Of a stretch of DNA of 64,000 bases, positions 1-64,000 are shown piece by piece. Each line of letters opens with the position of its first letter. The first letter of the stretch is position 1. The position numbers and the translations under genes are program-made. The stretch lies in sequence record PZ154896.1; one strand, given 5' to 3'. The notes under the pieces are model-generated. The model searched no databases. It was not told the DNA's origin and saw only the letters and a program-made list of their open reading frames with translations. Source of the DNA: a phage.

Positions 1-195
1 TTTTTCGACTAAACCTTTCTTAATCAATACACCAATGTTAGAGTTAACAACCGATGCATTGTATTCCGCTTCCAGAGCTTCACGGACATTGGCAGCAGTG
101 GTGAAGTTGTTCTTAATGATATAAACCATTATTGCAGCAGTTTTTTCATTCAGAGCGTTTTCAGAAGCTTTGATGATGTAAGTAACTTTAGACAT
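1..195 (-). CDS. motA: MotA middle-transcription activator, N-terminal part (gene continues beyond window start)
   Basis: Minus-strand ATG ~195 with GGAG RBS; translation MSKVTYIIKASENALNEKTAAIM...NSNIGVLIKKGLVE matches T4 MotA N-terminus from memory. Confidence 0.8.
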   Translation of the reverse strand, partial: MSKVTYIIKASENALNEKTAAIMVYIIKNNFTTAANVREALEAEYNASVVNSNIGVLIKKGLVEK

Positions 196-234
196 TTTAT
201 TTCTCCAATTTGGTTGTTTTGTTTTGATAGGTCT

Positions 235-263
235 ATAATATCATGTTTGAAGCACATGTAAAC
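235..263 (-). promoter_or_regulatory. Early-type promoter (-35 GTTTAC, 17 nt, TGaTATTAT) upstream of motA
   Basis: Read on minus strand; -10 lies in hairpin-forming repeat ggtctat...; followed by conserved aaattggagaa RBS. Confidence 0.5.
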
Positions 264-381
264 TGTTTTGTGAGAAAAAATGCACAAAAAGGAGCCGAAG
301 CTCCCTAATCATGTTTGTCCAACCAGTATAGCCAAATCACTAGTGCAGCTATTGCACCGAGAAATCCTAAGGCTAGGGCAC

Positions 382-1707
382 TCAAAGTGCCTCCAAGTCT
401 TTAGTGTACTCTGTCACAACATCAGTAGACTTCCAATACTCATTTTCTTCTTTCTTAGCTTTAGCTTCTTCTGCCAGTTTACGTGCTTCGTCGGAAGTGA
501 TATGGAAGATGTTAAGGCCTACCAGTTTATCGACATGTTCTTTATACATTTCGATTTGTGCTAGCTCTTCAGTCAAAGCTTTACGAGTCTTGCCCTGAAT
601 CACAATTTCGCCACTGATAACTTTTTTGATGAAGTGTGCCTTAGCAAAAGCAAGTTTAAATGCTTTTTCAGATTCAAGGATTTTGTTGTCAATACGTTTT
701 TGAACGTAAGTCTTACGGACTTCAACAAAATCTTTGATTAAGTCCACTACGTTATCATAGACCGCTAATTTACCCTTTTCATTAATCACTGTGATGTTTT
801 GTGAACGACGTTCGATGAGACTAAAATCTTTCATGATTTTTTCATGACGTAGCTCTTCATCATCAGGCAGCGAATACTCTTTACGGAACTTCACCTTAAA
901 CCCAAAGCCATGTTCACCGCAATCATCTTCCCATGAGATTAGACCTTTGTCTTCCAACGGGTCAAGAACCTTACTCACATACGTTTCACGGTCGAATTTA
1001 TACGGGATTTCAGTTATCTGCATTTGAGTGCGAGATGTGAACTTATATGTTCCGTGAATCTCATAACGCCCATCAACTTCGTGTACTTCACCACGGAATT
1101 CCGGGAATTCAACTTTTGGCTTAGTAACATTTTTACCTTGAAGAGCTTGTAATACAGCCTTTTTGACTGATTTAAAACTATGAGGCAGAATATTTGTTGC
1201 GTAACCAGTTGCAATACCAGAGACACCATTCAAAAGAACTGTCGGAATAATAGGAAGATAGAATTTTGGTGGAATGTGTTCTTTATCTTCATGAGCTGGA
1301 GCATATTCAGTATCTTTATATACGTTATAGAAATTTTTACTTACACGAGCAAAAATATAACGAGATGCTGCAGCTTTTTGGACTGTTCGAGAACCAAAGT
1401 TGCCTTGGCCATCTAACAGTGGATAGTTGTTGTTCCATGTGTTAGCCATCAATGCACCTGCATCTTGTGCAGAAGATTCACCATGGTGATAACCTAAATC
1501 TGCAACACCACCTGCAATTGACGCAAGTTTATGAAATTTTTCTTTATTGCCACGAGCCAAATCTAACGCACGATGAACCACAAAACGTTGAACCGGCTTA
1601 AATCCATCAATCATGTTTGGGATTGCACGGTTTTCAACGGTGTACATCGCGTATGCTAAGGCTTCGTTATCAATAATACTTTTTAGATTACGAGAATTCA
1701 ATTGCAT
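382..1707 (-). CDS. 52: DNA topoisomerase II medium subunit (gp52, GyrA-like)
   Basis: ORF track 441 aa; MQLNSRNLKSIIDNEALAYAMYTVENRAIPNMIDGFKPVQRF... matches T4 gp52. Confidence 0.95.
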   Translation of the reverse strand: MQLNSRNLKSIIDNEALAYAMYTVENRAIPNMIDGFKPVQRFVVHRALDLARGNKEKFHKLASIAGGVADLGYHHGESSAQDAGALMANTWNNNYPLLDGQGNFGSRTVQKAAASRYIFARVSKNFYNVYKDTEYAPAHEDKEHIPPKFYLPIIPTVLLNGVSGIATGYATNILPHSFKSVKKAVLQALQGKNVTKPKVEFPEFRGEVHEVDGRYEIHGTYKFTSRTQMQITEIPYKFDRETYVSKVLDPLEDKGLISWEDDCGEHGFGFKVKFRKEYSLPDDEELRHEKIMKDFSLIERRSQNITVINEKGKLAVYDNVVDLIKDFVEVRKTYVQKRIDNKILESEKAFKLAFAKAHFIKKVISGEIVIQGKTRKALTEELAQIEMYKEHVDKLVGLNIFHITSDEARKLAEEAKAKKEENEYWKSTDVVTEYTKDLEAL

Positions 1708-1711
1708 ATTT

Positions 1712-1852
1712 TCACCATATTAATGAACGAATAGCCATTATAACATCTGAAATGAAAAGCACTACTTGGATTAGCCCAAACATCACACCGTAGTACAGAA
1801 CAGTAAGCAACAACAAGAGCCCGAAGGCTCCTGCTAAGATTTTCTTAATCAT
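1712..1852 (-). CDS. Small hydrophobic membrane peptide (46 aa), ac/stp region
   Basis: Hand-translated MIKKILAGAFGLLLLLTVLYYGVMFGLIQVVLFISDVIMAIRSLIW; start ATG overlaps upstream stop (TAATG); ends just before gene 52 ATG. Confidence 0.4.
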   Translation of the reverse strand: MIKKILAGAFGLLLLLTVLYYGVMFGLIQVVLFISDVIMAIRSLIW

Positions 1853-1998
1853 TACTCGCCTTTTAATACGTTAAAAAGAGCTAAGACCGCTAAGGTACCT
1901 TGTGCCACCGCCTGTTGAAATACTGATGTTTCGCCTGTAACTAAAGTGTTAACGAATAAAAACGACCAACACAACAATGCAATAATCCATGTTACCAT
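1852..1998 (-). CDS. Small membrane protein (48 aa), in the position of T4 ac
   Basis: Hand-translated MVTWIIALLCWSFLFVNTLVTGETSVFQQAVAQGTLAVLALFNVLKGE with GAGGT RBS; identity to ac is positional only. Confidence 0.45.
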   Translation of the reverse strand: MVTWIIALLCWSFLFVNTLVTGETSVFQQAVAQGTLAVLALFNVLKGE

Positions 1999-2010
1999 TT
2001 TAATTACCTC

Positions 2011-2042
2011 AAAAATAAATTAAAGGCCTAACTTAATAGGCC
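2011..2042 (-). terminator. Hairpin plus T-run downstream of ndd
   Basis: ggccta/taggcc stem followed on minus strand by TTTAATTTATTTTT. Confidence 0.4.
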
Positions 2043-2050
2043 CGTATAAA

Positions 2051-2497
2051 TTAGTAACTCTGCAGAATGAATTTGAAATTATCAGCCAGAAGACGGTTCA
2101 TTTCAGTGAGTGTTTGATATTCTGATGTATGGTTGCGAGTGAATGCCAGAGCCAATTGACCTTTACCATAACCAGTGGTCAGTGGTTTCATGTTCTTAGC
2201 TGCAACAAAGATTACATCATATTCAATATTGTTAGTGCCCATAGTACGGGCTAATTGCGAACGGCCTTGACGAATGTGAGAAAGAATTGCATCCAACCCT
2301 TGTTTAGAACGTTGACGTCCTACAAAGAATCGTGCTGCTACTTGACGCCAATCGGATGAACCTTTAACAAAGAAGTAAAAACCTTCACGAGAACGAAACT
2401 CTTTAGAAACTTCAGAACCGTATTCGCCATTACGAACTACTGCAACAACTTCACCGCCAACTGCCAGAAGGTCTTTACGAGTTAAATATTTGGACAT
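2051..2497 (-). CDS. ndd: Nucleoid disruption protein Ndd
   Basis: 148 aa; ...[30 protein letters not shown]...[20 protein letters not shown]...NFKFILQSY resembles T4 Ndd; position rIIB-ndd-52 conserved. Confidence 0.75.
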
Positions 2498-2541
2498 GTT
2501 AATTTCCTCAATTGATTAATGTTTTTGTAATCCATGAGAGC

Positions 2542-2571
2542 ATTATACTCTGCTCTCAAGAGTTTGTACAA
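2542..2571 (-). promoter_or_regulatory. Early promoter cassette (TTGTAC, 18 nt, TATAAT in hairpin tgagagc/gctctca) upstream of ndd
   Basis: Near-identical copy of this cassette occurs again at ~46121-46160. Confidence 0.5.
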
Positions 2572-2573
2572 TT

Positions 2574-2774
2574 TTATTCGGCTATATCAGAACGCTCAAA
2601 AAGCTCTTCAACAGTTAAACATTCAGTGTCATCTTCAATAAAGAATCGAGTCCAACACGTTGGGGCGATACAGTTATGGGTTTGTCCGGCGATAGAAGCT
2701 ACACGAATAAGCTGCTGACCATTATTCAGAACAAATTTTTCACCAATTTCAACATCTTTAAAAAGCTTAGCCAT
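2574..2774 (-). CDS. Hypothetical protein (66 aa)
   Basis: ORF track; own promoter cassette upstream. Confidence 0.5.
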   Translation of the reverse strand: MAKLFKDVEIGEKFVLNNGQQLIRVASIAGQTHNCIAPTCWTRFFIEDDTECLTVEELFERSDIAE

Positions 2775-2802
2775 TTTGTGTTCCTCATGTTTCAGTAGGA
2801 CT

Positions 2803-2832
2803 ACTATACCATAATCCTACCTTGTTGTAAAC
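2803..2832 (-). promoter_or_regulatory. Early promoter cassette (GTTTAC, 18 nt, TGgTATAGT; hairpin gtagga/tcctac)
   Basis: Sequence pattern on minus strand. Confidence 0.5.
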
Positions 2833-2834
2833 AA

Positions 2835-2945
2835 TTAAATTACATTAAAATATGTTAAAGCCAACCATGATCCAGTGAACGAACATGCGATGTAAAAACC
2901 CGTATCACAAATTGTTCTTAGTACAATAATAAGTGCATTTTTCAT
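2835..2945 (-). CDS. Small hydrophobic peptide (36 aa)
   Basis: Hand-translated MKNALIIVLRTICDTGFYIACSFTGSWLALTYFNVI with GAGGT RBS; below track size cutoff. Confidence 0.3.
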   Translation of the reverse strand: MKNALIIVLRTICDTGFYIACSFTGSWLALTYFNVI

Positions 2946-3024
2946 AAGTACCTCAATACAATTGAAAATACTATACAAATCATAGGGATACTAAGAAACC
3001 ATATTCCGATCCACATTTTAGAGC

Positions 3025-3288
3025 TCATATCTCAACTTCCGCGAGTTCCATATATCCTTTGTTGATAACCTCTTTAAGGTCTTTAGAAAGAATAACACTA
3101 AAATGGTCGTTCATATGTCCATTAACCAGACGAGTTATTTCGGCTTCAGATGACATATAAGGCACGTCTGAGTCCCAATGAGATAGACCCAAATGGGTAT
3201 AAATCATCCCTTCGTCATCTGCAGTGTTGTACATTGAAACAAATTCGCCTGTTACTTTATGTTTTGCGTAGAAAAATTTAAATTTCAT
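3025..3288 (-). CDS. Hypothetical protein (87 aa)
   Basis: ORF track; promoter cassette at 3315-3344. Confidence 0.55.
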   Translation of the reverse strand: MKFKFFYAKHKVTGEFVSMYNTADDEGMIYTHLGLSHWDSDVPYMSSEAEITRLVNGHMNDHFSVILSKDLKEVINKGYMELAEVEI

Positions 3289-3314
3289 GATGTTATCCTC
3301 TTTTAGATAGGACT

Positions 3315-3344
3315 ACTATATCATAGTCCTACTTAGTTGTAAAC
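3315..3344 (-). promoter_or_regulatory. Early promoter cassette (GTTTAC, 18 nt, TGaTATAGT; hairpin aggact/agtcct)
   Basis: Sequence pattern on minus strand. Confidence 0.5.
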
Positions 3345-3356
3345 ACTTTTATGAAA

Positions 3357-3833
3357 TTAAAGTTGAAGATACCACCCGTTGTAGTTGCTCTTGCGGACGA
3401 TTTTCTTTAGGTCTTCATGGTCTCCCACGAACTTTATAGAATAAGAGAAGACGTCAGGTGAGGTTTCTTTGACATCTAATATAATAATGCAATCTGCGAC
3501 TCGATGGTTCAAGAAGGGCCCTATGTTGATTCCGTTGCCACCTGGATAATCACCACTGTATCCTGTGGTAACAGAAATCCATTTAGAATCTATCTGGTGT
3601 GTCTTGACTTCTACACGAATTCCACAATACTTGGGGTGGGCTAACACGTCCCATGCATACGTGTACGGGTCTTCTACGTCTTCAATACCTTTATTAACAT
3701 ATCCGTCTAGCCAATTTGCTACTACATACTCTGCAAAGACCGCAACCTTACAACGTCGAACTACATCTTCTTTGTTTTGGTCAGGATTTTGGCTCAGGGA
3801 ATACCGAGCAGTGTCAGCAATCTTCACCTTCAT
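3357..3833 (-). CDS. Hypothetical protein (denB/ndd region); start uncertain, ORF open to 3977
   Basis: ORF track 206 aa overlapping upstream gene; first ATG after upstream stop gives ~158 aa. Confidence 0.45.
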   Translation of the reverse strand: MKVKIADTARYSLSQNPDQNKEDVVRRCKVAVFAEYVVANWLDGYVNKGIEDVEDPYTYAWDVLAHPKYCGIRVEVKTHQIDSKWISVTTGYSGDYPGGNGINIGPFLNHRVADCIIILDVKETSPDVFSYSIKFVGDHEDLKKIVRKSNYNGWYLQL

Positions 3834-3849
3834 TTCACTAGTCAAAAAC

Positions 3850-4137
3850 TCATTCGACAGGATAAATGTCGGAAGATTCTTCAGTCTCAACAGTCCCAAG
3901 TTCGTCTTTACCATAGATACCTCTGATGTGTAGTTCGCCAAAATAAATGCGGTCACCTTCTTCAAGATATTCTGCATCTACAGGCGGAATTTCAATAACA
4001 ACTTCGTCGCATTCTAACCACCCGTAGTGTGCATCGCCAGGATGTTTTACCAATTTAGCGCAATAAACTGATTTACACTTATGATGACCACGAAGATTAG
4101 CAATTTTGGATTCTGATACGTCAAATGGATGAATCAT
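3850..4137 (-). CDS. Hypothetical Cys/His-rich protein (95 aa)
   Basis: ORF track (start trimmed to MIHPFDV with AGGGG RBS); motif HHKCKSVYCAKLVKHPGDAHYGWLEC. Confidence 0.5.
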   Translation of the reverse strand: MIHPFDVSESKIANLRGHHKCKSVYCAKLVKHPGDAHYGWLECDEVVIEIPPVDAEYLEEGDRIYFGELHIRGIYGKDELGTVETEESSDIYPVE

Positions 4138-4149
4138 AATTACCCCTAA

Positions 4150-4174
4150 AGAAAAAAAGGGGACCAAAGTCCCC
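4150..4174 (-). terminator. Rho-independent terminator after rIIB
   Basis: ggggac-caaa-gtcccc stem with 7-nt A-run on plus strand (U-run on minus transcript). Confidence 0.55.
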
Positions 4175-4179
4175 AATTA

Positions 4180-5127
4180 TTATTCTACAAATAATTCAGT
4201 AACGTCTGAAATTACTTCATAACGACAAGTACGCATCTTAGCATCACCATAGTCAACTGGGATAGATACAACATCACGTGGATGAACTTTAACCTTAACA
4301 ACTTTATCTGAGCTAGAACCAAAGTAACGAATATACGATTTAGCGCAAACATGTAGACCACGGGAGCAGGTTTGTGTATCATCATCGTTAACACGAGTAC
4401 GAGGCATTGAAACAACTTTACCAGGCGAGTTATCAAATGTGCCGCTATAGCAATCTAAATAGTCCTTACGAACTACTTTCCATGCGTAGAAATGTCCATC
4501 TTCAGTGATTTCAATATCGTTTGCAACCAAGAAGTCGAATAAACGTTGTACAGCTTTTTCGCTTGGGTTTTCTAACAGGTTTTCAAGGAACGGCAGATAG
4601 AATTTAAAGTCTTCGCCTTTTTCCATAGAATCAATAATACGATTAACCAGGCCAGAACGAATCTCTATACCTTGATAAAATAAACTACCACCTTCAATAA
4701 CAACATTACCGTCAACAAACTTACTAATAGCTTTCTTGATGTTAATAAGTTCGACAGCTTTACTAAGGTTTCCTGCGACCAGATTAGCTTTAATTTCTTC
4801 AAAATTTGCATGACTTGATGGAGTCGCATTGTATGCTACGCGTCCTTCAATAATTGAAATAAATTTAGATGACGCGTTCCATACGATTTCAGGACGATGT
4901 CCGCCGATAATAGGTTCATCATTTTCTGGAACTTCTTCGATTACATAAGAGGCATCGTTTGCTTCAGGGACAACGCCTTCTGCTTTAAAATTCTTAACAA
5001 TCTTACGAAGAGTATCTGTTGAAATGTCGAAGTAATCGGCAATTTCTTTACGAGTCCATTTGCCTGATTCAACCAGGCCGTAAGCTTCTAACTGTTCTTC
5101 TTGGGACAAGCATTTAATATTGTACAT
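4180..5127 (-). CDS. rIIB: rIIB
   Basis: 315 aa; MYNIKCLSQEEQLEAYGLVESGKWTRKEIADYF... resembles T4 rIIB; adjacent to rIIA. Confidence 0.85.
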   Translation of the reverse strand: MYNIKCLSQEEQLEAYGLVESGKWTRKEIADYFDISTDTLRKIVKNFKAEGVVPEANDASYVIEEVPENDEPIIGGHRPEIVWNASSKFISIIEGRVAYNATPSSHANFEEIKANLVAGNLSKAVELINIKKAISKFVDGNVVIEGGSLFYQGIEIRSGLVNRIIDSMEKGEDFKFYLPFLENLLENPSEKAVQRLFDFLVANDIEITEDGHFYAWKVVRKDYLDCYSGTFDNSPGKVVSMPRTRVNDDDTQTCSRGLHVCAKSYIRYFGSSSDKVVKVKVHPRDVVSIPVDYGDAKMRTCRYEVISDVTELFVE

Positions 5128-5136
5128 AATGTTTCC

Positions 5137-7350
5137 TTATTTGGCCGCTTCCACGGCCTTCATGAATTTAACGATTTGAGCGACCTGTTCTTTGGAAAGA
5201 GTACCACGTCGTCCCATGTATTCTGACACAATATGATAATTGGTTTCGAATTCAATAACCATTTTATCATCATTATCGTAAGCATTATCTTTAAGCTTAT
5301 CGAAAATTTTAGCACACAATTCTAACTTCCTGTTCAGGTCTCTGTTATCAGCACCTGCGAATCGATTCCATCCCCAACGATTATTTACTGTTGAAAGTTT
5401 TGCAAAGTCTTTACTGATTTCTTTGTTCTTAGAGCTAAAATACTTACTAAGGAAGTTAAGCTCTTCATTACGAGTAATATGATTCAAATAAGGCTGGGCT
5501 CTACGACTTGGTGATACATACTCATCATAATCCACTTTATCAATTAGCATAATATAGTCATTAATTGATTTTTCAAACAAACATTCTACTTCACCAAGTT
5601 TACGAACTTTCTTAGCAATCTGTGGACGGACTACAGTGAACTCTTTAATACCTGACAAATCAGCAATACGAGTCAAGAAACTAGAATCATAGTTCAACCA
5701 ACCTTTATTTGCGTCAAGACATTCAGCGTTAAAACGATTACGAATTACAACATAACCTTGGATTTCATCAGCTTTACCGGCCGGAATAAAGAGATCTTCT
5801 GATACCCAAACATCGTTTTCATTCTTAAAGAATCGATGAGCACTTGGCGATTTAGGACGAGGCTCATTAGTCCGTTTCCTGACTTCAATCCATGGCTTAA
5901 CGATTTGTAAAAGCTCTGAAGTCTTGTACATGTTAATGTTGTCGCCATCAAAGATAACTTTAAGGCGTTCCAGAAGTTTCATTGCATCTTCGTCTGTAGG
6001 GTCAACGAATAGTACGCTTTTACCAAAACCGCGTGGAACTTTACCGGTTAATTTAACCTCGTCTTTAGACATTTCAATTGAATTAAGAGCTCGCATTAAT
6101 GGAACGCGTCCCTTAACGTCGTCAATAACAATTTCAACATTTTTAATGTTAATGCCAATCAGACTGTTAATTGAAATGGTTGCCGTTGAGCTACCGCTTT
6201 CACGAATACGACGAAGACGAGGGGATTCAACGATATCGTATACGACACCAAGATTACACCACTCAGGCCCCATTTTAAAACGTTTGTACAACTCGGAATA
6301 AGTTAGTTGTTCTTTAGAGTATTTCAGTGATTCAATATTAGACCCAGCCTTTTCCATGTATTTACGAGCGGTATAGCCAAGAGAATCAATTTCACGGAAC
6401 ACATGACGTGGGTATTTACAATCAATCCATTTCTTAGAATCTTCAGCGAACAATTTAGCATCGATTTCTGCAACGCGTTTATGGATATTTGCTACTGTAC
6501 GTTTATCAAATGACAATGCTTCACGAGACGGGGCTACATCTAGTTCACCCATAGGGAATTTAATATAAGCTGTAGTGCATCGCGTCATCATCCATGTTTG
6601 TTCTTTAATAACACTTCCGATTGGATATACAATACCACCATAAACAGCCATGATATTACCACGTTCACCCCATGGAGCTTCCTTGGCCAAATATACATCA
6701 TCGAATTCCGGGAAGTATTTGATATCTTTAACACCACGAACTTCTGCAATATCGCCGAGAGGACGCATAACATAAGCAATTTCGGATGCGAACTTTTCAA
6801 AATCTTCTGGGTTAACAGGCACAACTACTTCAACGCCGGTCCGGTCATCAGGACCCATCTTATCTACGAAGGTTGGCTTAATTTGTGGGCCTGTGTCATC
6901 TTGGTAGATTACGTAACCACGAACTTCACCATTGTGATAAGAAGTAAGGTTAAACGTATCAGTATATGCTAATGGAGCTTTAGAGCCGAGCCCGAATCCA
7001 CCAATGAAATCGTTACTCGATGTTTTAGTTGAAGCAAAATATGAGTTATAGATTCCTGGCTCTTCGTCATTACCTCGAATGGTGAAATCACTCATACCAG
7101 GACCAAAGTCTCGAACTACAAAACGTGGGTCTAAACGACCTGGAGCCTGAACAATAAACTTATCAGTGCAACCATTAAGAATTTGGCCATCGATACAGTT
7201 TGTGATTAATTCACGTACACAAGCCAATTCTTTGTTTGTATAAAGGTCATTAGACAAAATCTTATAAACTTTGCTATTGCCTTGAATAGTAAATGCCGTG
7301 CTCTTACCGCCTGAACCAATAATCGTTTCTTTAGCCGTTTCAATAATCAT
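5137..7350 (-). CDS. rIIA: rIIA (N-terminal GHKL-type ATPase fold)
   Basis: 737 aa; size and position match T4 rIIA; NCIDGQ and DFGPGM ATPase-like motifs. Confidence 0.85.
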   Translation of the reverse strand: MIIETAKETIIGSGGKSTAFTIQGNSKVYKILSNDLYTNKELACVRELITNCIDGQILNGCTDKFIVQAPGRLDPRFVVRDFGPGMSDFTIRGNDEEPGIYNSYFASTKTSSNDFIGGFGLGSKAPLAYTDTFNLTSYHNGEVRGYVIYQDDTGPQIKPTFVDKMGPDDRTGVEVVVPVNPEDFEKFASEIAYVMRPLGDIAEVRGVKDIKYFPEFDDVYLAKEAPWGERGNIMAVYGGIVYPIGSVIKEQTWMMTRCTTAYIKFPMGELDVAPSREALSFDKRTVANIHKRVAEIDAKLFAEDSKKWIDCKYPRHVFREIDSLGYTARKYMEKAGSNIESLKYSKEQLTYSELYKRFKMGPEWCNLGVVYDIVESPRLRRIRESGSSTATISINSLIGINIKNVEIVIDDVKGRVPLMRALNSIEMSKDEVKLTGKVPRGFGKSVLFVDPTDEDAMKLLERLKVIFDGDNINMYKTSELLQIVKPWIEVRKRTNEPRPKSPSAHRFFKNENDVWVSEDLFIPAGKADEIQGYVVIRNRFNAECLDANKGWLNYDSSFLTRIADLSGIKEFTVVRPQIAKKVRKLGEVECLFEKSINDYIMLIDKVDYDEYVSPSRRAQPYLNHITRNEELNFLSKYFSSKNKEISKDFAKLSTVNNRWGWNRFAGADNRDLNRKLELCAKIFDKLKDNAYDNDDKMVIEFETNYHIVSEYMGRRGTLSKEQVAQIVKFMKAVEAAK

Positions 7351-7362
7351 ATTTTTCTCTCA

Positions 7363-7563
7363 TCACAAGTTACGTTTAAAAATTTCTGCCACTTCAAGAA
7401 GTTCTTCTTTAGTAGCTGTATCGGTTTGTATTTTATATCGAATTTCTTTAAAGCGTTCTTTAAAAGACTCTGCCGACTCGATATCAAAAAATCTTTGGAT
7501 AAGCCGGAATTCCCGGAGCACAGCTTTATCAAAAAGTTCCAAGTCCACGTTATATGTTCTCAT
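7363..7563 (-). CDS. Hypothetical protein (rIIA.1 position)
   Basis: ORF track 66 aa immediately upstream of rIIA. Confidence 0.5.
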   Translation of the reverse strand: MRTYNVDLELFDKAVLREFRLIQRFFDIESAESFKERFKEIRYKIQTDTATKEELLEVAEIFKRNL

Positions 7564-7588
7564 AATATTCTCTTCAGTAGATTCCTAG

Positions 7589-7639
7589 GGCACTATTACT
7601 AAAGACCATATAATCTATCATCTTATGTGTAATAGTGCC
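7589..7639. repeat. 11-bp inverted repeat (ggcactattac / gtaatagtgcc) with ~29-nt loop
   Basis: Seen directly between the candidate transferase gene and the rIIA.1-like gene. Confidence 0.5.
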
Positions 7640-7655
7640 TCAGGCTATTCAGGAT

Positions 7656-8756
7656 TTACGCTGTGAAGATTTTATCCCACATCGCAACAACTGCATCTCG
7701 GTTATACTTCTTCCATACTGCTTCAGCACGTTTAACTCGAGCTTCGTATGTGTCAGTGAATTCTAATACAGCTTTTGTGTAAAGCGCAACTACTTCTTTC
7801 TTAGGAGTAGAGGAATCAATTTCTACACGCACAGTATCTGGGTCGTATTCAAATGTCGCATGAGGATAATCCTTAAAAACTAACTGGATTACAGGGACAC
7901 CTTTAGAGATGGCTTCAATAGAACTATTCTCTACTGTACCTGTGTCAGGACAAGTATTAATAAGTGCTTTAGCTGTTTTAAGACGTTCCATGATTTCACT
8001 GTGTGGGGCATCAATAATAACAGGATATTTAGATGGTGGTGCCCATTTGCTTGGACAGTATCCTACACCATTTTCGCCTAGTGCTTTAATCGCTTCAAGA
8101 GCAACATCAGTACGACGCATTTTAGTGTCATAACGTTGTGCACTAATAATCAGATCAGTCGCCGGAAGAACTTCAGGTTTCTCATTCAAACAAATAACCG
8201 GATAATCTTCGGCTTCAAACAACGGATTTGCTCGCCAATAATCATAATCAATTTTGTCAGTCAGACCTGAAGTCATATGGCAATATTTACGTTCAAATTC
8301 ACGGAAGGCTTTAGTAGGAGCATAACTCTTACCACCATTCTTATGAATTTGAATAGTCTGGTCCCAAATTTGAACAATGCCACGAGATACTGGTTCAAAT
8401 GGTGTTGCCATAAAATTCTTATGAACTTTAGAGAGACCTGCGTCTTTAATTGCCTGAACGGTTAGTTTAGTCGGTTCCATAGTAACAACAAAATCGTATT
8501 CATGGATGCCGGCTAGTTCAACAATCTTACGAGCCATAGTATAACTCATACCTAGACTGAATTTAGTCAGATGACCAACAGGATGGTGTGTAACTTTCCA
8601 GTCACCAAACGTGTCATTATCAAAGCCGATATAATCAATATCAGCACCGATGGACACAAGATATTTCAACACATTTAAATGTACTGCTTCAAGGCCACCT
8701 TGTACACGGTCAGGATTAAATGGGACTGCGCGAGATGGGATAAACATAACTTTCAT
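7656..8756 (-). CDS. Candidate DNA sugar transferase (position of the RB69 putative arabinosyl-hmC transferase)
   Basis: 366-aa ORF between rIIA and gene 39; no match to T4 alpha-/beta-glucosyltransferase as remembered; call is by genomic context. Confidence 0.5.
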   Translation of the reverse strand: MKVMFIPSRAVPFNPDRVQGGLEAVHLNVLKYLVSIGADIDYIGFDNDTFGDWKVTHHPVGHLTKFSLGMSYTMARKIVELAGIHEYDFVVTMEPTKLTVQAIKDAGLSKVHKNFMATPFEPVSRGIVQIWDQTIQIHKNGGKSYAPTKAFREFERKYCHMTSGLTDKIDYDYWRANPLFEAEDYPVICLNEKPEVLPATDLIISAQRYDTKMRRTDVALEAIKALGENGVGYCPSKWAPPSKYPVIIDAPHSEIMERLKTAKALINTCPDTGTVENSSIEAISKGVPVIQLVFKDYPHATFEYDPDTVRVEIDSSTPKKEVVALYTKAVLEFTDTYEARVKRAEAVWKKYNRDAVVAMWDKIFTA

Positions 8757-8760
8757 AATT

Positions 8761-8799
8761 AAGCCTTATTAAAATTAAAATGAAGCTCCCGAAGGAGCT
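8761..8799 (-). terminator. Hairpin (agctcc-cgaa-ggagct) plus T-rich tract after gene 39
   Basis: Seen in sequence; probably partial terminator with read-through. Confidence 0.35.
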
Positions 8800-10616
8800 T
8801 AGGACATCCATTCTTTACGAAGTTCAGAATCATCACCCAACAACATTTCAAAGAGTTCTTTCCAATTTTCAGGAAGTTTAACTACGTCGTACACAGGGTT
8901 CTGAATCATTTCACGATATTCTGACTTTTCAAGGGAGCCCAATCCCTTGATGTATCGAATACTATGCTTAGGAAGTGTATCTTTAGCTTCTTCATACTCA
9001 GCTACAGTATAAAACCATTTTTGAGTTTTGCCAATTTGTGCAATAATTACAGGCGTTTTAACAAAGCGAATACGTCCTTGTTCAAACAATTCAGGCCAAT
9101 TACTAAAGAAAGCAAGCAAAGCCGGATAAATACTTCCAAGACCGTCATGATCGGCATCGGTCATAATTGCAATATTACGATAGTTCGTATTCTCTGCCTT
9201 TTCACCAAGAATAAGACCTGTGATAGCACAGATATCGAAGAGCTCTTTGTTCTTCATCATATCAGCATATGACATACCCCAGCTATTCATCACCTTACCA
9301 CGTAATGGGAATCCGCCGTGTAGTTCACGGTCACGAACATCAATGAGATAACCAATTGCCGAATCACCTTCTGTTAAAAACAATGTCGTATCTGCATCTT
9401 TACCACATTGGTTAGCTTTAATATGCTTATGAACCTTAGCTTTAGTTGCCTTTTTAGCTGCTTTAGTTTCTGCGGCCTTTTCTGCTGCCAATTTACGAGC
9501 TAATGCGGCTTCAACAATAGGCATAATCAAGGCTTCGTTTTTAAGAAGTGCCTGAGCAATTTTCTTAGCATCCAATTGGATATGATTACGAATATCACCA
9601 TACGTTGACGTTAAACGTTCTTTAGTCTGAGAATCAAAACGCATGTTGCTCATGTCTCTAATAAACATCAACATTGTGAGACATTCTTTAACACGAGCTT
9701 TAGTGACTTCAATACCCTTATATTTCTTTTTAATGCCGGGCAAAAGATGTTCGCAGATATCATCCATTACACATTCAACATGATGACCACCATTTTTAGT
9801 ATGGATGTTATTCACATAAGTTAAATGACGGAAGCCGTCTGGTGATGTTGTGAATGCTATAGAGACTTTATCATTTTCTTGAATGATGTTATCTTCACCA
9901 AATTGTTTAGCAAATCGTTTAAAATTACCATCAACCTTTTTACCATTAAATGTGAACTTGATATCAGGATAAACGACTGCCAATGTTTGAAGTCGGTCTA
10001 AAGTAATATCTAAATAAATTTGAGATAAATTATGCTCTTCAAATGAAGAGAAATCAGGAGTGAAGATTACTTTAGTGCCTTTACCTTTAGATTTCTTAGA
10101 AGACCATGATTTGTTTTCCATTCCGTTTGAACAGTTAACAGTGATTTCATTTTCGCCATCTGACGTGATGCCTGTAAACAACGTAGAGAAGATATTAGTT
10201 AAACTACTCCCGACGCCGTTCATACCACCAGTCTTACGTTCAGAGTCATCACCAAAGTTACCACCAGCCTTTGGAATAGTCCAGGCTGCTACAGGCCCAG
10301 GAATTTGTTCACCTGTTTGGTCGGTAACTAAACCTTGAGGAATACCACGTCCGTTATCTTCCACTGAGACTTGATTATTTTTAATTTGCACATCAATTTT
10401 ATTTGCAAACTTAAATGATGTACGAATAGCTTCATCAACCGAGTTGTCAATAATCTCATCGATTAATTTAACCAGACCAGGAACATATTCAACTTGTTGA
10501 TATTTACCAAACAAAAAACGCTCGTGGGCTTCTTTAGCCGAAGAACCAATATACATGCCACTGCGTTTCTTAATATGTTCTACATCTGACAATACCTTAA
10601 TTTCATTTTTAATCAT
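8799..10616 (-). CDS. 39: DNA topoisomerase II large (ATPase) subunit, single 605-aa form
   Basis: MIKNEIKVLSDVEHIKKRSGMYIGSS...GyrB-like; length matches T4 gp39 plus gp60 fused. Confidence 0.95.
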   Translation of the reverse strand: MIKNEIKVLSDVEHIKKRSGMYIGSSAKEAHERFLFGKYQQVEYVPGLVKLIDEIIDNSVDEAIRTSFKFANKIDVQIKNNQVSVEDNGRGIPQGLVTDQTGEQIPGPVAAWTIPKAGGNFGDDSERKTGGMNGVGSSLTNIFSTLFTGITSDGENEITVNCSNGMENKSWSSKKSKGKGTKVIFTPDFSSFEEHNLSQIYLDITLDRLQTLAVVYPDIKFTFNGKKVDGNFKRFAKQFGEDNIIQENDKVSIAFTTSPDGFRHLTYVNNIHTKNGGHHVECVMDDICEHLLPGIKKKYKGIEVTKARVKECLTMLMFIRDMSNMRFDSQTKERLTSTYGDIRNHIQLDAKKIAQALLKNEALIMPIVEAALARKLAAEKAAETKAAKKATKAKVHKHIKANQCGKDADTTLFLTEGDSAIGYLIDVRDRELHGGFPLRGKVMNSWGMSYADMMKNKELFDICAITGLILGEKAENTNYRNIAIMTDADHDGLGSIYPALLAFFSNWPELFEQGRIRFVKTPVIIAQIGKTQKWFYTVAEYEEAKDTLPKHSIRYIKGLGSLEKSEYREMIQNPVYDVVKLPENWKELFEMLLGDDSELRKEWMS

Positions 10617-10638
10617 GTTGTCTCCTCGTTATGAAGGT

Positions 10639-10663
10639 ATTCTATCATCCGAAATCTAAAGCA
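10639..10663 (-). promoter_or_regulatory. Candidate MotA-dependent middle promoter for gene 39 (TGCTTTA, 12 nt, TAGAAT)
   Basis: MotA-box-like motif at proper spacing from a -10; overlaps terminator T-run. Confidence 0.35.
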
Positions 10664-10680
10664 AAAAGGGCCGAAGCCCT
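10660..10680 (-). terminator. Rho-independent terminator (gggc-cgaa-gccc plus T-run)
   Basis: Seen in sequence downstream of the 141-aa gene. Confidence 0.5.
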
Positions 10681-11105
10681 TATTTAAATTTAATTTTCTG
10701 AAGTGCATCAATTGCAGCCAAACGCCCTTGTTCACTTTTAACTGTAATGACCACATCACCTGATACGATCACCGAACCATCAACAAATTCTACAGAGCCT
10801 TTTTTGAAATCGACAGATGTATCTGGTTCCGGAACTTCTTCAAAGAATTTAAATTCTGCACCATAAAGCAGAATATCACCTTGCATACTATGAATAGTTC
10901 GGCCATAATCACCTACGGCTTCTACAGCAATCACCGAAACGCCGTAACCAATCATCTCTTCCACAATAAAATCTTTGGACAATAAAGTAGTATGCAGATT
11001 AGTATTAAGACGTTTACCAGTCGTATTAAGAATTCTCAAGAAATTATCTTCCTGACCTTTGATAATACGATATTTCTTACCAACTTCAAAACCTTTAAAA
11101 GCCAT
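10680..11105 (-). CDS. Hypothetical protein (141 aa; goF/comC-alpha position)
   Basis: ORF track; naming positional only. Confidence 0.5.
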   Translation of the reverse strand: MAFKGFEVGKKYRIIKGQEDNFLRILNTTGKRLNTNLHTTLLSKDFIVEEMIGYGVSVIAVEAVGDYGRTIHSMQGDILLYGAEFKFFEEVPEPDTSVDFKKGSVEFVDGSVIVSGDVVITVKSEQGRLAAIDALQKIKFK

Positions 11106-11107
11106 AA

Positions 11108-11287
11108 TTAACCCTTCTTAAGTAAGTCGTAAAAACCACCGTTCACATGTTTAGGAGCAGAAACCCGACGAGTAGACAGACGATGACATTCAGGGCAAAC
11201 ATCGTTTTCTCGTTCAGAAATTCTTTTAATTTTTTCATATTCATGACCGCAATCTTCAGATTGACATTTATAGTCGTATAACGGCAT
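11108..11287 (-). CDS. Zinc-ribbon protein (59 aa, FmdB-like CxxC...CxxC)
   Basis: Hand-translated MPLYDYKCQSEDCGHEYEKIKRISERENDVCPECHRLSTRRVSAPKHVNGGFYDLLKKG; AAGGA RBS. Confidence 0.5.
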   Translation of the reverse strand: MPLYDYKCQSEDCGHEYEKIKRISERENDVCPECHRLSTRRVSAPKHVNGGFYDLLKKG

Positions 11288-11289
11288 TA

Positions 11290-11700
11290 TTATTCCTTAA
11301 AATGTGCTTTCAACATTTGATACAAAGACCATGCCTGGTCGTTATTTTCGATAGTAATCGTCATCACCGGAAATTCAGACAATTCGTCAAGATCATCAGA
11401 ATCTTGCTCTTCGGACGCTAGATATGGATTTTCAACTTCGTCAAAGAACTCTGCTTCATTCGTGGAGAGCCAGATAAAGTTTTCATCAAGGATATCACCG
11501 CCTGTTGCGTATCCAACCGTGCCAGTAGATGTCACAATTTTAGTAGGACGACCAAGATGGTCAACATCTAATACTTTAAATGGTTCCATGCCAAGCCGTC
11601 GTGCATAAATCCCATTATCAGTGTGGTCTTTAATAAACTCTTCTTGGGCACGTTTATCTATAAATTGGTACCATGAGTTAACGCGGAATTTATTAGCCAT
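11290..11700 (-). CDS. Hypothetical acidic protein (~136 aa)
   Basis: ORF track; start placed at MANKF where ATG overlaps upstream stop (TAATG). Confidence 0.5.
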
Positions 11701-11927
11701 TAGTAAGTTTCCTTCCAATAAGTTGTACCGTTTTCAGTGATTTCACGGAAGATACCATAGATAGGCATTTCATCGCCTAGTTTTTCGTAAACGTAAACCA
11801 CTTCGGTGTAGCATAAAAATTCGGTCCAGTTTTTCTGTACAACAACTAAATCAGGATTAAACAGAACATCTTCAAACTCATCGATGTTTGAATCAGTAGT
11901 TACGTTTTTAATGATTTGACGTTTCAT
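11700..11927 (-). CDS. Hypothetical protein (~75 aa)
   Basis: ORF track trimmed to MKRQIIKN start with AGGAG RBS. Confidence 0.5.
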
Positions 11928-11955
11928 AATATTCTCCTCTTGTTTTGATAGGTCT

Positions 11956-11985
11956 ATAGTATCATAGACCATAGTTGTTGTACAT
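11956..11985 (-). promoter_or_regulatory. Early promoter cassette (ATGTAC, 18 nt, TGaTACTAT; hairpin ggtctat/atagacc)
   Basis: Sequence pattern; conserved RBS tatcaaaacaagaggagaa follows. Confidence 0.5.
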
Positions 11986-12509
11986 CATTTTAGCAAAATA
12001 AAATCAACTTGTTCTGCCAATGAACGTCTAAACATTAATTGACAACTTCCGAGGATGAAATCAGGTGCTTCATAGACCGCGATGTAGTATCCTTTAGCTT
12101 TCAAGAGTTCAACATCCACCTGGTCGTCAAACCAAGCGTAAACCGCGTCAACACTTTCAAATCCAAAATAGAACCCTTGGGCCCAATCTTCGCTCAATTC
12201 AAATGTGTGATCAATTCTATAGTATCTTAAGATATTTTGTTCAAGGAGTTTATCTTCATTTACTGTAGGACGATTAGGGACATTATAGTTGTCGCCGTGA
12301 TGGTAGAAGTTACCTGAGAGTATTCCATGCTTATCAAGGAACTCCCATGTTTCTTCAGAGTTGTCGGTGCCTGACCAACCGTATGGTGAGCGAGGTTCTT
12401 TATTCCAAGAGGTTTCCCAAATTCTGACGGCTTTACCGTCTTCGATAGCAATTCCTGGTAATGATTCACGTTGAGTACAAAAACTACGTTCTACGCGGTA
12501 AACTAACAT
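11985..12509 (-). CDS. Hypothetical protein (~174 aa)
   Basis: ORF track trimmed to MLVYRVER start with GAGGAG RBS. Confidence 0.55.
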   Translation of the reverse strand: MLVYRVERSFCTQRESLPGIAIEDGKAVRIWETSWNKEPRSPYGWSGTDNSEETWEFLDKHGILSGNFYHHGDNYNVPNRPTVNEDKLLEQNILRYYRIDHTFELSEDWAQGFYFGFESVDAVYAWFDDQVDVELLKAKGYYIAVYEAPDFILGSCQLMFRRSLAEQVDFILLK

Positions 12510-12535
12510 ATTATTCTCCTCTGGTTGGTATGGAT

Positions 12536-12564
12536 ATAATATCAAAACCAGAGGAGAAGTAAAC
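12536..12564 (-). promoter_or_regulatory. Early promoter cassette (GTTTAC, 17 nt, TGaTATTAT) inside 12-bp inverted repeat tctcctctggtt/aaccagaggaga
   Basis: Seen in sequence. Confidence 0.5.
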
Positions 12565-12568
12565 AACT

Positions 12569-12988
12569 TTATGCAAAAGATGCTGGACAATATTTTTTGA
12601 TTTGGAACTCAGGAACTACCATGAACTGTCCAGCGAAAACGATGTTATAAAGCTTAACACCATCTTCTACCCATTGGTCCGAAATAAAACCAGCAACTTG
12701 ATTCGTTGTCCATGGAGACCCGTCAGTTGCAGAAGCAATAGTAAATTCATGGTCTTTTACAACTAAAACAGACCTGCATAGTTTCCATTTGAACGCTTTT
12801 TCTTCTGGTTCAATGAATTGGCTTTTAACATAACCAATGTTACCATCGGCGTCACGAACTTTAACTTGGTTACGTCCAAAAACCGGATCACTCACATAAA
12901 GAACTTCAACCAACTTCCCGGCAACTTTAGAGCGAGAAGCAACAGATACATATACGTAATCACCTGTAGAGAGATTTACAATATTCAT
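12569..12988 (-). CDS. Paralog family member A (139 aa), conserved C-terminal FISDQWVEDG domain
   Basis: ORF track; shares N-terminal SRSKxAGxLVEV and C-terminal motif with next gene. Confidence 0.6.
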   Translation of the reverse strand: MNIVNLSTGDYVYVSVASRSKVAGKLVEVLYVSDPVFGRNQVKVRDADGNIGYVKSQFIEPEEKAFKWKLCRSVLVVKDHEFTIASATDGSPWTTNQVAGFISDQWVEDGVKLYNIVFAGQFMVVPEFQIKKYCPASFA

Positions 12989-12997
12989 AATAATTCC

Positions 12998-13495
12998 TTA
13001 AGCTTTAAGAGGAGACACATAGCGAGTGATTTCAGATTCTTTAACAACTCGGAAGTCACCTAAGAATACGATATTGTATAACTTTTCGCCATCTTCAACC
13101 CATTGGTCACTAATGAAGCCACACATGATATCAGTTTTGCTTGGATAACCGTATTCGTCGATGTAATCAAATTCTTTATCGGTTATAAATTCAACACCTT
13201 TACACAAGGCCCATTTGAACTGTACATTAGGCTCAACGATATCGCTTGAAGCAAAGTGTGCAGGTGCAACTTCTTCGCTTGAAGCAAATTGGACTCGTAT
13301 ATGTTTTTCCAGGAATTTAGGACTTACGTAAGCATACTGGGCATCTTGTCCGCCAAAACTGGGCATGATTCGAACTTTAACTTCTTTAACACGTCCCATG
13401 CCGTTAGTACGAAGCCCTGCTACTTCAACCAGACGACCTGCAGCTTTAGAACGAGAAGCAGGAGATACACGAAGGATTTCACCAATAGTAATCAT
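12998..13495 (-). CDS. Paralog family member B (~165 aa)
   Basis: ORF track trimmed to MITIGEIL start; motifs SRSKAAGRLVEV and FISDQWVEDGEKLYNIVF. Confidence 0.6.
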   Translation of the reverse strand: MITIGEILRVSPASRSKAAGRLVEVAGLRTNGMGRVKEVKVRIMPSFGGQDAQYAYVSPKFLEKHIRVQFASSEEVAPAHFASSDIVEPNVQFKWALCKGVEFITDKEFDYIDEYGYPSKTDIMCGFISDQWVEDGEKLYNIVFLGDFRVVKESEITRYVSPLKA

Positions 13496-13525
13496 ATTTT
13501 TTCTCTCTTTGTTTAAGTTGAATTC

Positions 13526-13555
13526 ATTATACTCCATCCATCCTTGGATGTACAA
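13526..13555 (-). promoter_or_regulatory. Early promoter cassette (TTGTAC, 18 nt, TATAAT; core attatactccatccatccttggatgtaca)
   Basis: Sequence pattern. Confidence 0.5.
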
Positions 13556-13557
13556 CA

Positions 13558-14052
13558 TTAATTTAGAATATTAACTACTGCACTACGTGGAACCACACTA
13601 AAATCACCGGCATGAACAACGTTCAGAAGTTCAACCCCATCTTCAATCCACTGGTCAGTTACCCAGCCACTTACCGGTCCAGCGAATGGTCGTCGAATTG
13701 AAACAGCTTTACACAACAAATCAGTAGGCTCAATAGGCTTAATCAGAGTACCGTACATACAAGCGATATCCATATCAAAGTGGAGACCATCTTTAACAGG
13801 TGCTTCTTCAATCAACAGTTCAAAGTCGGTGCTTGGAATGGCGGTAGTAGAAATTATACCGTATGAATTTTTAATTTCTAAGAATAACCAAGGGCCTTCA
13901 GCTTGTTTGATAAAGTTAACAATAGTGAAACTATTACCTTGAGTGGCACCTAAAATTTCACAAAACTTTTCGTAAGCTCGCACTGAAGCACCGTACCAGT
14001 TGATTTGTTTTTCGTCTTTCAGGATGTAAGTAGCCGTAGTATTGATATTCAT
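13558..14052 (-). CDS. Paralog family member C (164 aa), C-terminal WVTDQWIEDG domain
   Basis: ORF track; C-terminal domain homologous to A and B. Confidence 0.6.
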   Translation of the reverse strand: MNINTTATYILKDEKQINWYGASVRAYEKFCEILGATQGNSFTIVNFIKQAEGPWLFLEIKNSYGIISTTAIPSTDFELLIEEAPVKDGLHFDMDIACMYGTLIKPIEPTDLLCKAVSIRRPFAGPVSGWVTDQWIEDGVELLNVVHAGDFSVVPRSAVVNILN

Positions 14053-14083
14053 AATGTTTTTCCTGTTTGGTTAAGATAGAAAG

Positions 14084-14113
14084 ATTATACTCCAACCGTC
14101 CTTGGTTGTAAAC
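14084..14113 (-). promoter_or_regulatory. Early promoter cassette (GTTTAC, 18 nt, TATAAT; core attatactccaaccgtccttggttgtaaac)
   Basis: Sequence pattern. Confidence 0.5.
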
Positions 14114-14118
14114 TGGTT

Positions 14119-14796
14119 TTATCGCTGTTTTACACTTAACGGGTCAGGATTCTCAGGGACATCTTCAAGGCCAAGCGCATAACGCTGAGCATATTTTAAC
14201 ATCAAAATATCTTTAGCACAATCATGAATACTATCATGGGCAACGAATCCTTTTAGCGTACCCATCGGTAATGGACACATACTTAATCCTCGTGTCAACG
14301 AGTAAGCTTCGATTGCAGTACGAATATCGCGTTGAGCCCAGAATTTAACCGGTTCTAATTTATCAGTATCAATATCTGGTTCAAGAACACCTTCATCACG
14401 ATAGAGGTCACGAATCAAATCGACCAAGATCGGGAAGTCAAAGCTCATACCACGGCACCACATCTGTGATTTCCATTGGTCAACTTTATTAGCTCGGCAA
14501 TAATCTAAAAAGATTTTAATGCCTTCAAGCGTAGTGACATCGTCTTCAGACGGAGCCAAGTTTTTACGTGCTTCAGCCGATTGTTCTTTCCACCATTTCA
14601 TAGTGGATTTAGCGAAAACTCGCTTCCCTTTCTGAGAAGCTAAATTAAATTTAATTCGCTTACCTCGTTGAACAAGTTCTTCAAATGATTCAACAACTTC
14701 AGGGTCGGAATTATATGCAATAACCGCAAGGTCAATAACAGCCGCTTTTGATGTATTGCCGAATGTTTCAAAATCTATAATAACATCAGTGCTCAT
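14119..14796 (-). CDS. dexA: Exonuclease A (DexA, 3'-5' exonuclease)
   Basis: 225 aa; MSTDVIIDFETFGN... DnaQ-like; position immediately downstream of dda as in T4. Confidence 0.75.
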   Translation of the reverse strand: MSTDVIIDFETFGNTSKAAVIDLAVIAYNSDPEVVESFEELVQRGKRIKFNLASQKGKRVFAKSTMKWWKEQSAEARKNLAPSEDDVTTLEGIKIFLDYCRANKVDQWKSQMWCRGMSFDFPILVDLIRDLYRDEGVLEPDIDTDKLEPVKFWAQRDIRTAIEAYSLTRGLSMCPLPMGTLKGFVAHDSIHDCAKDILMLKYAQRYALGLEDVPENPDPLSVKQR

Positions 14797-14805
14797 AATT
14801 TTCTC

Positions 14806-16119
14806 TCAAATAAAATGGACGTCAAAACGACCACGAGTTGTGCCGACATACAATAACTGTTTAGCTAATTCTGAATCGGCATAATGGATGCACGGTGTAT
14901 AAACAAAGGCCGTGTCAACAGACATACCCTGGGCCTTATGGAAGGTTGATACTGGTAGTGCCTTCACCTTAGTGAACATACGTTTAGCATCCCAGAATTC
15001 GCTCCATGGAGCTTTACCACCTTTATTCCAAAATTTGTATGTTTCTGCGGTCTTAGCCAAAAACAAATTGAATTTATAAAGCTCTTCTTCAGAAGAAATA
15101 ACCTTTATATCTTCGCGGATGTATTCTTCATCATCCCCATATGTTTCTACTGTAAGATTCCAGTATCGTATCATATATTCGCCTGAAACACCACGTGCTT
15201 TAACGAATGTAGACGTTTCTACAGCATCTCGAATACGAACGAATTGACCGTTATTGAAAAGCATTTCGGTAATATTTTTACCATCTAGCTTATATGTCTT
15301 AGTAAACGGCTCTTGTAGAACAATGACTTCGTCTTTAATAAATGGTTTTTCTGTTTCAAGAAGTTTTCGGCGAATAATTGAATTTAACTTGTCCACCGAC
15401 TTATTTGTGAATGCCATCATTCGATTTTCGAAAAGGTCTTCAGGAGTTTTAACGACGTTAAAATAGTTCATCATATACGATTTAAGGTCTGTATATCCAT
15501 GAACGCCGTGCCCATCAACTACTTTATCGTAGATCCATTTGCCGTTACGAATATCAGTCGCAACATCAATAATTGGTGCATTGCTACGTTTAACTTCTGT
15601 AAGGTTGCATTGCACGAAGTCTTTGTGAGTGAAGAAAGGACTTAGATACGCAGTTGATTCGCCTGGGTCTACCGGACGAATCTGGCATCGGTCGCCGATT
15701 CCAATTACTGTACACCATTTAGGGATACTAGCTAACATTATTTTAAACAGAGAACGGTCGCACATTGACGCTTCATCAAATAACAGTACACGGCACAAGG
15801 CTAAGTCGGGAACCTTTTTCTGTTCAAACAATACGTTTTCTTCGTATGTAGTTGGGTTGATTTTAAGAATGCTATGAATAGTCGATGCTTCTTGACCCGC
15901 AAGTTTACTTAGAACCTTTTTAGCAGCATGTGTAGGGGCTGCTAAAATAATACCTGATTCTCCAGAAGAAATAAGGGCTTCAACGATGAATCTAGTAAGG
16001 GTTGTTTTACCTGTACCAGCAGGCCCATTAATAGTTACGTGATGTTTCTTTTCTTTAATAGCGGTCATAACAACGTTGAAGGCGTTTTTCTGGCCTTCAG
16101 TCAAATCATCAAATGTCAT
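14806..16119 (-). CDS. dda: Dda DNA helicase (SF1)
   Basis: 437 aa; MTFDDLTEGQKNAFNVVMTAIKEKKHHVTINGPAGTGKTTL... matches T4 Dda. Confidence 0.95.
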   Translation of the reverse strand: MTFDDLTEGQKNAFNVVMTAIKEKKHHVTINGPAGTGKTTLTRFIVEALISSGESGIILAAPTHAAKKVLSKLAGQEASTIHSILKINPTTYEENVLFEQKKVPDLALCRVLLFDEASMCDRSLFKIMLASIPKWCTVIGIGDRCQIRPVDPGESTAYLSPFFTHKDFVQCNLTEVKRSNAPIIDVATDIRNGKWIYDKVVDGHGVHGYTDLKSYMMNYFNVVKTPEDLFENRMMAFTNKSVDKLNSIIRRKLLETEKPFIKDEVIVLQEPFTKTYKLDGKNITEMLFNNGQFVRIRDAVETSTFVKARGVSGEYMIRYWNLTVETYGDDEEYIREDIKVISSEEELYKFNLFLAKTAETYKFWNKGGKAPWSEFWDAKRMFTKVKALPVSTFHKAQGMSVDTAFVYTPCIHYADSELAKQLLYVGTTRGRFDVHFI

Positions 16120-16427
16120 CGTAAAGTCCCTGCAATTGGAATACTAACAATACGGCCTGTGTCCAGGATTCGTTGATACAATCTTTGCGTCTCCGCATCT
16201 AGTTTAACGTGTTTCATTTCAAGCTTATTAAACCAGAACTTACGCGGAGTTTCGACCATTCTTAGAACTCCCATTTTTAAATCTGTTTTATACTGTGTTT
16301 TCAAAGTATCGAAAACTTTATCTGCAATATCCTTTCTAAAAAATACTGCAGGACGATGCTCATCAAGTGGAACCGGGACAGTAAATCCTTCCATATCTCG
16401 ATAAACTATTGCATATACATAAACCAT
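16116..16427 (-). CDS. Hypothetical protein (dda.1 position)
   Basis: ORF track 103 aa; stop overlaps dda start. Confidence 0.55.
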   Translation of the reverse strand: MVYVYAIVYRDMEGFTVPVPLDEHRPAVFFRKDIADKVFDTLKTQYKTDLKMGVLRMVETPRKFWFNKLEMKHVKLDAETQRLYQRILDTGRIVSIPIAGTLR

Positions 16428-16429
16428 AA

Positions 16430-17176
16430 TTAACCTTTAATCAGTTGGAATAATGATGCGCTAAGTGGTAAGCCACGTTTCAATTTTAATTTACCAATGA
16501 AACCAATCTTTTCAAAACGTTGCAGACCTTGGATAACTTTATCATATGTATCGAAAAGCGATTCAGCGTCAGTTAATTTAGTTTTAGTTTTCCAGTCAGA
16601 ACCTTTAAGAAGAACGTTGAGTTTAGTAAGTTCATGGCCTTCTGCTTGATGTGAGCCATTAATGCGTGCTTTCAAAGCAACAATTCTAAGTTTAGATTCG
16701 TTAGATAAAGGTTGATTTTTCATCATGTTCGCCATATGCTTAACACGATTTTCACGTTTTGCTCGGATTTTTAAAATAGTACCATAAACCTTTTTAATTT
16801 GGGCCCATTTCTTCTCGTCGAGATTAAGTTTCTCTACTTTACGAGCAGAAGGATTAGCGATACGTCTTGCAATGGCATCACGTTTCTCAATAAGTTCTTC
16901 TAATGTTAAATCAGAACGAGCTGTGTTATATTTTTTCTTAACTGGGATAACATTACCTTTAATGTAGCCGATATCGTTATTAAAACGTTCTAAGGATAAT
17001 TTCTCACCTTCAACAGAGTTATTGAAAGATTCACCTGAGTAAGCGCAGACCTTTTGATCAAGAATGTTTTTAAGGTAATTAAAATCTAAGTTAAAATCCT
17101 TAGAGCGTCTCTTCGCAGAAGCTCTGGTGTGGTCAAGACGACGATTGATTTTGTTAATTTTATTATTTGATAACAT
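16430..17176 (-). CDS. Basic protein in T4 srd position (Srd-like, positional)
   Basis: 248 aa; between dda.1-like and mod-like genes; contains degenerate HNH-like stretch CAYSGESF...NDIGYIKGNV. Confidence 0.45.
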   Translation of the reverse strand: MLSNNKINKINRRLDHTRASAKRRSKDFNLDFNYLKNILDQKVCAYSGESFNNSVEGEKLSLERFNNDIGYIKGNVIPVKKKYNTARSDLTLEELIEKRDAIARRIANPSARKVEKLNLDEKKWAQIKKVYGTILKIRAKRENRVKHMANMMKNQPLSNESKLRIVALKARINGSHQAEGHELTKLNVLLKGSDWKTKTKLTDAESLFDTYDKVIQGLQRFEKIGFIGKLKLKRGLPLSASLFQLIKG

Positions 17177-17225
17177 AATATTTTCCTCTGTCTTACGGAC
17201 GTTAGGTCATTTAGCTGATAGGTCT

Positions 17226-17254
17226 ATAATATCATGCCCTCAGGTAGTGTACAC
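17226..17254 (-). promoter_or_regulatory. Early promoter cassette (GTGTAC, 17 nt, TGaTATTAT; ggtctataatatcatg core)
   Basis: Sequence pattern. Confidence 0.5.
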
Positions 17255-17328
17255 TCTTTTTTCATAAAATGCTTTAATTTTTTATGTGTTATAATGGTTC
17301 TGAGTTCCATCCGGTTATTCCAATTCAG

Positions 17329-17937
17329 TCAGTAACTGACAATAGACAGATTCCAGATTGTATAACGTCCATCTTGAATAATAGAATCTACACGCAGTGT
17401 AGTCCCTATAGGGAGCATAAATTCACATTCGTCAGATATAAGTCTAGCATTAGACCGTCTTGTCGCTTCAGGGAAAGCTCCGTTGAACTCACAAGACGGT
17501 GCAGCCAGAATCATATTAAGCATATGTTCACGGAAGTTGAAAGCAAATGGTGCATCTTTGACGCAGAACATATTAAATGTTCCATAAAAATTATATGAAG
17601 CGAAGTTACGTGCTACACCAAACACCGGACTAAAGCTCATTACTCTGTCAAATTTAATAATACTACCAACGCCTTTATCATCGAGTGTGGCCATAGTTTT
17701 CTTAGAGATTCCACGATACATTGTCTCAGGAACAGAAGACGTCCAATTTCTACGAACAATTGCACTTAAATCTTGTTGGATGCTATCAGGCTTGTTTTCC
17801 ATACACTGCCACAGTACACTTTGTTCAATGTCGCTGAATTGACTATCAATTTCGTACTGCAATACATCTTGATATTCGGGGTTTTGAGCACGACGAACCA
17901 TTTCTTCAATTTCACATTCATTATACGGCATAAACAT
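17329..17937 (-). CDS. ADP-ribosyltransferase, ModA/ModB family
   Basis: 202 aa; candidate R-S-EXE motifs (YRGIS...SFSP...ECEF); position matches T4 modA/modB. Confidence 0.7.
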   Translation of the reverse strand: MFMPYNECEIEEMVRRAQNPEYQDVLQYEIDSQFSDIEQSVLWQCMENKPDSIQQDLSAIVRRNWTSSVPETMYRGISKKTMATLDDKGVGSIIKFDRVMSFSPVFGVARNFASYNFYGTFNMFCVKDAPFAFNFREHMLNMILAAPSCEFNGAFPEATRRSNARLISDECEFMLPIGTTLRVDSIIQDGRYTIWNLSIVSY

Positions 17938-17965
17938 TTAGGTTTCTCCTGTGGTTGATAAAAGT

Positions 17966-17995
17966 ATAGTATCATCGTCAGTAGAGTTTGTACAC
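17966..17995 (-). promoter_or_regulatory. Early promoter (GTGTAC, 18 nt, TGaTACTAT) for mod-like gene
   Basis: Sequence pattern. Confidence 0.5.
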
Positions 17996-18095
17996 TAAAA
18001 ATTCAACATTTTCAAATGAATGATTTTGTTAGGTATTCGCGTTCTTGAAGTTCAGATTGACATGTCATGATAGACCTCCATTTAAAGATAAGCCT

Positions 18096-18124
18096 ATCAT
18101 AACACGAGAGGAGGGAATGTAAAC
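18096..18124 (-). promoter_or_regulatory. Early promoter (GTTTAC, 17 nt, TGtTATGAT) upstream of an 18-codon mini-ORF
   Basis: Sequence pattern; GGAGG RBS and ATG follow. Confidence 0.4.
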
Positions 18125-18284
18125 TACTTTTTAAGCTTTCCTACTAAAGGTCCATCAGGGCCAGGTTGTTCTAACATGAATAAGGATGCTTTAAAAAGCA
18201 ATGTCAACCCTTTCACCATTCGATACCATGTCTCAAAGTCTTTTTCCTTGATTTCTAGTAAGAATTTCTCTTTAAATTTCTCTT

Positions 18285-18473
18285 TCATTTCCAAGGACTC
18301 CATGGTGGAGGGTCGTCATAATAAGAGGCAAGGTCTTTCAGGGCTTCAACAGGTAAACTAAAGCCGTGACGTTGTATAATACTATCTAGTTCATCAACAA
18401 GTTCACTACGATGCACTTTAGGAGCCTCAACTTCAGGCTCATCAAACATACTCATCAAGTCCATATTATTCAC
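18285..18473 (-). CDS. Hypothetical acidic protein (62 aa)
   Basis: ORF track. Confidence 0.45.
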   Translation of the reverse strand: MNNMDLMSMFDEPEVEAPKVHRSELVDELDSIIQRHGFSLPVEALKDLASYYDDPPPWSPWK

Positions 18474-18930
18474 CGAGATAAAAACTAGCAGGTTCAGAGA
18501 ATGTTTCTAGTGCTACACCTTTTGTCTTAAAAAATTTCCAAATAGCTCGTTGCAAATGGGTTAAATCTGCTAATGATGTAATAAAGTATTTTTTAGCAAA
18601 ATACTTATGGTCTCGCTTTTCAAACAGGTCTAAACGCTTTTCAGGATTCACATAAACGGCATTTTCCGTAGATTCATAACCTAAGTCCTTTATGCCTTCT
18701 TCAAGACTAAACGGAGAATTTTTAGAACGAGTAATAGCTCCAACTCGCTCTACACGAATTTTGTAACCTTTAGGAATCTGCAATTTACAGAATTCTTCTA
18801 CGATATATTGCGGATTATTTAGACTTTTGTTAATGAGAATAGCTATTTCTAGTGGAGTCTTATCTTCTACTGGTATATGTTTAAAAGACTTGGCTTCAAG
18901 CAAATACATTTTAAATAACATAGCATCCAT
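18466..18930 (-). CDS. Hypothetical protein (154 aa)
   Basis: ORF track. Confidence 0.55.
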   Translation of the reverse strand: MDAMLFKMYLLEAKSFKHIPVEDKTPLEIAILINKSLNNPQYIVEEFCKLQIPKGYKIRVERVGAITRSKNSPFSLEEGIKDLGYESTENAVYVNPEKRLDLFEKRDHKYFAKKYFITSLADLTHLQRAIWKFFKTKGVALETFSEPASFYLGE

Positions 18931-19109
18931 TATAATTTCCTCGATGGTTCACCCATATAAAGTTTTACAATACGTTCGCCTTCATCTTCGATGAGCTTCT
19001 CTTCGTGTTTCTGGAATTCTTTAGCCATATTCTCTTCAAGAACATCCAGCCAATCTTCCGGACCGACACCATCGTCCCAGCTTTTAAACCATTTAACTAT
19101 CTTGTTCAT
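18930..19109 (-). CDS. Hypothetical protein (~59 aa)
   Basis: ORF track trimmed to MNKIVKWF. Confidence 0.4.
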   Translation of the reverse strand: MNKIVKWFKSWDDGVGPEDWLDVLEENMAKEFQKHEEKLIEDEGERIVKLYMGEPSRKL

Positions 19110-19306
19110 TCGCAGCTCCCTGAGCTTGAACCACAATCAGAATAACTTGACCCAGAATCGCCAGGCCAAGACGATACGTATGAATGATTATAATCGGAAG
19201 AGCTTGAAGCATTAAACTGTTTTGTTTTTGGACGAACAACTTCTTCCATCATTCCGTCGCCGATATATTCCCAACTTTTTTCGTGTGTATCAGGAATAGG
19301 CATCAT
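19106..19306 (-). CDS. Hypothetical protein with Ser-rich C-terminus; start uncertain
   Basis: ORF track 107 aa overlaps upstream gene; first in-frame ATG after upstream stop used. Confidence 0.35.
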   Translation of the reverse strand: MMPIPDTHEKSWEYIGDGMMEEVVRPKTKQFNASSSSDYNHSYVSSWPGDSGSSYSDCGSSSGSCE

Positions 19307-19319
19307 ACCTTCGCCTGGT

Positions 19320-19547
19320 TTAACAGCAAACAACTTCTTCAGCATCGTAAGCATTAATTGTTCCTCGAACAAAACGGACACCACCGTCATCCCAACGGAT
19401 TTCGGCATTAAATTTGACGTCTTCACCATCCATCATGAATGAGTGTACGACTACATCATCGTAATATCCAAGACCGTATTTCAACGAAACTTCTTGAGCA
19501 ATCAAAGCACCTAATGTGTTATTAGGTTTAATCCAACGATTTAACAT
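19320..19547 (-). CDS. Hypothetical protein (~75 aa)
   Basis: ORF track trimmed to MLNRWIKP with GAGGAG RBS. Confidence 0.5.
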   Translation of the reverse strand: MLNRWIKPNNTLGALIAQEVSLKYGLGYYDDVVVHSFMMDGEDVKFNAEIRWDDGGVRFVRGTINAYDAEEVVCC

Positions 19548-19611
19548 ATTGTTCTCCTCTTGAGTAAGTAAGAATATCTTAACACAGTTTTTAGTGGTTG
19601 TAAACTGTAGA

Positions 19612-19640
19612 AACAAAAAAAGGAATCCCGAAGGATTCCT
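19612..19640 (-). terminator. Rho-independent terminator after soc
   Basis: aggaatcc-cgaa-ggattcct stem preceded by 7-nt A-run on plus strand. Confidence 0.6.
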
Positions 19641-19648
19641 TAAATTAT

Positions 19649-19885
19649 TTAACCACTTACTGGCGTAGGGGTAAACATTGCAGCGTTCTTAGTTTTCCAA
19701 TCAGCTGCATCAGAAACTACAGTAGAATATGCTGCCTTTTCTGATGGAAAGATTTGGTAATGAGAATCCGCAATCCGATGTTCGTTTGAATAAATCTCAA
19801 ACGGTACAGAAACTTCCATACCTTTAACTTCTTTGCCTTCACCGGCTGGATGCGTAAAGGTTTTGATGTTTACATAACCACCCAT
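19649..19885 (-). CDS. soc: Small outer capsid protein Soc
   Basis: 78 aa; GYVNIKTF...YQIFPSEKAAYSTV resembles T4 Soc; late promoter upstream. Confidence 0.85.
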   Translation of the reverse strand: MGGYVNIKTFTHPAGEGKEVKGMEVSVPFEIYSNEHRIADSHYQIFPSEKAAYSTVVSDAADWKTKNAAMFTPTPVSG

Positions 19886-19916
19886 AATTAACTCCTTTGT
19901 TGTTTAATTACAGGTG

Positions 19917-19924
19917 TATTTATA
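19917..19924 (-). promoter_or_regulatory. Late promoter TATAAATA for soc
   Basis: Exact T4 late consensus ~30 nt upstream of soc ATG. Confidence 0.6.
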
Positions 19925-19930
19925 ACTTAA

Positions 19931-20452
19931 TTAGTAACCATTATCCTGGCGTTCAAAGTTGTGTTGGTTTTTCAGGTAATACAGTTTGAAGATTTCTTCA
20001 GCAGAAAGTCCTAGACCTTGGAACATATTTAGAACGAAATGTAGAATATCAATCATTTCAAATTTAATTTCAAGCTGGTCTTCAGGAGACAGTTCATCGA
20101 TACGACGATTTCGATATTCAGCATGTTGTGCTTTCCAAGGCTTCCATACAGAGCTAGCGGCTTTTTCACCATTGCTCATACCACCAAGTGAAGTCAGCAG
20201 TTCACGGAATTCATCATCAATATAATCTTTCTGATTACGCAGCCAATCAACAACATCACCAGCAGTGGCCAATTCATCAGGATGTTTGTTATGTTCAGGC
20301 TTGTCATTTGCCAGACGAACCTGTAAAGATTTCTGCATATCAAGCATTACCTGCAGAGGGTCTTTATCTTCATGAATCAGAGCATTAAAATAAGCTTCTT
20401 CTGCTTTATCAACACCAGAAATAAGTTGTGAACATTCGTTAAAGTGCGCCAT
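19931..20452 (-). CDS. 56: dCTPase-dUTPase (gp56)
   Basis: MAHFNECSQLISGVDKAEEAYFN...DPLQVMLDMQ...LYYLKNQHNFERQDNGY matches T4 gp56. Confidence 0.9.
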   Translation of the reverse strand: MAHFNECSQLISGVDKAEEAYFNALIHEDKDPLQVMLDMQKSLQVRLANDKPEHNKHPDELATAGDVVDWLRNQKDYIDDEFRELLTSLGGMSNGEKAASSVWKPWKAQHAEYRNRRIDELSPEDQLEIKFEMIDILHFVLNMFQGLGLSAEEIFKLYYLKNQHNFERQDNGY

Positions 20453-20485
20453 TATTTTTCCTTTCAATTCAGTATAAGAGAGTTA

Positions 20486-20510
20486 ATTCTAACATTAATT
20501 TTATAAAGCG
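20486..20510 (-). promoter_or_regulatory. Candidate MotA-type middle promoter for gene 56 (cGCTTTA, 12 nt, TAGAAT)
   Basis: Motif and spacing; one mismatch to MotA box. Confidence 0.3.
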
Positions 20511-20541
20511 TAATAAATAATAAGGTAACTAAGGAGATATT

Positions 20542-20739
20542 ATGTTTAAACTTCCATCGTTAATCAACGCTATTAAAGGCAATAAAAAGAAAACTGCTAT
20601 CGCTGCAATAGTTGTGGGTGGCATTATTTCATGGAACTTCGGGATTGCGCCATTGTTAGTTGCCCATGGTGTTATGGTTCCTTCTGTTCCATTGGATACT
20701 GTAGTTGATTTGGCCTTTGCTATTATAGGGCTTGTTTAA
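20542..20739 (+). CDS. Small membrane protein (65 aa) on the plus strand
   Basis: ORF track; AAGGAG RBS 5 nt upstream of ATG; two hydrophobic segments; convergent with gene 61. Confidence 0.4.
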   Translation: MFKLPSLINAIKGNKKKTAIAAIVVGGIISWNFGIAPLLVAHGVMVPSVPLDTVVDLAFAIIGLV

Positions 20740-21758
20740 ATCTTCGAATAACGAGATAACCTCATTTTAGCATGCAACCCACTTGAAATATTCTGTTTCA
20801 TATATTCTAAAATTTCTTGTGGTGTTGCATTTTCTTTCATTACCATATCATTCACATCCTTTGATCTCCACGGAGCTCGGTCCCAGAACATGACACGTTC
20901 GCCTGCATCAACTAATCGCTTCATGCGAGCTATAGTATCCGGATGCCTAGGTTCATTATCCATTACCCATACCCGACGTTCTTTAAATGGTACCACATCT
21001 AAATCTATTGAGCCGCCTGTAATAGCGATTGCATTGGGTATGAATAAACTATCAATAGGGCCTTCCATTACCCAGACGTCTCCTTCCTTAACACGTTCAA
21101 CACCATAAATTTTTGTTGCAGACTCAAATGCTTTAATAGTGATATATTTCTGAGGAGCATCTTTACGAAGTGCACGTCCTTGGAATGACTCGGCCTTCCC
21201 ATCTTTATTAAAAATAGGAATCACTAAACGTGGTTCTGGAATCTCTTTCTTATACGTACCAGGTTGAATCTTGTTGACCAATTTGGGCCATTCTAATGTG
21301 AACCATAATCTGTTCCATGATTCTTTAGGAATGCATCGAGACTTAACATATTTCACAATAGGATGCTCTTCAGGCAGCTTGTCCAGACGAGAACAAGACG
21401 GCAAAGAATTTATAGTCTTTTTCTCTGGCTCCGGCTTAGCTTCAGGAACCTTTTCAATCTTTGGTTCCATTCTAGCTTTTTCTTTACGAACTTCCATTAG
21501 ATATTCGCGGTAAAGCTCTTCATCATACTCTTTTAAGTATCCGGAAATTGTATTGTGGTATTGACAATTATAGCAATGTACATTACCAGGAGTACCGCCA
21601 TAATACCATCCACGAGCTTTCATTGCATCTGTCTGGGAGTCGCCACAAACTGGACATCGAAATGTTAATTTAAATGTACTTGAATTATTGATTTGTCTAA
21701 AACGAGGTAGGTGAGAAAACGCACGATAAGCAAATTCATTATCTATCCATTCAGCCAT
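20736..21758 (-). CDS. 61: DNA primase (gp61)
   Basis: 340 aa; zinc-binding CPVCGD...CYNCQ plus TOPRIM-like core; position next to 41. Confidence 0.9.
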   Translation of the reverse strand: MAEWIDNEFAYRAFSHLPRFRQINNSSTFKLTFRCPVCGDSQTDAMKARGWYYGGTPGNVHCYNCQYHNTISGYLKEYDEELYREYLMEVRKEKARMEPKIEKVPEAKPEPEKKTINSLPSCSRLDKLPEEHPIVKYVKSRCIPKESWNRLWFTLEWPKLVNKIQPGTYKKEIPEPRLVIPIFNKDGKAESFQGRALRKDAPQKYITIKAFESATKIYGVERVKEGDVWVMEGPIDSLFIPNAIAITGGSIDLDVVPFKERRVWVMDNEPRHPDTIARMKRLVDAGERVMFWDRAPWRSKDVNDMVMKENATPQEILEYMKQNISSGLHAKMRLSRYSKI

Positions 21759-21797
21759 AGTATTCTCCAGAGGCCTTAAATTAATAAGGCCATCATA

Positions 21798-22292
21798 TCA
21801 CAACTTATTAATATTTACTTTAATTCGCTTTCTTTTCTTGGAAGGAATTTGTTCTGGACCTTTATTTACGACTGCACCTGTAGTTGTTCCTGATGCAATA
21901 GCTTGAGGACTACCGCCTGAATCACCAGCAACCATATCCTCAAATAAAGGGAGTTCTTTAAATATTTCTTTCTGTTGTTCTTCCGTAATGTTATAGCGTG
22001 AAGCTACAGCACTCCAGGCAGACATCATTGAGGCCATTCCATTAAGACCTGGAACAGTGCTCATCATTCGCTTCATTGAACGAACTGAAGCATGAAAAGG
22101 TGTATACGCAGCTTTCTCTTCGGGAGTAGAAGGACGTTTAAGAACACTTCCACGTTCATCGATGATTTTGGCTTCGTATGCTTTCCATTCGGTAAAAGGT
22201 TTTTGCATTAGTCGAATAAACTTATATGCATAAACAGAATCTATTGCAGTGTTAATAATACCCATAGGTACCTCCTGAGTATATTTAATCAA
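21798..22292 (-). CDS. Hypothetical protein (164 aa)
   Basis: ORF track. Confidence 0.55.
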   Translation of the reverse strand: MIKYTQEVPMGIINTAIDSVYAYKFIRLMQKPFTEWKAYEAKIIDERGSVLKRPSTPEEKAAYTPFHASVRSMKRMMSTVPGLNGMASMMSAWSAVASRYNITEEQQKEIFKELPLFEDMVAGDSGGSPQAIASGTTTGAVVNKGPEQIPSKKRKRIKVNINKL

Positions 22293-22482
22293 TTACAAAG
22301 ATTGCTTTGTCACCATTTACATCTGTGACTTCATATGTAGTGCCTTCATACTGTGGAATATTCCAAATTACACCATCATTAGCTTTTACGCTAATATGAC
22401 ATTGGTGTTTTGAAACAACTTCATAATCTTCAAAACTTGTAAAAACACTAATTTTAGAACCAGTGCAAATTGCAGTAGTCAT
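22285..22482 (-). CDS. Hypothetical protein (65 aa)
   Basis: ORF track. Confidence 0.4.
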   Translation of the reverse strand: MTTAICTGSKISVFTSFEDYEVVSKHQCHISVKANDGVIWNIPQYEGTTYEVTDVNGDKAIFVID

Positions 22483-22483
22483 T

Positions 22484-23143
22484 TTAACCTCGATTCATAA
22501 ATGCATTAAATATTTGGTCATCAACAGAAATTTCTAATTCGACTTCAATTGCTTCAGCCTTTTCTTCAGGTGGTAATTCGTATCCACACACTACAATTTT
22601 TTCATCGATATCAAAATACACAGAAGCAATATGATTAATGTTATTTTCGGTTAAGTCTAAATCAACATCAACATCTTTTTGACCTACACTTAAAGGATAA
22701 CTAATACGGGTTATTTTATTATCTTTAACAAAGAGACCACCGACATACTCTGTACTACGTTTGAAGTCTACACGTTTCCGAAATGAAAGATATGATGCAT
22801 CTTTACCGTGAGCTCGGCTCATAGGGCATAATGAATAGCTAGAATATGAGATGTCAAATCCTACACCTTCAATATGAGCCAACGCGTCATGATTAAACCA
22901 ATTATAATCATATGCCAAATCCATTATATTGTAATATGTGAAAGGCACCGGATTAACATCATACGTTGTACCTTTAAAATCTGCCCAGGCAACGATTTCG
23001 TTATCTTTAACAATTACAAAAATTACACCAATATGGTATCCGTTATTATTTTCATTCGGCGTTATATTATAACATTGTGCATTAGGAAATTTACCATATT
23101 TAAATGGCGCATTTTTGTGCATATAATAAATCATATTATTCAC
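22484..23143 (-). CDS. Hypothetical protein (219 aa)
   Basis: ORF track. Confidence 0.55.
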   Translation of the reverse strand: MNNMIYYMHKNAPFKYGKFPNAQCYNITPNENNNGYHIGVIFVIVKDNEIVAWADFKGTTYDVNPVPFTYYNIMDLAYDYNWFNHDALAHIEGVGFDISYSSYSLCPMSRAHGKDASYLSFRKRVDFKRSTEYVGGLFVKDNKITRISYPLSVGQKDVDVDLDLTENNINHIASVYFDIDEKIVVCGYELPPEEKAEAIEVELEISVDDQIFNAFMNRG

Positions 23144-23429
23144 CTGTGATTTCGGTTACGATATCTTTGTTATCGAAATTAGGGTCACAATACAAAACAT
23201 AATTGTACTGCATGATACCACCAGATTTAAGTTGTTCAACAACTTTATTAACCATATTAGGACGGTCTCGTTTAGTGATGTTCATGATATCAGAGAAGAT
23301 TTGTTGTTCAACATCTTCTTGATTTGCAGTCATTGACCACTCACAGAGGTCTTTATCATAACCTGCCGTAACTGGAGCTGGTGCACATGATACTGCGAGT
23401 AAGATTGCTGCCAATGATAACTTTTTCAT
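23136..23429 (-). CDS. Secreted or lipoprotein-like protein (97 aa)
   Basis: N-terminal signal peptide MKKLSLAAILLAVSCAP. Confidence 0.5.
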   Translation of the reverse strand: MKKLSLAAILLAVSCAPAPVTAGYDKDLCEWSMTANQEDVEQQIFSDIMNITKRDRPNMVNKVVEQLKSGGIMQYNYVLYCDPNFDNKDIVTEITGE

Positions 23430-23458
23430 TTTAACTCCTTAGTTGATTTGATAGGACT

Positions 23459-23488
23459 ACTATACTATAGTCCATCTATAATGTAAAC
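23459..23488 (-). promoter_or_regulatory. Early promoter cassette (GTTTAC, 18 nt, TATAGT; hairpin ggacta/tagtcc)
   Basis: Sequence pattern. Confidence 0.5.
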
Positions 23489-23492
23489 AAGT

Positions 23493-23741
23493 TTATTCTT
23501 TTTCGCGAATAATAATTACTTGTTGAGGCTGCTGAGCAGATTTCTTTTCGGCAACGATAGACCAAATTAAAGTTCCAATCCAACCAATCATCGTCCAGTT
23601 AAAGAGTAAAGATACAAAGAAGATTGCTGTTGTGCTTTTTGTGCCACGAATAAGTGCGATTACCCAAGGCAACATGTAAATGACGATTGAACCAATACCT
23701 GCGATTAAAACCGCTACTGAACTAGCTACGAATAATTCCAT
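23493..23741 (-). CDS. Superinfection-immunity-like membrane protein (Imm-like)
   Basis: 82 aa, two TM segments, LPWVIALIRG...NWTMIGWIGTLIW resembles the Imm family; not in the T4 imm position. Confidence 0.55.
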   Translation of the reverse strand: MELFVASSVAVLIAGIGSIVIYMLPWVIALIRGTKSTTAIFFVSLLFNWTMIGWIGTLIWSIVAEKKSAQQPQQVIIIREKE

Positions 23742-23769
23742 GTTAATTTCCTCTTGATTTGTTATGTTT

Positions 23770-23799
23770 ATAATATCTTGTTTTAACTTTGGCGTAAAC
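23770..23799 (-). promoter_or_regulatory. Early promoter (GTTTAC, 18 nt, TATTAT) for imm-like gene
   Basis: Sequence pattern. Confidence 0.5.
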
Positions 23800-23802
23800 C
23801 AA

Positions 23803-24171
23803 TTAATTAAATTTGTTTAAACGTTCAATACACTGGACGTAGTTATTTGCGATTTGTTTCTGTGTAGGCTCTTTACCGGTTGTTTCAACATAGCGAATGA
23901 ATGCGATTTCAGTAGCCTGTAGACAATGTTCTTTAACGCGCTGTTCTTTTGACATAGCTACGGTATCAGAATCACGATAACGTTGAGCATGGGCATCAGC
24001 TTGAATCATTCGATTACCTACAGTAACCGGGTCTTCCACTTCAACTTTAGGTTGGTCATACTGTTTAACATTCGGATTGTAAATCAGTTGGCCAACGTTA
24101 TTAGGGATAAAGCCGTGGGCACCACATCCGGTTAATCCAAATACCATTGCTAAAGCGATTAATTTTTTCAT
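23803..24171 (-). CDS. Lipoprotein (122 aa)
   Basis: Signal peptide with canonical lipobox LTGC. Confidence 0.55.
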   Translation of the reverse strand: MKKLIALAMVFGLTGCGAHGFIPNNVGQLIYNPNVKQYDQPKVEVEDPVTVGNRMIQADAHAQRYRDSDTVAMSKEQRVKEHCLQATEIAFIRYVETTGKEPTQKQIANNYVQCIERLNKFN

Positions 24172-24199
24172 TTCAATTTCCTCTGTAGTTGATAAAAAG

Positions 24200-24229
24200 A
24201 TAGTAACACAGTATGTGGTGCTTGTAAAC
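24200..24229 (-). promoter_or_regulatory. Early promoter (GTTTAC, 18 nt, TGtTACTAT)
   Basis: Sequence pattern. Confidence 0.5.
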
Positions 24230-24242
24230 AGTTATTTTAAAA

Positions 24243-24431
24243 TTATCGAAAATCTGCTTCGAAAACTTTCTCGTCATTAACAAACGCTTTAACTAATGCG
24301 TTGTTCACTTCAGCAAGTTGTATCGCAACCCACTCGATTTCTTCACGGTCACCTGATAACATGATATCTTTAGTGAACATCTCGCCGCTTTTAAACCAGC
24401 CAATAAAAGTAACTTTAGTTAATTTGCTCAT
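24243..24431 (-). CDS. Hypothetical protein (~62 aa)
   Basis: ORF track trimmed to MSKLTKV. Confidence 0.4.
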   Translation of the reverse strand: MSKLTKVTFIGWFKSGEMFTKDIMLSGDREEIEWVAIQLAEVNNALVKAFVNDEKVFEADFR

Positions 24432-24745
24432 ATTTCCTCGCAAAATGCCCATTCAGCGTGATAAACTGTAGCACCTTTAGTATTATTCATTTGAACTACG
24501 TCTACCGGAGAAATTACTCGATAGAGACGTGGTTCACCTCCATAAGAGCGTGCTGCTCGTCCTGCATAAATCTTTGCTAAACCGATATCTTCAGTAAAGA
24601 ATACACGATCCAAGTTTTTCTTACGCCCAGTTTCAGACAGAACTCCTGTTTCTTCAGGAGGACAAAGCATGTTTTCGATGTTAGCTGAACTACTTGAACC
24701 GTGATAAAAAATCTTAAATTCTGCTTTACAATCAATGGTTTTCAT
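24428..24745 (-). CDS. Hypothetical protein (105 aa)
   Basis: ORF track; GAGGAG RBS; promoter at 24775-24804. Confidence 0.5.
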   Translation of the reverse strand: MKTIDCKAEFKIFYHGSSSSANIENMLCPPEETGVLSETGRKKNLDRVFFTEDIGLAKIYAGRAARSYGGEPRLYRVISPVDVVQMNNTKGATVYHAEWAFCEEI

Positions 24746-24774
24746 TTTGTTCTCCTCTTGGTTGGTGTAAGTAC

Positions 24775-24804
24775 ATCATATCATGCCTAGAGGAAGATGT
24801 AAAC
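24775..24804 (-). promoter_or_regulatory. Early promoter (GTTTAC, 18 nt, TGaTATGAT)
   Basis: Sequence pattern. Confidence 0.5.
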
Positions 24805-24811
24805 CCCGAAA

Positions 24812-24833
24812 GGAGACCGAAGTCTCCTTTTTA
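24812..24833. terminator. Stem-loop ggagac-cgaa-gtctcc after gene 41; T-run is on the plus-strand side
   Basis: Seen in sequence; orientation of function ambiguous. Confidence 0.4.
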
Positions 24834-26276
24834 TTAAAATTTTAACTCATTGGCTAAGCTATCTAGGTCAGCACGTGTTGTTTTGGCTTTACCTACGCGT
24901 TCCGTACGATTCACCTCTGCCTGACGCATCTGAGCACCTGCGTTTTCATTTACTGTGTTAGGTGTGTTCATGCCTTCTTGCTCAATCTCAACCCATTTCT
25001 GGTTGCCTTTACGTACACCCATCAGGAATTTATTCCACTTATTCTTATCACCGTATCGTGATTTGATTTGTTTGATAAGTTGTTGTTCAGCTTGTGCAAG
25101 TTCTTCGGTTTCAATTACGGCCAACATGAAATCTGCCGTTGCTGGTAAACCTGCTGATTCTGCAATATCGCTCATGTTCATATCCGAAGCATCCCATGCT
25201 GCACGTCCTACTTGAGCGGCAGTCCATAGAACTGTTTCAGATTCTACTGCTAATGCACGAAGTTCTTCTGCGATAGCTTTAACTAATGTGTAGCTATTTT
25301 CAGTGTAAACTCTGATACGGCAAGACCCACAAATACCTAAGTAATCAACCATGATTACAGATGGCACAAAGTTCTTCTTGAGTTTCAATTCATTAAGCAA
25401 TGCACGGAATGTATTAGCATTAGCTCCGCCAGTAGGATACTGTTTAACTACTAAACGTCCTAATGTGGATTTTGAACGCCATTTTTCCATCTTGGCTTTA
25501 TATTCAGCATAAGATACGTTACCATCATCAATATCATCGAGCGATACGTCAAGCATGTTTGCATCTATACGCTTAGCACAAACTTCTTCAGCCATTTCCA
25601 TAGAAATATAAAGAACATTATGACCTGTTTGAAGATAATCTGCAGCAAGTGAACAAAGGCCTAAAGATTTACCGACGTTAACACCGGCCATTAAAACGTT
25701 CAGTGTACCAGTTTCAGCACCACCTTTAGTGATTTTATTCAGAATGTTTAATTTGAACGGGACCTTACGTGCTTTGTTCAGATAAGAAAGCCAGCGGGCT
25801 TCATAGTCTTCCATCCAGTCATGTCCAACATAACTATCAAACGAAATTGAAAGTGCTTGACGCATAATATCAGGAATAGCTCCTACATCAGGCATTTTCT
25901 TGTTACGTTGTTCTGGAGGTAGTTCAGCATTAGACTGAATCTCAATGATTTTGGATGTAGCATTATACATCGCTTTTTGCTGGACATATTTCTCAGTTTC
26001 TTTAACCAACCATTCGTGGTCTTCAGGAGTATCAGCCAATTTTTCAATTAGGTCTGAAGTTCCTTTATATTCGGCTTCAGTTAAAGAACTGTTATCTAAA
26101 GCCACCTTTAACGCATTGATAGATGGCATTGCATTATATTCGTTAACGTGGCTCTTTATAATTTTAAAGACATTTTTTGCCGGTCCACGCTCAAAATACT
26201 CAGAATCCATATAAGGCCAGACCTTAGAAAAATAAGCCTGGTCATATACTAGATGAGACAAAATAATTTCTACCAC
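24834..26276 (-). CDS. 41: Replicative DNA helicase (gp41, DnaB-like)
   Basis: 480 aa; Walker A GVNVGKS; T4 gp41-like throughout. Confidence 0.95.
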   Translation of the reverse strand: MVEIILSHLVYDQAYFSKVWPYMDSEYFERGPAKNVFKIIKSHVNEYNAMPSINALKVALDNSSLTEAEYKGTSDLIEKLADTPEDHEWLVKETEKYVQQKAMYNATSKIIEIQSNAELPPEQRNKKMPDVGAIPDIMRQALSISFDSYVGHDWMEDYEARWLSYLNKARKVPFKLNILNKITKGGAETGTLNVLMAGVNVGKSLGLCSLAADYLQTGHNVLYISMEMAEEVCAKRIDANMLDVSLDDIDDGNVSYAEYKAKMEKWRSKSTLGRLVVKQYPTGGANANTFRALLNELKLKKNFVPSVIMVDYLGICGSCRIRVYTENSYTLVKAIAEELRALAVESETVLWTAAQVGRAAWDASDMNMSDIAESAGLPATADFMLAVIETEELAQAEQQLIKQIKSRYGDKNKWNKFLMGVRKGNQKWVEIEQEGMNTPNTVNENAGAQMRQAEVNRTERVGKAKTTRADLDSLANELKF

Positions 26277-26285
26277 GATAACTCC

Positions 26286-26627
26286 TTAAAAGAATTTAAA
26301 TTTTTTCTTGGTCCGTTCATTAAAAGCTTGTTGTACTTGCATTGTAACACATTTTTCAACATGTGGTGCAAGTTCTGCTTTTCTGTCCTGGTCAAGAACT
26401 GCAAAGTCCATTACGATTTTACCATCAACCCAGTCTAGTTTTGTAATATAGACTATATGATGAGAACCATCTTCAAGCGTAATCAGAATCTCTTGAATGA
26501 CATTTTCCATTGCTGAACGGATAATTTTAAGAGATTCATTAAACACTCGTTCTTTGCGAATGTCTTCCCCTTCCGAAGAAGGGGATTCATCAACGATTTC
26601 TAGATTTAAATCATCGAGATTATTCAT
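26286..26627 (-). CDS. Small protein in gene 40 position (head-vertex assembly protein in T4)
   Basis: ORF track; ATG overlaps end of uvsX; identification positional. Confidence 0.5.
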   Translation of the reverse strand: MNNLDDLNLEIVDESPSSEGEDIRKERVFNESLKIIRSAMENVIQEILITLEDGSHHIVYITKLDWVDGKIVMDFAVLDQDRKAELAPHVEKCVTMQVQQAFNERTKKKFKFF

Positions 26628-27792
26628 CGAAATCTTCCATTTCGTCAAGGTCGTTTTCTATATCTGCTGCAGACGGAGCATCAGAAGTTTTAACCGGAAC
26701 TTTAGTTGTTGCTTTGCAATTAATAAGGTCGTTAACAGCATCATCAACTTCTTTAATAGAAGAGATAGCACCTAGTTTATATTTAGTTTCAATTGCATCT
26801 CGGAAAGGTTTGTGTTTAAACAACGGTCCCCAGAATTCTACACAATCAGTAGCTTTAGCACGCCATGATTTTTCTTCACGAATCATTTCGCCTGTTTCTT
26901 CGTCAAGGAATTCGCGAGCATACCACCCGGCTTTAGGCTTAACTACAAAACCAATTTCAGTTGCCATTTCTAACAAGCCACTGAATGGGTCAATACCACC
27001 ATCGAAATTAACCGTGATTGGGAAAGTAGATTTTTCTTTAACGGTGCGAGATTTTTCCGCTTTCAACGTGAAGTCATAACCGGTCAATTCTGTACCTTCT
27101 TTAACCTGACGTTTAGAGATAAAAAATACCGTGTTGGCAGAATAAAGAATACCTGTACCACCACCCATAATCTCTTTAGGATACAATCCGCCGATTTCCA
27201 TTGCTGTATGGTTGATTGCAACACATGGAATATCTTTAATAGTCAGATACGGGGTCACAATGCGGAACAGAGATTTAAGTGCCTTAGCACGAGACATATC
27301 ACCTACAACTTTCTCGTTCAATGCATCTTCGGTTTCTTTCTTAGACGCAGTATTACCGATTGAATCGATAAAGATAATAACTTTATCACCGCGTTCAATC
27401 GCGTCAAGCTGATTAGTCATATCAACTTTAAGTTGTTCGACAGATTGAATCGGAGTATGAACTACACGGTCTAAATCAACACCCATTGAACGAAAATAAG
27501 ATTCTGAAGCACCAAATTCCGAATCATAGAACAAACAAATTGCATCTTTATATTTCTTCATATATGCTGCAACCATGGTCAGTCCAAACAACGTTTTAAA
27601 GTGTTTAGAAGGAGCAGCAAAAATAGTTAAGCCTGATTGCAACCCAGCATTCAGTGCACCACCTAATGCAATATTCAACATCGGAATACGAGTAGGGACT
27701 TCATCACGATTATTAAACAGCTTAGACTTGGTCAAGTCTGCAGTCATTTTAGAAGTAGAAGCTTTAATCAGACGAGATTTTAAATCAGACAT
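26620..27792 (-). CDS. uvsX: UvsX recombinase (RecA-like)
   Basis: 390 aa; MSDLKSRLIKASTSKMTADLTKSKLFNN... matches T4 UvsX. Confidence 0.95.
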   Translation of the reverse strand: MSDLKSRLIKASTSKMTADLTKSKLFNNRDEVPTRIPMLNIALGGALNAGLQSGLTIFAAPSKHFKTLFGLTMVAAYMKKYKDAICLFYDSEFGASESYFRSMGVDLDRVVHTPIQSVEQLKVDMTNQLDAIERGDKVIIFIDSIGNTASKKETEDALNEKVVGDMSRAKALKSLFRIVTPYLTIKDIPCVAINHTAMEIGGLYPKEIMGGGTGILYSANTVFFISKRQVKEGTELTGYDFTLKAEKSRTVKEKSTFPITVNFDGGIDPFSGLLEMATEIGFVVKPKAGWYAREFLDEETGEMIREEKSWRAKATDCVEFWGPLFKHKPFRDAIETKYKLGAISSIKEVDDAVNDLINCKATTKVPVKTSDAPSAADIENDLDEMEDFDE

Positions 27793-27891
27793 TGTATTTT
27801 TCCATAGGCATCATTATATTTTACTCATGTTTAAAAGATAAGACGATTATATACTAACGGTTATACAGCATTTAAAACTTTAAACAGGCTC

Positions 27892-28440
27892 TTAACGAGC
27901 CCATTTGATAATTTCTGTAATCAAATAATTACGTTCGCTTGCATTAAATCCTATAACTTTGTTAGCGCCATCATGATTAAGTAATTGATACGTTTGGATT
28001 TCGTTATGAATTGCAAACTCTTCAAAATATGAAATGACTGTATTAAACCCGAATGAAGACAAAGTAATAAGGTCGTCTTCAAAACTTTCAGTCATTTCGT
28101 TACGTGTTAAAATAATTGTGAACACATCATGGTTTTGGCAAAGACGAACATAATCCTGTTCATAAACGTCGAGAACCGAGTCCGCATCTTGTCGAATACG
28201 TCCATAAACCCAGTTACTAATATATCCACGGTCTAGCAGATAAATCTTAGTAGGGTCTAAATAATTCAACATCGTTTCGAAACAGCCAACTTCATTTCGA
28301 GACTTAACATCGAAACGTCCATCAACTGTTCGTTTAGGGAAATCAATCTTTACATATCTTTCACTAATTTCCATTATGTCATTAATGAAAGTTGTTTTAC
28401 CAGCATTATCCGGGCCATCTACTAAAATAATTTTAGCCAT
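27892..28440 (-). CDS. P-loop kinase, thymidylate/dNMP-kinase-like fold, substrate unknown
   Basis: 182 aa; Walker A ILVDGPDNAGKTT and LDRGY motif. Confidence 0.6.
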   Translation of the reverse strand: MAKIILVDGPDNAGKTTFINDIMEISERYVKIDFPKRTVDGRFDVKSRNEVGCFETMLNYLDPTKIYLLDRGYISNWVYGRIRQDADSVLDVYEQDYVRLCQNHDVFTIILTRNEMTESFEDDLITLSSFGFNTVISYFEEFAIHNEIQTYQLLNHDGANKVIGFNASERNYLITEIIKWAR

Positions 28441-28441
28441 T

Positions 28442-29341
28442 TTATTCCTCGATTACGACATCTTCATATTTAGGTATATTATACGGCGAAGAAATTAAAG
28501 CATTAAAGTAGATGAACTCACCAAGACCTGGATGGAATACTTCTTCAGGATTTTCGAAATATTGAATCTTCGGTCGTCCTTTAAGAATTTGATAGTACTC
28601 AGTTTTAGTTGGTTTAAAAATTCGAATCAGCGCTTCTTCAGGATACTTATTTCTGTCGAAGCTATTATTTGGATCGGTTATATAAAGCGGTTGACCTAAT
28701 TGAATTGCACATTCAACCACTTGTTCAAAACGATAACACGGGTCACTAATTCGAAATGGATGAAAAATACCATCTAGATGAATAGGAGCCAAATCACCTA
28801 CAAGACGCTGCATGATGGAAGGACGTATAACTTTCTGGGTTACGATAATCTTATTACCATCGGCACCAGCGTTAACCAGCACTTCCTTTTGACGTTTATT
28901 CAACACAGTAGTTTGAAGTGAACGATTAACCGACAGCATGTCGGTTTTTAAGAATTCGTCAATATAAAAACGTGGTTTATTAGGGTCTGCAGTGATATTG
29001 AAATTGAATTCCACATCAAAAGCGCCGTCATATCCAGTGATATCTGTGATTAGAAAATCACAATCATAATAAGCAATTAATGAATCAACAACAAATTCAT
29101 TTTCAGACCAGAAATATTTACGAGTGTTATACGCGTTATCTTTATACCATAATGGAACAAACTTAAATTCCGGAAAAAGACGTTCACATTCTTTAATATC
29201 AGATGCATTACGTGGATATGTAATCACATCACCTGGATTAGCACGGTGCAAATGAAGTTGGAAGTTGCCATCCTTAAGGATAGCATACTGTCCAGTTTCA
29301 TAAGACCGCATACTCAAGATAGGTACGCGGAAAATAGCCAT
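28442..29341 (-). CDS. Hypothetical enzyme (299 aa) occupying the T4 beta-gt slot
   Basis: ORF track; between 42 and uvsX; no match to T4 beta-gt as remembered. Confidence 0.5.
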   Translation of the reverse strand: MAIFRVPILSMRSYETGQYAILKDGNFQLHLHRANPGDVITYPRNASDIKECERLFPEFKFVPLWYKDNAYNTRKYFWSENEFVVDSLIAYYDCDFLITDITGYDGAFDVEFNFNITADPNKPRFYIDEFLKTDMLSVNRSLQTTVLNKRQKEVLVNAGADGNKIIVTQKVIRPSIMQRLVGDLAPIHLDGIFHPFRISDPCYRFEQVVECAIQLGQPLYITDPNNSFDRNKYPEEALIRIFKPTKTEYYQILKGRPKIQYFENPEEVFHPGLGEFIYFNALISSPYNIPKYEDVVIEE

Positions 29342-30057
29342 TAGTCAAGGAATCCTTTAACATAATCAAAATCACGTTCAAACACATGGGCACTTACCAT
29401 GGTATGAGTATAATCACCAACTTCTACACCACATTCGTTAGCGATATAATGAAGTAATTTTCCTTGGAGATAAAAATCCAACTGCATAACAACAGCACAG
29501 TTCTGAGAACGCATATGACAGTGGGTATAAAGCTTACCATCACGAATATAATAAGTCACTGAGTCAGTACATGGATATTCAAGTGTTTCGTCCGAATCAA
29601 GCAAAGCCTGATCTGAACTTTCAAGAATTTGAAACACAACTCTTCGTGAATTAGGTTTCTCTTTAAGTTCTTTTAGAAGAGCTGGTAATTGGGCCGCAAT
29701 GCGAGGACCATAGAAAGTGTTGAAGTTCGCCGGCAAAACATCTGATTTTGGTTTAGAAATAAATTTAGCGACATTAGGATATGCCTTAAACGCTTCTTCT
29801 GCGTTGGTACCGCCAGAAATCATAAACTTCCAGAAGTCTTCGGCATATTCATAAGAGATGCGGTTAATACGTGGGTCGGTCATTTTGAATGTTGACGGGG
29901 TATCAACAACTACTGTCATAGACCCAATTTCATTACAACGTCCAATACGAGAATCAGTTACGAATTCCGGGTTTTCTAAAATTTCACGATTGACTGCTTT
30001 AAATGCGGTTTGAAAATCTGCGGCTTTGATATATTTCATTGTGTTATGTTTTCCCAT
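29341..30057 (-). CDS. 42: dCMP hydroxymethylase (thymidylate-synthase fold)
   Basis: 238 aa; NSRRVVFQI...CTDSVTYYIRDGKLYTHCHMRSQNCAV... homologous to T4 gp42. Confidence 0.8.
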   Translation of the reverse strand: MGKHNTMKYIKAADFQTAFKAVNREILENPEFVTDSRIGRCNEIGSMTVVVDTPSTFKMTDPRINRISYEYAEDFWKFMISGGTNAEEAFKAYPNVAKFISKPKSDVLPANFNTFYGPRIAAQLPALLKELKEKPNSRRVVFQILESSDQALLDSDETLEYPCTDSVTYYIRDGKLYTHCHMRSQNCAVVMQLDFYLQGKLLHYIANECGVEVGDYTHTMVSAHVFERDFDYVKGFLD

Positions 30058-30076
30058 GTTTACCTCAATACAATTT

Positions 30077-30100
30077 ATTATATACTCAATTCGTAAAGCT
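30077..30100 (-). promoter_or_regulatory. Candidate MotA-type middle promoter for gene 42 (aGCTTTA, 11 nt, TATAAT); second MotA-box-like copy ~30133-30139
   Basis: Direct repeat cgtaaagctt twice upstream of gene 42. Confidence 0.35.
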
Positions 30101-30178
30101 TATTTGAATTTCTTGATAATGTTGATATAACGTAAAGCTTCAGCATCGATACTTCCAAGAACACTATGAAGAAATGCA

Positions 30179-30340
30179 TCAGCGTAGTATTCCAATTGAA
30201 CAGGTTTCTTTAATCACTTTAGCCGCTTTAGTTTCAAACAGGCCCATCAGGGCCTTTTTAAGAATTTGTTCGTTGCTGTTAATTTTCGTAGTCAAAATCT
30301 CTTCATTAAGTTGGTGGTTAAAAGTTTTTCTAGAAATCAT
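30179..30340 (-). CDS. Small protein (53 aa) translationally coupled to the 386-aa gene
   Basis: Hand-translated MISRKTFNHQLNEEILTTKINSNEQILKKALMGLFETKAAKVIKETCSIGILR; ATGA overlap with upstream stop. Confidence 0.4.
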   Translation of the reverse strand: MISRKTFNHQLNEEILTTKINSNEQILKKALMGLFETKAAKVIKETCSIGILR

Positions 30341-31497
30341 TCCGGGTACCTCAAAGCGTCATCAGAGTTAGTTATATCAATAATAGATATAGAGTTTTCT
30401 GCTAACCCGTTTTTAGATAATTGACGTTTATAATATCTTTCACAATATGTACACGTCGTCCCGCAGATTTCATTAGCACAATCGAAATCTGGATGTCTGA
30501 ACCACCTTTTTTCTAAAAAGCCATCTAACAAAGAGGTTTCAATATTTACTGTATGTGAAAACTCTGTCTCATTTTCAAGAGTGAAAATGGTCTCTAAAGG
30601 CTTCCACAGTTCTAACAAATTACCTTCAAACTTTTCAGAAGCATAAGCTTCAAGAACTTTCAAAATGTAGTCTGTGCTACCTGTACGTCCTGAAACTTTG
30701 AATTGAGTGATACCAATATCATTATAAAGTTTCAAATCTTGAGGACGAACAAAACGAGTTCTCAACCAGTTAAATGGATCTGTATCACGAGCTTTAATAC
30801 AGTGCTGCATTGGATATCCATTTAAAGATTTGGCATCATCTACTGTAACATCGGTGCTATGGAAAATATAGCAAGAGTCACGATAACTACAATGTGTTGT
30901 ATACCCTTTACCAGCATTAGAACAGAACTCATTTACAAGAACTTCAAATATTATATTGTTCTTATTACAAAACTCTGCTGCACGCTTCAGGAAAGAAACT
31001 GAACGGTTCTTATGAATTCCGCAGCAGACCTTTTTGATATTATATTGGTCATGCAAGTATTTGATTTGAGTTACAGCATCGACATGTAGAATTGTTGAAA
31101 CTTCAATCTCAATGTCTTTATTGACTTCACGAACAATTTCCATAACAACAGGGTTAGCGATAGTAATACGCCATACGCCTATTGACCAAAGATACTGAAC
31201 ATAATCCTGAATAGCTTTCTTCTTCCACTCAACTAGTTCTCTTTTTGAACCAGGATTTATCGTGTTGAGTGTATAGTTAAAGCAAATACCTAATTCGTTA
31301 CAACGTTTAACGTAATCTTCTAACATCTTTTTGTCAACGTCAGGAAGCCTAAAATCAGGTCTGGCTGCTACAAAAGCCATTTCTCTTGTAGAGCCGTATA
31401 CTTCGTTTATCAAGCTATTAGGATAAGTTTTATTGAGCTCTACGATTTTATCAAGAAGAGCTAAATCAAAATTCGTTCCGATTTTAAAAGTATTCAT
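30337..31497 (-). CDS. Cys-rich putative enzyme (386 aa), unknown fold; C-terminal Cx4Cx3Cx2C metal-binding-like motif
   Basis: ORF track; CANEICGTTCTYC motif; member of sugar-pathway gene block. Confidence 0.55.
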   Translation of the reverse strand: MNTFKIGTNFDLALLDKIVELNKTYPNSLINEVYGSTREMAFVAARPDFRLPDVDKKMLEDYVKRCNELGICFNYTLNTINPGSKRELVEWKKKAIQDYVQYLWSIGVWRITIANPVVMEIVREVNKDIEIEVSTILHVDAVTQIKYLHDQYNIKKVCCGIHKNRSVSFLKRAAEFCNKNNIIFEVLVNEFCSNAGKGYTTHCSYRDSCYIFHSTDVTVDDAKSLNGYPMQHCIKARDTDPFNWLRTRFVRPQDLKLYNDIGITQFKVSGRTGSTDYILKVLEAYASEKFEGNLLELWKPLETIFTLENETEFSHTVNIETSLLDGFLEKRWFRHPDFDCANEICGTTCTYCERYYKRQLSKNGLAENSISIIDITNSDDALRYPE

Positions 31498-31552
31498 TTT
31501 TACATCTCGCGTTAATTGATGCGATGGTTTTTTGCAGGTCTTACTTAAATTA

Positions 31553-31939
31553 TTATAGATTCGGTTTATATGATTTAAATGTTTCGAATTCGCCTTTATT
31601 CATAAGAGCTTTGAATTCGTCAGGACGCATAGCTTTGTCGTCGATAATCCAATCATATACTGGTTTATGTGTTAGCAAATTATGGTACTTCAATCCAATG
31701 TTTGCCAAGTTCTGAATCAGACTTGGGAGAATGTCAATTGCTATACGACCAGGACCTACTGACTTCATACCGCGAGCAGTGTAAAGCGTTATTGTATGCC
31801 CTGCATCATACAGGGCATTAATGGCAGACACCATTTCGACGTCTGGTTTGAAGTTCACGTAATCACGATTGTTATTCCACTCTGTTATACAATCATCGAC
31901 ATCAAAACAAAGATTAAGCATGTTTTTTACACGGTGCAT
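31553..31939 (-). CDS. HAD-superfamily small phosphatase
   Basis: Motif I FDVDDCIT, motif III/IV HKPVYDWIIDDK; start ATG overlaps upstream stop (TAATG). Confidence 0.6.
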   Translation of the reverse strand: MHRVKNMLNLCFDVDDCITEWNNNRDYVNFKPDVEMVSAINALYDAGHTITLYTARGMKSVGPGRIAIDILPSLIQNLANIGLKYHNLLTHKPVYDWIIDDKAMRPDEFKALMNKGEFETFKSYKPNL

Positions 31940-33624
31940 TAGATTCGTTCCCATTGATGAGTGATATCGCCACCGATTGGACGATAGGAAACACCAGTTT
32001 CTTTATCAGTTAGTACCCATTTACCAGGATTTTTTGTAATCAGAGTAGCCGTTACAGGTTCTGCTACGTCATAACTAATAGAGCCGTCCTGAAGTACACG
32101 GCCCATGTTACGTAATTGCTTAGTCAGAAGTTCCATACCTTTATAATATGCGGCTACCGCTTTAAGTGGATTATTCTTGAAATAACCACCTAATGCAATC
32201 CAGATAATTGCTACAGCCAAATGATGATACTCGTTAAACGAACTCATCTTTCCATATTTGTAAACTAATGGATTGATGTTAATAGTCACATTACAAGTTG
32301 TTTCATCAATAGTAAACTGTCCCCAGGTCGGATTAGCATTGAATTCATCATAACCTGAAACAGCATAAAGCACTTTAGCTTCATCATACAATTTTGGCCC
32401 GTAAATCTTGGTTTCGCCAAAATATCCACGAGGGTCGATAAACTTGACTTCACCATTATCAGTAATCATAGTATTACTGAAGTTCGGGTCGCCATGAATA
32501 ACAGAGTACTGTCCCTGAGAACGGTTATGATAACGAATAAGGTGTTCTAAAGCTTGTTTCAGCATTGGCTTCAGACGCCCAATCTTAGTGTAGTTCACAT
32601 GTGTGATTTTACCAAATGAATCAATCAATGGTTGAATACTTTCACAACGATCAATAACTTTCGTATAGAACTCTTTAGTGAAATCACGACGAACAGTTTC
32701 AGGACTTACAAAATAAGTGTCTGTGCTGAATTTCAGTGCGTCTAAAATTGCATCAACAATTTGTGGACGAGCAAGACTCGATTTGGATTTAATATATTCA
32801 AATGCCGGCTTACCTTTAATGCGTTCCATTTCAAAGTTATTTTCATTAACAGAAACTAACTGAGGAACTGAATCTGATTTCACTTTAAGATACCATGAAA
32901 TCTCATCTTTCTGAAGAGCTCGGCCCTGTTCGGTTAATGCGAATTTAGTTACAGTTTCTTCACCGATTTCAACTGCATTAAAACTACGATTAAGTTCACG
33001 AACTTCATGAGCCTTTTCAAGTTTAGGCATATCACCTAAATCAATTAGATTCATAAGCTCTGATTTATTGAATGCGCTGCCGTAAAGGAATTCTACGAAA
33101 TCACGTCCTTTGCAGTATTCATGAATTTCCTCATCAGTAGAACCCATATAGAATTCCCAGTCTTTGAACTGATAAATTCCTACAACATTACCACCTGTTG
33201 AACCTACGTTAGTGATATTTTCACCGTCGAAATTATATCGACATTCGTCACCCTTAACATAGATTGCGTTAACATTCCAAGACCATGAACCAAAATCAGG
33301 AATAATATCACACCAGTTAACAATTACATTATGGCCGTCTAAATCTTTGTGTAATTTAGCAAGAGCATAAGCAGAACCATATGCTTCATCAACTGTACGA
33401 ATAGTCACATTGAACCCTTCTTGCTCACAATAAGCTCGAACAGTTTCAGCAAATTTTGAATGAACTACTACAATAATTTCATCTGCGCCAAGGTCAGAAT
33501 AAATTGTATACAAATTGCTCAGAATAGTGTCTTGTTTATAGTTAACAAGCACCTTAGGAATATGATGCGTTATTGGATACAAACGAGTTGCCAGTCCAGC
33601 ACCAAGAATAACAGCTTTTTTCAT
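31939..33624 (-). CDS. Bifunctional sugar-1-phosphate nucleotidyltransferase (N-term) / APH-ChoK-fold kinase (C-term)
   Basis: 561 aa; N-term AVILGAGLATRLYPITHHIPKVLV; C-term HGDPNFSNTMI...IDPRGYFG kinase motifs. Confidence 0.7.
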   Translation of the reverse strand: MKKAVILGAGLATRLYPITHHIPKVLVNYKQDTILSNLYTIYSDLGADEIIVVVHSKFAETVRAYCEQEGFNVTIRTVDEAYGSAYALAKLHKDLDGHNVIVNWCDIIPDFGSWSWNVNAIYVKGDECRYNFDGENITNVGSTGGNVVGIYQFKDWEFYMGSTDEEIHEYCKGRDFVEFLYGSAFNKSELMNLIDLGDMPKLEKAHEVRELNRSFNAVEIGEETVTKFALTEQGRALQKDEISWYLKVKSDSVPQLVSVNENNFEMERIKGKPAFEYIKSKSSLARPQIVDAILDALKFSTDTYFVSPETVRRDFTKEFYTKVIDRCESIQPLIDSFGKITHVNYTKIGRLKPMLKQALEHLIRYHNRSQGQYSVIHGDPNFSNTMITDNGEVKFIDPRGYFGETKIYGPKLYDEAKVLYAVSGYDEFNANPTWGQFTIDETTCNVTININPLVYKYGKMSSFNEYHHLAVAIIWIALGGYFKNNPLKAVAAYYKGMELLTKQLRNMGRVLQDGSISYDVAEPVTATLITKNPGKWVLTDKETGVSYRPIGGDITHQWERI

Positions 33625-33665
33625 GTTGTGGTCCTCATTGGTAAGTAGGAGTATTGTACACTATT

Positions 33666-33809
33666 CTAGTTAAAGCATTCATACTTTGCTTGTAGTCCAA
33701 TCATAATCCATCCGATTACAAGTGTTGGAATCATTACTGGAGCCGTTAAGCTCCAGTAGATAGTCATGATAAGCATCAATAGTAAAAGTCCTATTGTTAT
33801 TGCTTTCAT
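33666..33809 (-). CDS. Small membrane protein (47 aa) coupled to isomerase gene
   Basis: Hand-translated MKAITIGLLLLMLIMTIYWSLTAPVMIPTLVIGWIMIGLQAKYECFN; ATGA overlap. Confidence 0.4.
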   Translation of the reverse strand: MKAITIGLLLLMLIMTIYWSLTAPVMIPTLVIGWIMIGLQAKYECFN

Positions 33810-34441
33810 TGTTCGCCTCGTAACATGGCACCTAGTGCACCACCAGGGTGGAACTTAAGGAAGTCATTAGAGGTAAATCCACGCTCAGACGAAAGGTTGA
33901 TAGCAAACGTATCGATAAGCGCTAACAACAATGTAGTGGACATAGTCGGAGCCAGAGAATTCTCATCAACCTCTACTGCGATGCCTGTACAGAAAGAGTA
34001 ATCAAAAAGGGCTTCATTTTCTTGTGGAATGTCTGGGTTACAATGCAACAGAATCTGTTTGACGTTCGGACGAATCATTTTAAGATGCTTAGCCACGCCT
34101 ATCATTTCTTCAGTTTTACCAGAACGACTAATATGAATCAACACATCATTAGGCGCAATGAATCCTGCATCACCGTGAGAATAATGCCCGGTGTTCAAGT
34201 ACATACTCGGGATACCGAGTGAAGCAAATGTCTCAGAAGCTTTAGTTGCAATATTAGCATTCTTACCAACACCTGTAATAATTACTCGGCTTTCATAATT
34301 ACTAAGTCCGGGGCGTCGAAGAGTTTCTAGAATAGCATTATAACGAGCAGGGTTTTGACTAATTACTTTGGCCATAGCGGCCAAAGAAGAAGCTTGTTTT
34401 ATGATTGCGTCAATAGCGATAGTAATAGGAGTAGTTTTCAT
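33806..34441 (-). CDS. SIS-domain sugar-phosphate isomerase, KdsD/GutQ-like (arabinose-5-phosphate isomerase-like), no CBS domains
   Basis: 211 aa; ITGVGKNANIATK...HGDAGFI...ISRSGKTEE...LAPTMSTT...FHPGGALG parallels KdsD SIS motifs. Confidence 0.7.
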   Translation of the reverse strand: MKTTPITIAIDAIIKQASSLAAMAKVISQNPARYNAILETLRRPGLSNYESRVIITGVGKNANIATKASETFASLGIPSMYLNTGHYSHGDAGFIAPNDVLIHISRSGKTEEMIGVAKHLKMIRPNVKQILLHCNPDIPQENEALFDYSFCTGIAVEVDENSLAPTMSTTLLLALIDTFAINLSSERGFTSNDFLKFHPGGALGAMLRGEQ

Positions 34442-34481
34442 ATTTCTCTCATTTAATTAGTTTACCGTCCATGTCATTATA

Positions 34482-37193
34482 TCAAAAATCGAACATATCG
34501 AACAGAGATGCTTTCTTCTCGTAATCGAGTTTCGCTGCTGATGTGAATCCTTCAAGTGGTTTAATAAATGTCTTCTCAAGGAGAACAGTGTAGTCCATCC
34601 AATGAAGTACGTCGTCTTTAATTAAATCTGTGATTTCAGTACCAGAAGGCCATGCGATACATTTATCACCGAATGGGTTTCCTTCACGTAAAGGCAGAAC
34701 ATATACTTTTTCACCTTCTACAACTTGCGGTGCATCGATATTACCTTTGATAGCCCGGTTATACGTCAGAATTCCACGAATATGGAACGGGCATTTGGGA
34801 CCAGGGAATCCACCTACATCATATTTAGCAATGTTATTCGCAGAAGATACCGACGCGATGCTAATATAATTCAATTGACGGAATTCTTTTTCAAACTCTT
34901 TAAAATATTCTTGTAATGATTCTTCACCTTCTTGAAGCATACGACGAATACATTCTTTAAGAGCTTTCTGTACTGCTTTAGGAGTCGAAGATTTCTGAGT
35001 CTCTAGACCCATGATTTTGAGTTTAGGCTCAGCGTAACGAGTACCTTCCATATCCCACACGTTTAATGCATAACGTTTCTTACCAGTCCAGAATCCACCA
35101 ATACCTTTAGAACCGAGTGGAGGCCCAGCGATAGCTTCTCGGTCCATGAACATTAAGTGTTGTTTATTGTTCATGTATTCACACATTTCACGGAAACCTC
35201 TATCAATAGCTGGTTCCATACGTTCACGTGCAAACTTATCTAAGAAGTCTACCCAATGGTTGGTATCACGGAATTTAGATTCACCAACCTTATCGATAAT
35301 TTTATCAGCAGATACGTAAATAGAGTCTGTATCACCATAAAGAACGAAAGCTTCACCTTCTGTACCACAAACTTCATTCAGATATTCATTAACTTTACGT
35401 TCAATCCACTGTAAAGCCATTTGCCCGAATGTTGTGATTGCAGTAGCATTACGCAAATCATAATAACGAAACCAAACGTTGCCAAGTGCACCATAAAGTG
35501 AGTTGATAAGCAATTTACGGTTAATTTGGGCAGTCATACCTGCAACTTCAGTACGTTGAGCTCTAAACAACATTTCATTAAGAGATTTAGCAGACAACTT
35601 TTTAATCTTTTCTTTAATCTCATCGCTGAAGTCGAAACGATAATCAACATCTAATGGTTCGTCAACAGAAAGATTAGGATTATGCAATGCCTCTTTAATT
35701 ATTTCGCCATTACGTTGAGCCGCAAGCATATAACCTTTATGTTCTTTACGTTGATTAAAGACCTTAGTGATTTCAGTTGGAACTACACCATCACGATCTT
35801 TATAATACATCATGCCGTTAGGAGAACAACTGTACACATCAGAAGGACGTTCAGCAACAGCGTTAATATAATCATGCAATGGAGCTACTTTAAACGTTCC
35901 TGCTATTGTTTCTGGGCTAATATTCACTTGGCGAATAATACTTGGATACAGAGATGTAAGGTCGAAACTCATTACATATTTGTATCGATTTGGAATAGGT
36001 TCCTTAACAAAAGCGCCGGGATAAGGTTGAACCGGGTGAGAACGACCTTGTGGAATCACCTTGTTCTGCTCTTTAAGGCTATTAAAAATAATAGCATCCC
36101 AAGTTTTAATTGGACTGAACACAGATTGAATCTGTATCTTAGCATAATAACCCATGTCCAAACTCAAGTTGATGAACTGACGCTTAGCATCAATTTGCAA
36201 TACACGATACACGTCGATAATGTTATAAGAAATATATCGTTGGTGATTGCTTTCACGAAGCTTAGAAATAGGGCCGTCATATTTCAGTTTACCAACGTTC
36301 AATTCAAATTCTGAAATGTAATCCAGAGAATATGACGGTTGATTGGTAAAAGAGAATTTTTTGTAAAGGTCAATGTAATCAAGAACAGAGATACCGAACA
36401 ATGTAATGATTTCACGAGAACCATACATGTTTTCAATAACTTTAACACGAGTTTTACGATGTGGTGATAAACGTTTCGCAGTAGATTCACCAAAAATATT
36501 CTTGATTCGGTTATACACATACGGAATATCAAATGACTCAACGTTCCATCCAGTCAAAATGACAGGAGTTTTCTGTTGCCAGAAGTTGAGATATTCCATC
36601 AACAATTCTTTTTCGTTATTGAACGGCATATAAATGATTTTATCGATAATTTCGGATGGAACTTCATCACCGCCTTGTTCTTGAAGCTTAGCAGCGATTT
36701 CAATAGACCATTCTTCTACATTACCATATGGAGAATTCAATAGATCAAATACGTAGAACCTGTCGTCAATTGAGTCATAATGGGTGATAGCATCAATCGG
36801 ATGTTTTGCTTGTGACGGCTCAGGGAACCCATCCGGAGATGTTACTTCGATGTCGAAGTTAGCCACACGAATTTTTGTATGGTCGTATTTGATTTCATAG
36901 TTATAAGTGTCAGACAAATACGCCAATTTGAAATCGTCCATGCCAAGTGCTTCAAGTCCGATATCTTCCATGCGTTTAATCCATTGGGAGGCATCACGCA
37001 TATTGGCGAACAACTTACGAGTACACGGCTTACCGTAGATATCGAAATATTTCGTAGCCTGACTTTCTGGACAATGAGCAAACAGTGATGGTTTATATTC
37101 TACTTCACGAGTACGTTCACGGCCGTTAGAATCGATGTAACGTTCAAAAATTGAATCACCAATCTGTTCAACCGTTAAGTAAAATTCTTTCAT
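34482..37193 (-). CDS. 43: DNA polymerase (gp43, family B)
   Basis: 903 aa; MKEFYLTVEQIGDSIFERYIDSNGRERTREVEYKPSLFAHCPESQATKYFDIYGKPCTRKLF... matches RB69 gp43 as remembered. Confidence 0.97.
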   Translation of the reverse strand: MKEFYLTVEQIGDSIFERYIDSNGRERTREVEYKPSLFAHCPESQATKYFDIYGKPCTRKLFANMRDASQWIKRMEDIGLEALGMDDFKLAYLSDTYNYEIKYDHTKIRVANFDIEVTSPDGFPEPSQAKHPIDAITHYDSIDDRFYVFDLLNSPYGNVEEWSIEIAAKLQEQGGDEVPSEIIDKIIYMPFNNEKELLMEYLNFWQQKTPVILTGWNVESFDIPYVYNRIKNIFGESTAKRLSPHRKTRVKVIENMYGSREIITLFGISVLDYIDLYKKFSFTNQPSYSLDYISEFELNVGKLKYDGPISKLRESNHQRYISYNIIDVYRVLQIDAKRQFINLSLDMGYYAKIQIQSVFSPIKTWDAIIFNSLKEQNKVIPQGRSHPVQPYPGAFVKEPIPNRYKYVMSFDLTSLYPSIIRQVNISPETIAGTFKVAPLHDYINAVAERPSDVYSCSPNGMMYYKDRDGVVPTEITKVFNQRKEHKGYMLAAQRNGEIIKEALHNPNLSVDEPLDVDYRFDFSDEIKEKIKKLSAKSLNEMLFRAQRTEVAGMTAQINRKLLINSLYGALGNVWFRYYDLRNATAITTFGQMALQWIERKVNEYLNEVCGTEGEAFVLYGDTDSIYVSADKIIDKVGESKFRDTNHWVDFLDKFARERMEPAIDRGFREMCEYMNNKQHLMFMDREAIAGPPLGSKGIGGFWTGKKRYALNVWDMEGTRYAEPKLKIMGLETQKSSTPKAVQKALKECIRRMLQEGEESLQEYFKEFEKEFRQLNYISIASVSSANNIAKYDVGGFPGPKCPFHIRGILTYNRAIKGNIDAPQVVEGEKVYVLPLREGNPFGDKCIAWPSGTEITDLIKDDVLHWMDYTVLLEKTFIKPLEGFTSAAKLDYEKKASLFDMFDF

Positions 37194-37274
37194 TTAATTT
37201 CCTTTAGACGAGTTATTGTCTTTTGTTTGTTGATGAACTTATTATACTCCAAATGGGACCGAAGTCCCATTGCT

Positions 37275-37643
37275 TTAATTACCAATTGTATATTTTGCTT
37301 TCAAAGTCCAGTCATCTTTCTGTTTAAAAGAGATAACACGGAAGTTATTAGTCAGGCCAAACAGATCTTCACGAGCAGAGTCTTCAATAACAATCAATCC
37401 CCAGTCTTCAAGCAACTGGGCAATCGAATCACGTCGCTGATAGTCTTCACCATCAATATCAACCTGACGTCCGTCCATACGCAACATTTCTTTAAAGTGG
37501 ACGATATAGTACTTACCTTGCTTTTGGAGGATATGACAAGACTGGTAAAGGACTTTATCCTTGTTATTAGCGATGCCCATACGGGTCAAAGTCTCTTTGA
37601 CTTTCAGAAAATCTTCAGGGTTCTTCAATTTAATTTCGATCAT
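37275..37643 (-). CDS. regA: RegA translational repressor
   Basis: MIEIKLKNPEDFLKVKETLTRMGIANNKDKVLYQSCHILQKQGKYYIVHFKEMLRMDGRQV... matches T4 RegA. Confidence 0.9.
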   Translation of the reverse strand: MIEIKLKNPEDFLKVKETLTRMGIANNKDKVLYQSCHILQKQGKYYIVHFKEMLRMDGRQVDIDGEDYQRRDSIAQLLEDWGLIVIEDSAREDLFGLTNNFRVISFKQKDDWTLKAKYTIGN

Positions 37644-37645
37644 TT

Positions 37646-38209
37646 TTACCATTCCAATGCTAATTTTTTAAATTGTTTTTGTTCTTTCACATTTTTTGTA
37701 ACTTCTTTGAGAAACTCATCAGTGACCATGGCCTTCAGTTCTTTAAGGACTATTGGCAGCTTGTTATTTTTTTCAAGGAGCCGCTTATACTCTGTAGCAT
37801 CATTCATGTTGATTGTGTAATGTTTCATCAACAATTTGATAACTAGTAACTCTGAAGTGTCTTCGACTAGTTTAGCCCATTTAGAGAATCGACGACCACG
37901 CGGAATTGCCGCCATCATATAGTTGAAGTGCGCTTCATCACTTAATTCAGAACCGACTAAGTTCATCATGTAAACAGCTGGCATACATTCTGGGAACTGG
38001 GATAATGAGTTCTCAACCATAAATTTTGAGTAGTCGACCTGAGCAATTGACATAGATTTCTTTTCATTAATAGCATTAATGATTTTAAAGAATTCATTCT
38101 CAGGTTTTTCTTTAAACATATCAGCACATTTTTGAATCGCATCAGCGTCATTAGACTTCCATGCAATTTGGTGCTCGTTAAGCCGGACGTCATCATCGAA
38201 TAAGTTCAT
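37646..38209 (-). CDS. 62: Clamp-loader small subunit (gp62)
   Basis: 187 aa; size and position between regA and 44. Confidence 0.85.
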
Positions 38210-38210
38210 A

Positions 38211-39173
38211 TTATTTCCAAGTCAGTTCGCAGGTCAGTTGAAGAAGCATATACATAACGTGTAATTCAATATTACTTGCTAATCCATGAAACTTATTGTT
38301 TTCGCCTGCAATTTCATAAAGCGAAATAATACTTTTACCAGGTGCAACTTGGTCATAACATTCTGAAACTAATTTATCGATGAACCATGAATAATCTGCG
38401 GCATATTTTGGAGCTAATGCACGAAGCTGTTTGATATCTTTGTTCTTCATTGCTTCGATAACATCGGAGACTGTGCCACGGTCATTAGTTACGATAGACA
38501 AAATACCCGCATCAAGAACACCTTTAGACGAGTACTGGTCTAATTGACCGATTGTGCGACGAAAGTCCGGGAAGTTCTTTTTAACCAGAGCTGCAACAAC
38601 TTTCATATCAGCGATTTCGATATTTTCGTTCTTACAGATTTCAACCATACGATGAATCATTTTCTTCATCATCGAGATTTTATCTTCTTCGGTTGGACGT
38701 CCGAATTCGATAACTCGACAACGACTACGTAATGGTTCAATAATTCCGTCGATGTTGTTAGCAGTAATAACAATAGAGCAGTTACTAGAGAATTCTTCCA
38801 TAAACGTACGAAGGTGACGTTGTGATTCGGCGAGGCCACTACGGTCAAATTCATCAATAACAATAACTTTAGGCTTGCCTTCCATTGAGACTGAACGAGC
38901 AAATGCAGTTAACGGACCCCGCACAAAATCAATCTTACAATCAGAACCGTTGACAAACATCATTTCAGCATTGATATCATTACATAATGCTTTTGCTACG
39001 GTTGTTTTACCTGTACCAGGAGAAGGAGAGTGCAAAATAATATGAGGAAGTTTTCCTTTAGATACTAAAGACTTGAATGTTTCATGGTCATACGCAGGCA
39101 GAATACATTCATCAATGGAAGAAGGACGATATTTCTGTTCTAGAATGTGTTCTTTAGGATTGATAGTAATCAT
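38211..39173 (-). CDS. 44: Clamp-loader large subunit (gp44, AAA+)
   Basis: 320 aa; Walker [11 protein letters not shown]; T4 gp44-like. Confidence 0.95.
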
Positions 39174-39248
39174 GTAATTTTCCTCATTATCATTAAACTG
39201 GAGGATTTCTCCTCCATAATCGTATCACAATAAACGTAAAGCTTTGAC

Positions 39249-39935
39249 TTAGAAGTCGTGAGTAGAATCGGCTTCCATCGCAATAACATAACTTACTTGA
39301 GAGCTTTCAAACTTGGCTGCAACTTTATCACCAGCTCCCCACAACATTACTTTATAATTACCTGGCTGGATTTTCATATTAGCCATATTGATTACGAAGT
39401 TAAAGTTGTTAGAACCATCATAATCGGTAAGAGTCAAAGAATACTTAGGACGAGTTAGTCCAGAATCTTCAACTTTATTGTAACCATTGATAACAATTTT
39501 ACCATCTTTATTTGTAATAGCAATTGTATCAATCTGAAGACCACGTGAAACTCGAAGCAATTGTTGAAGGTCTTCGGCTTTAATTTCAGTAATCACAGAA
39601 GCCACTGGGAATTGAATTGGCTTATTAGGAAAAACAATGGTGCTCTTGTCAGCGGCAGGCCAATAAACTGTGGAACGTGTATCTGCAATTTTAATATTGC
39701 CATCGGTGTGCATTGAAATTTCGGCATCATCAGACACTAGACTCAAAATGCTTAAGAAGCTATTCAAATCATAAAGTGCTACGTCAAAATCAATTTCATC
39801 AGAGATATTTGCTTCCGCATAAGTGGTGCCATTAACTGCACGAGTCATAATAAATTTACCTTGACTCAGCAGAATGCCGGAGTTAATAGAGGCAAAGTTT
39901 TTCAGAATAGCGATAGTATCTTTAGACAGTTTCAT
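39249..39935 (-). CDS. 45: Sliding clamp (gp45)
   Basis: MKLSKDTIAILKNFASINSGILLSQGKFIMTRAVNGTTYAEANISDEIDFDVALYDL... matches T4 gp45; ends ...EADSTHDF. Confidence 0.9.
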   Translation of the reverse strand: MKLSKDTIAILKNFASINSGILLSQGKFIMTRAVNGTTYAEANISDEIDFDVALYDLNSFLSILSLVSDDAEISMHTDGNIKIADTRSTVYWPAADKSTIVFPNKPIQFPVASVITEIKAEDLQQLLRVSRGLQIDTIAITNKDGKIVINGYNKVEDSGLTRPKYSLTLTDYDGSNNFNFVINMANMKIQPGNYKVMLWGAGDKVAAKFESSQVSYVIAMEADSTHDF

Positions 39936-39977
39936 TTTATTTCCTTTCAAGACAATTCAAAGTTTATAACAAATTTA

Positions 39978-40394
39978 TTATGCAGCAACCATTTGCTTTT
40001 TAATAGCTTCAGGCAGTGATTCAATATATTCTGGAATTTTAGAAGCAACAATTTCGCCAGCTGCAATTAGCTGTTCGTCGGCATCAACACAGTAGAAATC
40101 TTCCAGACGCTCAGAACCATCTTTATCAAGAACGATTTTTCCGCCGGCTTCAATAGAATCTTTATAGTGCTTACGCATCAGATGAATCCACATATCAGAT
40201 ACATCGTTATCAATAAAACCATAAATCATAAAACGAGTTTCTTGTGGCAAAGATTGGAGTTTTTTAGCACTTGCGTCATCACAATGCAGGACCCATGCTT
40301 TACGAACACGATTATGGTTATGCGGGTTAGCGTCAGTACGGATAGAAGTAACTTTCAGATCAGCAGCAGTGAAACCTTTAGCAGTAGTAAACAT
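39978..40394 (-). CDS. Hypothetical protein in rpbA position (RNA polymerase-binding protein A in T4)
   Basis: ORF track 138 aa; positional. Confidence 0.45.
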   Translation of the reverse strand: MFTTAKGFTAADLKVTSIRTDANPHNHNRVRKAWVLHCDDASAKKLQSLPQETRFMIYGFIDNDVSDMWIHLMRKHYKDSIEAGGKIVLDKDGSERLEDFYCVDADEQLIAAGEIVASKIPEYIESLPEAIKKQMVAA

Positions 40395-40406
40395 ATTATT
40401 TCTCTC

Positions 40407-40607
40407 TTATTCGTAGAAGTCGGTAACTGTCCATGCGGAATTGCGATTAGACATTATTTTATTATACTCATCTTTAAAAGCAGATTTGAGCATTTGTTCA
40501 GTAACAATATGTTCTTCACCTGAAAACGTATTGGTCAAAACATATTTTTTAATTTCAGGGACAACGAGAAGATGTTGGCCGGTTGAATACTCCATGTTGT
40601 TCTCCAT
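40407..40607 (-). CDS. Hypothetical protein (66 aa)
   Basis: ORF track. Confidence 0.4.
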   Translation of the reverse strand: MENNMEYSTGQHLLVVPEIKKYVLTNTFSGEEHIVTEQMLKSAFKDEYNKIMSNRNSAWTVTDFYE

Positions 40608-40649
40608 TTAATTTGATGTGGTCATTATAACCACATCGTGTTAAAGCGT

Positions 40650-42338
40650 TTATGAAACAGTCATTACAGTAAATCGTCCAACTTTGCTCATTTGAAGATG
40701 TTGTCCATAAGCTTGTGGGTCATGGTCTCTGTGACTAATTATAAACACGTTTGCATCGGTTAGAGAGTTAAGAATTGTTGAAATAGCTTTAATACCTTCA
40801 GAATCAGTCGCGGAATCCATGACTTCGTCCATAATTAATGTATTGATTCTAACACCAGAGACCTTTTCAGCAATATCTCGCCATGTAAACAACAATGCGA
40901 TATCGATACGCGCTTTTTCGCCTTGACTAAATGAAGCATAACTGAACTCTTCACGGCCACGTGATTTTATAGATTCATTGAATTCTTCATCAATAGAAAA
41001 CACGTAATCAGCTTCCATGATTTTAAGATAATGGTTAATCTGCTTGTTGAACAGAGGCACATATTTTTTAATGATAGCACCTTTAATACCGGAATCTTTT
41101 AACATATCTGTGATAATACCACGATGGTATTTTTCAAGAACGATATCTGATTTTGTTTTAATGATTTTATCAAGTTCTTTTTGAAGCAAAGCTATCTCAT
41201 CAGCGTGGTCGATAAATTCCGCCGAGGCTTGTTCTATTGCAGCTTTAACTTTCTTAGCTTTATCAATAGTGGCAATCATTGCTTGTTTCTTGGTACGAAT
41301 ATCAGATGCAAGGTCCTGTTTAGTCTTAACATTAGCTCTATATTCGTCCACTAGGACACTCAGATTATCTCTGTGGCATGTAAGTTGCTCGAATGAGTGA
41401 TTACATTCATGAAGCTTATCGGTAATCTTAGTGACAATAGGATCACCCTGGTGCAACTGTGATGCACAAGTAGGACATGTACCACCATCATGATACATCT
41501 TAATAACTTTGTTATACGAGTCAATTTTAGATTTAATCAAGAATGCTTCTTGTCCTATCTTGTTGAATGCCTCAGTAGGGTCTTCGTCAAGAACGATATT
41601 AAGTAGACGCTCATTAGCTTCTTCGATTTCTGCTTTTAATGAACGAGCTTCTTTGGCTAGGTCGTCATACATGTTCTGTAGACGCGCTACGTTATCACCA
41701 GATAATTTCTTTTGACGTTCGATATTCTCGTTATAAATCTTAATTTGTTGGATAATACCATCTTTCTTGGCATCGAGAACTTGACCCTGGGAATTAAGTT
41801 CTCGAACTTGAGACTTATTGATTTTATCCATTTCGGCGAGTGTGCCGACTTCTAAAAGGTCTTCGACAAGTTTTCTACGAGCAGGGGTGCTAAGAGCCAT
41901 GAAAGGGGTATACCCTGCCGTCCCAAGCACAACGATTTGTTTAAAAGACGCGTATGACATTCCGATGCTACGTTCAAATTCTTCTTGGAAGTCACGACTG
42001 CTGGCAGATTCATCAAGACGAACACCGTCAACGGAGATTTCGAAAATATTGGGCTTTTGGCCACGTTTAATGAAGTATTTTTTACCATCGAATTCCATCC
42101 AAAGCTCAACTAAGAGCTCTTTCTTGTTCGTGCTATTAATGATTTGCCCTTTCTTAACATCACGAAATGGTTTACCGAAAAGTCCGAAAGTAATGGCTTC
42201 TAACATCGTAGATTTACCACCACCATTTTTACCTGTGATTAAGGTCTTTTGGACTTTATCTAATTGGATATCGATAAAATTTTGCCCAACAGACATTATA
42301 TTTTTATAACGAACACGATTTAATTTAAATGATTTCAT
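40650..42338 (-). CDS. 46: Recombination endonuclease subunit gp46 (Rad50/SbcC-like)
   Basis: 562 aa; Walker A GKNGGGKST, coiled-coil middle, CPTC zinc hook. Confidence 0.9.
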   Translation of the reverse strand: MKSFKLNRVRYKNIMSVGQNFIDIQLDKVQKTLITGKNGGGKSTMLEAITFGLFGKPFRDVKKGQIINSTNKKELLVELWMEFDGKKYFIKRGQKPNIFEISVDGVRLDESASSRDFQEEFERSIGMSYASFKQIVVLGTAGYTPFMALSTPARRKLVEDLLEVGTLAEMDKINKSQVRELNSQGQVLDAKKDGIIQQIKIYNENIERQKKLSGDNVARLQNMYDDLAKEARSLKAEIEEANERLLNIVLDEDPTEAFNKIGQEAFLIKSKIDSYNKVIKMYHDGGTCPTCASQLHQGDPIVTKITDKLHECNHSFEQLTCHRDNLSVLVDEYRANVKTKQDLASDIRTKKQAMIATIDKAKKVKAAIEQASAEFIDHADEIALLQKELDKIIKTKSDIVLEKYHRGIITDMLKDSGIKGAIIKKYVPLFNKQINHYLKIMEADYVFSIDEEFNESIKSRGREEFSYASFSQGEKARIDIALLFTWRDIAEKVSGVRINTLIMDEVMDSATDSEGIKAISTILNSLTDANVFIISHRDHDPQAYGQHLQMSKVGRFTVMTVS

Positions 42339-42574
42339 ATGTATTCTCTTCGAATGAAGTCCTCTACATATTTTAACATGTCATCTCTATCAGCAAAATA
42401 TTCATCTAGTTCTGCGTACATAACAACACCCGGTGCGTACTCACAGGTAACATACATTGTTCCAAAGAAACGAGGAGTTGATTCCTCGTAATTCTCAGTC
42501 CATTCAACGATACCAATATAACCGTCACCAATACTAAATTCATGACGATGGATTTCGTAATCAGTCTTCGTCAT
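42335..42574 (-). CDS. Hypothetical protein (46.1 position)
   Basis: ORF track trimmed. Confidence 0.45.
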   Translation of the reverse strand: MTKTDYEIHRHEFSIGDGYIGIVEWTENYEESTPRFFGTMYVTCEYAPGVVMYAELDEYFADRDDMLKYVEDFIRREYI

Positions 42575-42818
42575 TATACGCGTCCTCAATACACGCTTCA
42601 GCCATTTTAAGAATAGAGCCAGGAGTATCGTCGTCCATTATATTAAAGCTAAATTCAATAGCCCAGTCGGTGCAGACATGAACTGCTTTAACTTCATTGC
42701 CTTCAACGCGTAATGGCTCAATCCAATACTTGATAGTGTTCTCAAATCCATCATCGTCTTTAACGTCCATTTCAACTTCAAGCCTGAGTCCAGCATTGTT
42801 AAATTCATCTAAAGTCAT
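42561..42818 (-). CDS. Hypothetical acidic protein (85 aa)
   Basis: ORF track. Confidence 0.5.
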   Translation of the reverse strand: MTLDEFNNAGLRLEVEMDVKDDDGFENTIKYWIEPLRVEGNEVKAVHVCTDWAIEFSFNIMDDDTPGSILKMAEACIEDAYNDED

Positions 42819-43834
42819 TGTGTTGCCTCAATATAAAGTTCGTTGGAATATTTGACCAGCGCTTCTCTGTCTTCGTCTGAGATATCTGGAATCGCGTCAA
42901 TATATTCTTTAATGATATCTTGAAGTGATTTAATCTCGATTTCCTGGTCATCATCAGATTCAACACTGTTATCAACTTTAGAAACCATACGAAGAGAGTG
43001 AACTACTTTTTCAAGTTCAGATTCAAACTTAGTCAACTCTGAATCAATTTCTGATACTATAACACGTAAGGCTAGATTAGTATAATCAGAATAATTGATT
43101 TTGCCTTTAAACGGATAAGTGATTCGTCGATGCCATGTTGTTTCATTAGGAATAAATTCCATACGTTCAACATCAGTGTCAAATACCCAGAATCCGCGCG
43201 GGTCGTTCTCATCACCTGCAGTAAGTGTCCATGGTGTCCCAATATATTTAACGTTAGCAGCTTCAGAGATTGTGTGGAAGTGGCCGGACCAGACTTGTTT
43301 ATAGGTCTTTAAGAAATCAGGTTCAAGCCCATGAGACTTCATTCCTTTATAGAAATAAAAGCCGTTCAGTTCCCAGTGACCAACACAATACGCGGCAGAA
43401 GAAGTCTTGATGTGCTCTAAGATTTCACCTGTATTTTCTTCACACATCCATGGAACGATATCAATTAGACATCCGTCAAAATCTACAGTAGTTGGATGCT
43501 CATAAATAGTAAAGTTTTCAAATTGAGTTAACAATTCAGAAACAGTGTTAGGTGTTATTGTATTCTTGAACGCCATGTCATGGTTTCCTATCGTGACATG
43601 AACGTGAATGCCTGCTTTAGAAATCATATCAACGATTTCACGATTGAATTCCATTGTACGATGTGTTATTGCTTTACGGACGTCAAACCAATCACCGTAC
43701 TGAATCCAAGTTTTAATCCCGTGTTTCTTAGAGTATTCAATTGCTTGACGAATACCATCACGTTGAATATCTTGAACCCATGGGTCGTCTTGTTTGACTC
43801 CGATATGGAAGTCGCCTAAGTGCAAAATTTTCAT
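42815..43834 (-). CDS. 47: Recombination endonuclease subunit gp47 (Mre11/SbcD-like)
   Basis: 339 aa; MKILHLGDFHIG... phosphoesterase motifs. Confidence 0.9.
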   Translation of the reverse strand: MKILHLGDFHIGVKQDDPWVQDIQRDGIRQAIEYSKKHGIKTWIQYGDWFDVRKAITHRTMEFNREIVDMISKAGIHVHVTIGNHDMAFKNTITPNTVSELLTQFENFTIYEHPTTVDFDGCLIDIVPWMCEENTGEILEHIKTSSAAYCVGHWELNGFYFYKGMKSHGLEPDFLKTYKQVWSGHFHTISEAANVKYIGTPWTLTAGDENDPRGFWVFDTDVERMEFIPNETTWHRRITYPFKGKINYSDYTNLALRVIVSEIDSELTKFESELEKVVHSLRMVSKVDNSVESDDDQEIEIKSLQDIIKEYIDAIPDISDEDREALVKYSNELYIEATQ

Positions 43835-43879
43835 ATTATTTCCTCATTAGTTAATTCATTCTATCATCCGTTTATAAAG

Positions 43880-43907
43880 CAAAAAAAAGGAACTCCGAAG
43901 AGTTCCT
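43880..43907 (-). terminator. Rho-independent terminator after gene 47
   Basis: ggaactc-cgaa-gagttcc stem preceded by 8-nt A-run on plus strand. Confidence 0.6.
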
Positions 43908-44079
43908 ATCCACATAGTACACCGTACAAAGGCTCATTTGAACTTTTAAATCGAATGGGCTTGTATGTAATAGTTCCTTCGGCTTTAGCTTTATCATAAG
44001 ACTCTTTAAAACGTCTCATTCTTTCTGCTTTGCCTTTACGGATTTTATCGAAATTTTCAGAGGTCAGGTCGTTCGTCAT
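43906..44079 (-). CDS. Small basic protein (~57 aa)
   Basis: Hand-translated MTNDLTSENFDKIRKGKAERMRRFKESYDKAKAEGTITYKPIRFKSSNEPLYGVLCG; GAGGTGA RBS. Confidence 0.35.
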   Translation of the reverse strand: MTNDLTSENFDKIRKGKAERMRRFKESYDKAKAEGTITYKPIRFKSSNEPLYGVLCG

Positions 44080-44118
44080 GCACAATCACCTCTCAGAAAA
44101 TACCTAAATCGATTTCTC

Positions 44119-44322
44119 TCATCGTTTCCACCATTTCTTAACTTGAAATGAATCAACCCACACGAGTTGTTTTGGGTCTGCCTTTACAATAGGTGGACAA
44201 ATTTCTGTAATAGAACTGTCGTGATATTCCTTTTCAGAGATTTTAACACAAAGAGGACCTCCCAATTTAAGGGTGAACCCTGCGTTCAGCTTCAGACGTT
44301 TAAACTTTGTTTGAACTAGCGC
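44119..44322 (-). CDS. Hypothetical protein; start uncertain
   Basis: ORF track 73 aa overlapping upstream ORF. Confidence 0.3.
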   Translation of the reverse strand, partial: ALVQTKFKRLKLNAGFTLKLGGPLCVKISEKEYHDSSITEICPPIVKADPKQLVWVDSFQVKKWWKR

Positions 44323-44623
44323 CATTAATGATGTCCTCAATAGCCTGACGAGTAGTAACCCACTGGATTTTAATTAACTTGTCATTATATGGTTGTCGTA
44401 GAATATCCCGAGATTTCTTAATAGCATATTCGTAAGCTTCGAAGTTGTTTTGAATTGCTGCTTCTTGAGCATGAGCATAAAGACGGTTTAGTTCAAAACG
44501 ATTCTTTTTAAGAATCTTTTCGGATTTTTTACGTGCTTCAGCTTCATTTTTCTTTTGGATTTCTTGTAGCATTTTAGCTACTGCATCTTCTGCTTCTTTA
44601 TTTTCAATAATCTCGGTAGTCAT
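44300..44623 (-). CDS. Hypothetical protein (107 aa)
   Basis: ORF track. Confidence 0.5.
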   Translation of the reverse strand: MTTEIIENKEAEDAVAKMLQEIQKKNEAEARKKSEKILKKNRFELNRLYAHAQEAAIQNNFEAYEYAIKKSRDILRQPYNDKLIKIQWVTTRQAIEDIINGASSNKV

Positions 44624-44624
44624 A

Positions 44625-44832
44625 TTATCTCATTAAATTAAAATAAAAACGTCCATCCTCTTCAATACAGAACTCATACTCAACTGGAGTCCCATTTATC
44701 GAAAATGACACGTCATGTGGGTTCAAAGGGTCGATGTCAAAATTAATTTTAAATTCACGACCCAACAGTTTTACCAAATAAGGGATTGCTTCGTCAAAAG
44801 GTTCTTCTAAGTAGTTAGAGATGTCAATTGTC
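44625..44832 (-). CDS. Hypothetical protein (~69 aa)
   Basis: ORF track trimmed to start after gene 55 stop. Confidence 0.4.
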
Positions 44833-45381
44833 ATCCTCATATAAAAAATCCAAACTAGGCGAATCGCTAACAACTTCCTTCTTTTCAGCCCCAGGAGCTT
44901 TATAAGCGGATTCTTCATAATGCGTCATTTTATCGTAGATGTCTTGAATAAACGTTTCATCTACCAACGCTACCATATCATCGTCATGACTGTCGTAGAC
45001 ATTATGAACGAAGTAACTATATTTCTTTGCAACTTCCTTACGTTCTTTTTTGATACGTTGGACAAAAGCATTAAAACAAGCTCGAGTTATGTATGCATGT
45101 GGGTTATTGTACTTAGTTTCGTCGAAATTATGAAGTCCCTTAATAGAGGCTTCAATCCCATCTGCAATCATCTCCTGCTTCCAAGACTGGGTATATCCTG
45201 AAAAGTTGAAACGTTTGGACAGGCCTTCGGCGATAAGCATAATTGCTAAACCGATGGTATCATTCTGACGAATAATTTTGTTTGGGTCTTTATTATTTAA
45301 GAGCTCCTTTTTCCACTCGATTATAGCGGCGAGAAGCTCTTTATTATTCACATAATTATTTTTAGGTTTTTGTTCAGTCAT
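44824..45381 (-). CDS. 55: Late sigma factor gp55
   Basis: 185 aa; ...[19 protein letters not shown]...[40 protein letters not shown]... matches T4 gp55. Confidence 0.9.
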
Positions 45382-45402
45382 AAGTACCTCTTAGCTCAAT
45401 TC

Positions 45403-45436
45403 ATAGGTCTATTATATCATAATATTTAGAGACCTA
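45403..45436 (-). promoter_or_regulatory. Hairpin (ataggtct/agacctat) enclosing extended -10 TGaTATAAT upstream of gene 55; MotA-box-like TGCTTTA nearby
   Basis: Seen in sequence. Confidence 0.4.
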
Positions 45437-45536
45437 TCTTAAAGCACGAGATACTATCAAAGATACGTAACTTTCATAAAGTTGTCGACTTAAAATTCAC
45501 CAAACTTTTCTTCGGTTATAGCGATTCAAGATAGTT

Positions 45537-45764
45537 TCATTCTATTTCCTTTGCTGCAAATAAGGCAGCATCCAACGAATCAAATTGGTCAACGAAATCA
45601 ATATTCAACGCATCGTCAACCGTAGCATATAACCACCATTGTTTGAATTCATATTCTAGGATAAATCCAGGCCCTTCAATCTGAGGAAGACCTAGGCTAT
45701 TTGTACCAACTTCGTAACCAGCTAGACGCAGGTCATTAATCAAAGTTTCTGTTAATACGCTCAT
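45537..45764 (-). CDS. Hypothetical protein (75 aa)
   Basis: ORF track. Confidence 0.5.
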   Translation of the reverse strand: MSVLTETLINDLRLAGYEVGTNSLGLPQIEGPGFILEYEFKQWWLYATVDDALNIDFVDQFDSLDAALFAAKEIE

Positions 45765-46093
45765 TTTACCGCCTTAACAATTTTCAGGTCAACGAATTTT
45801 TTCTTACGTTGATTTTTCATACGACGGATAGTTTTTTCAGAGATTTCATGTTTCTGATAAGCTTTAGATTCAACACCAAATGCAGCAACGTCAAATTCAG
45901 AAAGAATATATTGTACTAGAATTTCGCGAATAGAATTACGTCCAATTTTCTGGTCGTGTTTTTGCATGATTTCATAAAGACGGAATTCCCACGCGTCAAG
46001 AACTTGAGGAGTAACAATATTGCCGGATTCAAGAAGAGCAACAACTTTATCGAAAGCGAAAGAATTAACTACATTTTTGATTTTAGTAGACAT
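45761..46093 (-). CDS. Hypothetical protein (~110 aa)
   Basis: ORF track trimmed to MSTKIKN with GAGGAAA RBS. Confidence 0.5.
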   Translation of the reverse strand: MSTKIKNVVNSFAFDKVVALLESGNIVTPQVLDAWEFRLYEIMQKHDQKIGRNSIREILVQYILSEFDVAAFGVESKAYQKHEISEKTIRRMKNQRKKKFVDLKIVKAVK

Positions 46094-46130
46094 ATTATTT
46101 TCCTCGGTTGTTTTATTATCCAATGAGAGC

Positions 46131-46160
46131 ATTATACTCTGCTCTCAAGAGTTTGTGCAT
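46131..46160 (-). promoter_or_regulatory. Early promoter cassette, near-duplicate of the ndd cassette (tgagagc-attatactct-gctctca)
   Basis: About 38 of 40 nt identical to 2531-2570. Confidence 0.5.
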
Positions 46161-46399
46161 TATTTCGTGATAAGATAATGTAAATAGTTTGCTTGACGAA
46201 CACTGATATCAACACCCATATCAAAGATACCTTTATAGAACGGGTATTTGTTTTCAGTAGAATCTAGACTAAAAGCCTTTCCACCACAACTAACGGTAAT
46301 AGCATCAGTTAAAGTGTCATATACAAACTTAATAGTTGAACCATTCACTACGACTTCAAGACGTTTTTTCGATGTAGTAATGTCTAATTCTTGTTCCAT
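46160..46399 (-). CDS. Hypothetical protein (79 aa)
   Basis: ORF track. Confidence 0.5.
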   Translation of the reverse strand: MEQELDITTSKKRLEVVVNGSTIKFVYDTLTDAITVSCGGKAFSLDSTENKYPFYKGIFDMGVDISVRQANYLHYLITK

Positions 46400-46462
46400 G
46401 ATATTTTCCTCATTTTAAGATGATAGGAAGATAATAACATGTCTTCCTATCGTTGTACATTA

Positions 46463-46675
46463 TTAACCGAACTTTTTAGCGCCTTTCCAGCCTTCGTACA
46501 TAACTGCACAAGTCAGTAGTACAGCGTGCTGGCATTCTTTGTATTTGTAAATCCAGAACCAACGTAAAAAGTCTTCATCATCAACACCGTTGAGTTTCAT
46601 ATTGGCAAAGAATTCGGCACGTTCTTCACGAAGTTGCCATGACACAATATTTTCAGGATTCATTTTGTGTTCCAC
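46463..46675 (-). CDS. Hypothetical protein (70 aa)
   Basis: ORF track. Confidence 0.5.
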   Translation of the reverse strand: MEHKMNPENIVSWQLREERAEFFANMKLNGVDDEDFLRWFWIYKYKECQHAVLLTCAVMYEGWKGAKKFG

Positions 46676-46794
46676 GCCCCATTTTCATCGATGAACTTAA
46701 TCCAGTCATTTACAGACCATTTAGTTGTATCACCCTTTGGATTAGCATTTAAAGTATATAATCCCTGCTTAAAAAGCATTCGTTTGATATTCAT
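46660..46794 (-). CDS. Hypothetical protein (~44 aa)
   Basis: ORF track trimmed to MNIKRM with GAGGAAA RBS. Confidence 0.35.
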   Translation of the reverse strand: MNIKRMLFKQGLYTLNANPKGDTTKWSVNDWIKFIDENGAWNTK

Positions 46795-46801
46795 AATTTC
46801 C

Positions 46802-47095
46802 TCAACTGTAACGATAACATTCGTTAGCTTTACGTTTGGCTTCAGTATGAGAAGTATTATAATCATAATCTTCTTTACTGTAAACATCTTTTTTCAACTT
46901 ACGAACTTCTTTGCGAAGTTGTCGATTCATTTCATTCTTGACTTCAGAATCAACGCCTTTCATACGTTTCCATTTATCTGAGCGGAAAATGTTTTCAACC
47001 ATGTCTTTGTGGCTAACACCGTCAGGAGCTTTACGTTTACCAAAATAGTCGTAATCACGAACTTTCAAATCTTTACGACGATACGTTTTACCCAT
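46802..47095 (-). CDS. Hypothetical basic protein (~97 aa)
   Basis: ORF track trimmed to MGKTYRR with GAGGTA RBS. Confidence 0.45.
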   Translation of the reverse strand: MGKTYRRKDLKVRDYDYFGKRKAPDGVSHKDMVENIFRSDKWKRMKGVDSEVKNEMNRQLRKEVRKLKKDVYSKEDYDYNTSHTEAKRKANECYRYS

Positions 47096-47102
47096 AAGTA
47101 CC

Positions 47103-47351
47103 TCAGAGGTTGATTGATACAATGCGTTTGATAAAATTCACTTCACTTACTGAAAGGTCTTTAAGACCGATTGATTCTAAACGCTGAGTAAGCGTCAACA
47201 TTGGGATATAGTCCCAGTGTGTTTTAGACGTTTGATAAGTATGGACGCCATTAGCAATTTCAACATGCAAATCGGAAATGGTAACGAATACTGGACGCTC
47301 ATCATTAACTTTAAGGGTTAGAACAACTTTCTTTGAATCTAAACTAATCAT
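47103..47351 (-). CDS. Hypothetical protein (82 aa)
   Basis: ORF track. Confidence 0.5.
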   Translation of the reverse strand: MISLDSKKVVLTLKVNDERPVFVTISDLHVEIANGVHTYQTSKTHWDYIPMLTLTQRLESIGLKDLSVSEVNFIKRIVSINL

Positions 47352-47530
47352 GGCTTAATTTCCTTCGCAATTGAACAGAAGATACCGCGGTCACAAAGCG
47401 TTTCACCAATTTCTGGATATTTGATTGAACGGTACCAAACATCCAGGCTTGAAACTCTGGTTATCTGTACTGCATTACCATTGACAGAATAGTACTGGTC
47501 GACCTTAATTTCTTTATCTTCAATTGTCAT
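47348..47530 (-). CDS. Hypothetical protein (~60 aa)
   Basis: ORF track trimmed to MTIEDKEIK with AGAGGAAAA RBS. Confidence 0.4.
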   Translation of the reverse strand: MTIEDKEIKVDQYYSVNGNAVQITRVSSLDVWYRSIKYPEIGETLCDRGIFCSIAKEIKP

Positions 47531-47695
47531 TTTATTTTCCTCTATAGTAGATGGTTTAATCTTAACACATCTATTGAGGATGTAAACTGTTTTATGAAAA
47601 TATTTTCGATTTGAGAGGGGCACAAGGAGATAGTGAAGTGAAGATTCCAATGGATTATATTAGAAATGAGATAAAGAAGACCAGGCGGCACCTGG

Positions 47696-48019
47696 TCAAT
47701 CTTCTATGATATCAGAGTCATATCCTAATGAAATCAAGGACTTTTTAAACTCTGCAATATTCTTTTGTTTCTTATCATTTAAAAATATGACAGGATAACG
47801 AATATTAAGTGAAGTGAATCCTGCACGTTTAGCAAGAGATACGATTAAAGGACGGTCATATTCAATCTTACCATTATTAGTGAGGACTTTATAAAATGTA
47901 TAAGGAGCATTGAGCTCCTTTAAAAGTTTTGTAACAGTATAACATCCCGGACAACGTCCTACTTCTTCAGGGATGCCATAAATTTCAATCTTGTTCTTTA
48001 AGTTCGAGTTTTGTTCCAC
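47696..48019 (-). CDS. Glutaredoxin-like thioredoxin-fold protein (CPGC active site), NrdH-like; start uncertain
   Basis: ...IEIYGIPEEVGRCPGCY...RYPVIFLNDKK... within 150-aa track ORF; N-terminal extent unclear. Confidence 0.5.
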   Translation of the reverse strand: MEQNSNLKNKIEIYGIPEEVGRCPGCYTVTKLLKELNAPYTFYKVLTNNGKIEYDRPLIVSLAKRAGFTSLNIRYPVIFLNDKKQKNIAEFKKSLISLGYDSDIIED

Positions 48020-48302
48020 GAGAAATAATTCCTTGGTAAGCCCAATAAGGAGGATTAACAGAATCCTCACCAGAGTTTTCTTCAGGAAAATAAACCTGGA
48101 TAACAAATCCGGATGCATCAAAGGTAAAATAAACCGTAGGTAATTCACCTAACAATTCGGCATGAGCATTAATTTCTTCGAGATCTCGTTCACGCCCAGC
48201 CCAAAAACTAGGATTTAGACTACATTCATAGAAATAATAGTCATTACCGAACATATCAAAACCTTTCCAACTCTCTACCACATACTGCTCAAAACTAATC
48301 AT
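47985..48302 (-). CDS. Hypothetical protein (105 aa)
   Basis: ORF track. Confidence 0.45.
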   Translation of the reverse strand: MISFEQYVVESWKGFDMFGNDYYFYECSLNPSFWAGRERDLEEINAHAELLGELPTVYFTFDASGFVIQVYFPEENSGEDSVNPPYWAYQGIISRGTKLELKEQD

Positions 48303-48304
48303 AA

Positions 48305-48520
48305 TTAAGCCTTTTTATCAAGAACAGAATTCAGTTTATTAGTAATTTTGTCCAAACGTTCATTGAATTCGCTGGAGGATAAACCCTTTTCCGGAGAAAT
48401 TAAACTAATCAAGAAAAATACAACAGTAAAAGGAATAAGAAAAATAGCTCCAACTGCCATAAACAGAAAGAATGTTACAGTTGTAAGAAAATCAGCTAAA
48501 CCTTTACGAAATTTATACAT
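48305..48520 (-). CDS. Small membrane protein (71 aa)
   Basis: ORF track; hydrophobic core. Confidence 0.5.
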   Translation of the reverse strand: MYKFRKGLADFLTTVTFFLFMAVGAIFLIPFTVVFFLISLISPEKGLSSSEFNERLDKITNKLNSVLDKKA

Positions 48521-48630
48521 ATTTACCCTTAATTAACTAAGCATTGATAAGCACTAAACTATATTGCGAATAAAATTCTGGACCAAAACGAAAAATCATG
48601 TCATTTATAGTATCCATAATGTAATTCAAT

Positions 48631-49101
48631 TTAATCATGTTTCCACACCCCATCGGTATTTGACCAAAGTCGCTGATTATCTGATCCTCGCCACAGCTTT
48701 TTAGTCGGAAGATTTTTCTCGTACTTCCCATCAATAATAACATCAACATATTTAAGCATTTCTAGTTGTTTAATATCTTCAAACTTATATCCTGTCCACA
48801 ACCAAATGCTTTTATTGGGATAAAGATTTTTTACTGTTTGAACGATGCAATGAACAACATCTCTGTTGTCAGGATAGAGAGGGTCACCTCCGGTTATAGT
48901 CAATCCTTCTATATAATCATTATTCAAACATTCAATTAATTGTTCTAGTGTCTCTCCAGTGAATGGAATGCCATTTCTAGCATTCCATGTTGATTTATTA
49001 TAACACCCTTCGCATTTATGCAAACAACCTGTAACGAAAAGAACGACCCTGCATCCAGAGCCATTCACAAAATCGCAGGGATAAAATCTATCGTAATTCA
49101 T
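48631..49101 (-). CDS. nrdG: Anaerobic ribonucleotide reductase activating protein NrdG (radical SAM)
   Basis: 156 aa; CDFVNGSGCRVVLFVTGCLHKCEGCYN; adjacent to nrdD. Confidence 0.9.
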   Translation of the reverse strand: MNYDRFYPCDFVNGSGCRVVLFVTGCLHKCEGCYNKSTWNARNGIPFTGETLEQLIECLNNDYIEGLTITGGDPLYPDNRDVVHCIVQTVKNLYPNKSIWLWTGYKFEDIKQLEMLKYVDVIIDGKYEKNLPTKKLWRGSDNQRLWSNTDGVWKHD

Positions 49102-50915
49102 TGGTGTTTAACCCTATGCATGATTTCTTTATTTTTACCGAGATTAAATCCGCGTTCGTTCGGATTTCCCAAATAACCGCATGTTCTTCTTATAGTATTC
49201 ATCTTTTTAGGATCAGTTTCTCCACAAACTGAACAAACAAATCCGTTTTCAGTAGGAGTCATTTCATGAGTACTTCCGCATGTAAAACATTTATCTACTG
49301 GCATATTAACACCAAAATAATCTAAATGTTGCGCAGCATAATCCCATACAGCCTCAAGACCTTTTAGGTTATTTTTCATATCAGGAAGTTCAACATAAGA
49401 AATGTGACCGCCTGTTGCAATGAAATGATATGGGGCTTCGCGAGAAATCTTTTCAAATGGAGTAATATTTTCTTCTACTGAAACGTGGAAACTGTTAGTG
49501 TACCAGCCTTTATCGGTGACATCTTTTACACTTCCATATTTTTCTGTATCAAGTTTACAGAAGCGATAACAAAGGTTTTCAGCAGGAGTAGAATATAAAC
49601 TAAAAGCAAATCCAGTTCTTTCAGACCACTGTTTAAGATGAGCATTCATTTTAGTTAAAATTTCTTGTCCAATATCACGACCGACAAGAATATTCAATTC
49701 GTGAATACCAATGTATCCCAAAGACACTGAACTTCTACCATTTTTAAATAACTCAATTATATCGTCATCAGGTTTAAGACGAACCCCGAATGCACCTTCT
49801 TGGTAAAGAATAGGAGCTACAGTTGCTTTAACACCCTTTAAAGAACTAATTCTACACATCAAAGCTTCAAAACACAGATCCATTCGTTCATTAAATAGCT
49901 CAACAAATTTCTGTTCATTGAATTGTGTTCCAATATAAGAATCTAATGCAATACGAGGAAGATTCAGTGTTACAACACCAAGATTATTACGTCCATCAAG
50001 AATTTCATTACCAGTCGAATCTTTCCATACACTCAAGAAACTACGACAACCCATTGGAGAAACAGGAATAGATGAACCGGTGATAGCTTTATTATTCTTA
50101 ACTGAAATAATATCAGGATACATTCTTTTGCTTGCACACTCTAGAGCAAGCTGCTTAATATCATAGTTCGGATCATCTTTATAAAGATTAACACCTTCTT
50201 CAACAAACATAACAAGTTTAGGAAAAATAGGAGTTATCCCATCGCGTCCAAGGCCTTTAATACGATTTTTCAGAATTGCTTTCTGAATCATTCGTTCAGC
50301 CCAGTCAGTTCCCATACCAAACGTAATTGTTACAAAAGGCGTTTGTCCGTTTGAACTAAAGAGAGTATTTACTTCATATTCATAAGCTTGGAATGCATCG
50401 TATACGTCTTTTTCTGTTTTAGATTGGGCATAATTCAACGCATCAGCGATTTGCCATTTTTCTGCATCTTCAACATGTTTAGCGTATGTGCGTTTAACAT
50501 AAGGAGAAAGAACTTTATCGACATTCGCAAATGTAGTTCCGCCGTACTGGTGTGAAGCAACCTGTGCGGTAATTTGTGCCATAATTGCAGTAGCAACGCC
50601 AATAGATTTAGGCGTTTCAATTTGAGCATTACCTAGCTTAAATCCATTCTCAAGCATCCCCTTTAAATCGACTAAACAGCAATTAGTAAATGGAAGAGCA
50701 GGAGAATAATCAATATCATGCATGTGAATGATTCCGCTTTCATGCGCATTCATAATAAAAGACGGGACCATATTTTTGGCAATGTGCTTAGACACAATAC
50801 CAGCCATAAGGTCCCGTTGAGTTGGAAAAACACGAGAATCTTTATTAGCATTCTCGTTCAAAAGATCTTTATTAGTTTTATGAATTAATCCTTCAATTTC
50901 TTTTTCAATTTTCAT
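49098..50915 (-). CDS. nrdD: Anaerobic ribonucleoside-triphosphate reductase NrdD
   Basis: 605 aa; C-terminal zinc/glycyl-radical region ...CFTCGSTHEM...CSVCGE...RTCGYLGNP; uninterrupted. Confidence 0.95.
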   Translation of the reverse strand: MKIEKEIEGLIHKTNKDLLNENANKDSRVFPTQRDLMAGIVSKHIAKNMVPSFIMNAHESGIIHMHDIDYSPALPFTNCCLVDLKGMLENGFKLGNAQIETPKSIGVATAIMAQITAQVASHQYGGTTFANVDKVLSPYVKRTYAKHVEDAEKWQIADALNYAQSKTEKDVYDAFQAYEYEVNTLFSSNGQTPFVTITFGMGTDWAERMIQKAILKNRIKGLGRDGITPIFPKLVMFVEEGVNLYKDDPNYDIKQLALECASKRMYPDIISVKNNKAITGSSIPVSPMGCRSFLSVWKDSTGNEILDGRNNLGVVTLNLPRIALDSYIGTQFNEQKFVELFNERMDLCFEALMCRISSLKGVKATVAPILYQEGAFGVRLKPDDDIIELFKNGRSSVSLGYIGIHELNILVGRDIGQEILTKMNAHLKQWSERTGFAFSLYSTPAENLCYRFCKLDTEKYGSVKDVTDKGWYTNSFHVSVEENITPFEKISREAPYHFIATGGHISYVELPDMKNNLKGLEAVWDYAAQHLDYFGVNMPVDKCFTCGSTHEMTPTENGFVCSVCGETDPKKMNTIRRTCGYLGNPNERGFNLGKNKEIMHRVKHQ

Positions 50916-51385
50916 TTTAAACTCTTTCTAAGCTGCTTTTTGAATGAAGCTATTAATTGTGTTTTGGTATCAGATTCATTATATTCAAATCCTCTTTGAA
51001 GCATCTCAGCCATCATTTCCTCTTTACCTAGTCTTGAGAACTCTTTAGTTTTGTCTGGAACAAAATTAGGATGGATATTATTATCAGAATAATCTTGTTT
51101 CAAATAAGCAAGAAGAGCTTCAAGCCATTCGAGGTAGTCGACATCACGTCCTTTAAGACCGGAACGGTTGAACTTATGCTTCATTTGGCCTTCTGCTGCG
51201 TTGCACAGATTACAGAGTAATCCACGAACTCTACCGGCTTTTGGCCCGTTTAATTCATGGTCGTGGTCAAGATGGTTACCTTGAACATCAGGGTCTAATT
51301 CACGGTGGCAAATAGGACACTTACCATTCTGTGCATCATAAAATTTTTGTTTTTCTTCTTTATATTTTGCGCCTGATAATAACAT
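50912..51385 (-). CDS. 49: Endonuclease VII (gp49, Holliday junction resolvase)
   Basis: 157 aa; MLLSGAKYKEEKQKFYDAQNGKCPICHREL...HLDHDHELNGPKAGRVRGLLCNLCNAAEG... matches T4 endo VII. Confidence 0.9.
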   Translation of the reverse strand: MLLSGAKYKEEKQKFYDAQNGKCPICHRELDPDVQGNHLDHDHELNGPKAGRVRGLLCNLCNAAEGQMKHKFNRSGLKGRDVDYLEWLEALLAYLKQDYSDNNIHPNFVPDKTKEFSRLGKEEMMAEMLQRGFEYNESDTKTQLIASFKKQLRKSLK

Positions 51386-51390
51386 GATAA

Positions 51391-51422
51391 ACCCTTACCT
51401 TAAATAGATAAGGGTATTTATA
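51391..51422 (-). promoter_or_regulatory. Late promoter TATAAATA (51415-51422) abutting hairpin accctta/taagggt that contains the gene 49 SD
   Basis: Matches the architecture known for T4 gene 49 (early transcript masks RBS, late transcript starts inside hairpin). Confidence 0.55.
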
Positions 51423-51423
51423 A

Positions 51424-51603
51424 TTTAGTAAACGTTATAAAAGTCTCGATGAAAACGTTTATATTGTCGAATCATTTTCTTAGTAGGACGTGTTACTGAA
51501 ATAATTGAAGTAGTCATAGTCGGATTGTTTGGAGCACCAGTCATAACAAATTTCCAGGATTTTTGTCCATTTTTTCTTTCACCATAAAATAATTCAGTTT
51601 TCA
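51424..51603 (-). CDS. Small protein (~59 aa)
   Basis: Hand-translated MKTELFYGERKNGQKSWKFVMTGAPNNPTMTTSIISVTRPTKKMIRQYKRFHRDFYNVY. Confidence 0.35.
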
Positions 51604-51613
51604 TAATAAACCT

Positions 51614-52024
51614 TTAACTTAAACGTCTTTCTAAATATTCAATGTATTCCGCTGCTGCTTGCATCAGATTACCTTCATAGCCGTCATTATTTTCTTGTGC
51701 GGCTAATTTAGCTAAAGCATAAGAAATACGTTCCCCTTCGAATTCACCAAGTTCACTGTCACAAACTACTTGGTCAATTTCTTCGAGTTCATCTATTGAA
51801 TTGGATTCCCAGAAACACCAAAAACTGATATCACGGTCGTGGATGCAAAGTTTCTCGCCTGTAGACAACATTACTTCAACGATGCCACCCGACAGGTCAG
51901 CCGTTGTTGAAATACCAATTACCTTGATGATTGTTCCTTTCTTTAATTCAGGAAACTTGACTTGTAGTTCTTCATCTTCTTTAACAATCTTGAACCATTT
52001 ACCGCGAGTTTCAGAAATATTCAT
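51614..52024 (-). CDS. Hypothetical protein (~136 aa; pin region)
   Basis: ORF track trimmed to MNISETRG with GGAG RBS. Confidence 0.5.
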   Translation of the reverse strand: MNISETRGKWFKIVKEDEELQVKFPELKKGTIIKVIGISTTADLSGGIVEVMLSTGEKLCIHDRDISFWCFWESNSIDELEEIDQVVCDSELGEFEGERISYALAKLAAQENNDGYEGNLMQAAAEYIEYLERRLS

Positions 52025-52064
52025 AACCATACTCCATATCAATTAATTCATTTATTGAAGGTTC

Positions 52065-52094
52065 ATCATAACACGTTTCTTCGTCATTGTAAAC
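52065..52094 (-). promoter_or_regulatory. Early promoter (GTTTAC, 18 nt, TGtTATGAT)
   Basis: Sequence pattern. Confidence 0.5.
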
Positions 52095-52143
52095 TGTTTC
52101 GACGTCTGGCTCGACTGTCTCCCATCGAGCCGAATACCACGGT

Positions 52144-52479
52144 TTAACCGCGGAGCTTATTGAGCTCTTCATAATCAATCCAGGATTCTAGCCCAGATGG
52201 CAAATCAGATTCAACGTTCCACAGAAGCTCTTCGATGGCTTGTAGGCGATTATATTCTTCAACAGTAATAGTAACCATTGTTTCAGGCTTTTTAACCATC
52301 ATGTCATTCATCAGAATGTACAGGTCTTCACAAACAGCCGGGTCGTCCCATGTCCATATTTCAGCATCTCGAACCAATGAAGTCGGAATCGAATTTAAAA
52401 CTTCAAGCTTAGTAGGAGCGTCAGGGCCGAGAAGAGTTGCTACAAATTTATACGCTTTGGCGAAATCAATATCGTTCAT
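52144..52479 (-). CDS. Hypothetical acidic protein (111 aa)
   Basis: ORF track. Confidence 0.5.
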   Translation of the reverse strand: MNDIDFAKAYKFVATLLGPDAPTKLEVLNSIPTSLVRDAEIWTWDDPAVCEDLYILMNDMMVKKPETMVTITVEEYNRLQAIEELLWNVESDLPSGLESWIDYEELNKLRG

Positions 52480-52737
52480 TTAAAATATTCTCGCAGTTGG
52501 TCAAATCCACCAATGTGACTTCCGTCAGGAGCAAACACTTGAGGCATAGTCAATCCGACTTGTGATTCACGTCCAAGCTTAACCAGAAGCTCAGCAATTT
52601 TCTCATCATCGAACACACCTTTTTCTGGCATAACATTAATGAATTCGAATGGCTGTTTCTTAACAGTCAGCAATCGTTTCGCATTATCACAATAAATGCA
52701 TTTATGAATAGTAGAGTCATACCCGTACACTTTAAAC
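52476..52737 (-). CDS. nrdC: Thioredoxin NrdC
   Basis: MFKVYGYDSTIHKCIYCDNAKRLLTVKKQPFEFINVMPEKGVFDDEKIAELL... matches T4 NrdC. Confidence 0.85.
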
Positions 52738-53145
52738 ATTATTTTTCCTTTCATCAATTAAATATGCAACGCCAAATACAATACATGTAATAAAACCTGT
52801 GATACAGATAGAAACCAACAACACTGTACCAAAGAACCAAATCAAGTTATCTTTAGTAGTTTGTTTGATATCCATCTCACGAATTTCTATAGCTATCGTA
52901 TCACCTTTATTAAGAAGCGTATAAAACGATGGTGATACATGCCTGTCAAAAACTCGACCTTGTTCATCTTTATAAACTGCAATAAATTCCAATTTAGAAT
53001 ATTTTCCTGTAGATTGACCTGAAATTAATTCCACTACCTCCACAGGAATTACTTTAGTTTCCATGTAAGTATTCTGGCTGTTCCAAATGAATGGAATGAC
53101 GGCAAAAACTAAAGCTGCAATAAAACAACGAAGGCTATATCTCAT
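52732..53145 (-). CDS. Membrane protein (137 aa)
   Basis: ORF track; N- and C-terminal TM segments. Confidence 0.5.
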   Translation of the reverse strand: MRYSLRCFIAALVFAVIPFIWNSQNTYMETKVIPVEVVELISGQSTGKYSKLEFIAVYKDEQGRVFDRHVSPSFYTLLNKGDTIAIEIREMDIKQTTKDNLIWFFGTVLLVSICITGFITCIVFGVAYLIDERKNNV

Positions 53146-53450
53146 TATAATGTTCTCTCAAATTTGTGGAAGCATTTACGGCATTTCAATTTCAAGTTAT
53201 CAGTGGTCCAGTTAACCAGTTGGACTTGGATAGTTCCACATTCCGGACATGGATGTTTTGCTGCCGATTTGGCAGCATTTTCACGTCGTTCAACCATTTT
53301 CATGATTTCGTTCCATGCCGGAGTAACGAACTCTTCTTCACCGTGGATTTTATCTCGCTGAACAAATTCAATCTTTGAACTATCGTCAATAAACTTAACC
53401 AAGCTGTGATTAGTGCTCATGTCAATATCCTCTAAAAGACGTAGTTTCAT
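53145..53450 (-). CDS. Zinc-ribbon protein (101 aa)
   Basis: C-terminal CPECG...CRKCFHKF. Confidence 0.5.
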   Translation of the reverse strand: MKLRLLEDIDMSTNHSLVKFIDDSSKIEFVQRDKIHGEEEFVTPAWNEIMKMVERRENAAKSAAKHPCPECGTIQVQLVNWTTDNLKLKCRKCFHKFERTL

Positions 53451-54400
53451 TATAAAACCTCAATGGCATTTCGTAAACCATCAGCTTTTGCATTCAGAGC
53501 TTTTAATGATTTAGTTTGTTCTGCAATCTGGACTTCGACTTCTTTCAGACGAGATTTGAGATATTCGCGTTCTTCTCTTAAGTTATCAACTTTTTCTACT
53601 TTAGGTTCTTTAATAGGCTTAGGCTTATACGTATTAGGGTTCTTCAGCTTAATTTGAATACGAGAACTGTATAACATTGAACCGTTATCTTCGGATTCGT
53701 CGAACGTTTCAACAACATCCATAGTCTCTAACAATGTAATAAGTTTATAAGACAACGAACGAACGGTTTTGTTATGCTTATTAATTTCTTCAGCTTTCAT
53801 GGTACCGAGATTACGTGAGTAGTAATAAGGAACCTGGATATCAATTGACAATGATGCGTTACCATTACCAGTTGGTTTGAATACTGCAGTAACCCAATCT
53901 TTAACATGAACTTTATTTGTACGACCATCACCGCCTGTGAATAATTTACGTGAATGTTTAAAAAGCATATTCACTTGATTATTAAATTCACAAGCAAATT
54001 TATCAGCAAATTTAGTTTCAGGAATGGTAGATAACCAATCAGCTAAATGAGTCTTTTTAACATCGTTAATAATAGTAAATTCAACCAAATCAGTTTTAGA
54101 TGTCACAGATTTAATAAAGCTCGGCTTCATAAAGTTTTTAATGTTATCGCGAGCTACAGTAGAAGATAATAAACGAGAACGTTTGAACCATTGAAGCAGT
54201 GTCCCTAATGAATGAGAATACGCATTCTGAGTATCTTTACAGATATGATTTTCTTGACCTGTGTATGTACCAAAATCTCGAAGAATACCACTTACTACAA
54301 CTCGGTGTGGAACATCAAATCCTAATGAACCAGAAGCACGTTGGGCATGAACGTTAGCGATAAGACCTGCAAAATAATCAATGTAATGTGAACGTGTCAT
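53450..54400 (-). CDS. Hypothetical protein (316 aa) with C-terminal coiled coil
   Basis: ORF track; heptad-like C-terminus; cassette promoter upstream. Confidence 0.55.
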   Translation of the reverse strand: MTRSHYIDYFAGLIANVHAQRASGSLGFDVPHRVVVSGILRDFGTYTGQENHICKDTQNAYSHSLGTLLQWFKRSRLLSSTVARDNIKNFMKPSFIKSVTSKTDLVEFTIINDVKKTHLADWLSTIPETKFADKFACEFNNQVNMLFKHSRKLFTGGDGRTNKVHVKDWVTAVFKPTGNGNASLSIDIQVPYYYSRNLGTMKAEEINKHNKTVRSLSYKLITLLETMDVVETFDESEDNGSMLYSSRIQIKLKNPNTYKPKPIKEPKVEKVDNLREEREYLKSRLKEVEVQIAEQTKSLKALNAKADGLRNAIEVL

Positions 54401-54428
54401 AATATTTTCCTCTCGTTAAGATAAAAAG

Positions 54429-54458
54429 ATTATACTCCAACCATCCTTGGTTGTAAAC
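54429..54458 (-). promoter_or_regulatory. Early promoter cassette (GTTTAC, 18 nt, TATAAT; core attatactccaaccatccttggttgtaaac)
   Basis: Same cassette as at ~14084 and ~55422. Confidence 0.5.
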
Positions 54459-54462
54459 TGAT

Positions 54463-55395
54463 TTATGATTTTAATGCATTCATTGCGTTAAAAAGTTTAG
54501 AGTACTGCAACTGGAGCTTAGTAACTACTTGTTGAGCATCACGAAGCTTAGCTTGTGCTTTGTCAAGTTCAACAGACAGTTGGTCCACAGTGGCTTTGAT
54601 TTGATTATAATAGTAATCTTCGGCAGGAAGAAGTCCGTTAGAGATTTCCAGTTTAGTCGACGGTGTGCCGTTAAACATAACAGGTTGTGCTGAAGCTGAA
54701 TTAATCTTACCGATAGTCGGGGCGACAATAATTGACGCTTCGAACGTTGCATTTTCCTTTTTAAGATTTTTATAATATTCAGAGTCTTTGTGCCACCATG
54801 GCGCAGGAACCTTTTTACCAATAGATACACGAGCCTGGATAGCGATATGGCCCTTATTCTTGATAATGTCTATAATATTAAGCTCACGAGAATAAATTGC
54901 TTTAATCTGGTGAATATTATCACCTAACACTTCCAACGCTTGGTGGAATACACGAGCAACGTTATCATTCTTAGGTTTATACGTAAGAGTGAACTCGTTC
55001 TCACTGATAACCATGATTTCTAACTTATCGTAAGTATATTTCAAATGTTTCATGTTAATTGCTTGAGGACGAATACGAGAAGCAATGGCCATCAGATTGT
55101 TAAGGTTATTTCTGAACTGTTTAGCAAAATATTGTCCATAACCGCCGATACAAAAATTACGAAGTTTCTGTTTGGCTAATAAACGGCTGAACTCACCATT
55201 TTTAATGAACTCTTTAACGGGTGTGTTAGTAACGCATTCAAATTGAGTAAACTTACGAGAATTAATCCCATAATATGAACAGATTTCCTCAATCTCTTCA
55301 GGAGTCTTTACAGGCATACGGATAGGATTAGGACCTGGGGTATATGCGTTCGAGGTAAATTCTTTGATAAGTTCTCTACGTGTAATAGAAGCCAT
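54463..55395 (-). CDS. Hypothetical protein (310 aa) with C-terminal coiled coil
   Basis: ORF track. Confidence 0.55.
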   Translation of the reverse strand: MASITRRELIKEFTSNAYTPGPNPIRMPVKTPEEIEEICSYYGINSRKFTQFECVTNTPVKEFIKNGEFSRLLAKQKLRNFCIGGYGQYFAKQFRNNLNNLMAIASRIRPQAINMKHLKYTYDKLEIMVISENEFTLTYKPKNDNVARVFHQALEVLGDNIHQIKAIYSRELNIIDIIKNKGHIAIQARVSIGKKVPAPWWHKDSEYYKNLKKENATFEASIIVAPTIGKINSASAQPVMFNGTPSTKLEISNGLLPAEDYYYNQIKATVDQLSVELDKAQAKLRDAQQVVTKLQLQYSKLFNAMNALKS

Positions 55396-55421
55396 TTTAT
55401 ATTCCTCATGTTGAAAAATTT

Positions 55422-55451
55422 ATTATACTCCAACCATCCTTGGTTGTACAT
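55422..55451 (-). promoter_or_regulatory. Early promoter cassette (ATGTAC, 18 nt, TATAAT)
   Basis: Sequence pattern. Confidence 0.5.
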
Positions 55452-56446
55452 CATTCCTTAAGAAGTTTTACTACTTGAATAAGATTAGCTCGTTCTGTTT
55501 TATTTTTACTGTTTAAGCCTGCTAATCGTGAGATTTCATCATCAGTCTGTTGAATAGTTACATTAAGTTCGTTAATCAAAGCTTCAAAGTATTTGATTTG
55601 CTCAGCATGTTTTGATTCAAATTTCTGAACCGGAATAACGTCTTGGTTTAGTTCATCAATAAGGTCTTTAAGAGCATCTTCTTGGTTGATATCATATTCA
55701 ACTTCTTTTATTTCTTCAACGAGCTCGTCTTTATATCTAACGTCTTTTAGTCCTGGTGCTGGTCCTGAAATCTCTTCTTTAAGAGTACAAACATATCCAA
55801 TACGGTATCCAATGCCGTCTCGCTTGATATCAACTTCGTCAATAAATCCACAATGTTTAAGACCAGAGCCGATTAGGTCAAAATATCCTTGACGTCGTCC
55901 TTCAAACGTTACACGAACTACTAAGACAGTTTTACCTGCAACCTTTTGAAGCTCACATTTATAAAAGTCTGTTGAACCTGAATAACGTGGATGAGTTTTA
56001 AAGTTCATCTGACGATCTAGGCCCATTTGTAAACGTGCTGATACAGCCAGAAAACGTGTTTGGTTCTCGTTAAGATGAGCAACAATCCATTTCAAAGGCA
56101 TTTTACACTGTTCACGACCGAACAAATCAGTACGTCCTAGATTACGCAGGATGTTGTTAGAGTTAATCATCGACAGAACGTTAAGTTTATTCAGCGCGCT
56201 GAAGATTCCATCGGCCATTGATTTTCCGTAACCTTTACACGCTTTAATAAGCGCTCGCGGTAGATTAGTATAGATTTCAGACGGCATATGAAAATCAAAT
56301 TTACTAGTCAGTAATTGATGAACTTGGATAGCAATTTGCTCATAATTAAGTGCTCTGCGATCATTATGGTCTTTAAACCACACTTTAATCTGTGAAGCAC
56401 ATAAACCGTTAATTTCATGTTTTACCGCATCAGATGTAATGCTCAT
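55451..56446 (-). CDS. Hypothetical protein (331 aa) with C-terminal coiled coil
   Basis: ORF track. Confidence 0.55.
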   Translation of the reverse strand: MSITSDAVKHEINGLCASQIKVWFKDHNDRRALNYEQIAIQVHQLLTSKFDFHMPSEIYTNLPRALIKACKGYGKSMADGIFSALNKLNVLSMINSNNILRNLGRTDLFGREQCKMPLKWIVAHLNENQTRFLAVSARLQMGLDRQMNFKTHPRYSGSTDFYKCELQKVAGKTVLVVRVTFEGRRQGYFDLIGSGLKHCGFIDEVDIKRDGIGYRIGYVCTLKEEISGPAPGLKDVRYKDELVEEIKEVEYDINQEDALKDLIDELNQDVIPVQKFESKHAEQIKYFEALINELNVTIQQTDDEISRLAGLNSKNKTERANLIQVVKLLKE

Positions 56447-56508
56447 AACTATTTCCTCAGATTGAATTGGAACTCAAAACCATTATAACCCGTCCTTGGG
56501 TAAAGCGT

Positions 56509-57036
56509 TTATGCGTGAACCGTCTTTAAACGTTCTTCAAATTTACGAAGAGTACTAATACGTTCTGATTTCTGTTTTGTATAGTTTGCAATACGTTCTG
56601 AAGTGAGAGCGTATCGTTCGTTTACTGTTTCTTTCATGAAGTCAGGGATTTCACGAGAAGCTTTAATTTCATCAAACTTATCGAGTACTGCCTGGTCTTC
56701 AGCGATTAAATTTTCGTACATCTCGATATCTTTCTTGATAAACTCGATATCTTCCTGGGTTACTTTGGATAAACGAGATGCTTTATCCTTTTTGTACTGC
56801 TCGTTAGTTTCACGAGACCAGAATAATGTACGTTTTTTGTTAGTGTTTTTGTAGACTTCCACAATTCCAACTGAATCGATGATAGCAATCCAATTCCAGC
56901 GAGATTTGAAAATCTGACCTCCGTCCACGGTAATCTCGTTACCATAAGCAACGTCATTAAAGAACTTGCTTTGTGCTTCAGATTTAAATTTACCGTCGTT
57001 ATAATTTACCAGGTTGAAAATATCTTTAGCGTTCAT
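56509..57036 (-). CDS. Hypothetical protein (175 aa)
   Basis: ORF track. Confidence 0.5.
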   Translation of the reverse strand: MNAKDIFNLVNYNDGKFKSEAQSKFFNDVAYGNEITVDGGQIFKSRWNWIAIIDSVGIVEVYKNTNKKRTLFWSRETNEQYKKDKASRLSKVTQEDIEFIKKDIEMYENLIAEDQAVLDKFDEIKASREIPDFMKETVNERYALTSERIANYTKQKSERISTLRKFEERLKTVHA

Positions 57037-57063
57037 GTTTTACCTCCAGTAGTTGATAGGTCT

Positions 57064-57092
57064 ATAATAACACAACCATAGACCTTGTAAAC
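57064..57092 (-). promoter_or_regulatory. Early promoter cassette (GTTTAC, 17 nt, TATTAT; hairpin ggtctat/atagacc)
   Basis: Sequence pattern. Confidence 0.5.
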
Positions 57093-57094
57093 AA

Positions 57095-57382
57095 CTAAAA
57101 GAAACTTTTTTCGGTATTTTTTCCACTGAACCAAACCGATTTCGGAATTTTCTGTAATTTTTCAGATTTAAGTTTCTCTTCCTGTTCTTTCTTATATGCA
57201 TCCTTGTCGTACTGGAACAACTCTAGGGCATTCTTTTGTAGACGGTCTAAGGTAATTAAGGCTTTAGTTTTTCCTTTCAAGGAAGAGTCCTGGCGAACCT
57301 CCTCGCTATATTGCATCGTAGAACTAACCATACGATGAGCATACAGTTCTACTGCTGCTTTAATTTTTTGCATAAAATCCAT
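57095..57382 (-). CDS. Hypothetical protein (95 aa)
   Basis: ORF track. Confidence 0.5.
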   Translation of the reverse strand: MDFMQKIKAAVELYAHRMVSSTMQYSEEVRQDSSLKGKTKALITLDRLQKNALELFQYDKDAYKKEQEEKLKSEKLQKIPKSVWFSGKNTEKSFF

Positions 57383-57520
57383 AACATATCCTCTTTGATT
57401 TGTACAACATTATTTTTAAATAGTTCTATGCCCTCAGTAGGTTCCTGGTGTCCTTCTTTGAGGTAAGCCATATGATTATTCATCTTTATGGCTTTTGTTA
57501 CCTCAGAACTTCCTATAAGC

Positions 57521-58501
57521 TTATTTCAGTAAAGTTACTTCAGAGATTTCCTCCCAACCATCTTTATCAGTTGAAATAAAATCTGCTACATAAAGAGCCG
57601 TACGTAATGATACATTGCGAAGACGAGATACGTTAGCCTTCATCCAGGACAATGCTTTATACGTTTCTGCATCTGTCAGACCACGTTTCTGCATCATGTC
57701 AGTAGATAATATTACGTCTTCAACTCGAACCATAATCTCTTCATTAGAGTGTACTCCAAGGTCGAGATACACTGAACGAGATACTAAAGCTTGAAGGTGT
57801 GGGGCAAGTTTCGAACCGCGTTCTAACTCTTTATCGATATCAACGTTTGTAATGAAAACGATAGTACCTTCAAACTCAAATTCTTTATCAATACCCTTAT
57901 CATCGAGATAAGATGACGCAGTGCTCCAGCAAACTTTGCGTTTATCTCCAGTATCTAATGCTGCTTTAAGAAGGTTCAAGATGTCCATATCTGAGAATAC
58001 GTCAACGTCGTCGATTAAGAGAACGCTGTCTGCATCACGGTTGAGCCAAAGTTGTTCGTAAAGGCCGATACCAGAGATTTTACCATTAATGCTTTTATAT
58101 TTGATGAAACCGTTATCATTAGCATTATTAAGTGCTTTATCCAGAGAATACGTCTTACCAATACCAGCTGCACCTGAAATAATGAGTGAACGAATTTTAC
58201 CATCGATAATGCCATTCGTCATCATGTTCATTACTTTAAAGCGTTTGTTGATACGAGTTTTCATATCTTCAGTGCTTTCAACGACTGCAACCGGTGACGT
58301 CTCAACTCCTTCCATTACGATGTCTGATTTGAAGACCCATACTCCACGTTCAGAACCATCAATCATAACGAAAATTTTACCATCACCTAAGTGGGAACAT
58401 TCAGGATTAAGCTTTGCTGGGAACCATGTCTTTGTGGCAACATAAGAACCAGAGATTTCGTTATTACGATAGATACCTTTTTTGATTTGAACGTTGAACA
58501 T
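57521..58501 (-). CDS. P-loop NTPase (AAA-like), function unknown
   Basis: Walker A ISGAAGIGKT, Walker B VLLIDDVD; start moved to MFNVQIK where a GGAG RBS exists. Confidence 0.55.
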   Translation of the reverse strand: MFNVQIKKGIYRNNEISGSYVATKTWFPAKLNPECSHLGDGKIFVMIDGSERGVWVFKSDIVMEGVETSPVAVVESTEDMKTRINKRFKVMNMMTNGIIDGKIRSLIISGAAGIGKTYSLDKALNNANDNGFIKYKSINGKISGIGLYEQLWLNRDADSVLLIDDVDVFSDMDILNLLKAALDTGDKRKVCWSTASSYLDDKGIDKEFEFEGTIVFITNVDIDKELERGSKLAPHLQALVSRSVYLDLGVHSNEEIMVRVEDVILSTDMMQKRGLTDAETYKALSWMKANVSRLRNVSLRTALYVADFISTDKDGWEEISEVTLLK

Positions 58502-58539
58502 TTTATTCTCCAATTTACTCATTTCGTTTCGATAGGTCT

Positions 58540-58568
58540 ATAATAACATGTTTAAAGCAAAAGTAAAC
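58540..58568 (-). promoter_or_regulatory. Early promoter cassette (GTTTAC, 17 nt, TATTAT; gataggtctataataacatg core; RBS aaattggagaa as at motA)
   Basis: Sequence pattern. Confidence 0.5.
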
Positions 58569-58570
58569 AA

Positions 58571-58789
58571 TTATTTGAGACGAGATTTTTTGGTAAGAGG
58601 TTGAAAGAACACTGCTTTACCGGCTGGGGTTAAGGTGACTCGTAATGCATTACCGATTCCTAAGGATGCTTTAACTAAACCTTTAGCTTTCAGTTCACCG
58701 AATGCTTGACGTTGGTCTGCATCACGAGTGTTAACCATAAGACCTTTATCACCTGCTTCACGAATCATTTCTAACATTTTGGTTTTCAT
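58571..58789 (-). CDS. Hypothetical protein (~72 aa)
   Basis: ORF track trimmed to MKTKMLEM with GAGGAGAA RBS. Confidence 0.45.
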   Translation of the reverse strand: MKTKMLEMIREAGDKGLMVNTRDADQRQAFGELKAKGLVKASLGIGNALRVTLTPAGKAVFFQPLTKKSRLK

Positions 58790-58817
58790 TTTGTTCTCCT
58801 CTTGTTTTGATAGGTCT

Positions 58818-58846
58818 ATAATAACATATCCTAAAAGCATGTACAC
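58818..58846 (-). promoter_or_regulatory. Early promoter cassette (GTGTAC, 17 nt, TATTAT)
   Basis: Sequence pattern. Confidence 0.5.
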
Positions 58847-58876
58847 TACTTTTTAAAAATATTTTAACCCCCTAAA

Positions 58877-58892
58877 GGGACCCGAAGGTCCC
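58877..58892 (-). terminator. Hairpin gggacc-cgaa-ggtccc after the secreted-protein gene (weak T-run)
   Basis: Seen in sequence. Confidence 0.35.
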
Positions 58893-58897
58893 CACAT

Positions 58898-59179
58898 TTA
58901 CTTATCGCACTTAGCAACATAATTAGGCATATCACAGAATACGGAGCGAGTAACTACTCGGCCCTTTGACCATGCTTCAGTTGCTTGTCCGGCTGTGCTA
59001 TTAATATAGCTTGATCTAATGTTCTCAATACCCTGAGAATGTGATGCGTTTACCGAACCATTAGAAGACCCAGAAGTCTGGTTACCACCAGCTCCTGTAC
59101 TACCGCTGGCTGCACCCGTGGTAGCACCAACAGAGAATGCCATCATTACTGCGAATAAACCAATTACTAATTTTTTCAT
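58898..59179 (-). CDS. Secreted Gly/Ser-rich protein (93 aa) with signal peptide
   Basis: MKKLVIGLFAVMMAFSVGATTGAASG...; late promoter immediately upstream. Confidence 0.55.
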   Translation of the reverse strand: MKKLVIGLFAVMMAFSVGATTGAASGSTGAGGNQTSGSSNGSVNASHSQGIENIRSSYINSTAGQATEAWSKGRVVTRSVFCDMPNYVAKCDK

Positions 59180-59210
59180 ATTTACCTCAAGTTAATGGTT
59201 ATTTATCTAC

Positions 59211-60200
59211 TTATTTATAGTAAGAATTATGATTTTCGAGATAGACTTGTTCAAGGAAGTCATCCCAGAAACTCATATCTACTTTTTGTTGCATACCGTT
59301 CTTGGCAGCTTGTTCTGACGCATGTTCAACTTGGTCAACGATATCTTCTAGGAATTCTTGTACAGTTTTAAACGTATGTTTACCAAGCTTAACATCGAGA
59401 ATAAATGGAGCATCCTGAAGTGGGTAAACCAGGTCGCCTGTTTTGTAAATTTCCAATAATTGAAGTCCACCACGACATGCATGACTCAATGCTTTCCAGT
59501 CAATACCTTCGTTAGCTTCTGCCTTACGAGCACGTTCACCATAGTTCTCTTCTAGTTTAACCAGGATGGCATTGAACTCTTTATTGGTTAATGTGTCTTG
59601 GAATTTACGGTCCAACAGATTATAGAATGTTTGCTTACCTGTTTTCTCGTTTTCGGTTTCAACCCATGAAGCAAATTCACCTACAGGCAGAACATTCTTC
59701 ATATGGGATAAACGAATTACTGCACCATTATCAAAGTATTGTCCCCATTCATTAGAACGTTTAAGGGCTTGACGAAGAACAGCCAGTCGAGAACCCTTGA
59801 CACCGTATTTAGAAGCTTGCTTACGGACATACCCTAAATAAGATTTCATGTTAGTGGTATAGAAACGAGACCTGTTATCTTGAATATACTTCCATACATC
59901 AGGCAAATCAGATTTAACTACTAAACTTGGTGGAGTGTGAAGCATATCTAATGCGACGGTTTCACCATCCGCAGCTAGTTTAAAGAAATATTTGAGACTA
60001 TACAACTCATGGTCCACGTCGTCTTTTGTGTTCTTAGAAGATGTGTTATTCGTGTTTTTGCTCATATGTTCTTTAACGTTACCGGTCAAAATATCACGAG
60101 CATGAGGGACATAAATTTCTTTAAAATCAACGTCAGATTCAGGAGTAGACGTTCCATAAAGGTGGCTACCAAAGTAAGCCTTAACAATCGTTTTCATCAT
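59211..60200 (-). CDS. Polymerase-beta-superfamily nucleotidyltransferase (329 aa), function unknown
   Basis: N-terminal AYFGSHLYGTSTPESDVDF (GS...DxD nucleotidyltransferase motif). Confidence 0.55.
   Translation of the reverse strand: MMKTIVKAYFGSHLYGTSTPESDVDFKEIYVPHARDILTGNVKEHMSKNTNNTSSKNTKDDVDHELYSLKYFFKLAADGETVALDMLHTPPSLVVKSDLPDVWKYIQDNRSRFYTTNMKSYLGYVRKQASKYGVKGSRLAVLRQALKRSNEWGQYFDNGAVIRLSHMKNVLPVGEFASWVETENEKTGKQTFYNLLDRKFQDTLTNKEFNAILVKLEENYGERARKAEANEGIDWKALSHACRGGLQLLEIYKTGDLVYPLQDAPFILDVKLGKHTFKTVQEFLEDIVDQVEHASEQAAKNGMQQKVDMSFWDDFLEQVYLENHNSYYK
59212..59219 (-). promoter_or_regulatory. Late promoter TATAAATA
   Basis: Exact consensus ~33 nt upstream of the secreted-protein ATG. 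Confidence 0.5.
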
Positions 60201-60212
60201 TTAGCCTTATAT

Positions 60213-60671
60213 TCAAGAGTAGGACAGATTTTTTTCTTTACGAGCTTTAAGGTATTCACCTATTAATGATTTCTTACGTTCAATAGGCTCAAGTCCATTT
60301 TTAATTCGTTCTTGGTTTTGCGCAATGAGCTCAATTTCTTTATAATATTTTCTGTCGTTATATTTGTCTAACAACCAAGACGGACCAATTACCAACCCGG
60401 TAGCAATAAAAGCCATGACTGCTACCATTAAAATGCCTACACCAATTGAGGCCGGAACTAATGTCCATAGACTGCTAAAAACAAAGAATCTAGTTAAAAT
60501 TTCCTGGCCAATGATTACGACTGCTGCTAAAATCGCAAATCCAATAATTGAAACAGACAATACTGGGATTAACGTTTTCCAAAAATAAGCACACAACGTT
60601 TTCGGGCGATTCCATGTACTATTGAACGCGGCATAAATTTTAAAGTGCCAAGAGTTTTCATTGATAATCAT
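60213..60671 (-). CDS. Multi-pass membrane protein (152 aa)
   Basis: ORF track; several hydrophobic segments. Confidence 0.5.
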   Translation of the reverse strand: MIINENSWHFKIYAAFNSTWNRPKTLCAYFWKTLIPVLSVSIIGFAILAAVVIIGQEILTRFFVFSSLWTLVPASIGVGILMVAVMAFIATGLVIGPSWLLDKYNDRKYYKEIELIAQNQERIKNGLEPIERKKSLIGEYLKARKEKNLSYS

Positions 60672-60680
60672 AATAATTCC

Positions 60681-61211
60681 TTATTTCAAAGTCGGGATAA
60701 TAGAATCAAGATAAGCTTTAAGAGCAACTGCTTCATCTTTGTCTAATGTAACGATATGTTGACGAAGGTCATCAATTTGACGAATAACTACGACATCACC
60801 ATCTTCATAAGAAGGATTAACGCCTAGGACTGTTGTATAGTCAGGGCGGTCCTGACTTGTAATAAAAGCATTACGGCATTTAGCCCATTGAAGTTTGGCC
60901 TTTTTGGCTGTTTCAGATTCCATGAATTCTTTCACTTTAGCGACGAATGTTTTCCAATTATTAATAGAAAAACATTCGTCTTCAGTTTCGATATTAACCC
61001 CACTATAAAGTCCATGATAAAAACGAACTTGAAGGTCTTCACCAATGTTAATTACAGATGCATGTCCTGGTGGATTGAGTTTCAAAATCTTGTCCAGTTC
61101 CATAGGAAGAATAGTAGCAGCATCATCTTCTTGTGTCAGAACATACACATAACCACGTTTTTCGATACATAAATCACCAAACAACTCGGTTGTTTCAATT
61201 ACAGTTTTCAT
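60681..61211 (-). CDS. Hypothetical protein (~176 aa)
   Basis: ORF track trimmed to ATG MKTVIET. Confidence 0.5.
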   Translation of the reverse strand: MKTVIETTELFGDLCIEKRGYVYVLTQEDDAATILPMELDKILKLNPPGHASVINIGEDLQVRFYHGLYSGVNIETEDECFSINNWKTFVAKVKEFMESETAKKAKLQWAKCRNAFITSQDRPDYTTVLGVNPSYEDGDVVVIRQIDDLRQHIVTLDKDEAVALKAYLDSIIPTLK

Positions 61212-61212
61212 A

Positions 61213-61392
61213 TTATTCACCAATTAAAGTTTCAACAAAATTCACCAAAGCATTCTGGCAAGCATCAACCTGATTTTCATAAAAGTCTTCGTTATCATTT
61301 ACCGCATGATAAGCTACATCATTCAAATCTGAATCGGCTTCACGTAAGTCACGGATAAGGTCCATCAATTTATTAGCTTGTTCACGGGTCAT
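61213..61392 (-). CDS. Small acidic protein (~59 aa)
   Basis: Hand-translated MTREQANKLMDLIRDLREADSDLNDVAYHAVNDNEDFYENQVDACQNALVNFVETLIGE; coupled to neighbours. Confidence 0.35.
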   Translation of the reverse strand: MTREQANKLMDLIRDLREADSDLNDVAYHAVNDNEDFYENQVDACQNALVNFVETLIGE

Positions 61393-61499
61393 TTTACCAT
61401 ACTCGTTTCAATAAGATTCACTATGCCGTTTACCATGTTATAAGTAAACATCGGATAATTGTATTGTACTACAACATAAGCGATAAGCAAAAGTTTCAT
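61389..61499 (-). CDS. Mini-ORF (36 aa, hydrophobic)
   Basis: Hand-translated MKLLLIAYVVVQYNYPMFTYNMVNGIVNLIETSMVK; GGAG RBS; ATGA overlap with next ORF. Confidence 0.25.
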   Translation of the reverse strand: MKLLLIAYVVVQYNYPMFTYNMVNGIVNLIETSMVK

Positions 61500-61527
61500 T
61501 TTGTTCTCCATTTGTTTTGGTAGGATT

Positions 61528-61557
61528 ACTATATCATAGTCCTACCAAGACGTAAAC
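61528..61557 (-). promoter_or_regulatory. Early promoter cassette (GTTTAC, 18 nt, TGaTATAGT; hairpin ggtagga/tcctacc)
   Basis: Sequence pattern. Confidence 0.5.
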
Positions 61558-61763
61558 TACCGATTGTGTTTTAAATGTTGATAAAGTTCTTCAACTTGTT
61601 TAGGGTCCAAAACAATTAAGTCATTTTCTTGGCGAAGATAAATCAATCCCTTATCCCCAGGGCCATTTTTACAAAACATCGCCACCATATCATCGTCTTC
61701 AGCGCTTTCAGGTAAAAGTTCAAGTACACCGTCTTCAGATTTTCCAGTATAATCGTAAAGCAT
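61557..61763 (-). CDS. Hypothetical protein (~68 aa)
   Basis: ORF track trimmed to MLYDYTGK with GAGGAC RBS. Confidence 0.45.
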   Translation of the reverse strand: MLYDYTGKSEDGVLELLPESAEDDDMVAMFCKNGPGDKGLIYLRQENDLIVLDPKQVEELYQHLKHNR

Positions 61764-61770
61764 AATGTCC

Positions 61771-61950
61771 TCACATAATCTCGTTAACATACATTTGCAA
61801 TTCGGTGTGGGCGTCGGCCATCTTTTTCATAGCTCTGTTAATGTCGATGTCTCCATCTTCGCAACCATGAGCATTTTCCCAATCAGATACCGCATTAGCG
61901 TACTCTTCAATCAAAAACATCAACTTAGAAATCTTTTCTTTACGTGTCAT
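61771..61950 (-). CDS. Hypothetical protein (~59 aa)
   Basis: ORF track trimmed to MTRKEKISK with GAGGAGAA RBS. Confidence 0.45.
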   Translation of the reverse strand: MTRKEKISKLMFLIEEYANAVSDWENAHGCEDGDIDINRAMKKMADAHTELQMYVNEIM

Positions 61951-61977
61951 AACGTTCTCCTCTAGTAAGTAAGGACT

Positions 61978-62006
61978 ACTATAACACAACCTGAGGAGAA
62001 GTAAAC
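61978..62006 (-). promoter_or_regulatory. Early promoter (GTTTAC, 17 nt, TATAGT) inside inverted repeat ttctcctc/gaggagaa
   Basis: Sequence pattern. Confidence 0.5.
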
Positions 62007-62016
62007 TGATAGATGC

Positions 62017-62045
62017 CAAAAAGCCCCAACCGTAAGGAAGGGGCT
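62017..62045 (-). terminator. Rho-independent terminator after rI
   Basis: agcccc/ggggct stem preceded by A-run on plus strand. Confidence 0.5.
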
Positions 62046-62051
62046 AGTAAA

Positions 62052-62354
62052 TTAGATAGATGTAGGCTCTAATTTTATTTTCATGAACTCGGCAAATTGT
62101 CTGGCAGTTTTTATGCCTTGTTCATGACATTCAAATGCATCATCACAGGGGCTATTTTTGTAATGCTTTACCATATACTTATAGAATTTTTCAGAATTCT
62201 CGACATTTTGAATTTCAAACAAAGTATATACGTTTTTAATCCCTGATTCCATAAAGTTATCAAAATATGGGTCGGTGTACGCAGTACCAACGATAGGAGT
62301 TGTTGCTGCAAAAAACCCCAGCATCGCCATGACAGCTATCGCTCTTAAGGCCAT
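62052..62354 (-). CDS. rI: Lysis-inhibition antiholin RI
   Basis: 100 aa; MALRAIAVMAMLGFF...DPYFDNFMESGIKNVYTLFE...YKNSPCDDAFEC...MKIKLE resembles T4 RI; adjacent to tk. Confidence 0.7.
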   Translation of the reverse strand: MALRAIAVMAMLGFFAATTPIVGTAYTDPYFDNFMESGIKNVYTLFEIQNVENSEKFYKYMVKHYKNSPCDDAFECHEQGIKTARQFAEFMKIKLEPTSI

Positions 62355-62366
62355 ATAGGCCTCCTG

Positions 62367-62579
62367 TTAATTTTGGCCAGTATTTATTTTTCGCCTTTGG
62401 ACGGCCTTAACATCTGTGAGGTATTTTTCCAGCTTGCGCTTGCGTGTATAATCAGCTTTAGAACCAGTTTGACGGATATCCTCGTTTAAATGAGAAATAG
62501 AATGTCCTAATTCTCTTCGGATTTCATCCAATTGGGTTACAGTAAGATTACGAAGTTGTCTTTCGTTTAATTGCTGCAT
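62367..62579 (-). CDS. Hypothetical basic protein (70 aa), late-promoter driven
   Basis: ORF track; TATAAATA ~25 nt upstream. Confidence 0.5.
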
Positions 62580-62603
62580 ATATACCTCTTGGTTAGATAT
62601 TAG

Positions 62604-62611
62604 TATTTATA
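62604..62611 (-). promoter_or_regulatory. Late promoter TATAAATA
   Basis: Exact consensus overlapping tk stop region. Confidence 0.5.
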
Positions 62612-63188
62612 ACAACCCTGTCAAATCGTTCCAATGCTTCCGGCATAATGACACATATCTATCGGTGTCACCAATTTCAATTTGACTGCCATCTGTAATT
62701 GGAAGTCCGTCTTCCGTGACTCTAGCTACCATTGTGGCTTTTTTACCACAATGACAGACACCTTTAAGTTCAACAAGCTTATCGGCAATAGCCATTAATG
62801 CTTGAGAACCTTCAAATAGATTACCTTTAAAATCTGTTCGTAGTCCATATGCCATTACCGGCACATTGTATACGTCAACAATACGACTAAGTTGATACAC
62901 CTTTTCAGTAGTTAAGAACTGAGCTTCGTCAACAAATACACAATGAATATCCTTTTGTGCTGCAGCCCATTTATAGAATTCAAAGATATCCATGTCTTTT
63001 GTAATTATATTGGCGTCCTGACGAATACCAATACGAGAGACTATTTCACCTTTTGAATCGCGAGTATCAATAGCCGGTTTAAGAACTAATACACCCATGC
63101 CACGTTCTTTATAGTTATGGGCGGCAGTCAAAAGAGAAGCAGATTTTCCAGCATTCATTGCTGCATAAGTAAAAATTAAACTCGCCAT
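62607..63188 (-). CDS. tk: Thymidine kinase
   Basis: 193 aa; MASLIFTYAAMNAGKSASLLTAAHNYKERGMGVLVLKPAIDTRD... and C-terminal zinc CHCGKKAT...CRKH. Confidence 0.9.
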   Translation of the reverse strand: MASLIFTYAAMNAGKSASLLTAAHNYKERGMGVLVLKPAIDTRDSKGEIVSRIGIRQDANIITKDMDIFEFYKWAAAQKDIHCVFVDEAQFLTTEKVYQLSRIVDVYNVPVMAYGLRTDFKGNLFEGSQALMAIADKLVELKGVCHCGKKATMVARVTEDGLPITDGSQIEIGDTDRYVSLCRKHWNDLTGLL

Positions 63189-63189
63189 C

Positions 63190-63378
63190 TTAGTCCTTAG
63201 TTAAATTTTCTAAATATGTTTCTAAATCATTTTCAGCTTTATCGATAGATTTTACTAATTCGTAGTATGTTTCAGCATCTCCATAATCCGAAGCCAATTC
63301 AAAAGATAAATCTCGTTCTAAACTAATAATTTCGCTGATTAAAAATCGTATTTCATTCTTTTGTTCGCGAGTAATCAT
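63190..63378 (-). CDS. Hypothetical acidic protein (62 aa)
   Basis: ORF track. Confidence 0.45.
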   Translation of the reverse strand: MITREQKNEIRFLISEIISLERDLSFELASDYGDAETYYELVKSIDKAENDLETYLENLTKD

Positions 63379-63581
63379 AAGGAATTTATATAATCAATAA
63401 GTTCTTGTTCTTTATCGTCGAAATCTTTACACAGTTCTTCGTATTCGTCGGTATTAAAAGGACCGCATTCATCGCAAACTTTTTCCAATTCACTATTTTT
63501 ATCCATAACTTCGTGAATAAGAGAAAACAGTCTGTCTTTTTGTTCTTTACTTAAACTCATAACCATGTCACCTTTAAGCAA
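63375..63581 (-). CDS. Hypothetical protein (68 aa)
   Basis: ORF track. Confidence 0.45.
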   Translation of the reverse strand: MLKGDMVMSLSKEQKDRLFSLIHEVMDKNSELEKVCDECGPFNTDEYEELCKDFDDKEQELIDYINSL

Positions 63582-63769
63582 TATTCTTCTACATGTTGTT
63601 TACGGCCTTTCTTATCGATAAAAGTATATTCAACGAATGTTCCGATGTAGTCTTTATCTACATCATGTGGACTATTAATTGGGCATTTGGTACGACAAAT
63701 GCGTTCCCATTGACGAATAATTACTGCCTTATTCTTTGGGTCATATGGATGTGGATAATGTATATTCAT
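63557..63769 (-). CDS. Hypothetical protein (~70 aa)
   Basis: ORF track trimmed to MNIHYPHPYD; ATG overlaps upstream stop. Confidence 0.45.
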   Translation of the reverse strand: MNIHYPHPYDPKNKAVIIRQWERICRTKCPINSPHDVDKDYIGTFVEYTFIDKKGRKQHVEEYCLKVTWL

Positions 63770-64000
63770 AATAATGGTTCCCAATCAACAATCACAATTT
63801 CTAGTTTAGTGGAATACGTATCTAAAATCTCTTCGATGATATCCCAGTTTCCGCCACCGATACCTGCACCAATTCTTGGCATATAAATTACAGGCTTTGT
63901 TATCTTATTCTTTCCGAATTCATTTAATTCTATTATACAATTCATTAAAGCATAGTACTCAAAATTAGGTCCCGGCTCAAACTGCGTATAAAGATTAAAG
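63766..64000 (-). CDS. C-terminal part of a protein with Gly-rich macro-domain-like motif (gene starts beyond window end)
   Basis: Hand-translated ...NEFGKNKITKPVIYMPRIGAGIGGGNWDIIEEILDTYSTKLEIVIVDWEPLL; tentative. Confidence 0.35.
   Translation of the reverse strand, partial: FNLYTQFEPGPNFEYYALMNCIIELNEFGKNKITKPVIYMPRIGAGIGGGNWDIIEEILDTYSTKLEIVIVDWEPLL

Follow-up and report, generated by a model that had tools for sequence, protein, structure and literature searches.

The closest described system is that of phage RB69 and its relatives, in which the modified base is 5-hydroxycytosine arabosylated through a direct ether link, not 5-hydroxymethylcytosine (hmC) (PMC13326640). Lee et al. 2026 (PMC13326640) describe arabinosyl-5-hydroxycytosine, as reportedly do Mahler et al. 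2025 and He et al. 2026, and 5-ara-dC was independently confirmed in a Mosigvirus. The base is hydroxylated by RB69 gp48, a flavin- and O2-dependent dCMP 5-hydroxylase for which activity and 18O2 labelling have been published (PMC13326640). The donor route was proposed in 2018 and worked out in 2025-2026. As PMC13326640 reports from He et al., it runs from ribulose-5-phosphate (Ru5P) through arabinose-5-phosphate (Ara5P), Ara-1,5-bisphosphate and Ara-1-P to UDP-Araf, so that the kinase step precedes the phosphatase step; the AfhE and AfhF steps alone are described as needed for UDP-Araf synthesis after Ara5P. Table 1 of PMC13326640 still gives an older step order, and gp50, the U32-family protein of the cluster, is only listed in that paper, without discussion. 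Both the gene cluster and the UDP-arabinose donor pathway are already published.

T4 hmC glucosylation likewise begins with the modification of dCMP by a ThyA-superfamily enzyme ahead of replication and ends with glycosyltransferases acting on the DNA, and it has the same genome position, between genes 43 and uvsX. It differs in the base, which in T4 (gp42, alpha-gt/beta-gt, host UDP-glucose) is 5-hydroxymethylated with folate and in the phage studied here would be 5-hydroxylated with flavin and O2, and in the donor, which T4 takes from its host and this phage must make. For donor synthesis the nearest parallel is the ADP-L-glycero-D-manno-heptose pathway, with GmhA (SIS isomerase), HldE (kinase and nucleotidyltransferase) and GmhB (HAD phosphatase). 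The logic is identical: an isomerase, an anomeric kinase that gives a bisphosphate, a HAD enzyme that removes the distal phosphate, and a nucleotidyltransferase, with kinase and transferase fused. However, the phage sugar is a pentofuranose instead of a heptose, the carrier is UDP instead of ADP, the kinase is APH/protein-kinase-like instead of ribokinase-fold, and the product feeds DNA instead of LPS. AmgK/MurU and LicA/LicC likewise pair an APH-fold kinase with a small sugar-1-P nucleotidyltransferase, but the AmgK and LicA kinases take free sugar or choline, whereas the phage kinase is reported to act on a sugar 5-phosphate, in a route with an extra phosphatase step.

The window analysed here is a 64-kb (64,000-nt) stretch of phage record PZ154896.1. 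The first-pass annotation had noticed an insertion of sugar-activation genes between the genes for DNA polymerase and a dCMP hydroxymethylase, and this observation is real: six minus-strand ORFs occupy positions 30179-34441 (see the table below). Their proteins are 98.4-100% identical to those of RB69 ORF049c-055c, with gene order kept, and the locus DNA is 98.9% identical to sequenced Mosigviruses and has a base composition ordinary for the genome. The genes had been called translationally coupled, which is true only in part, since neighbours overlap at three junctions (by 4, 16 and 4 nt) and are separated at three others by short gaps of 40, 41 and 55 nt. A scan for sigma-70 promoters and terminators gave no enrichment over shuffled sequence. 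Compared with RB69 gp45-gp55 and the HY126 Afh pathway, the window has the same genes in the same order, and two of its enzymes have near-identical solved structures; there was no difference of substance from RB69 gp45-gp55 in the sugar pathway, and the window's ORF049c copy is frameshifted. Judged by homology, the locus is very probably the arabinosyl-5-hydroxycytosine hypermodification cluster of RB69-like phages. With the donor pathway settled, the value of the comparison is correct annotation: most database records for the cluster genes read 'hypothetical', 'GlmU', 'phosphoheptose isomerase' or 'peptidase'.

Features of the candidate arabinosyl-5-hydroxycytosine cluster, its flanks and associated genes (window coordinates)
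Feature	Position	Strand	Basis
Second DNA arabinosyltransferase, predicted (RB69 gp3 equivalent)	7656..8756	(-)	tblastn, position
Tmk-like nucleotide kinase (RB69 gp45)	27892..28440	(-)	weak dTMP-kinase P-loop match
First DNA arabinosyltransferase, predicted (RB69 gp46:47), intact 299-aa ORF	28442..29341	(-)	homology
ThyA-superfamily 5-hydroxy-dCMP synthase (RB69 gp48; first-pass 'gene 42'), locus flank	29341..30057	(-)	PDB, RB69 identity
RB69 ORF049c homolog	30100..30340	(-)	comparison with RB69; no Pfam or chorismate mutase profile match
U32-family Fe-S protein, Cys-rich, 386 aa (RB69 gp50)	30337..31497	(-)	Pfam, AF2 fold, hhalign
HAD phosphatase, 133 aa (RB69 gp51; AfhF-type)	31553..31954	(-)	PDB, NCBIfam, motif
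Fused nucleotidyltransferase-kinase, 561 aa (RB69 gp52:53; AfhE-type)	31939..33624	(-)	Pfam, PDB, motifs
47-aa hydrophobic ORF (RB69 ORF054c position)	33666..33809	(-)	ORF call
SIS arabinose-5-phosphate isomerase, single-domain, 211 aa (RB69 gp55)	33806..34441	(-)	Pfam, NCBIfam, PDB matches
DNA polymerase, locus flank	34482-37193		

The four enzyme families named in the first-pass annotation hold up. SIS, HAD and nucleotidyltransferase were recovered by Pfam, NCBIfam or PDB matches, the kinase had weak Pfam matches, and catalytic motifs are intact in the fused enzyme and the HAD phosphatase. The SIS isomerase is 100% identical to RB69 ORF055c. It matched Pfam PF01380 (1e-10, 41.9 bits against a cutoff of 25), the NCBIfam models KpsF/GutQ (2e-32) and KdsD (7e-31), and the API structures 3etn (2.6e-25), 2xhz (3.5e-19) and 5uqi in the PDB (E 1e-19 to 1e-25). 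It does not have the full-length architecture of SIS plus tandem CBS domains (TIGR00393, 112.9 bits against a cutoff of 203.7) and, in contrast to KpsF/GutQ/KdsD, is SIS-only, like the single-domain Bacteroides enzyme 3etn. The enzyme would convert ribulose-5-P to arabinose-5-P, the role assigned to gp55 by PMC13326640 and the pathway start that had been foreseen.

The N-terminus of the fused enzyme matched Pfam NTP_transferase (PF00483, 8.5e-10, 39.1 bits against a cutoff of 21.2) and PDB 1jyk (2e-5), with the motif GAGLATR intact. In the C-terminal half, Pfam kinase matches were all weak and under their cutoffs; the sequence has HGDPNFSN at 377 and DPRG at 397, and a structural match of the kinase domain to aminoglycoside phosphotransferase has been described (PMC13326640). 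The single intact 561-aa ORF agrees with the statement in PMC13326640 that the split ORF of RB69 is a sequencing error. We infer that this protein is orthologous to HY126 AfhE, to which He et al. 2026, as relayed by PMC13326640, ascribe Ara5P kinase and uridylyltransferase activities. The HAD phosphatase matched 9iqw (E 2.8e-87), a near-identical solved structure, as well as 1xpj (5e-10) and the capsule-biosynthesis HAD phosphatase model TIGR01689 (4e-13, 49 bits against a cutoff of 162), and its motif I is intact (DVDDC at residue 18).

The order of these steps had been proposed differently in the first-pass annotation, with the HAD enzyme first freeing arabinose from Ara5P, an anomeric kinase then giving Ara-1-P, and NDP-arabinose following by AmgK/MurU logic. 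This order agrees with the function wording in Table 1 of PMC13326640, and the N-terminal half of the fused enzyme matches MurU and LicC best, in structure and in sequence. [quoted passage not shown] We consider the free-arabinose order quite unlikely and prefer the route through the bisphosphate, in which the C-terminal kinase of the fused enzyme would phosphorylate C1 to give arabinose-1,5-bisphosphate, the HAD phosphatase would take off the 5-phosphate, and the N-terminal nucleotidyltransferase would convert Araf-1-P to UDP-arabinofuranose. A nucleotide-activated arabinose had been correctly anticipated as the product (UDP-Araf in the published pathway); the accompanying remark that donor biosynthesis was not established had been overtaken by the reports cited above.

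The ThyA homolog is 98.7% identical to RB69 gp48, and solved structures 9iqc and 9ir2 (E 2e-160) and 9iqu are near-identical. What had been read as a gene 42 dCMP hydroxymethylase providing arabinosyl-hmC therefore corresponds to the flavin/O2-dependent 5-hydroxy-dCMP synthase, and the actual base is arabosylated 5-hydroxycytosine (PMC13326640). The proposed link to DNA sugar decoration, with alpha-gt/beta-gt genes absent, was borne out. In parallel with donor synthesis, the ThyA homolog would hydroxylate dCMP at C5 with flavin and O2, 5hodCTP would be incorporated into DNA, and one or two arabinoses would be put on by the two predicted glycosyltransferases at 28442-29341 and 7656-8756. The latter was detected by tblastn with DLP3 gp77 (42.6% identity, E 2e-98) and sits between rIIA and the topoisomerase gene. 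The Tmk-like kinase is 98.9% identical to RB69 ORF045c.

The 386-aa Cys-rich protein had been described as of unknown fold and placed in the sugar pathway. It matched Pfam Peptidase_U32 (PF01136, 6.3e-11, 42.4 bits against a cutoff of 22.4), and its AF2 model (pLDDT 91.6) is the U32 TIM-barrel of this Fe-S family. The top PDB match of the model in Foldseek was 5d88 (E 1.8e-7, target-normalised TM-score 0.70); a PDB sequence search returned nothing even at E<=1. Among the E. coli paralogs tested, RlhA, the ho5C2501 synthase, was the best profile match (hhalign E 7e-6), and profile similarity to UbiU and TrhP was too weak for use. The U32 domain and fold are common to the phage protein, RlhA, TrhP (ho5U34) and UbiU/UbiV, at ~20% identity. 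Phage C203 and C209 are invariant and align with RlhA C169 and C176, both of which are essential for rRNA cytosine-5 hydroxylase activity. The cysteine spacing differs: instead of the CX6CX15CX3C of RlhA, the phage protein has C192-X10-C203-X5-C209-X23-C233 and an extra C-terminal four-Cys cluster, C340-X4-C345-X3-C349-X2-C352.

Ten cysteines were invariant across 44 U32 sequences with identities down to 48%, and no other protein of the cluster was as conserved as U32 (79-89% identity, compared to 60-83% for DNA polymerase). Its pS, at 0.69-0.81, was saturated, and its pN, at 0.11-0.16, ranked with the lowest of the cluster. This indicates that U32 is under purifying selection, and we rejected recent horizontal transfer as the cause of its high conservation. 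The database name 'peptidase U32', and several phage records that say peptidase or collagenase, would suit a genuine collagenase-like peptidase, and a dispensable passenger gene might also be imagined. We give either reading very little credence, since the selection is strong, conservation exceeds that of DNA polymerase, the invariant cysteines are of Fe-S type, and genes of nucleotide metabolism and of prephenate consistently accompany it.

This linkage was examined across phage records and contigs. U32 was present in 222 cultured phage records, with hosts that were all Enterobacterales or Shewanella, and a Pfam-verified AroQ chorismate mutase (CM) directly followed it in 56 phage records; in Thanatos-1 the two genes move as a unit. 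Near U32 on independent contigs were a DAHP synthase (L018, 2.6e-70), a DAHP-synthase-CM fusion (L031) and CM_2 (L028, L033, L034). In the nine metagenomic phage loci, a 5hoC-type GT homolog lay immediately upstream of U32 in six and a Tmk-like kinase was present in five; a ThyA homolog was detected in none of the nine within the +-8-10 kb covered, so one could be elsewhere on those contigs. U32 matches in a GTDB genome scan fell in species genomes that were nearly all of gut or fermentative anaerobes, an assignment based on MAG taxon labels that may reflect mis-binned phage contigs. Among phages of Acinetobacter, a strict aerobe, 57 records have the sugar pathway, and these do not show U32. 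In DLP3 the HAD gene leads to the ThyA homolog with no gap between them.

These contexts bear on what U32 does. A role in the sugar branch, as a 'sugar or heterocycle reductase' or in another step of UDP-arabinose biosynthesis, is how Table 1 of PMC13326640 and the BASEL phage annotation label it, and the gene is placed between those for the HAD enzyme and the ThyA homolog. However, Acinetobacter phages build identical or still longer arabinosyl chains without U32, many homologs are on contigs with GT, kinases and polymerase and without sugar-activation genes, and the recurrent partners are CM and DAHP synthase. We regard a sugar-branch role as distinctly improbable; the evidence puts U32 with the base-hydroxylation side. 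A U32 hydroxylase with another target (dUMP or uracil, post-replication DNA, or host tRNA or rRNA in translation reprogramming) would be in keeping with the RNA bases and quinone precursors that are known U32 substrates, with the dCMP deaminase, dUTPase or UDG beside some homologs, and with the methyltransferase adjoining U32 in L016 and L038. It appears unlikely nonetheless, as in T4-like phages the gene is embedded in the cytosine-modification cluster, the 5hoC-type GT adjoins it in 6/9 metagenomic loci, and, unlike the 653-aa RlhA with its long C-terminal region, the protein has no RNA-binding extension.

We lean, by a modest degree, towards U32 being a putative Fe-S, prephenate-dependent and O2-independent pyrimidine C5 hydroxylase that gives 5-hydroxycytosine and is not part of sugar activation. 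It would act like RlhA, TrhP and UbiU/V; the chemistry of the U32 hydroxylases is what the phage needs, pyrimidine C5 hydroxylation without O2. The product, 5-hydroxy-dC, would most likely be made at the nucleotide level, in an anoxic host where the O2-dependent ThyA homolog fails. UbiU/V take their oxygen from prephenate, and RlhA depends on it; a TrhP study reportedly found the same. According to the literature, however, neither RlhA nor TrhP has yet been demonstrated to hydroxylate directly. The linkage of phage U32 homologs to prephenate supply genes fits prephenate-dependent hydroxylases. The 64-kb window contains no chorismate mutase, which counts against the proposal, as do the differing cysteine spacing and the weak profile similarity to UbiU and TrhP; this phage would use host prephenate, and many relatives bring their own CM. 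Two further observations count against an anaerobic hydroxylase: Dhakaviruses, with E. coli hosts, are without U32, and the ThyA homolog was retained in every T4-like U32 carrier examined. The context of deoxynucleotide/DNA modification is unlike that of RlhA, TrhP or UbiU/UbiV, and we know of no U32 enzyme that acts on a deoxynucleotide or DNA. Searches of the accessible literature found nothing linking U32, chorismate mutase or prephenate to phage cytosine modification. For gp50-type U32 proteins in general, we see an about even chance that they hydroxylate C5 of deoxycytidylate, or of cytosine in DNA, with prephenate and independently of O2. The known arabinosyl pathway together with U32 as an O2-independent hydroxylase is, we believe, a likely joint explanation of the locus.

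The proposal is important since the one 5-hydroxy-dCMP synthase known so far depends on O2, yet these phages prey on gut Enterobacterales; RB69-like phages also carry an anaerobic ribonucleotide reductase. Aerobic/anaerobic enzyme pairs include UbiH/F/I and UbiU/V, TrhO and TrhP, and NrdAB and NrdDG. If the proposal is correct, enterobacterial T4-like phages would own such a pair in the flavin ThyA homolog and the Fe-S U32 protein, which would explain complete cytosine replacement, and hence restriction and CRISPR resistance, in the anoxic gut. In uncultured phages of obligate anaerobes, U32 would be the sole hydroxylase feeding DNA glycosyltransferases or methyltransferases, a widespread and unrecognised entry to DNA hypermodification. 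It would be the first U32 enzyme in DNA metabolism and would bring to DNA precursors a chemistry, with prephenate as the oxygen donor, that is known from RNA and quinones; U32 with CM or DAHP synthase, GT and kinase would be a genomic marker of hypermodified DNA in uncultured phages of anaerobes. This would have a bearing on phage therapy, and on the sequencing and cloning of such phages.

Downstream of U32, a 1-nt insertion shortens the ORF049c homolog, 79 aa in RB69, to a 53-aa ORF (30179-30340). Entb_45 has its CM in this slot, and we rejected the reading of the ORF as a decayed chorismate mutase: it had no Pfam match at E<=10, CM_2 (AroQ) included, and neither its frameshift-corrected version nor the intact 79-aa ORF049c of RB69 gave a signal with Pfam or with a phage CM profile. 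That profile, made from eight phage CMs, found nothing in the slot and scored RB69 ORF049c negatively. In Yersinia phage TG1 the homolog of the 53-aa ORF is a small ORF of its own. At the other end of the block, the start of the 47-aa ORF overlaps the stop of the SIS gene. Counterparts with 57-64% identity occur at the same position in Entb_45, LC53, TG1, EcS1 and Bp7, and transmembrane segments are noted for the counterpart in the LC53 record.

Six minus-strand ORFs lie between the genes for DNA polymerase (34482-37193) and the ThyA/gp42 homolog (29341-30057). The gene cluster described in the first-pass annotation is real, and profile searches returned the families it had named: SIS, NTP_transferase with weak kinase matches, and a HAD phosphatase of the capsule-biosynthesis type. 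Sequenced Mosigviruses match the cluster region at 98.9% identity, and 153 phage records cover it at 95-99%. Its proteins share 98.4-100% identity with RB69 ORF045c-055c, and the PDB holds near-identical structures of the HAD protein (9iqw, E 3e-87) and the ThyA homolog (9iqc, 9ir2 and 9iqu, E 2e-160).

Genes of the modification cluster and other modification-related candidates in the window
Feature	Position	Strand	Remarks
SIS protein, 211 aa	between DNA polymerase and ThyA homolog	-	profile match SIS
Hydrophobic ORF, 47 aa	33666-33809	-	start overlaps isomerase stop
Fused protein, 561 aa	31939-33624	-	profile match NTP_transferase, weak kinase matches
HAD protein, 133 aa	between DNA polymerase and ThyA homolog	-	capsule-biosynthesis phosphatase profile
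Cys-rich protein (gp50), 386 aa	30337-31497, between DNA polymerase and ThyA homolog	-	Peptidase_U32 above Pfam cutoff
Small ORF, 53 aa	within 30100-30340	-	truncated RB69 ORF049c homolog
First glycosyltransferase (GT)	28442-29341	-	gp46:47-type
Tmk-like kinase	27892-28440		gp45-type
Second GT	7656-8756		43% identical to DLP3 gp77
gp56-like dCTPase candidate	19931-20467		

Gene junctions in the cluster comprise three overlaps and three gaps of 40-55 nt, base composition is ordinary, and the enzyme motifs GAGLATR, HGDPNFSN, DPRG and DVDDC are all intact. Two genes that the RB69 reference record shows in pieces, ORF052c/053c and ORF046c/047c, are each one uninterrupted ORF here (the fused protein and the first GT, respectively), which independently supports the published attribution of the RB69 splits to sequencing error. 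The 47-aa ORF is kept at the same position, at 57-64% identity, in Kanagawa-, Winkler-, Teguna-, Kagamiyama- and Dhakaviruses. The ORF049c homolog is cut to 53 aa by one extra nucleotide in an A-run (aaagAaacc, near 30200); the intact protein has 79 aa in RB69 and Bas46, and SQ17, the closest relative, carries a separate CAA-to-TAA nonsense codon a few codons from this insertion. Unless they are sequencing errors, these independent lesions make ORF049c look dispensable, or in decay, within this clade. At 30077-30100 (minus strand), upstream of the ThyA homolog, AGCTTTA is followed after 11 nt by TATAAT; by eye the arrangement resembles a T4 middle (MotA-box) promoter. If real, it would allow the hydroxylase, GT and kinase genes to be transcribed apart from the sugar genes and the U32 gene.

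The donor pathway as first stated is already known. ORF055c and ORF53_52c were proposed for UDP-arabinose synthesis already by Thomas et al. 2018, and RB69 DNA contains mono- and di-arabinosylated 5-hydroxycytosine, with an ether link and no methylene bridge (Lee et al. 2026, PMC13326640). In the same study, gp48 was the 5-hydroxy-dCMP synthase, with bound flavin and 18O taken from O2, and UDP-Araf was the sugar donor in vitro. Working on another Mosigvirus, a second group likewise found 5-ara-dC and 5-ara-ara-dC, and it termed the hmC assignment erroneous. In the route of He et al. 2026, in so far as it is cited in PMC13326640, the isomerase yields Ara5P, the bifunctional AfhE-type enzyme converts it to the 1,5-bisphosphate, an AfhF-type HAD protein then removes the 5-phosphate, and the AfhE N-terminal domain makes UDP-Araf. 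The enzyme assignments and the general idea of an arabinose-type donor pathway thus stand, while the base (hmC), the placing of the phosphatase before the kinase and the view that donor biosynthesis was not established do not. We take the ADP-heptose pathway (GmhA, HldE, GmhB), not AmgK/MurU, to be the closest mechanistic analog of the donor route.

The Cys-rich protein gp50 occupies one table row in Lee et al. (PMC13326640), under the label 'sugar or heterocycle reductase'. It had initially been assigned an unknown fold; beyond the Pfam match, its AF2 model is confident (pLDDT 91.6, pTM 0.90), with the U32 protein Mk0906 as the best solved match. Among the E. coli U32 paralogs compared, the best profile match was RlhA (E 7e-6 over 203 columns), whose product is 5-hydroxycytidine 2501 in 23S rRNA; RlhA and TrhP both belong to the U32 family. 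The invariant phage residues C203 and C209 align in the profile alignment on RlhA C169 and C176, both essential (Kimura et al.), although the cysteine spacing differs from the RlhA pattern. Ten cysteines, including a C-terminal CX4CX3CX2C group, are invariant in all 44 family members compared, which reach as low as 48% identity. RlhA activity needs prephenate, and for UbiU/V under anoxia prephenate is the proven oxygen donor. The same is reported for TrhP. Direct hydroxylase activity is undemonstrated even in RlhA or TrhP.

The family of gp50 comprises 1,181 representatives at E<=1e-3. In 56 phage records, spread over many genera, the gene immediately after U32 encodes the prephenate-forming enzyme AroQ chorismate mutase (CM; Pfam CM_2, 2.4e-10). 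Among the carriers are Serratia LC53 and 92A1 and Shewanella Thanatos, with DNA known to carry arabinosylated 5hoC, and in Thanatos-1 the U32-CM pair has been relocated together elsewhere in the cluster. Subfamily homologs are found in unrelated contigs at 40-58% identity, again beside genes tied to prephenate supply; U32 adjoins a CM_2 gene in L028, L033 and L034, DAHP synthase in L018 and a DAHP-synthase-CM fusion in L031. In six of nine metagenomic phage loci a gp46:47-type GT homolog lies directly upstream of U32, and five contain a gp45-like kinase; genes for DNA polymerase III alpha, dCMP deaminase, dUTPase, UDG, dNK and NT5C also occur nearby. The ThyA homolog was found in none of the nine, within the 8-10 kb on either side that these short contigs offer.

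No other protein of the cluster is as conserved as U32, at 79-89% identity; the corresponding ranges are 60-83% in DNA polymerase and 42-72% in the sugar-activating enzyme. Saturation at its synonymous sites, together with one of the cluster's lowest pN values, points to purifying selection and rules out recent spread as the cause of this conservation.

The subfamily occurs in 222 of ~50,700 cultured phage genomes, and the hosts are without exception facultative anaerobes (Enterobacterales or Shewanella). It was not seen in 57 phage records with the sugar pathway from Acinetobacter, a strict aerobe; in DLP3 the HAD gene directly abuts the ThyA homolog, and Dhakaviruses of E. coli are also without the U32 gene. 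Matches in species genomes, where MAG labels may be unreliable, fall almost entirely in gut or fermentative anaerobes (Erysipelotrichales, Oscillospiraceae, Lachnospiraceae, Romboutsia, Gastranaerophilaceae, Eubacteriaceae and Phocaeicola). Phages of an aerobe thus have the ThyA homolog only, those of facultative anaerobes both, and those associated with obligate anaerobes U32 only, within contig reach. This division fits the aerobic and anaerobic enzyme pairs known from E. coli, for example UbiH/F/I and UbiU/V; TrhO and TrhP form another such pairing. We therefore propose, as an inference whose odds we put at even or slightly better, that gp50 is an O2-independent source of 5-hydroxy-dC and uses prephenate. 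This Mosigvirus, in whose 64-kb window no chorismate mutase was found, would draw prephenate from the host pool. In the accessible literature, which leaves He et al. 2026 and Mahler et al. 2025 outside, no link was found between gp50-type U32 proteins and O2-independent 5-hydroxy-dC. The proposal addresses the cluster's single unexplained and most conserved gene, is specific and cheap to test, and should interest the fields of phage DNA modification and U32 enzymes.

No SIS isomerase was detected in the loci of Bp7 (L002, a Dhakavirus), Kpn_P545 (L003) and Biddle_MM4 (L007), Klebsiella Marfavirus-type phages included, and the Dhakavirus and Klebsiella Marfavirus-type kinase-nucleotidyltransferases are only 42-44% identical to that of the window. 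These phages may activate a sugar other than arabinose, or may obtain Ara5P through host KdsD. Biddle_MM4, like the Mosigvirus, has U32 without chorismate mutase. Homing-endonuclease genes lie in or beside the cluster (L004 5078-5716, L005 8215-8868, L008 11503-12108), between HAD and U32 in LC53 and splitting uvsX in Thanatos-1 and TG1, consistent with the known plasticity of the region.

In L016 (5912-9098, a Phocaeicola faecalis scaffold) and L038 (3044-7137, a contig also encoding dockerin/GH43 genes), the genes before U32 encode a GP88-like phage protein, a methyltransferase, which in L038 is fused to guanylate kinase, and an uncharacterised protein of ~265 aa; L016 additionally has NT5C, dNK and nucleoside deoxyribosyltransferase. 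These contexts could reflect pyrimidine modification of a methoxy type instead of glycosylation. In uncultured phage contigs, a gene of the radical SAM type (often SPASM) is found repeatedly a few genes from U32 (L015 1-249, L016 12160-13185, L021 5980-7011, L023 7972-9000), followed directly in L016 by another U32 paralog, highly divergent at 22% identity; its product might act as a partner in electron transfer or maturation.

Follow-up and report, generated by a model that had tools for sequence, protein, structure and literature searches.

The stretch of DNA analysed here (record PZ154896.1, 64,000 nucleotides; hereafter the window) is from a Mosigvirus genome of the RB69/JS09 type, with 97.9% nucleotide identity to Mosigviruses. 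Just upstream of nrdC it carries a tandem array of three consecutive early genes of about 310–330 codons each, all on the minus strand, as described in the initial annotation of this DNA:

53450..54400, minus strand: nrdC.3-type gene (group C3), an open reading frame of 316 aa, matching phrog_1435 over residues 1–316 (E = 1.3e-103)
54463..55395, minus strand: nrdC.5-type gene (group C5), 310 aa, Pfam family DUF7235 (PF23882)
55451..56446, minus strand: nrdC.6-type gene (group C6), 331 aa, matching phrog_2257 (E = 1e-127)

These are known hypothetical genes, annotated nrdC.3, nrdC.5 and nrdC.6 in RB69/JS09. The 316-aa protein is 57% identical to T4 NrdC.3, and phrog_1435 holds this protein, over its full length, together with T4 NrdC.3 and T4 NrdC.4, which both match the PHROG profile. 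The 310-aa protein was assigned to DUF7235 by a full-length match above the gathering score of 30 bits (367.9 bits, E = 6e-110, residues 15–309 on model positions 1–307). It is 24–31% identical to T4 NrdC.5, which matches the same model with 420.6 bits (E = 5e-126). All 108 homologues of the 331-aa protein, including P0038 at 99% identity, carry a precomputed match to PF26899; when we scanned the 331-aa protein against Pfam ourselves, PF26899 was not matched, the model apparently being absent from the copy scanned. PHROGs and Pfam thus file the three proteins under three separate families.

Many homologues are labeled “thioredoxin” in GenBank, because the gene names read nrdC.N. We reject this label: the three proteins had no match to a thioredoxin family in Pfam or NCBIfam at E ≤ 1, and none of them contains a CxxC motif. 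This corrects a widely propagated mis-annotation. More generally, Pfam and NCBIfam revealed no enzyme motifs or known domains in the three proteins, and the NCBIfam and PADLOC searches returned nothing meaningful.

Remote homology among the array proteins

The initial annotation had suggested that the three genes form one family, with variable N-terminal domains and C-terminal coiled coils, and had proposed remote homology searches. Pairwise BLASTP detected no similarity among the three proteins. Profile comparison with hhalign joined C3 and C4 with 97–98% probability, while direct comparison of C6 with C3, C4 or C5 was not significant (E = 0.02–0.07). When 1.84 billion proteins were searched exhaustively for matches to C6 by profile, only 15 were returned, four of which (P0151, P0152, P0154 and P0156) were full-length intermediates (E = 9e-9 to 8e-5). 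These intermediates matched C6 with 99% probability (E = 9e-19), C5 with 97.5% probability (E = 6e-12) and C4 with 43–77% probability. Merged C3 and C4 matched merged C5, C6 and intermediates with 95–98% probability, a link from C3 to C6 that is transitive and draws partly on MAFFT-merged profiles and on the helical C-terminus, two possible sources of inflated scores. When the last 60 residues were trimmed, the matches were still collinear (E = 5e-11 to 3e-4).

The C-terminal ends of the proteins share a helical module, found at the following positions:

53453..53593, minus strand: C-terminal heptad/helical module of the 316-aa protein (about residues 270–316), ending in GLRNAIEVL
54466..54624, minus strand: C-terminal long helix of the 310-aa protein (residues 258–310), ending in SKLFNAMNALKS
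55454..55606, minus strand: C-terminal helical module of the 331-aa protein (residues 281–331), ending in ERANLIQVVKLLKE

In each protein, a crude heptad score reached its maximum within the final ~50 residues, with z-scores of 3.5, 4.2 and 3.2 for the 316-, 310- and 331-aa proteins, respectively, and a peak that was matched by 0, 0 and 1 of 300 shuffled sequences. AF2 models, made for the 310- and 331-aa proteins, have long predicted helices in the same region (residues 258–309 in the former, pLDDT 64–83; residues 281–307 and 313–330 in the latter), which is consistent with putative C-terminal coiled coils. When sequences were anchored at their right ends, the module aligned without gaps in all groups, at a constant distance from the C-terminus. 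It probably serves in oligomerization.

The two AF2 models have the same order of secondary structure elements, although the 310-aa model reached a pLDDT of only 50 and was for that reason kept out of fold searching. The 331-aa model (mean pLDDT 71) matched uncharacterized proteins of about 300–335 aa from many T4-like genera in BFVD (E = 1e-8 to 1e-3), including Tequatrovirus proteins of 308–313 aa. Profile searches against PDB sequences gave no match, and no sequence or structure match to a known anti-defense protein or solved structure was found. A word-indexed homologue search with the 310-aa query returned relatives with at least 78% identity only, and a profile query also missed T4-type NrdC.5; a search of IMG/VR for related loci gave four. 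A natural chimera, in which NrdC.6 and NrdC.4 sequences are joined in frame and in register, was found in phage Manna.

We considered the possibility that the three proteins are unrelated and owe their similar size and a generic coiled coil at the C-terminus to convergence, with the profile matches being artefacts of helical repeats. The blank BLASTP comparisons, the non-significant direct alignments of C6 and the three separate database families would all fit such a scenario. Against it, the intermediates join C6 and C5 with 97–99% probability over more than 200 collinear columns, the signal outlasts removal of the C-terminus, and motifs outside the coiled coil (...SR/A..A...L.NF... and ...A.RL..G...) occur in a common order. 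The constant placement of the C-terminal module, the equal order of secondary structure in both models and the in-register chimera likewise speak against convergence, which we regard as highly unlikely.

Judged from profile comparisons through intermediates, the common C-terminal module and the matching predicted secondary structure, the three proteins and T4 NrdC.4 are assigned to one proposed, divergent superfamily of remote homologues. They are thus distant paralogues, as the initial annotation had supposed, but the similarity takes in a common central region and most of their length, not the C-terminus alone. The common architecture would consist of an N-terminal helical region, a core of β-hairpin, helix and β-hairpin, a variable, disordered linker, and the conserved C-terminal helical module of about 50 residues. 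The NrdC.3/.4/.5/.6 family is old, fast-diverging and confined to T4-like phages. Its divergence outpaces that of its neighbors: NrdC.8 is readily alignable between T4 and the window, whereas the C5 proteins are about 25% identical.

Promoter cassettes and array gene content

The following promoter-like elements were identified upstream of the array genes and elsewhere in the window:

54429..54457, minus strand: T4-type early promoter cassette upstream of nrdC.3 (TTTACA, 17-nt spacer, TATAAT; 11/12 matches to sigma-70)
55422..55450, minus strand: second cassette copy, upstream of nrdC.5 (TGTACA, 17-nt spacer, TATAAT; 10/12 matches to sigma-70)
56482..56504, minus strand: hairpin-plus-(−10) element upstream of nrdC.6 (TTTACC, overlapping the stem of ACCC-AAGGAC-GGGT, then TATAAT)
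13526..13552, minus strand: cassette copy with 2 mismatches and a compensated stem, CATCCA-AGGA-TGGATG
14084..14110, minus strand: cassette copy downstream of dexA, with 1 mismatch and the loop AAGGAC

The sequence TACAACCAAGGATGGTTGGAGTATAAT occurs at 54429–54455 and at 55422–55448 on the minus strand without a mismatch (27/27 nt identical), so that nrdC.5 is flanked by a 27-nt direct repeat with a distance of 993 bp; the chance expectation for the copies found in the window was 0.00. In the first of these cassettes, the hairpin CAACCA-AGGA-TGGTTG lies at 54438–54453, within the spacer, and is followed by GGAG; the same hairpin is found at 55431–55446 in the second. The element upstream of nrdC.6 has only the hairpin core CCAAGGAYGG and TATAAT in common with the cassette, and is not a canonical promoter, since TTTACC is located just 11 nt from the −10 box. 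The same element is also present downstream of nrdC.8 in T4 and IME08. The initial annotation, which had placed the same promoter cassette before each of the three genes, was thus right for two of them but not for the 331-aa gene; the near-identical copy that it had noted at about 14084 is present.

That a unit of gene and promoter was recently duplicated in tandem, leaving the identical cassettes behind, is hardly credible, despite the 27/27 identity of direct repeats 993 bp apart and the similar gene lengths, because the flanked and neighboring genes have no detectable nucleotide or BLASTP similarity and the cassette is also found about 40 kb away beside unrelated genes and in the Dhakavirus IME08. 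The latter occurrences indicate that the conservation or spread of the cassette does not depend on the coding sequence. Likewise, since the coding sequences have diverged beyond the reach of BLASTP while the cassettes are identical, the identity cannot stem from the gene duplications. Some separate process has to keep or spread it, whether selection, gene conversion or exchange of the type described for PeSLs (promoter-early stem-loops; Arbiol 2010, PMC2839356; Comeau 2014, PMC4122927).

The gene content of the array varies. T-even phages carry 2–4 tandem copies of the NrdC.3/.4/.5/.6 family, with four in T4, three in the window, IME08 and moha, and two in Manna; the Kanagawavirus IME523 has one. 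The nrdC.5 gene was missing from 21 of 156 Mosigvirus records, the presence or absence across related genomes that the initial annotation had proposed to check, and nrdC.6 and nrdC.3 then adjoin directly. The nrdC.5-minus phages include AV109, AV114, AV115, AV116, AV118, JM10, JM17, p000v and F2. The junction in AV118, the one that was aligned base by base, is precise and has a left flank from the nrdC.5 copy of the cassette and a right flank from the nrdC.3 copy, with one hybrid cassette left, as PeSL-type recombination would leave. Homologous recombination between near-identical early-promoter cassettes probably reshuffles the genes of the array, and the paralogues themselves would occasionally recombine, which would also alter its content. 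The suggestion of a modular family built by cassette duplication holds insofar as the cassette behaves as a modular joint; the origin by duplication is not supported.

The window cassettes resemble PeSLs in being a repeated, short early-promoter unit with a stem-loop, located between dispensable ORFs in a hyperplastic region, where recombination between copies explains the loss and gain of ORFs. They differ in that the stem-loop is inside the 17-nt spacer, between the −35 and −10 boxes, rather than just upstream of the promoter as in the published PeSLs, and in having a conserved loop, AAGGAY, with covarying stems. Six different stems were found, several of them in one genome. In the covariation analysis, 94% of cells were paired, four of five pairs had double changes, and the observed score was reached by 0 of 500 shuffles. 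The predicted free energy is −6 to −7 kcal/mol (−6.9), which does not exceed the stability of shuffled sequences (z = −0.03 to −0.8). A role as an intrinsic terminator, as considered for PeSLs, was judged unlikely, since the stem is weak and there is no U-tract.

An alternative is that the palindrome forms no hairpin, in RNA or DNA, and that a dimeric protein binds there instead, or else that templated repair within palindromes has produced its symmetry. Its weak, shuffle-like stability would be consistent with this, and the conserved loop and core, CCAAGGAYGG, could be a recognition sequence. The degree of covariation argues for pairing, however, and with six stems sharing the same loop, one protein is unlikely to read six half-sites. 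We therefore consider this alternative improbable, although less so than the other scenarios discussed above.

Possible function of the array

The initial annotation had left the function of these genes as unknown, which was too pessimistic. The product of T4 nrdC.5 shares its Pfam family with the 310-aa protein; when this gene is supplied in trans, plating on Dsr1+ cells is restored, and the SIR2-type sirtuin defense Dsr1 is thereby overcome (Srikant, Guegler & Laub 2022, PMC9391042). The Dsr1 sensor recognizes the phage major capsid protein (MCP), a late protein (PMC13581612), so that an inhibitor made early could disable the sensor, or occupy it, ahead of the appearance of the trigger. The T4 nrdC.1–6 region can be deleted (PMC9825161). 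A literature search found no functional study of nrdC.3, nrdC.4, nrdC.6, DUF7235 or PF26899, and functional data exist for one of the four paralogue groups, through T4 NrdC.5.

The 310-aa protein resembles T4 NrdC.5 in its full-length DUF7235 match, its expression class as an early gene, its place in the nrdC.6-.5-.3 array and its C-terminal motif, QxSKLxNAxNAL. The T4 protein is longer by 30 residues, large indels set the two apart in the N-terminal region and the linker, and at 24–31% identity the specificity of the 310-aa protein may differ or be lost. The other two window proteins are remote paralogues of T4 NrdC.5 only. Because the 310-aa protein belongs to the family of the anti-Dsr1 protein, the array is read as a diversifying anti-defense set. 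The best explanation, which we consider fairly likely for the genes of the window, is that nrdC.3, nrdC.5 and nrdC.6 encode diversifying, dispensable early anti-defense (host-range) proteins. With the action of T4 NrdC.5 on Dsr1 as the model, each paralogue would have its own host immune sensor as a target, which its divergent body would bind and neutralize early in infection.

A functional analogy can be drawn with the phage protein DSAD1, which binds directly to a SIR2 NADase defense and so blocks it (PMC10973363, PMC10981675), although its target is DSR2, it comes from another phage group, and no sequence or fold similarity to the array proteins was detected. The array also resembles the T4 anti-TA island and accessory host-range clusters (dmd, tifA, adfA), which comprise small-to-medium, dispensable early genes whose loss narrows the host range. 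The T4 genes dmd, tifA and adfA are mutually unrelated, whereas the window array is made up of paralogues of one family.

Alternatively, the family may be real but act in host takeover or phage metabolism, for example by modulating a host or phage complex at an early stage of infection, with the effect on Dsr1 being indirect or peculiar to T4 NrdC.5. These are early genes in the nucleotide-metabolism neighborhood of nrdC and nrdD, their syntenic position is kept in many T4-like genera, making them more conserved than many anti-defense genes, and the mechanism by which T4 NrdC.5 evades Dsr1, whether direct inhibition or indirect, is unpublished. On the other hand, T4 can do without the region, even near-identical phages differ in copy number and presence, the array sequences diverge far faster than neighbors such as NrdC.8, and the proteins lack enzyme motifs and known domains. 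We regard such a role as rather unlikely, although it is the most serious competitor to the anti-defense reading.

A more far-reaching version of the anti-defense reading, offered tentatively and as distinctly less probable than its general form, is that NrdC.3, NrdC.4, NrdC.5 and NrdC.6 constitute a single modular inhibitor platform, in which an oligomerizing C-terminal helix would carry fast-diversifying “warheads”, each directed against a different immune sensor, with Dsr1 as the first known target. The modules would be swapped and chimerized via promoter cassettes in which the covarying spacer hairpin is functional, for example as an RNA processing or recombination signal. If true, this would reveal three or four new anti-defense specificities at once, together with a natural exchange system.

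The idea of PeSL-type, cassette-mediated gene shuffling now takes in RB69-type phages, in which one deletion junction is documented, and the covarying hairpin in the spacer marks an unusual promoter type. The 21 of 156 records that lack nrdC.5 at this junction make a host-range comparison among near-identical phages possible. Anti-defense genes in T-even phages have been coming to light singly. T4 nrdC.5, the one characterized gene of this block, has two to three tandem paralogues in T-even phages, and these provide a short and concrete list of candidates for new counter-defense activities, to which the single homologues in other T4-like genera may be added.

Gene setting of the nrdC block

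The three ORFs at 53450–56446, expected to encode proteins of about 310–330 aa, were found exactly as described in the initial annotation:

53450–54400, minus strand, nrdC.3-type gene (316 aa)
54463–55395, minus strand, nrdC.5-type gene (310 aa)
55451–56446, minus strand, nrdC.6-type gene (331 aa)

The minus strand carries almost all genes in the window, which has a G+C content of ≈37%. Many Mosigvirus genomes (RB69/JS09-type T4-like coliphages) are 97–98% identical to the 4.1-kb stretch around the three genes, which are named nrdC.3, nrdC.5 and nrdC.6 in the JS09 annotation and are flanked there by nrdC.8 and by nrdC.2/nrdC.7/nrdC, the last being the real thioredoxin gene. They are thus already known hypothetical genes of RB69-type phages. 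In many GenBank records, at least seven genes of the block are labeled “thioredoxin”, evidently after the gene names nrdC.1–nrdC.11. The only thioredoxin/glutaredoxin-like protein in the block is that of nrdC (52476–52757), and a Pfam scan found no thioredoxin domain in the 316-, 310- and 331-aa proteins.

The stop codon of the 316-aa gene and the start codon of 101-aa nrdC.2, which lies downstream, share bases (TAATG, 53445–53455), pointing to translational coupling; between the three genes, by contrast, there are cassette-bearing gaps of 55–62 nt. The membrane-protein gene nrdC.7 (52732–53145, minus strand) is the neighbour of nrdC both in the window and in JS09, whereas the T4 reference NC_000866 has it (L002 8402–8803) between nrdC.8 and nrdC.6, immediately behind a hairpin-plus-(−10) element, representing a further rearrangement at a cassette. 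Matches below the Pfam cut-offs link a 333-aa NrdC.10 homologue (57521–58522, minus strand) weakly to P-loop/AAA and STAND-like domains (AAA_22, E = 2e-4; nSTAND3, E = 4.5e-3) and, at its C-terminus, to an HTH_37-like domain (E = 1.6e-3).

Probable remote relationship between the proteins

BLASTP found no similarity among the three proteins, and PHROGs and Pfam place them in separate families (phrog_1435; phrog_2351, DUF7235; and phrog_2257, PF26899, respectively). T4 has four such genes in tandem, nrdC.3,.4,.5 and.6, and its NrdC.3 and NrdC.4 are already one family in PHROGs. Group alignments (C3, C4, C5 and C6, after the T4 names) were made from the locus of T4, JS09, IME08 (Dhakavirus), Manna, moha and four IMG/VR contigs. 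With hhalign, C3 matched C4 with a probability of 97–98% and C4 matched C5 with 32–89%, while C6 compared directly with C3, C4 or C5 gave no significant match. The C6 family is very narrow, since its profile, run exhaustively with HMMER against 1.84 billion representative proteins, matched only 15. Among these were four full-length distant members (P0151, P0152, P0154 and P0156; E = 9e-9 to 8e-5); within the phage collection, P0151 is closest (25–28% identity) to proteins from T4-like phages of Enterobacter, Kosakonia, Edwardsiella and Pectobacterium.

The link to C6 came through these four intermediates. Their alignment matched C6 (99%, E = 9e-19), C5 (97.5%, E = 6e-12, 216 collinear columns) and C4 (43–77%), and merged C3+C4 matched C5+C6+intermediates with a probability of 95–98%. 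The matches stayed collinear without the last 60 residues (E = 5e-11 to 3e-4), so that the signal does not only reflect coiled-coil composition. We therefore consider it very probable that the 316-, 310- and 331-aa proteins are remote paralogues. The link between C3 and C6 is transitive and the weakest. We infer that NrdC.3,.4,.5 and.6 form a single superfamily, not previously recognized, that includes an anti-Dsr1 protein.

C-terminal coiled coils are likely: a crude heptad score was highest over the final ≈50 residues of all three proteins, above composition-matched shuffles (z = 3.5, 4.2 and 3.2), and both AF2 models (310 and 331 aa) had a long C-terminal helix. The order of elements was identical in the two: helices, β-hairpin, helix, β-hairpin, low-confidence linker and long C-terminal helix. 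The better model (331 aa, pLDDT 71) matched uncharacterised proteins of ≈300–335 aa in BFVD, from T4-like phages of Pectobacterium, Acinetobacter, Enterobacter, Klebsiella, Yersinia, Serratia and Aeromonas. In right-anchored sequences, all groups shared a C-terminal module of ≈50 residues, ending at most two residues from the C-terminus, with the pattern ...E.(H/Y)....I...I.EL...I......I..L.G...K...(Q/E)R.KL..A...L(K/N). Annotated T4 NrdC.6 (275 aa) lacks this module, although another frame still encodes it (...DDEIFRLSGLSSKAKSEREKLIKIVDLLKS): the 3′ end of the gene in NC_000866 (L002 7497–7640) has a 1-nt deletion relative to close relatives that shifts the frame and is either pseudogenising or an error in the sequence.

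Promoter cassettes and their spacer hairpin

The same promoter cassette had been proposed for all three genes. The 27-mer TACAACCAAGGATGGTTGGAGTATAAT is indeed present without mismatches ahead of both the 316-aa and the 310-aa gene, and recurs at 14084, as noted initially, with one mismatch and at 13526 with two; none would be expected by chance. Both local cassettes are good sigma-70/T4-early promoters (TTTACA or TGTACA, 17-nt spacer, TATAAT). Upstream of the 331-aa gene the element differs: CCAAGGAYGG and TATAAT are retained, but TTTACC and the −10 box are only 11 nt apart, so this is no canonical promoter.

Between −35 and −10, every cassette carries an inverted repeat whose loop, AAGGAY, is conserved. 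Such hairpins occur in T4 (L002), in the related loci L005–L008, and in the window at:

13535–13550, minus strand, AAGGAY-loop hairpin
14093–14108, minus strand, AAGGAY-loop hairpin
54438–54453, minus strand, AAGGAY-loop hairpin
55431–55446, minus strand, AAGGAY-loop hairpin
56488–56501, minus strand, AAGGAY-loop hairpin

Across the window and related loci, six different stems carry the one loop (CAACC/GGTTG, CATCC/GGATG, AGCC/GGCT, GCCAC/GTGGT, ACCC/GGGT and ATACC/GGTAT). At least four contiguous Watson–Crick pairs were present in 19 of the 22 distinct AAGGAY-plus-TATAA contexts, collected without a pairing filter (chance per site ≈0.5%). In a seven-variant alignment, 94% of cells pair, four of five pairs show double changes, and none of 500 shuffles reached the covariation score; pairing collapsed to 20–49% in slid registers. 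These patterns argue for a covarying hairpin within the promoter spacer, a new feature and a variant of the published promoter-early stem-loops (PeSLs), in which the stem-loop lies upstream of the promoter. A terminator role is doubtful, since the hairpin has no U-tract and, folded as RNA, is predicted to be weak (−6 to −7 kcal/mol, no better than shuffles).

GGAG directly follows the stem, together with the −10 TATAAT (GGAGTATAAT, minus strand; 54429–54437 and 55422–55430). This GGAG–TATAAT arrangement, usual after the stem, resembles the 11-nt RegB/S1 target/cleavage consensus GGAGAAUAAAA (PMC1702504), and read-through transcripts might be cut at this site.

The cassettes at 14084 and 13526 precede two of three ORFs (164, ≈165 and 139 aa) in a second tandem array downstream of dexA (12569–14052, minus strand). 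These ORFs share only the C-terminal motif G(W/F)(V/I)(T/S)DQW(I/V)EDG..L.N(I/V)V..G.F.VV (E = 4e-10 and 1e-11). Like the nrdC.3/.5/.6 array, this one is cassette-bounded, with a variable body and conserved C-terminus.

Gene loss and a proposed anti-defence function

Copy number in the array varies from one to four across related genomes: four in T4, three in the window, three in IME08 (nrdC.6, an nrdC.5-type ORF and nrdC.4), three in moha, two in Manna and one in Kanagawavirus IME523. Moha has an additional 66-aa ORF between nrdC.6 and nrdC.5 (L009 6975–7175), absent from the window, a further indel at this joint. In Salmonella phage Manna, the first gene (L008 6001–7038) encodes a 345-aa in-frame chimera: residues 1–262 follow T4 NrdC.6 (93% identity), and the final 83 match the NrdC.4 C-terminus of T4 (96%). 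Recombination between paralogues at equivalent positions deleted nrdC.5 along with parts of the genes on either side.

In the window, nrdC.5 is bounded by its two identical 27-nt cassettes, direct repeats 993 bp apart. The match to the array region is ≈993 bp shorter in the Mosigvirus phages AV118, AV115 and JM17, and the AV118 junction, read base by base, has a single cassette whose left flank is that of the nrdC.5 copy and whose right flank is that of the nrdC.3 copy. A search with this junction found nrdC.6 directly followed by nrdC.3, without nrdC.5 between them, in 21 of 156 Mosigvirus records. Junction identity among the matching records ranged from 90.6% to 100%; presence or absence of nrdC.5 is therefore an established polymorphism across lineages. 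Such cassette-bounded gene loss is predicted by the PeSL model (Arbiol et al.; Comeau et al.); the nrdC.5 polymorphism, with its AV118 junction at the sequence level, is new. Thus, of the modular family built by cassette duplication that was proposed initially, the family (through the profile links) and the modular joints (through AV118 and the 21 records) stand, but duplication as the builder was rejected: the cassettes are identical while the downstream genes have no detectable similarity, so the two were not simply co-duplicated.

Nor is the function of these genes still entirely unknown, as first stated. Functional data in the literature were found for T4 nrdC.5 only, an anti-Dsr1 gene. 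An evolved T4 clone lacking it no longer plated on ECOR17 or on MG1655 carrying ECOR17 dsr1, and plasmid-supplied nrdC.5 restored plating (PMC9391042). DUF7235 covers the full length of both T4 NrdC.5 and the 310-aa protein, although the two proteins are only 24–31% identical to each other. Viable genome-reduced T4 can lack the nrdC.1–6 block (PMC9825161). Dsr1 detects the major capsid protein of the phage through an Avs7-type sensor that it carries (PMC13581612). Because this trigger appears late, we reason that an early-expressed inhibitor could act ahead of it. An anti-defence array would fit the rapid divergence, dispensability, variable copy number and early expression of these genes, and by extension the three genes in the window may have such a role. 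The outcome is not a new kind of system, but a concrete list of candidates for anti-defence screening.
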